Shown: one piece after another, positions 1 through 16,138 of the stretch | Layout of the letters: every line of letters starts with the position of its first letter | Position numbering within the stretch: position 1 is the stretch's first letter | DNA from: Candidatus Micrarchaeia archaeon | GTDB taxonomy: Archaea; Micrarchaeota; Micrarchaeia; Micrarchaeales; Micrarchaeaceae | Length of the DNA: 16,138 bases | Assembly (NCBI GenBank): GCA_049964795.1 | Contig: JBMFWY010000016.1 | Span: forward strand, 1 to 16,138 | Direction: 5' to 3' | Translations under genes and position numbers: made by a program | Notes under the pieces: model-generated | The model's database searches: none | Seen by the model: only the letters and a program-made list of their open reading frames with translations | Told to the model about the DNA's origin: nothing

Positions 1-7
1 GCCCGAA

Positions 8-274
8 ATGACAGAGCTTCCAGAGCATATGCACTATGATACTACTGACAGCGACGCTGAAGCAATGCAACTGCTTGAAAATTCCATATATAGCTATCTG
101 TATTTCATGATGTTGTATTCAACAAGCCACGACCCCAAGATGCTTTTTGAAAGATGCATTGCTCTTGGCGCAAACAAAATGGAGTTCGAGGCGTTTAGCA
201 GGAGCTTTGCGCGCTCATACGAATATACCAAGAGAAAATATCTTGCAAGCCGCAGCGCAAAGCTAAGGCAGTGA
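8..274 (+). CDS. hypothetical protein (possibly 5'-truncated by the window edge)
   Basis: 88-aa ORF. The frame stays open upstream to the window edge (ccc gaa ATG). It converges on the Mrp gene with a 10-bp gap. No recognisable motif. Confidence 0.55.
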   Translation: MTELPEHMHYDTTDSDAEAMQLLENSIYSYLYFMMLYSTSHDPKMLFERCIALGANKMEFEAFSRSFARSYEYTKRKYLASRSAKLRQ

Positions 275-284
275 TGAATGATTG

Positions 285-1073
285 CTAGCGCGGAAGTTTT
301 GAAGCTATTCCAACAAATGCCTCTTTTATTGAAGGATCTTCAAGCACCGGTATCATGCCCTTGTCACTCATCTCGTTGAACTTCTCGCTCTTGCCTATCG
401 TGCCGAGCATCTCGCAGCCTAGTGCGTCCGCAACCTCTTTGCCGCCCATCGGCTCACCAGCAGACATGTTTTCAACAACTCCCAGTATTGCAATACCAAG
501 CCTCTTTGCCATATTGCCAGATCTTATTGCATTTACGCTTGCTATGTGTTGCGGAGTCGTGACAAGCACAAAGCCATCTAGGTCAAGCAGCTGCATTATA
601 GAAAGAGGTGCATCGCTTGTGCCAGGAGGCAGATCTATAATCAGGTAATCAAGGCTGCCCCATTCGGTATTCTCGAGAAATTCCCCTATCATCTTTGCAA
701 TAACAGGGCCCCTCCATATAATCGGTCTTTTGATGTCATCAAGGTACATTGCGGTGGAGATAACTTTTGCACCCTTTACTTCAAGAGGCCGCAAGGGGTA
801 ACTTTCATCACGCCTTGAATCGACCCCGAGGAAAAGGGTAAGGTTGGGGCAGTCTACATCTGCATCAAGTATTCCAACGCTGTAACCCATTTCCTTCAGT
901 GCAAAGGCAAGGTTGACAGATACCGTAGTTTTGCCCACGCCACCTTTTGCGCTGTATATGCCTATTTTATGCTTTATCCCCTTCAGCGCGTCCTTTACCC
1001 TTTTTTTCTGATCAAGAACCTTTAGAAATGATGGATGTGTAATATCGACATTAGTGTTCTGTTCTTCAGCCAT
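285..1073 (-). CDS. Mrp/NBP35/ApbC-family P-loop ATPase (SIMIBI class), lacking the C-terminal CxxC motif
   Basis: Deviant Walker A SAKGGVGKTT, LDADVDCPN, family signature IIWRGP, WGSLDYLIIDLPPGTSD, VTTPQ and GVVENMS. Start moved to the ATG at 1073 (MAEEQ; preceded by GTGGT) because the 1211 start overlaps the divergent gene. Confidence 0.9.
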   Translation of the reverse strand: MAEEQNTNVDITHPSFLKVLDQKKRVKDALKGIKHKIGIYSAKGGVGKTTVSVNLAFALKEMGYSVGILDADVDCPNLTLFLGVDSRRDESYPLRPLEVKGAKVISTAMYLDDIKRPIIWRGPVIAKMIGEFLENTEWGSLDYLIIDLPPGTSDAPLSIMQLLDLDGFVLVTTPQHIASVNAIRSGNMAKRLGIAILGVVENMSAGEPMGGKEVADALGCEMLGTIGKSEKFNEMSDKGMIPVLEDPSIKEAFVGIASKLPR

Positions 1074-1101
1074 ATAACCACATACAAGAGATGGTTGGAT
1101 T

Positions 1102-1115
1102 AGCTTTATATATTT
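1102..1115. promoter_or_regulatory. TATA-box element in the 61-bp divergent intergenic region, possibly bidirectional
   Basis: CTTTATATATTT lies about 25-30 bp from both divergent start codons (1073 and 1135). Confidence 0.5.
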
Positions 1116-1134
1116 GAGCACTTCATCTCTAAAC

Positions 1135-1575
1135 ATGGAGTACAAAATTTTTGTAGCATTGGCTTTGGTAATGGTGCTGCTTTCTTCAAGCTCCGGAATA
1201 CTAAGCGGCATAATACACTTCCTTCAGGGCTTATTCAATTCCAAAATATCATTGCTGCAGGCGCAGAAGCCTTCCCAACTCACCATATACTTCAACAATC
1301 CGCACCAGTACCTGCTTGGCCTTGGCAATTCCACAGTTATAAATTCCACCAACACCACAGTTGGCCTTGGCAATGGCTTTTATCAGTTTGACATAGGCGA
1401 CACGAGCGTTGTGGGCAACATGGCGCACACAAAAATGTACCTTTACAACATGTCAATCAACAATACGCATGCAATAATCTCCATAAAGGCCAATGATACC
1501 GTACAGTACCTAAATATAGGCAACGGCACTTTCTCAATATCAATGTATAAGGAGCTGCTTAACGGGTCCAACTGA
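1135..1575 (+). CDS. secreted or membrane-anchored surface protein, probably N-glycosylated
   Basis: ATG at 1135 gives the signal/anchor peptide MEYKIFVALALVMVLLSSSSG. The body is Asn/Thr/Gly-rich and beta-like, with 8 N-x-S/T sequons. Confidence 0.7.
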   Translation: MEYKIFVALALVMVLLSSSSGILSGIIHFLQGLFNSKISLLQAQKPSQLTIYFNNPHQYLLGLGNSTVINSTNTTVGLGNGFYQFDIGDTSVVGNMAHTKMYLYNMSINNTHAIISIKANDTVQYLNIGNGTFSISMYKELLNGSN

Positions 1576-1584
1576 AGTGCATGC

Positions 1585-2055
1585 ATGGCCACAATATACG
1601 TCTATACAGACGGTGCAGCAAGGGGTAATCCAGGTCCCAGCGCTTCGGGCTTTATAATAATGGAAGAAGGCAAGCAGGTGGCTCATGGAGAATTCTACAA
1701 TGGCATAGCTACCAACAATTTTGCTGAGTACAGTGCAGTGATAAAGGCATTGGAAGCGTGCGCTTCCCTGTACGATGCGAAAAATACCGATCTTGTAGTG
1801 ACATCAGATAGCGAAGTAGTGATTCGGCAGCTCAATGGCATTTACAAGATAAAATCCGAAAAGCTTCAGGAACTCAACAAGAGAGCAAGTTTGCTTGCAA
1901 CGAAGTTTAAGAGCGTCAAATTTGAAAATGCCAGGCGTACAAGCAGATTTATAAGCATGGTTGACAAGGCGATAAACGGCCTTTTGGACAAGGTAGGTGA
2001 GCAAAAGCGTCCGTTAAAACAAGACGGCAAAAAGGCGTCAAGCAAAAATATTTAG
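1585..2055 (+). CDS. rnhA: ribonuclease HI (archaeal type)
   Basis: YTDGAARGNPGP, TNNFAEY, SDSEVVIRQLNGIYKIKS and a C-terminal Asp (MVDKA) supply the D-E-D-D acidic set. Confidence 0.92.
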   Translation: MATIYVYTDGAARGNPGPSASGFIIMEEGKQVAHGEFYNGIATNNFAEYSAVIKALEACASLYDAKNTDLVVTSDSEVVIRQLNGIYKIKSEKLQELNKRASLLATKFKSVKFENARRTSRFISMVDKAINGLLDKVGEQKRPLKQDGKKASSKNI

Positions 2056-2117
2056 ATTATATATGAGAATTTAAACTTGTATAAGTTTGTATAATAAAGG
2101 AATTATAGAGGATTGAA

Positions 2118-3641
2118 ATGTCTGAAGATCAGGGCAATGCTTCACCGGGTGATGTAAAGCCAGCCGTTAATCCAGAGGCAAAAGAGCACTGGAAGAAAGG
2201 CAATCAGCTGTTTGAGGAGAGCAAGTTCGATGAAGCAGTGCAGGAATATAGCGAGGCGCTGAAGATCGATAGCAGCTATGCCGATGCATATTTTAACAGG
2301 GCGCTTACTGAGCGCGTAAAAGGCGACTTCATAAGTGCCAAAAAGGATCTTGAGAAGGTCATGGAACTTCAGCCAAAAACGCCTGATGCTCCGTTGCTGA
2401 TGGGCGACATAGCAGAATCGAACAGTGATTTTATAGGGGCAAGATACTGGTATGAAAAGGCGCTTGCCAGCGATCCAAACTATGCTGAAGCAAAGAACCG
2501 GCTTGAGCATATAGATTCGCTTATACATTTCAGCGAGCCTTCAGAAGGCAAATCAGGCTCGCAGATAGAAGTTCAGAAGCTCAACCAGCAGGAGGAAAAG
2601 GAGGTAATAGAGGAAGGTCAGATAAAGCGCCTGCCATTTTACAAATCCAACATAAAGTTCGATGCGGTGATAGGGCTCAAGAAGGCAAAGGAATACCTGC
2701 AGAACAACATAGTGCTTGCAATAATAAGGCCCGACCTGTTCAAGAAATACGGCAAGAAGATGGGCATTGGCTTGCTCCTGTACGGACCGCCTGGCACTGG
2801 CAAAACCCACATAATAAATGCCGTTGCAGGAGAAGCCGGCGCAAATGTAATACTTGCGAGGATTAACCAGATTGTTGACATGTATACCGGCAATACAGAG
2901 AAGAACCTCCACGCCATATTCGAGCAGGCGAGAAAGAACACGCCATGTGTAATAGCGTTTGACGAGGTTGACGCTCTTGGCGTAAAGAGAAGCGGAGGTG
3001 GAGAAGGCGGCGAAAGCTCTGCGATGAGGCTTGCTGTCAACCAGTTTCTAGTAGAGATGAACGGGATAGAAGCAAATCCAGAGGGAATTTACGTTATCGG
3101 TACGACAAACCAGCCTTGGGACATAGATCCTGCGCTCAAGAGGAGCGGAAGGTTTAGCGATACGCTGTACATAGGTCCTCCTTCATATAAGGACAGGAAG
3201 GCAATGTTCAAGTTCTATGTGCGCAATAAGCCCCACAAGAACCTTGCATGGGGAAGGCTTGCACGTGCCACGACAGGGTTCTCAGGCGCAGACATAGAGC
3301 AGCTTGTCGAAAAAGCAATAATGAGGCCGCTGCTGCATGAGTATGAGACAAAGCAGGGGCGTGAGCTTACGACCAAGGACATACTTGCAGTATTCAAAGA
3401 CAAGGATTTTGGGGGCAGCTCCCTTGACGAATGGTACCAAATGGTAAAGAAGGATGTAATAAGCAAGACCGAAACGCAGATAGTCGATGGCAAGAAGCAG
3501 GAGATAGTAAAGGAAGGCAAGCTCGATGCGCAGGAGAAGATATTATACAAGGCAATGGTTAAAGATATAAAAAAGAACACGTCAAGTATAAGGATACTGA
3601 TGAAAAAGCTTATCAGGTGGTGGGCACTCCACCTATTCTGA
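2118..3641 (+). CDS. TPR-repeat-containing classical AAA ATPase (single AAA module)
   Basis: About 3 TPRs at aa ~21-130 (GNQLFEESKFDEAVQEYSEALKID; AYFNRA...AKKDLEKVMELQP; MGDIAE...YEKALASDP). Walker A GPPGTGKT, pore loop DMYTG, Walker B IAFDEVD, SRH TTNQPWDIDPALKRSGRF and GFSGADI. GAGGA RBS upstream; T-tract after the stop. Confidence 0.92.
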   Translation: MSEDQGNASPGDVKPAVNPEAKEHWKKGNQLFEESKFDEAVQEYSEALKIDSSYADAYFNRALTERVKGDFISAKKDLEKVMELQPKTPDAPLLMGDIAESNSDFIGARYWYEKALASDPNYAEAKNRLEHIDSLIHFSEPSEGKSGSQIEVQKLNQQEEKEVIEEGQIKRLPFYKSNIKFDAVIGLKKAKEYLQNNIVLAIIRPDLFKKYGKKMGIGLLLYGPPGTGKTHIINAVAGEAGANVILARINQIVDMYTGNTEKNLHAIFEQARKNTPCVIAFDEVDALGVKRSGGGEGGESSAMRLAVNQFLVEMNGIEANPEGIYVIGTTNQPWDIDPALKRSGRFSDTLYIGPPSYKDRKAMFKFYVRNKPHKNLAWGRLARATTGFSGADIEQLVEKAIMRPLLHEYETKQGRELTTKDILAVFKDKDFGGSSLDEWYQMVKKDVISKTETQIVDGKKQEIVKEGKLDAQEKILYKAMVKDIKKNTSSIRILMKKLIRWWALHLF

Positions 3642-3689
3642 TTTTTGAATATTTATAATGAAAAATCTTGTGCATATGTGCCAGGATTG

Positions 3690-4250
3690 TCAAGCCTTCA
3701 TTTCGGCCTTCTTCAAGCCCCTCTTGTATGCGGCATGAGTTATGAAGAAGGCAACAAGCACTGCAGCAAGCACGATTATCATAGCATTGCCCCTGTCATT
3801 CCTGTCGCCTTTTAGTATCCCGACGGCGCTTCTGAAGCCTTCCGCATATATCGCTATGTCCCACACAAGCGCGATTGTGTTGTATATTGCAAGAAATATA
3901 CTCATAAAATTGCGTCTTTTTGCTGCAACCATAATGGATTGTATCGTTATTACGGTGCCAAATCCTATAATGAGCAATCCAAATACCAGGAAATTGAAGG
4001 CCATCGCGTATTCGACAACCCCTGGCCCAACGTAGCCGACCGCGTATGAGAGCAGGCTTATCACTATTATCATCACATAGGTTATTCCAACGAAGCCCAA
4101 GCCCAGCCCCGCATATGATGCTACAAGGCTAAAGCTCCCTTTGTCTGCCTTCCTCAGAATGCCTATGTTATAACCGCTTGCATAGGCGTCCCATACCGAT
4201 ATTACAAAATCGAAAATAAGTATTAACGCAGCTATTATACCTCCGAGCAT
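3690..4250 (-). CDS. uncharacterised integral membrane protein (~5 TM helices)
   Basis: Five hydrophobic segments separated by short basic loops. TTTAATA TATA-like element upstream on the minus strand. Confidence 0.8.
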   Translation of the reverse strand: MLGGIIAALILIFDFVISVWDAYASGYNIGILRKADKGSFSLVASYAGLGLGFVGITYVMIIVISLLSYAVGYVGPGVVEYAMAFNFLVFGLLIIGFGTVITIQSIMVAAKRRNFMSIFLAIYNTIALVWDIAIYAEGFRSAVGILKGDRNDRGNAMIIVLAAVLVAFFITHAAYKRGLKKAEMKA

Positions 4251-4385
4251 ATAAATCCATGTTATTAGGGCAATAAAGTATTAAATAACTTTTTGGGATT
4301 TTGGCCCATTACAACTGCCAGCAACTAGCTAACAAACCTATTTATAAATTGCTGACCATTTATAATTGCTAATTTTGTGGTTACA

Positions 4386-5483
4386 ATGGATGTGAGTGGA
4401 GAGATTGTAAGCATGTTTATCTATGATTGCGGGGTCAAGTTCAGCGAGGAGCAGCTGAAGGGCCTTCTAAAGAACCAGGAGGAGTTTTCGCACTACGAAT
4501 ATACACATCCTTCTCCAGAAGAGATTGCAACATTTAGCGAGCCTTCGATATTCAACCTCAAGGACATAGTATATGATGCAGGCCAGAATTCTGAACAGAT
4601 AAGATTCAAGGTGCAGGTTTCCATTTATGTAACTGGTATATTCTCCATAAGGTTCAGATACCAGTTTAATGGCCCCATAACTGTGATGCAGAAGCTTACC
4701 TTTGACAAGGGTATAAAGGATTTCCTTGTCGCAGCCTCCGCAAAGGAGCGCGCCAAAGTGGAGAAAGCGCTTTCCCGTATATCCCAAATAAGTGCGAGCA
4801 CCATAAACGAAGCTTATAGGTTCTATTTTATAAATACAGACAAGCGCAAACTTGCCGAGAAAGACAAAAAGATGATAGCTGGATTGCTGATAGATGAGCA
4901 GAATACTGATATGCTTTCAAATTCATACATAGAGGAAGTTACAAAAAGGAGCATAATATACAATGATGACGACATAATATATGTTGGATGGGAAGGCGCA
5001 GTGATGGTCGATACTGAAAACGCGTACGAGCAGGAGCTTACCGTTACAGAAATAGCAAATGCGCAGCTCCTCGAGATGCGCATCTACTATGATTCCATCT
5101 CAAAGACCATTACGCATGCAGAATCCTTATTACCTTCAATGCTCACTCTGTCAAAGCGTGGCAAGCTTAAAAGGCTCAATATGGAGCTTGGAAGGTTCTA
5201 CGGCAGGACGCAGGACATGATGAATACCGCAAATGATACAATTGTGGGATTTGGAGAATGGTACCTATCAAGGCTTTACGCGTTGTATGATGATGCGTTC
5301 AAGCTCGGCTTCTGGCGTGCTTCCCTGGAGAAGCAGCTTGACATACTTGACAAAAGGCGCAATTTTATAGCGGATGTGCTAAGGAGCCAGTGGGACGAGG
5401 TGCTCGAGTGGATTGTCATACTTCTCATAGTTGTAGAAGTTGTTGTGGAAGTGTTATTCCTTGCAGGTGTAAAGCCTCTCTAA
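4386..5483 (+). CDS. RMD1/DUF155-like protein with a C-terminal TM helix
   Basis: C-terminal LEWIVILLIVVEVV resembles the RMD1-family LEWIIIxLIxxE motif and follows a long helical region (LSRLYALYDDAFKLGFWRASLEKQL). ATG 4386, preceded by GTGGT, is preferred over GTG 4377. Confidence 0.65.
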   Translation: MDVSGEIVSMFIYDCGVKFSEEQLKGLLKNQEEFSHYEYTHPSPEEIATFSEPSIFNLKDIVYDAGQNSEQIRFKVQVSIYVTGIFSIRFRYQFNGPITVMQKLTFDKGIKDFLVAASAKERAKVEKALSRISQISASTINEAYRFYFINTDKRKLAEKDKKMIAGLLIDEQNTDMLSNSYIEEVTKRSIIYNDDDIIYVGWEGAVMVDTENAYEQELTVTEIANAQLLEMRIYYDSISKTITHAESLLPSMLTLSKRGKLKRLNMELGRFYGRTQDMMNTANDTIVGFGEWYLSRLYALYDDAFKLGFWRASLEKQLDILDKRRNFIADVLRSQWDEVLEWIVILLIVVEVVVEVLFLAGVKPL

Positions 5484-5534
5484 GCAATGTAATGCCTGCA
5501 AATATCAGAAGCAGAAGCATAGATTTTGAGCATG

Positions 5535-8267
5535 CTAATCCATGTTATGAGATTTGCCAAGGTTTGCAGTCATAAGCTTTTTATCAAGTTTGCCCCTAAG
5601 CAGGTCAAAGTTGTCCTTCATGAACGCTTTCAGCAACGGCTCTGTCTTTACCGCTTTTACCTCATTCCCATTTACTATGAGCTCAGCATACACGCCGCCC
5701 TTCAAACCGTCATCTACAGGTATGTTTATCCTGTTTAGGTATGGATTGCTTTCAGAATCCTGCATTGCAGGTGCTGTTACAATGAACCTGCTTCCTGTGT
5801 CAACATCGCTAAACTGGTGTATGTGGCCATTGACAACAAGCTTTGTTTTGCTGTCGTCTCTTGCCCTCTCTGCAGTTCTTGCAAGCCCACTTATCCTTCT
5901 TCCGCCTTCATGCTCTGCCCTTATGCGCATGAAATCCTTGGCATCTTTGTAGTCAACGCTTACCACGTCACCGCCATATTCGCTGCCAGGTATAATTTTC
6001 ATGTTTGAAATGAGCTTTTCAGCGCGTTCCCCTGCCCTGCCTTTGATGTAGCTTTCGAACACGCTGCCAAGCCTTGTGGCTTCGTCGTACTGCCAACCTC
6101 CTGTGGTCTTGTTGTAGTGGTTGCCAGAAACTATTATGGCAATGCCCCCTTTTGCAAGTACTTCATATACAAGTCCGCTGGTATAATCGGCAAAGACCTT
6201 TGACTGTTCCTCAATGTTCTGTATTACCTTAAACCTGTCCTCTTCCATTACCTCGGCCATGAAGCTATCTATAAATGCGCTATCATAGCCCATCCCCTCA
6301 AGTTCTTCCCTCATGCTTTCATGATAGCCTATTTTGCTAACCTCTCTGGGCACATTCTTGAAGTTGTTGTAGTTTCCCTCTATGTTGTCCCCTGCAAGGA
6401 CGAGAACATCTATCTGCTTCTCCGAGAGTTTTTCAACAACCTTGCCAAGCAGGCGCAGATCAGCGTAATTGCCAACGTGTACATCGCTTATGACCCCAAG
6501 GTGTATGCTCTTGGTGCCTTTTTCTGTTTTTTCATACTTTACAAGCGACTTTATAAAATTTTCATCAACGAAATTTTGAGCAAGATCGTCTTGTTTCATC
6601 TCTGAAGGCAGTTTGGCCTTTAATACGGACATCTCCAGCTCTTCCTTGCTGCCCAAACTGTTTCCATTCTTTGGTGCGTTCTTTGCTTCACGCATATTAT
6701 CCAATACACTGTGCATATTGGCAAGCTCTTTTGCATACCTTATTGAAGAATAAACGCCAAGCAATTTGTCTGTAAGGTCTGTGTGCACAATGCCCTCCTT
6801 CTCTACCCTTAGGAGATGCGCGCCTACGCCTATAGGCCCTTTCTGTGTTGCCGTTGTAACATCTGTCCTATAACCCCTGTCTGCCAGCTCTGATGCTTTC
6901 TTCTTGTCCCAGAATGGCCCGCATGCAAGAGCCGCTGTTATGGGTCCTCTGTTTACCATGGGTTCAAGAGTAAAAGAGGAATGCATGTTGTGGCCCGAAA
7001 TCAATATGTTAATGCTCTGCGCTTCAGCATCATACTCTTCCAAGCCGTTTTCGGTGCGCATGTACAATTTTTCTATTATTGAATCATTGCTTTTCGTGCT
7101 GTACCTGCTTTGCGTTCCCATTACTGCAATGTTTAGCATTCCTCCTCTGAACTTTTTCTCGTACACCTCGAAATTGGAATAGAAGCTTTCAATGCTACTA
7201 TTAGCTTGTGTGCCATCTGCGCTTTCAAACCTCGATTGTACGATTATCCTGCGCCTAAATCCGAATGTATAGTCTATGAGCTCCTTGTAATAGGCGCTTA
7301 CATACCTTTCTATGAGCGAAGCGGCTTCCCTGTCTGGCAGCGCGTTGTGCGTATATAGCAGTGCCTGCTTTATCTTTGCGGTTTCCTTTGTTTTTGCCTC
7401 CTTCTCTAGCGCTTCCTTGTGTCTTTTTGTGAGTCTACTTATCGCATTTGCCACCTTCTTAGCCTTTTCAGAAAGCTTCAAGTATTCTTCAGTATCTTCT
7501 TTTCCAAGGCCTGCCAGGGCGTCGTTTATTTCTTTCTGCTTGTCCATCTCTTTATCTAGAATTTCCTTTACCTTTTTGGCAGAGGTGCGCTGCAGCGCGT
7601 TCAAGTAAAGCCTTTCCAATGGCTTAATCATATTTGACAAATCGTTGTATTCGTTGAGCCTCTGCTGTATTTTTATCTTAAGGTTGGTTTTCTCCTTAAT
7701 GAGCTCCTGGTTTTTTGGATCTCCTTTCAACTGCTCCATGAGCTTTGAATATGAGGTCTTTGCAACCTTTATTATTGCACTTACTCCAGCAATCTCCTCG
7801 TTTACCTCGTCTATGCGCTTCTTCAGGCTGTCGATGTAAAACAGGTATTCTTCCGCGACTTTTCTTTCAAGCGTTTTTTTGTTTGCCCAGTCCTCCGGGC
7901 CCAAGGTGTAGATTATCTTGGCATATGAAGGCAGCTCTCCAAGTATCCTTATCATGTCTGGCTTCATCGTTGCAGCAGCATCGTCAACGCTGTCAACACC
8001 TTTCTCCAAGACTTTTATCTTGTATATGCTTTGCACCGAGCCCTGCTTCGGTATTTCTGGAAATAGTCCCCCTATTATGACCATCAAATCGGGCTTCTCG
8101 TACGGCTCTAGTCTATGTAAGTATTCTGCGAGGCCAACAAGATTGTCCTTGCTTTTGTACAGCGTTCCGCCACCTATATCAGAAATAATGAGTGTGCTAA
8201 AGTGCTTTTTTCCCTTATCAAAAATCTCTCTCTTATCATTATGGAAATCGACCGAAGTTCCCCCCAC
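5535..8267 (-). CDS. 910-aa tandem calcineurin-like metallophosphoesterase (degenerate N-terminal domain with coiled-coil insert; intact C-terminal domain)
   Basis: C-domain motifs: ISDVHVG (D595/H597), LAGDNIEG, SGNHY, AEH, NGHIH. Degenerate N-domain equivalents: IISDIGGG, IIGGLFPE, LGPED, ISGHNMH. K/E-rich heptad region at aa ~130-305. GTG start with GGGG RBS and a TTTAAAAA box upstream. Confidence 0.8.
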   Translation of the reverse strand: MGGTSVDFHNDKREIFDKGKKHFSTLIISDIGGGTLYKSKDNLVGLAEYLHRLEPYEKPDLMVIIGGLFPEIPKQGSVQSIYKIKVLEKGVDSVDDAAATMKPDMIRILGELPSYAKIIYTLGPEDWANKKTLERKVAEEYLFYIDSLKKRIDEVNEEIAGVSAIIKVAKTSYSKLMEQLKGDPKNQELIKEKTNLKIKIQQRLNEYNDLSNMIKPLERLYLNALQRTSAKKVKEILDKEMDKQKEINDALAGLGKEDTEEYLKLSEKAKKVANAISRLTKRHKEALEKEAKTKETAKIKQALLYTHNALPDREAASLIERYVSAYYKELIDYTFGFRRRIIVQSRFESADGTQANSSIESFYSNFEVYEKKFRGGMLNIAVMGTQSRYSTKSNDSIIEKLYMRTENGLEEYDAEAQSINILISGHNMHSSFTLEPMVNRGPITAALACGPFWDKKKASELADRGYRTDVTTATQKGPIGVGAHLLRVEKEGIVHTDLTDKLLGVYSSIRYAKELANMHSVLDNMREAKNAPKNGNSLGSKEELEMSVLKAKLPSEMKQDDLAQNFVDENFIKSLVKYEKTEKGTKSIHLGVISDVHVGNYADLRLLGKVVEKLSEKQIDVLVLAGDNIEGNYNNFKNVPREVSKIGYHESMREELEGMGYDSAFIDSFMAEVMEEDRFKVIQNIEEQSKVFADYTSGLVYEVLAKGGIAIIVSGNHYNKTTGGWQYDEATRLGSVFESYIKGRAGERAEKLISNMKIIPGSEYGGDVVSVDYKDAKDFMRIRAEHEGGRRISGLARTAERARDDSKTKLVVNGHIHQFSDVDTGSRFIVTAPAMQDSESNPYLNRINIPVDDGLKGGVYAELIVNGNEVKAVKTEPLLKAFMKDNFDLLRGKLDKKLMTANLGKSHNMD

Positions 8268-8340
8268 TACGTCGCCCCTATTAATTATTATGTTTGGCGT
8301 TAACCTTTTTAAACCATGATTAATGCGCAGCCATATCTCA

Positions 8341-8356
8341 TTACAACAGGTTGTAA
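8341..8356. promoter_or_regulatory. inverted repeat, candidate operator
   Basis: TTACAAC-ag-GTTGTAA: perfect 7-bp arms in the divergent intergenic region. Confidence 0.4.
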
Positions 8357-8397
8357 AAGCCTACACAAAAATATACTTTGCTTTTTGTCTAACCAAT

Positions 8398-8421
8398 AAT
8401 CGACATTTATAAATGTTGATT
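8398..8421. promoter_or_regulatory. 24-bp near-perfect palindrome centred on the HMG-CoA synthase TATA box
   Basis: AATCGACATTTATAAATGTTGATT has a perfect 14-bp core (ACATTTATAAATGT) and one mismatched pair in the flanks. TTTATAAA is at 8406-8413. Confidence 0.5.
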
Positions 8422-8443
8422 TTGAAATATGCTGCGTGATCTA

Positions 8444-10318
8444 ATGCCTGAAAAGAAAGTTGGGATAAGCAATATCTACGTAAGGAATCCCCACATAAAG
8501 ATAAGCTCCGAAGAGCTCGCAAAGGCGATAAGCGCAAAGGATTTTATAGCAGAGATTGAAGCAATTGCAAGGGAGGAACAGCGCGTTATAAACGAAAAGA
8601 TAAAGGAGCGCGAGGAACTTGCAGCAATAAGCTACCCTTATGGCCCGATAGAAGACTTTTTGGGCCCAAACCACAGTGGCGAGACCCTGGAAGATCTTAT
8701 TGTATTATCGAAAAAACTTGGAGGATTCATGGAAGAACTGTCTTCAGCAACCGATATCGATACGGCAATGAAATTGTCTGCTTTCCTGGTAGAGATGGGC
8801 GTCACAACAGAGCAATCAATAAGTAAAATAGCAGAGTCTGTGCAGGTCAGCCCCCAAAAGATAAGCGAAGGCCTCGGCATAAATTCCATAACCCTTCCAA
8901 GCTTCGCTGAAAGCAATGCCACCTTTGTAGCAGATATGCTTTATGATTTTGCGGTGGATATTTCAAGCAGCGAAGACAAGCTCGCAAAGCTTAGGGCCAA
9001 GCCACTAAAGACGATATTCTATTCAAGCGAGAGCAATCCTGACAGGAGCAGACCTGAGCTTGAGATTGCACTTGAACTTGTATATTCGAGGCTTCTTGAA
9101 GAAGATCCCGAAAAATACCGTGAGGTAATAAGCGCTTTAAGGCACGCGATGCTGTTTCCGACAACATATGCATGTGTCGGGGGTGTGATGTCTCTGGATC
9201 AAGCTGCAAGAAGCGTTAGGGAAAACGAGTCTGCGCTAGTAATATCTGCTGATACTGCAATATACGATCCAAAGCTCGCCCCTCATGCTGAAACCACTCA
9301 GGGTGCTGGCGCTGTATTATATTGGATTACGACAGATCCAGAAATTGCGGTAATAGACTATGAAGGAAGGGGCGCATATCATCTATCCTTGGCAGATTTT
9401 ACTAAATACCTACAGGAGCATCCGGTAGTCTACGGCAAGTTCTCGGAAATAATATACGTATATATGGTATCAAAGGCCATGGCGGCTAGCAAGGTTGGCA
9501 TGCTGCCATTGAGCATGCTGAAATTCATAGTGGAGCACGTGCCATTCCCAAAGCAGGCGCTCTATCTTGCAAGCTTCCTATTCGTACACGAACTCAGGAA
9601 TTTTGACAAAGCGAAATTCGAGGAAATTCAATCCCGCAGCTCAGTAGGCAAAGAACCTCTTGCAGGATTTTCAAGCCTTACGGATCTGCTGGACAGCAAG
9701 TTCAAGGGGTTCAATAGCGAAAGGAACATGGAGGAGCAGGAATTCATCAAATACATAGAGAACGACAAGGACATAAAAACCTATTGGGCCTGGCTTGCCC
9801 GCATAAGGAAGCAGCCTGAATTTGAAAAATTCAAGAAGGATCTTATGATAGACAAGGCACTTGTGCTTCCTTCTAATACAGGCAACGTGTATTCATCAGC
9901 GTCGCTGCAATCTTTTGCAAGCTTGCTCAACGAGCTGGCAAAAGACCCAGAGATATTAAGCGAGGAAAAAATAAAGCTTAATGGAGTAATGGGTGGCTAT
10001 GGCAGCGGCGCACAGGCTGTAGCTATGCCAGTAGAGATAGAAACCACAAAAGAGAAGCTAGTAAGTAACATTTCGATAAAATCCTCTACGATTCCAATAA
10101 ATGCTGATCAGTACATACTGCTTCACAAATGGCTTATAGCCGGCAGCGAAAGCGAGAGGTCAAGCAATAGCGGCAACCTGTTCAAGAAAAGCCTTGAGCT
10201 TCTGAGGCGTGAAACAATGCCCGATGGATTCTACATCATAAAGAGGAACATCGATGGAACTGGCGAATACTGCTACGTAAGCAACGGGGTTGAAAGAAAG
10301 CTGAGGATAAGGTATTGA
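8444..10318 (+). CDS. mvaS: hydroxymethylglutaryl-CoA synthase (MvaS/haloarchaeal-like type) with large insertions
   Basis: VGISNIYVRNP, KISEGLG, SESNPDRSRP (catalytic Glu), YACVGG (catalytic Cys), ISADTAIY, ETTQGAGA, PVVYGKFS, HVPF (catalytic His), GNVYSSA and GYGSGAQA. ATG 8444 (GTGAT RBS, correct TATA spacing) is preferred; 8429 is the alternative start. Confidence 0.85.
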   Translation: MPEKKVGISNIYVRNPHIKISSEELAKAISAKDFIAEIEAIAREEQRVINEKIKEREELAAISYPYGPIEDFLGPNHSGETLEDLIVLSKKLGGFMEELSSATDIDTAMKLSAFLVEMGVTTEQSISKIAESVQVSPQKISEGLGINSITLPSFAESNATFVADMLYDFAVDISSSEDKLAKLRAKPLKTIFYSSESNPDRSRPELEIALELVYSRLLEEDPEKYREVISALRHAMLFPTTYACVGGVMSLDQAARSVRENESALVISADTAIYDPKLAPHAETTQGAGAVLYWITTDPEIAVIDYEGRGAYHLSLADFTKYLQEHPVVYGKFSEIIYVYMVSKAMAASKVGMLPLSMLKFIVEHVPFPKQALYLASFLFVHELRNFDKAKFEEIQSRSSVGKEPLAGFSSLTDLLDSKFKGFNSERNMEEQEFIKYIENDKDIKTYWAWLARIRKQPEFEKFKKDLMIDKALVLPSNTGNVYSSASLQSFASLLNELAKDPEILSEEKIKLNGVMGGYGSGAQAVAMPVEIETTKEKLVSNISIKSSTIPINADQYILLHKWLIAGSESERSSNSGNLFKKSLELLRRETMPDGFYIIKRNIDGTGEYCYVSNGVERKLRIRY

Positions 10319-10349
10319 AGAATCAAAGGGAAATGGGGCGCCAACGCTT

Positions 10350-10805
10350 TTACGCCTTCTTACCCTTTCCGAATCTGCCAGGCACCCGTGGCGGCTTTAT
10401 TTCAGGGTAGATCTTTGAAAGCGCAAGCAGCTCCACAGCTGTGTCATAACCTATCCTGTTCATGATTCTGCTTACCAGATAGGCTTCTGCAATCTGCTTG
10501 TGAAGCTTTCCCCTGCATGCTTCTTCCACAACCTTTGCAGCATCGCTGCCTAGATTTGAGAAGACTTCTGCCACAGAGCTGAAGCTTCTGCTTTTGCCTT
10601 TGGCTACACTTTCAACATATTTATCTAGCATTTCTGTATCTATGCCAAGGAATAGGTAGGCTTTTGCATCTGCGATGCTGCGTATGGCTGCGAGATGACC
10701 AGCTATCTCCTCCGGCTTTGTGTCCTCTTTGATACCTAGTCTCTTTATGGCAATCCAATCCTTATATTTTGCCATAAAGTCTATGTAATCAGAGGGCTCG
10801 TCCAT
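10350..10805 (-). CDS. DUF2666-like archaeal protein of unknown function
   Basis: N-terminal IDFMAKYKDWIAIKRLGIKEDTKPEEIAGHLAAI matches the DUF2666 pattern as I recall it. Basic C-terminal tail YPEIKPPRVPGRFGKGKK. Confidence 0.7.
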   Translation of the reverse strand: MDEPSDYIDFMAKYKDWIAIKRLGIKEDTKPEEIAGHLAAIRSIADAKAYLFLGIDTEMLDKYVESVAKGKSRSFSSVAEVFSNLGSDAAKVVEEACRGKLHKQIAEAYLVSRIMNRIGYDTAVELLALSKIYPEIKPPRVPGRFGKGKKA

Positions 10806-10811
10806 TGGTGA

Positions 10812-11033
10812 TCACTGCTGTTTTACTATATAGTAGCCAGCCGCCTTTTCCCTTGCCACTCTCTTGATCATATTTTTCTGGACCAGGGTTACAAGCGCAT
10901 TGGTTACAAGCCCTTTGGGCCTGTTTGATTTCTTTGTTATGTCGTCTGCTGTCTTTATGCTATCTTCCTTTGTTGCGCCAAGCTCTTGCATGGCTTTCAG
11001 GACTGCCTGTTCTATTGGAGTAAGCTCTACCAT
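10812..11033 (-). CDS. small basic winged-helix DNA-binding protein
   Basis: LTPIEQAVLKAM...TADDITKK...PKGLVTNALVTLVQKNMIKRV...GYY fits a wHTH pattern. AAGGTGA RBS upstream. Confidence 0.75.
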   Translation of the reverse strand: MVELTPIEQAVLKAMQELGATKEDSIKTADDITKKSNRPKGLVTNALVTLVQKNMIKRVAREKAAGYYIVKQQ

Positions 11034-11050
11034 TCAATTCACCTTAAATG

Positions 11051-11203
11051 TTATTTCTTCGCGCGGAGGCTCTTCCTCTTGGGCCTTAGATATTTGTACC
11101 CGCATTTCCTGCACTTTTTAGCGCCGGCAGGATTCCTAGCCTTGCACTTCTTGCAAATCCACACTTTTGAAAGTTCTGCGTCTGCGATTGGAAATTTACC
11201 CAT
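11051..11203 (-). CDS. rpl40e: 50S ribosomal protein L40e (not in the ORF track)
   Basis: Manual translation: [50 protein letters not shown] (50 aa), with the ICxKCxARNP..A.KCRKCG...LRPK zinc-ribbon signature. GGTG RBS upstream. Confidence 0.96.
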
Positions 11204-11294
11204 CAAAGCACCATTAGATAAGCATTTCGTATTTAACTAAAAATCATGTAAAGAATCAAATAATAATTAAGATAAAAATATAAAAAGCAGATGG

Positions 11295-11588
11295 TTATCT
11301 GTTTGCCAAATCAGTTACTTCCGAACTGTTCTCGTTTTCACTTTTCCTGTACTGATTTGTGCCTGCCGAGACAAGCACCACGTCTTCTATGCTTTTTATG
11401 TTTTTGAATATTATACTCTTTTGCTGCAGCAAGCGCTTTACCTCTTCTTTGCCGGAATTGTGCCATTCCTCCATGAGCAATCTGCTCACTTCTCCTTTTT
11501 CCAAGTCTATAATAGCATCACGTACTTCTCCTAGGTACTGCCCAGCATCGCTATATATATCCATATTGTATATCTCGCTTATCTTCAT
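11295..11588 (-). CDS. PRC-barrel domain protein
   Basis: ISEIYNMDIYSDAGQYLGEVRDAIIDLEKGEVSRLL...IIFKNIKSIEDVVLV is a typical archaeal PRC barrel. AGGTGA RBS and TTTAAA box upstream. Confidence 0.85.
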   Translation of the reverse strand: MKISEIYNMDIYSDAGQYLGEVRDAIIDLEKGEVSRLLMEEWHNSGKEEVKRLLQQKSIIFKNIKSIEDVVLVSAGTNQYRKSENENSSEVTDLANR

Positions 11589-11656
11589 GTAGTCACCTAT
11601 AGTGCTATTCTGATTATAAGTTTAAATATCTTGCTATCTATGCTGTATAACGCTAT

Positions 11657-12787
11657 TCACGCGTCTTTAATTATTTTCCTATCCTTGCCCTTGTAAAATT
11701 CGGAAAGCAGGATCTGCATGCTTTTTGCGAATTTCTCCTGTTCATCTCTTCTTTCAATGTCATTGCTCGATTGGAGCCTGTTTTTGTCTACCTGCTTAGG
11801 CAACCCAAAGGCACTTGCATGAGGATGGCCGTTTCCTCCCATGCTTTGCGCAAAAGGCACCGAATCTATTTTACTTTCGCCTATTACCCTTATGTGTGCT
11901 GTGCCCCTCTGCGCTTTTACATAAATTGCCATTTCCGCTCCAGCAGCGTTCGGCAGATTGAACAGAAAGCTGCAGCCATCGTTTGTCTGCAAGGAGCCGC
12001 TATAATTAAAACCTATGACAGCTTTGTGCCCATTGAAATCTATAGCATAGGAATTATCTTTAAGCTCGCTTTTAAGTACGTTCTGCTTTTCTTCATATAA
12101 TCTAGCTTTTTCCTGAATAAACTCGTTTTTATCAAAATCGTAGGGATCCGCAACGAATGCCTCAACCATCTTAAAAAGCCCTTCCTGTATTCCTGTATTG
12201 TCATCAAGATATGAAGCTATCGCCATGCTCACTTTGTCAAGCTTCTTGTCTACTATGGGATCTTTATTCCTAAGGTTGAAATCCGAAATATGTGCAACAT
12301 AAGCTATGTGCTCTATCTCTTGATCGTACTTGCCAAGCGCTTTTGCAATGTGCTCAGCAACAAGCTCTGCACCACAGTAATCCTTGTTTTCTCCTGCAAT
12401 CACGTAATCTGCGTGTTCAACTAGAAACTGCATTACACTGCTTGAGCTAATAGGGTGGTGATCAAGCCACACGATGATGTTATTACCTTGCTTTAGCGTT
12501 TCAAAAATTTGCTTATATGTGGCAAGTTCAGCTTCGCCAAAGCTGAGATCGGAGAAGATCACGACTGAATTAACAGGGTTTACCTTTTTTATTATTGCTA
12601 AAGATTCTTCTATGGCCTTTTTTTCAAAATCCGAGAATATAACCTTTTTTACTCTGCCGCCTGGGAAAACGTACTCCAAAATTGCGGGAGCAGCGACCCC
12701 ATCAACGTCCTTCAAGTGCGTTACTGAAACAATGTCTTTGCCATCTATTATGTCCGCCATGCCTCTTTTAGCAATAGGTTCGTACAT
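11657..12787 (-). CDS. DHH/DHHA1-family phosphoesterase (NrnA/NrnB-like)
   Basis: Motifs THLKDVDG, SDLS, WLDHH, HISDF and the DHHA1 motif MGGNGHPHASAF. Alternative start at 12760 (MADIID, GAGG RBS). Confidence 0.88.
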   Translation of the reverse strand: MYEPIAKRGMADIIDGKDIVSVTHLKDVDGVAAPAILEYVFPGGRVKKVIFSDFEKKAIEESLAIIKKVNPVNSVVIFSDLSFGEAELATYKQIFETLKQGNNIIVWLDHHPISSSSVMQFLVEHADYVIAGENKDYCGAELVAEHIAKALGKYDQEIEHIAYVAHISDFNLRNKDPIVDKKLDKVSMAIASYLDDNTGIQEGLFKMVEAFVADPYDFDKNEFIQEKARLYEEKQNVLKSELKDNSYAIDFNGHKAVIGFNYSGSLQTNDGCSFLFNLPNAAGAEMAIYVKAQRGTAHIRVIGESKIDSVPFAQSMGGNGHPHASAFGLPKQVDKNRLQSSNDIERRDEQEKFAKSMQILLSEFYKGKDRKIIKDA

Positions 12788-12810
12788 ACGACCACATCAT
12801 AAATTAAAAA

Positions 12811-12883
12811 TGCGATTGTCGGGATTTGAACCCGAGTTACCGCCTTGGCAAGGCGATGTCCTACCAGGCTAGACTACAATCGC
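12811..12883 (-). tRNA. tRNA-Gly(GCC), intronless, CCA not encoded
   Basis: Reverse complement folds into a cloverleaf: acceptor GCGATTG/CAATCGC+A, anticodon arm TCGCC-TTGCCAA-GGCGG, T arm TCGGG-TTCAAAT-CCCGA. T5 tract downstream and TTTAAAT box upstream. Confidence 0.96.
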
Positions 12884-13058
12884 ATCAACATAATATTTTT
12901 ACAGCACTAAATTTAAACCTTTGGCTCCTACCCCTTTATGCCAAAAGCGCATTCACTTGTGTGCCTGCCATCGCTGTTTGTCAAGCATATTTTGTGGATC
13001 ATCAATAAATATCTTAGCGCAGCGAAAACCAAATAGGCTTAGCTGAAAGCGCAAATGC

Positions 13059-13838
13059 TTATACGCCGAACCTGCGTTCCCTTTTTGAATACTCCTCAAT
13101 TATTGAATCAAAATCATTTTTCGTAAAGTCTGGCCAGTATTTCTTGCAGAAATAAAACTCAGCATATGCAGACTGCCAGGGCATGAAGCCTGACAGTCTT
13201 ACTTCGCCGGATGTCCTTATTACAAGGTCGATGTCTGGCACTTCCTTTGAGAGCAGGTAGTTGCGGAATAGTTTTTCGTCATTGATTATGGCATTGCCCT
13301 TCTTTATTTCGGCAGCAACAGCATCAGCAACGTGCATTATATCTTCTTTTCCACCGTACCCTAGAAGCAAGTAGATATTCCTAGCCTTGTAGTCCATAGT
13401 TCTTAATTCCAGCTTGTGCAGATCTTCAGACAAGTCTTTTGGAAGCAGCTTCATGTCCCCAACAATAACAAGCCTTGCCTGCTTTTCCTCTAACCTTGCT
13501 ATAAGCTTTTTGTCATGGGCTGCCTTCCTGTAAACATCATACAAAGCTTCTACTTCCTCTTTTGGCCTTCCGGTATTCTCGGTTGACAATCCCCAAACAA
13601 TTATATCCTTAACTCCGTAATCGTAGCACCATTCGCTGAACTCTATAAATTTTTTGACGCCAAGATCATAAGCACCCTTTGCATTTAGGAGGTTTTTTCT
13701 CGCCCACCTCCTGTTGCCATCAGGTATCAAGGCAACAACCTTTGGGTAACCGTTGCTTTCCATCACATCAACCTTAGACCCATTATAAACTTCAATGCTA
13801 GATCCTGTCTCTGTAAATCCATTATGAACGGTCGCCAT
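13059..13838 (-). CDS. uppS: cis-prenyltransferase (undecaprenyl/polyprenyl diphosphate synthase)
   Basis: IPDGNRRWA, LSTENTGRPKEEV, GYGGKEDI, DLVIRTSGEVRLSGFMPWQSAYAEFYF, WPDF and RERRFG. Confidence 0.96.
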   Translation of the reverse strand: MATVHNGFTETGSSIEVYNGSKVDVMESNGYPKVVALIPDGNRRWARKNLLNAKGAYDLGVKKFIEFSEWCYDYGVKDIIVWGLSTENTGRPKEEVEALYDVYRKAAHDKKLIARLEEKQARLVIVGDMKLLPKDLSEDLHKLELRTMDYKARNIYLLLGYGGKEDIMHVADAVAAEIKKGNAIINDEKLFRNYLLSKEVPDIDLVIRTSGEVRLSGFMPWQSAYAEFYFCKKYWPDFTKNDFDSIIEEYSKRERRFGV

Positions 13839-13926
13839 TTACATACCTAGCGCTGCATTAACGCCCTACAGAAGTATTAAAGTATAAACTATAAATATCC
13901 ATAATACGCTCTATCAATGTGGTAAA

Positions 13927-14310
13927 ATGGAATATACATACGAAGATCAGGTTATGGCTTATGATACAGATTATCAAGGAGTAGCCCATTATTCTTCATA
14001 TTACCGCTTTGTGACGAACGCGATATCCTCTTTTGCAGAAAAGAAGCTGAAAAGGGTATTGAGTAAGCACAAGAATCTGTGGTTTGTCATAGTGGAATCG
14101 CATGCAAACTATATGAAACCGCTTCACATGTGGGACAGGATAGAGATCAAAATAAAGCCCCAAGCCCAAGAAAAAAAGGTAATAGTAAATTTTGAAATCC
14201 ATAAAGATAAGGCAATTACAACCAAAGGCTACCTTGTGCAGATGCTAATAGATAGAGAAAAATGGAAATCAGTAAGCATACCCGAAGATATAAGAAATGC
14301 GGTTAAATAA
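13927..14310 (+). CDS. hotdog-fold acyl-CoA thioesterase (4HBT/YbgC family)
   Basis: DTDYQGVAHYSSYYRF, VIVESHANYMKPLHMWD and C-terminal SVSIPEDIR. GTGGT RBS and TATAAATA box upstream. Confidence 0.88.
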   Translation: MEYTYEDQVMAYDTDYQGVAHYSSYYRFVTNAISSFAEKKLKRVLSKHKNLWFVIVESHANYMKPLHMWDRIEIKIKPQAQEKKVIVNFEIHKDKAITTKGYLVQMLIDREKWKSVSIPEDIRNAVK

Positions 14311-14485
14311 GCAATTTGTGCCTGCTAATCCTGCTGTGTGCGCTTTAATCAATGGTGGGTAGCTACAAAAAATAGGTGCAAATGTCTTTGTGCAGGCAGC
14401 ACATTAAAAGCAGTTAGTTACATTACTCAAAATTGTACAGTGCGGTAAAAATGTTATAAAAACAAAACCCTGCTTTTAGGCATGC

Positions 14486-15040
14486 TTATTCTTTTATGTC
14501 ACCGCGGTACAGCTTACTTTTTATCTTTTCTGCCAAATCCTGCAAGCCCTTCTTATTGTCAAGCTTCTTGTTGAAGTGTATATTTACTGCTGAAAAGAGC
14601 AGCATTGGTACTTCAAGCACATACCTATATAGCACATTTATATTTGTATCGTGCACAGCATGTCCCTCTACCTCATAAAGGCCAAGCTTATTGAAGATAT
14701 GCAATGCCCTTGCCATGTGGAATCGTGAAGTTACAAGTAATAGTCTTATGTTCTGCTCACCAATCATGGCAAGCAGCTTTGCTGCTCCGTAAAAATTGTC
14801 TACAGTATCTCTAGAATCTCCATCATAGGATATTATTTTAGGTGGCACGTCTTTTCTGAGGAGAGTGTAAAACATTAACCCTACCTCATCATGGGTGCCA
14901 ACCAATACAATATCACTTACATTACCACGTGCATAAAGCTTTGCTGCCTCCACTGCCCTTTTTTCTGACAAATAAGAATTTGCATCTCCAAGTACAACTG
15001 CATAGGTTTTATTACTTTCCTGCGCTAATTTAGTCGACAT
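14486..15040 (-). CDS. YdcF/ElyC/SanA (DUF218) family protein
   Basis: AVVLG...RAVEAAKLY, SRDTVDNF and LLVTSRFHMARA. Confidence 0.85.
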   Translation of the reverse strand: MSTKLAQESNKTYAVVLGDANSYLSEKRAVEAAKLYARGNVSDIVLVGTHDEVGLMFYTLLRKDVPPKIISYDGDSRDTVDNFYGAAKLLAMIGEQNIRLLLVTSRFHMARALHIFNKLGLYEVEGHAVHDTNINVLYRYVLEVPMLLFSAVNIHFNKKLDNKKGLQDLAEKIKSKLYRGDIKE

Positions 15041-15067
15041 TTTCCCACAATTATTAGATAATTTTTC

Positions 15068-15113
15068 TGATATTTAAACGTTTTCCTATTTGATATTTAA
15101 ACGTTTTCCTATT
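15068..15113. repeat. perfect 2 x 23-bp tandem repeat containing the DUF218 gene's BRE/TATA
   Basis: TGATATTTAAACGTTTTCCTATT at 15068-15090 and 15091-15113. The minus strand reads GGAAAACG-TTTAAATA. Confidence 0.9.
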
Positions 15114-15176
15114 TCTACTGTGTCTAATAATTATTGATAAATAGACAGCACACACGTTATTAATATCATTCGACAA

Positions 15177-15333
15177 TCAGATAAGGAAAGTGTTATAAAC
15201 TACTGCCTTCAAGGGCAGTTCTTTCTCTTTTATGTCTTCACACCTAGAGAAGGTGTATCCACCAAAGGCTCCTTTGAATACGCCTATGGCTGTTTCAACT
15301 AGTGGCCTATCGTGGTAACCACTAGTGTGTTTG
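15177..15333 (-). mobile_element. IS5-family (IS903-like) transposase C-terminal remnant
   Basis: Manual translation: KHTSGYHDRPLVETAIGVFKGAFGGYTFSRCEDIKEKELPLKAVVYNTFLI*. It contains the Y-(2)-R-(3)-E-(6)-K signature in an IS903-like context (GYH.R..ET...FK..FG). An in-frame stop lies just upstream and there is no start codon. Confidence 0.8.
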
Positions 15334-15341
15334 GTTGATAA

Positions 15342-15859
15342 ACTTCAGAACTCAAACCGGTAACAGATAATGGAATAGACATATGGCATAACTATGCACT
15401 AGTATTTGAAATGGACAATATAGAACAGGGATTAAAGACGGAATTAGAAAAGGCAGAAAATGCCGCTTCGAATGTTCAAAAGCTCAGTAATCGAATATAA
15501 AAAATGTTAGAAGCAAAAGCGCAGAAAGAATTATTCTACCGCACTAAAAGAATATAATGACTTTACAAAATCCAAAAATAAAGACCTCTTATATAAATCT
15601 TTCATTAACGTAGAAGAGGCAAGTGTATATATACATAATAAAGCTTTTGAGTAGTGGCTTTATAGAGGATAAAATAAAGAGAGGCGAATTAAGCTATAAA
15701 TTTGCGCTTGATATACAGCAAGATAAAAATATGCTCTTTATACGCGACAAAATATATCCTTTGATAGATGGTATAATTTCTATTGGAAAACAATTGGGTG
15801 TGGATAAAAAGGATTACACTTCAAATCTTGCTTATATAAAACTATTAAGAAGGCAGTAA
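15342..15859 (+). pseudogene. decayed AT-rich gene of unknown function (includes track ORF 15623..15859)
   Basis: Consecutive coding-like segments: TSELKPVTDNGIDIWHNYALVFEMDNIEQGLKTELEKAENAASNVQKLSNRI*KMLEAKAQK, then KNYSTALKEYNDFTKSKNKDLLYKSFINVEEASV, then YIIKLLSSGFIEDKIK.... They are joined by one internal stop and two apparent frameshifts; the 5' end abuts the IS remnant. Confidence 0.5.
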
Positions 15860-15981
15860 AAGCTTAGGATTTACTATTGAAAGAGAAAACGAACCTCTAC
15901 CATAGGGAAAACCAACATCCTGAGGAATTTTGGCGGTGTTTGTTCTTTCTATATTGTATCGGAGTTGTACACTTTAACTAA

Positions 15982-16089
15982 TGCCGCAGGTCGGATTTGA
16001 ACCGACGACATTCCGGTTTCTGCTTCTTCATCAAACATCTCAAAGAAGCCTTACTTCAGCCGGACGCTCTCCCACTGAGCTACTGCGGC
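15982..16089 (-). tRNA. tRNA-Phe(GAA) with a 36-nt intron at position 37/38 (intron 16018..16053)
   Basis: Acceptor GCCGCAG/CTGCGGC+A, D arm GCTC/GAGC, anticodon stem TCCGG/CCGGA with loop CTGAAG^A after intron removal, T arm GTCGG-TTCAAAT-CCGAC. TTTAAA box upstream on the minus strand. Confidence 0.95.
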
Positions 16090-16138
16090 AACTAAATAGA
16101 TTTTGCCATAAATGTTTAAATCTCTTTGTTTTCGCTGC

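Follow-up and report, generated by a model that had tools for sequence, protein, structure and literature searches.

The open reading frame on the minus strand at positions 5535..8267 of the analysed window (the whole 16,138-nucleotide stretch of DNA from a Candidatus Micrarchaeia archaeon, a tiny symbiotic archaeon with a genome of 725 kb) encodes a 910-aa protein, for which we propose, with a probability of about 45%, that it is a cytoplasmic single-chain pseudo-dimer, in which a live C-terminal half acts as a nuclease or phosphodiesterase and a dead N-terminal half, bearing a helical arm, serves as a scaffold. The protein appears to belong to a lineage-restricted family, previously undescribed as far as our searches show. 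Its layout comprises the following features:

5535..8267, minus strand: whole open reading frame; GTG start, 910 aa plus stop codon, no internal stops
7899..8216, minus strand: N-terminal half, part 1 (aa 18-123); counterparts of the motif I-III strands and helices, ligands eroded
8172-8183, 8064-8072 and 7890-7901, minus strand: eroded strings SDIG, GGL and GPED of the N-terminal half, from the translation
7266..7898, minus strand: helical K/E-rich insertion, or arm (aa 124-334), after the GNH-equivalent; from DSSP of the model and composition
6663..7265, minus strand: N-terminal half, part 2 (aa 335-535); rest of the phosphoesterase beta-sandwich, with GHNMH at 6981-6995
6513..6662, minus strand: interdomain linker (aa 536-585), with conserved K-L-P-S-E (aa 552-556, nt 6600-6614)
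5613..6512, minus strand: C-terminal half (aa 586-885); intact metallophosphoesterase domain
6477-6485, 6387-6392 and 6117-6125, minus strand: C-terminal half motifs I (DVH), II (GD) and III (GNH), from the translation
5910-5912 and 5817-5828, minus strand: C-terminal half motifs IV (H) and V (GHIH), from the translation
5538..5612, minus strand: C-terminal helix and disordered tail (aa 886-910); helix at aa 886-899, pLDDT <50 at aa 907-910

The translated C-terminal third contains all five calcineurin-like motifs named in the preliminary description, in the order by which the superfamily is recognized (DxH, GD, GNH(D/E), H, GHxH), namely D595-V-H597, G626-D627, G715-N716-H717, H786 and G814-H815-I-H817. 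The ligands are invariant or nearly so among the 45 aligned full-length members of the family: D595, H717, H786 and H817 are kept in 45/45, H597, G626 and D627 in 44/45, and N716 in 89%, while residue 815 is His in 29 sequences and Asp in 15. The Pfam model PF00149 matches this half at 32.5 bits (aa 590-660; gathering cut-off 21.5). With its complete two-metal site, the C-terminal half would be the catalyst, and the most likely reaction would be phosphodiester cleavage of nucleic acid, by an exo- or endonuclease acting on DNA or RNA ends. The protein could instead be a non-catalytic scaffold, in which both phosphoesterase domains serve for binding alone, like those of Vps29 or the eukaryotic polymerase B-subunits. 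Both of these are found among the structural matches (Z ~14-15), and the coiled-coil arm suggests protein-protein contacts; however, all seven metal-ligand positions of the C-terminal half are (near-)invariant in 45 highly divergent members, which would not be expected without catalysis, and non-catalytic relatives, e.g. the N-terminal half itself, have lost their ligands. We therefore favor catalysis and consider a purely structural role most improbable.

The metallophosphoesterase fold as such is common to nucleases, (cyclic-)nucleotide phosphodiesterases, and lipid and protein phosphatases, a breadth that we counted against a nucleic-acid role. The top structural match of the C-terminal half is DP1, the small subunit of PolD (6t8h_A, VIA; Z 17.6, rmsd 3.0 A, 219 residues, 19% identity), followed by MJ0936 (Z 16.8) and Mre11 (Z 14.5-16.3, best 16.3); the spread of about one Z unit between the three fold scores of the model is a tie. 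Profile-profile comparison (hhalign, with profiles made from the relatives' genes) gave 93.7% probability, E 2e-7 over 65 columns for DP1 vs. 63%, E 6.8e-5 over only 53 columns for Mre11, with the sequence similarity to DP1 limited to motifs I-II. The form of motif II, GDxx(D/E)G, is presumably DP1-like. The tie with MJ0936, a small archaeal phosphodiesterase, also speaks for a different function, i.e. that of a small-molecule or nucleotide-signal phosphodiesterase (acting on cyclic or linear oligonucleotides, Ap4A-type compounds or pAp) with the dead half as a ligand sensor or regulator; in agreement with this, the cyclic-nucleotide phosphodiesterase Rv0805 (rank 3), the Ap4A hydrolase SapH (rank 14) and GpdQ (rank 33) are among the top Foldseek matches, which also include purple acid phosphatases.

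The N-terminal half had been described as repeating the same motif order with eroded ligands. The corresponding strings are present (SDIG at aa 29-32, GGL at 66-68, GPED at 123-126, GHNMH at 425-429), and the ligand positions are indeed not kept across the 45 members: position 32 is Gly in 31, position 67 is Gly in 25 and Glu in 12, position 124 is variable, and position 426 is His in 25 only. Direct comparison of the two halves with hhalign aligns motifs I-III in register (probability 69%, E 4.4e-5). When modeled separately (pLDDT 82.4, pTM 0.80), the N-terminal half aligns fully across the insertion, with DP1 alignments spanning model residues 1..487 (aa 18-504), and, as judged from this model, is a complete metallophosphoesterase beta-sandwich, contrary to the possibility, raised together with the original proposal, that it adopts another fold. 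Because the metal ligands have been lost while the fold has been kept, we regard it as a pseudo-enzyme member of the superfamily. Its best match among 48,161 chains is DP1 5ihe_A (Z 16.8, rmsd 3.4 A, 228 residues, model 1..487), and the best among the Foldseek top 1000 is DP1 8ppt_A (Z 17.7); the DP1 alignments cover ~228 residues at 14% identity. Seven DP1 entries score Z 15.6-17.7, polymerase B-subunits Z 13.0-15.0 (Pol delta/zeta 13.4-15.0), MJ0936 Z 13.5 and Mre11 Z <= 13.2; comparison of the sequence with the DP1 and Mre11 profiles by hhalign revealed no significant match (E 0.33 and 0.05, respectively).

Conservation along the protein peaks in the dead half (aa 18-129, mean pairwise identity 32% vs. 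25% for the C-terminal half), where D126 and N129 are kept in 98%, R107 in 91% and Y120 in 93% of the 45 members. This conserved surface could bind a ligand, as would befit a sensor of nucleotide signals, but according to the predictions K102, P103 and R107 grip the linker of the protein itself, which already explains their conservation. Moreover, the dead half resembles small phosphodiesterases distinctly less than it does DP1 and the B-subunits (Z 13.5 for MJ0936 vs. 17.7 for DP1), and conservation of genes for cyclases, nucleotide signals or sensors was not seen around the 21 loci analyzed. Altogether, a role in the breakdown of nucleotide signals seems unlikely to us.

A nucleic-acid-cleaving pseudo-dimer, our preferred reading, invites comparison with three known systems. 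Both halves are closer to DP1 and the polymerase B-subunits than to Mre11; of the two likenesses initially proposed, to Mre11 and to DP1, that to DP1 is the closer one, with a clear difference in the case of the dead half. The DP1 subunit of PolD is a 3'-5' proofreading exonuclease with a phosphodiesterase domain; its structures (PDB 5ihe, 6t8h, 8ppt) are the top matches of both halves, and the C-terminal half shares its two-metal ligands. In contrast to DP1, the 910-aa protein has no match to PF04042 (none at E <= 0.1 in 45 members) and lacks both the OB fold and the N-terminal DP1 domain: in the model the sandwich of the N-terminal half starts at aa 22, and the region preceding the C-terminal half (aa 500-585) is a helical linker with no beta-barrel. 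Neither Pfam nor the model revealed an OB fold or another recognized nucleic-acid-binding domain. Further differences are the lack of an adjacent DP2 gene and the presence of two phosphoesterase domains per chain plus a helical insertion of ~210 aa. The eukaryotic polymerase B-subunits (Pol delta p50/Pol31, Pol alpha, Pol epsilon) are inactivated phosphoesterases. They rank next after DP1 for the N-terminal half, and in both cases the fold and a conserved binding surface have outlasted the catalytic ligands; here, however, the inactive domain shares a chain with a live one instead of binding a polymerase catalytic subunit, and an OB domain is lacking. The likeness of the modeled half to the B-subunits is one of shape, and any descent from a polymerase subunit would be conjecture.

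With Mre11/SbcD the protein shares the phosphoesterase nuclease fold, a two-domain unit (a dimer in Mre11) and an association with coiled coils (provided there by Rad50/SbcC). It differs in having no family match (NCBIfam yielded no family at E <= 0.01, the Mre11 and SbcD models included) and a profile match weaker than that to DP1. Compared with Mre11-Rad50, the arm is short, lies within the chain and has neither an ATPase head nor a zinc hook; searches of Pfam and NCBIfam gave no P-loop or ATPase family, in keeping with the earlier statement that no ATPase motif is visible. In the region where Mre11 has its capping domain and Rad50-binding helices, after the nuclease domain, only about 90 residues follow motif V, and some Mre11 alignments reach aa 903-910. 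The Mre11 dimer uses N-terminal helices, unlike the strand interface predicted for the 910-aa protein.

That interface was predicted both within and between chains. The AlphaFold2 model of the full-length protein has pLDDT 87.4 and pTM 0.87, and when the halves were split and predicted together, ipSAE values of 0.85, 0.84 and 0.83 were obtained vs. 0.02 for the best control, with 192-207 contacts, partner pLDDT >= 81 and at least 90% contact agreement between runs. The same mark was reached by 58/80 solved complexes and 2/110 mismatched pairs, counts that are only approximate here because we used our own alignments. At the level of prediction, then, the single-chain pseudo-dimer anticipated in the preliminary description is supported (full-length pTM 0.87; split-chain ipSAE 0.84 vs. 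0.02). The halves are predicted to pack laterally via equivalent strands, namely the ones that follow motif V and the final ones, represented on the N-terminal side by aa 429-438 and 490-499 and on the C-terminal side by aa 818-828 and 869-877; none of the listed interface residues belongs to the insertion (aa 124-334) and none is a metal ligand of the C-terminal half. The linker motif KLPSE is predicted to dock on the helix aa 99-107 and on aa 40-44 of the N-terminal half, and in the 45 members K552 is conserved in 80%, P554 and S555 in 89% each, and E556 in 93%. The ligand-less half would accordingly act as a rigid partner, packed laterally on the active domain via equivalent beta-strands and clamping the conserved linker motif.

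The arm follows the GNH-equivalent of the dead half and is nearly entirely helical (~210 aa, aa 124-334; AlphaFold2 model, DSSP). Residues 130-335 contain 16.5% K and 12.1% E, compared to 10.3% and 8.9% in the whole protein, and the net charge is about +8, vs. -7 for the C-terminal half. The K/E-rich insertion was thus correctly placed from the outset, but instead of a single run of heptads of ~175 aa it spans ~210 aa and consists of several helices of 22-41 residues (aa 145-182, 187-227, 230-254, 260-289 and 313-334), only some of which exhibit a clear hydrophobic period of 3.5 residues. Residues 138-228 superpose on the antiparallel coiled-coil hairpins of SMC and prefoldin (Z ~10). The modeled arm is built of short helical hairpins, unlike the long coiled coil of the Rad50 type; it is found in 45/45 aligned members, with a length of 132-344 aa, whereas a natural form of the protein with 580 aa is devoid of it. 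This basic arm, located after the dead motif III, would probably bind the substrate or a partner, or else mediate self-association.

Database searches bear out the initial view that the protein is not a member of a characterized family: there is no NCBIfam match, Pfam yields only generic Metallophos models (22/45 members at E <= 0.1), and in the PDB a search with the family profile returned coiled-coil noise and otherwise at best Mre11 (E 0.28) and DP1 (E 0.37-0.51), while a search with the single sequence returned nothing meaningful. In PHROGs, phage phosphoesterases or exonucleases were matched weakly and at motif I only. Titles and abstract openings in the literature revealed no paper on a Micrarchaeota metallophosphoesterase family. 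At the level of structure, the neighbors include phage and Bacillus phosphoesterases with helical or coiled-coil parts (PF27386 YonJ_N, PF27387 YonJ_CC; YydB), with TM 0.55-0.70 in ESM Atlas (normalized by the length of the matched entry), E down to 4e-7 in BFVD, and Z 12.7 over 231 residues for the YydB model 9a6c_B. These proteins, however, are single-domain and 290-500 aa long, and their scores are no better than those of generic phosphoesterases. Neither PF27386 nor PF27387 was matched in the Pfam scans (the copy of Pfam searched may lack both models), and titles and abstract openings disclosed no functional papers on YonJ, YydB or YydD.

The family comprises 66 representatives among 1.84 billion proteins and, with few exceptions, is found in a single order of Micrarchaeota-like DPANN archaea, where its occurrence is patchy. 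Full-length homologs of 58-59% identity exist, and since the same architecture recurs in the 45 aligned full-length relatives (847-1126 aa), it is not a product of chance. A word search with 2,432 candidates found no short stand-alone homologs of the C-terminal half at E <= 0.001. The source names seen are 'hypothetical protein', with the exception of one cluster representative of 272 aa, which bears the generic label 'calcineurin-like phosphoesterase family protein'. The genome carries a full-length paralog, which is a lineage-specific duplicate. Among near-complete genomes, the family is present in 26/74 and 21/54 of two taxonomic families (f1 and f2); by genus, it occurs in 4/4 (g17), 5/5 (g29) and 3/3 (g4) genomes vs. 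0/7 (g5) and 0/4 (g7).

Such a distribution might be that of an effector in antiviral or inter-archaeal conflict, i.e. a nuclease licensed by the dead half and the arm, whose chemistry would overlap with that of our preferred reading. Patchiness even among the near-complete genomes of one family, high sequence divergence (mean column identity 20%, median terminal branch 0.52 in a FastTree tree), the lineage-specific duplicate in a 725-kb genome, and the phage phosphoesterases found as the nearest structures in ESM Atlas and BFVD are all compatible with it. Phage phosphoesterases, however, dominate both of these libraries anyway, and the consistent presence within genera fits vertical descent with losses. 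PADLOC-DB 2.0 yielded no effector model, only weak matches at the level of coiled coils, in 3/5 members tried (to the arms of JetC and LmuB, E 8e-6 to 3e-3, and to E1-E2). No conserved neighbor or operon partner was found either: within 21 loci, covering up to ~7 kb on each side and less at contig ends, the most widespread cluster occurs in 5/21, the surroundings consist of housekeeping genes, none of the neighbors points to DNA metabolism, and no ATPase is conserved (the ABC-type ATPase beside the paralog does not recur at other loci). We judge a conflict role quite unlikely.

Analysis of the genome as a whole revealed that DP1 and DP2 are adjacent on contig 9, apart from the contig of the 910-aa gene, with the true DP1 matching PF04042 at 49.1 bits, and that Rad50 with a zinc hook is encoded on contig 1; PolB, an Mre11-like protein, SMC, and a PdeM-like phosphoesterase adjoining an Lhr-type helicase are also encoded. 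Among relatives with or without the 910-aa gene, an Mre11-like gene is present in 25/25 and DP1 in 20/25. As canonical DP1, DP2, PolB, Mre11-like and Rad50 genes all exist elsewhere in the genome, replacement of DP1, Mre11 or Rad50 is ruled out, and the 910-aa protein is an addition to them.

Concerning its origin, one may speculate, though we find it doubtful, that a DP1-type phosphoesterase underwent tandem duplication, that one copy died and turned into an internal scaffold of the B-subunit kind (as happened independently in the eukaryotic B-subunits), and that acquisition of the basic arm gave rise to an autonomous exonuclease, recruited by the arm to DNA or to partners of the SMC/Rad50 type. 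If true, ultra-small DPANN genomes would have gained an extra DNA-end-processing or nucleotide-salvage activity found nowhere else.

In this family, nature has fused a live and a dead version of the same enzyme fold, and it is the dead one that is better conserved. The inactivation of the phosphoesterase in eukaryotic polymerase B-subunits finds a parallel here within a single polypeptide, and the family also bears on the history of DP1-type phosphoesterases. Because a 725-kb genome keeps two copies of the gene (~2.7 kb each, ~0.75% of its DNA), the protein probably does something of consequence for these symbiotic archaea, and as our searches found no annotation for the family, its biochemistry and structure would define a new branch of a well-studied superfamily.

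The window positions 5535-8267 on the reverse strand make up a single 910-codon frame with a GTG start. Its translation contains both series of motifs named in the preliminary description, five calcineurin-type motifs near the C-terminus and their eroded counterparts in the N-terminal half, and verifies the coordinates of both:

D595-V-H597, G626-D627, G715-N716-H717, H786 and G814-H815-I-H817, (-) strand: the five calcineurin-type motifs of the C-terminal third
SDIG (aa 29-32), GGL (66-68), GPED (123-126) and GHNMH (425-429), (-) strand: eroded strings of the N-terminal half
aa 124-143, 145-182, 187-227, 230-254, 260-289, 294-306 and 313-334: helices of an insertion in the N-terminal half, from the structure model

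The single Pfam match of this protein is to the generic Metallophos model, which covers aa 590-660 (32.5 bits; cut-off 21.5), and a scan against NCBIfam returned no match.

A word-index search yielded four close proteins: a nameless match of 99% identity, which is a listing of the window's own protein, two sequences of 922 aa from MAGs assigned to Micrarchaeia and "Marsarchaeota" (58-59% identity, both called "hypothetical protein"), and a fragment. With a query profile built from the close proteins, HMMER run exhaustively on 1.84 billion representatives detected 66 proteins at E <= 0.001, of which 28 reach E <= 1e-30; most of the 66 are 850-1000 aa long and matched end to end. The source names that we met for family proteins are all "hypothetical protein", with the exception of a 272-aa representative (P0070), generically called "calcineurin-like phosphoesterase family protein". 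Three distant relatives, P0063 (580 aa), P0066 (774 aa) and P0087 (823 aa), lie on unclassified "archaeon" metagenome contigs.

Analysis of 45 aligned full-length members (18-58% identical to the query) reveals that in the C-half (aa 586-885) D595, H717, H786 and H817 are present in every member, H597, G626 and D627 in 44 and N716 in 89%, position 815 is occupied by H (29 members) or D (15), and Q688 and E729 are also invariant. The live two-metal site is thus under strong purifying selection; that the protein is purely structural we regard as very improbable. In the N-half (aa 18-535) the ligand positions have drifted, with E (23 members) or D (13) at position 30, G (31) at 32, G (25) or E (12) at 67, variable residues at 124 and H in only 25 of the 45 at 426, and their place is taken by a near-invariant set comprising G45, R107, Y120, D126, N129 and K270. 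This dead sister domain is under even stronger constraint than the live site: mean pairwise identity is highest in its segment aa 18-129 (32%), compared with 25% in the C-half and 19% in the insertion.

To the sequence comparison by hhalign, which places motifs I-III of both halves in register (N-half columns 15-145, 69% probability, E 4.4e-5) and detects nothing significant outside that region, structure modelling adds a full-length model from the 45-row alignment (pLDDT 87.4, pTM 0.87) and a model of the N-half alone from 20 rows (pLDDT 82.4, pTM 0.80). In a search of 48,161 PDB representatives, independent of Foldseek, the best match of the latter is the DP1 structure 5ihe_A (Z 16.8, rmsd 3.4 A, 228 residues, model 1..487), followed by the human Pol delta B-subunit (Z 14.9), MJ0936 (13.5), the Pol epsilon B-subunit (13.0) and Mre11 (12.9). 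Realignment of the top 1000 Foldseek matches gave a similar picture, with seven DP1 entries at Z 15.6-17.7, B-subunits at 13.4-15.0 and Mre11 at no more than 13.2. The N-half is thus modelled as a complete phosphoesterase sandwich interrupted by the helices of aa 124-334, and the fold proposed for it in the preliminary description is recovered. Both DP1 and Mre11 were named there for comparison; DP1, together with the B-subunits, is the more apt of the two.

For the C-half, DP1 6t8h_A (Z 17.6, rmsd 3.0, 219 residues, 19% identity), MJ0936 (Z 16.8) and Mre11 (up to 16.3) are effectively tied in the model-based comparison. Against profiles made from the relatives' own genes, the C-half matches DP1 (20 sequences; 93.7%, E 2e-7, 65 columns, motifs I-II) and the Mre11-like proteins (24 sequences; 63%, E 6.8e-5, 53 columns), and for the N-half there is no significant match to either profile (E 0.33 and 0.05, respectively). 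In shape the protein is like DP1, but it lacks the marks of the DP1 family: PF04042 matches none of the 45 members, the model has no OB fold and there is no DP2 gene beside its own.

We also predicted how the halves pack when entered as separate chains, one of aa 18-535 and one, with the linker, of aa 540-905, each with a 20-row alignment. The runs gave ipSAE values of 0.85, 0.84 and 0.83 (best control 0.02) and 192-207 contacts, at least 90% of which agree between runs, with partner pLDDT of at least 81; solved complexes reach the mark applied in 58 of 80 cases and mismatched pairs in 2 of 110, counts that are only rough for author-built alignments. In the predicted contacts, two strands of the N-half, aa 429-438 (directly behind GHNMH) and aa 490-499, meet two of the C-half, aa 818-828 (directly behind GHIH) and aa 869-877. 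Since these strands correspond to each other in the two sandwiches, the predicted arrangement is pseudo-two-fold, which supports the earlier suggestion of a single-chain pseudo-dimer. The linker helix and its KLPSE motif (K552 conserved in 80%, P554 and S555 in 89%, E556 in 93%) are predicted to touch N-half residues 40-41, 44, 88-92, 96, 99-104 and 107, which would explain the conservation of K102, P103 and R107. The predicted interface includes no residue of the insertion and no C-half metal ligand. The model is that of a rigid pseudo-dimer with a linker clamp.

The insertion is present in all 45 members, between N129 and G336, with a length of 132-344 residues (median 231). This arm is basic and helical (residues 130-335: K 16.5%, E 12.1%, net charge +8). 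The K/E-rich helices of the preliminary description therefore stand, but not as one long coiled-coil run: the stretch aa 138-228 can be overlaid on antiparallel coiled-coil hairpins from SMC, prefoldin and Rad50 (Z ~10, rmsd 1.4-2.5, 80-89 residues), which suggests a bundle or pair of hairpins of ~40 residues each, unlike the long arm of Rad50. The match of P0063 to the family profile (99.9%, E 2.4e-37) is confined to aa 366-885, with 142 residues ahead of it and none opposite aa 513-577, so that neither the insertion nor the KLPSE linker fits; judging by this sequence, the tandem core can exist without the arm.

The window's genome (724,721 bases, 34 contigs, 91.6% complete) encodes a second full-length copy, P0006 (933 aa, contig 2, L002:919-3720 (-)), 27% identical over the whole length and with the same dead-N/live-C motif pattern. 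FastTree places both copies in one 12-row clade (95% support), which points to duplication within the family-level lineage. The paralog is followed by a gene for a ~300-aa ABC-type ATPase, a pairing not kept at other loci. Of 301 sampled genomes of the phylum, 52 contain a match (E <= 1e-5), which in four of them (G022, G052, G180, G244) is short and weak. Strong matches occur in 26 of 74 genomes of the window's own family (G022 counted), 21 of 54 of the sister family and, elsewhere in the class, one of three genomes of family f13. Presence is uniform within genera (4/4 in g17, 5/5 in g29, 3/3 in g4; 0/7 in g5, 0/4 in g7), and the gene is missing from several genomes of 95-97% completeness. 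A single in-frame stop interrupts each of three homologs (G124:C14:16466-19180, TAG; G094:C1:7398-10160, TGA; G116:C38:81248-83779, TAA), which may be pseudogenes or assembly errors.

Across 21 loci no neighbour gene is conserved, the most widespread cluster occurring at five. In the window the gene lies among housekeeping genes, between a convergent unannotated 368-aa ORF and a divergent HMG-CoA-synthase-like gene. Further features around it are:

1585-2055: RNase HI gene, just upstream of the next
2118-3641 (+): 507-aa protein with N-terminal TPR repeats and a classic AAA domain in one chain, with sub-threshold matches to FtsH, CDC48 and CdvC models and, in PADLOC, matches to IetA-type ones
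3690-4250 (-) and 4377-5483 (+): ORFs of 186 and 368 aa without a match in Pfam, NCBIfam or PADLOC, both again beside the homolog in genome G100 (clusters c15, c16)
8429-10318 (+): 629-aa HMG-CoA-synthase-like ORF, spanned by family models only over ~aa 131-551; with ~130 extra N-terminal and ~80 extra C-terminal residues it may be a fusion or extended form
11657-12787 (-): DHH/RecJ-like protein, which like a second one at L005:2285-3304 (-), directly adjoining the Mre11-like gene on contig 2, weakly matches archaeal RecJ models
15982-16089 (-): tRNA-Gln(TTG), called by ARAGORN with 94 nt and by Rfam with 108 nt, long enough for an intron, in an AT-rich tail (GC 0.33) with no ORF of at least 80 aa beyond 15040

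The same genome encodes DP1, DP2, PolB, an Mre11-like protein, Rad50 with a zinc hook and SMC, and the Mre11-like gene is found in 25 of 25 relatives; the 910-aa protein is therefore an addition to these proteins and not a substitute for them. A PdeM-like phosphoesterase gene adjoins that of an Lhr-type helicase.

Searches of PADLOC, PHROGs and PDB sequences, and of the literature on the phosphoesterase family and its phage/Bacillus neighbours, provided no functional handle. The neighbours in ESM Atlas and BFVD are phage phosphoesterases, some in clusters with YonJ_N and YonJ_CC, a likeness that we treat only as a lead. A role as conflict or defence effector appears improbable, though it would be compatible with action on nucleic acids; hydrolysis of a small molecule or nucleotide signal, with the N-half as sensor, is slightly less unlikely. 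We favour, at a probability of about 0.45 for the statement as a whole, a stand-alone nucleic-acid phosphodiesterase in which the C-half with its two-metal site would be catalytic, the dead N-half would act as scaffold and the arm would bind substrate or a partner. The architecture itself is held with high confidence.

The finding is real, and its original interpretation was largely right. The protein brings a new architecture to a superfamily that is very well known. Its family is unannotated and nearly limited to a single order of DPANN archaea, and it should interest those who study phosphoesterases, pseudo-enzymes or DPANN biology, or replication and repair in archaea.
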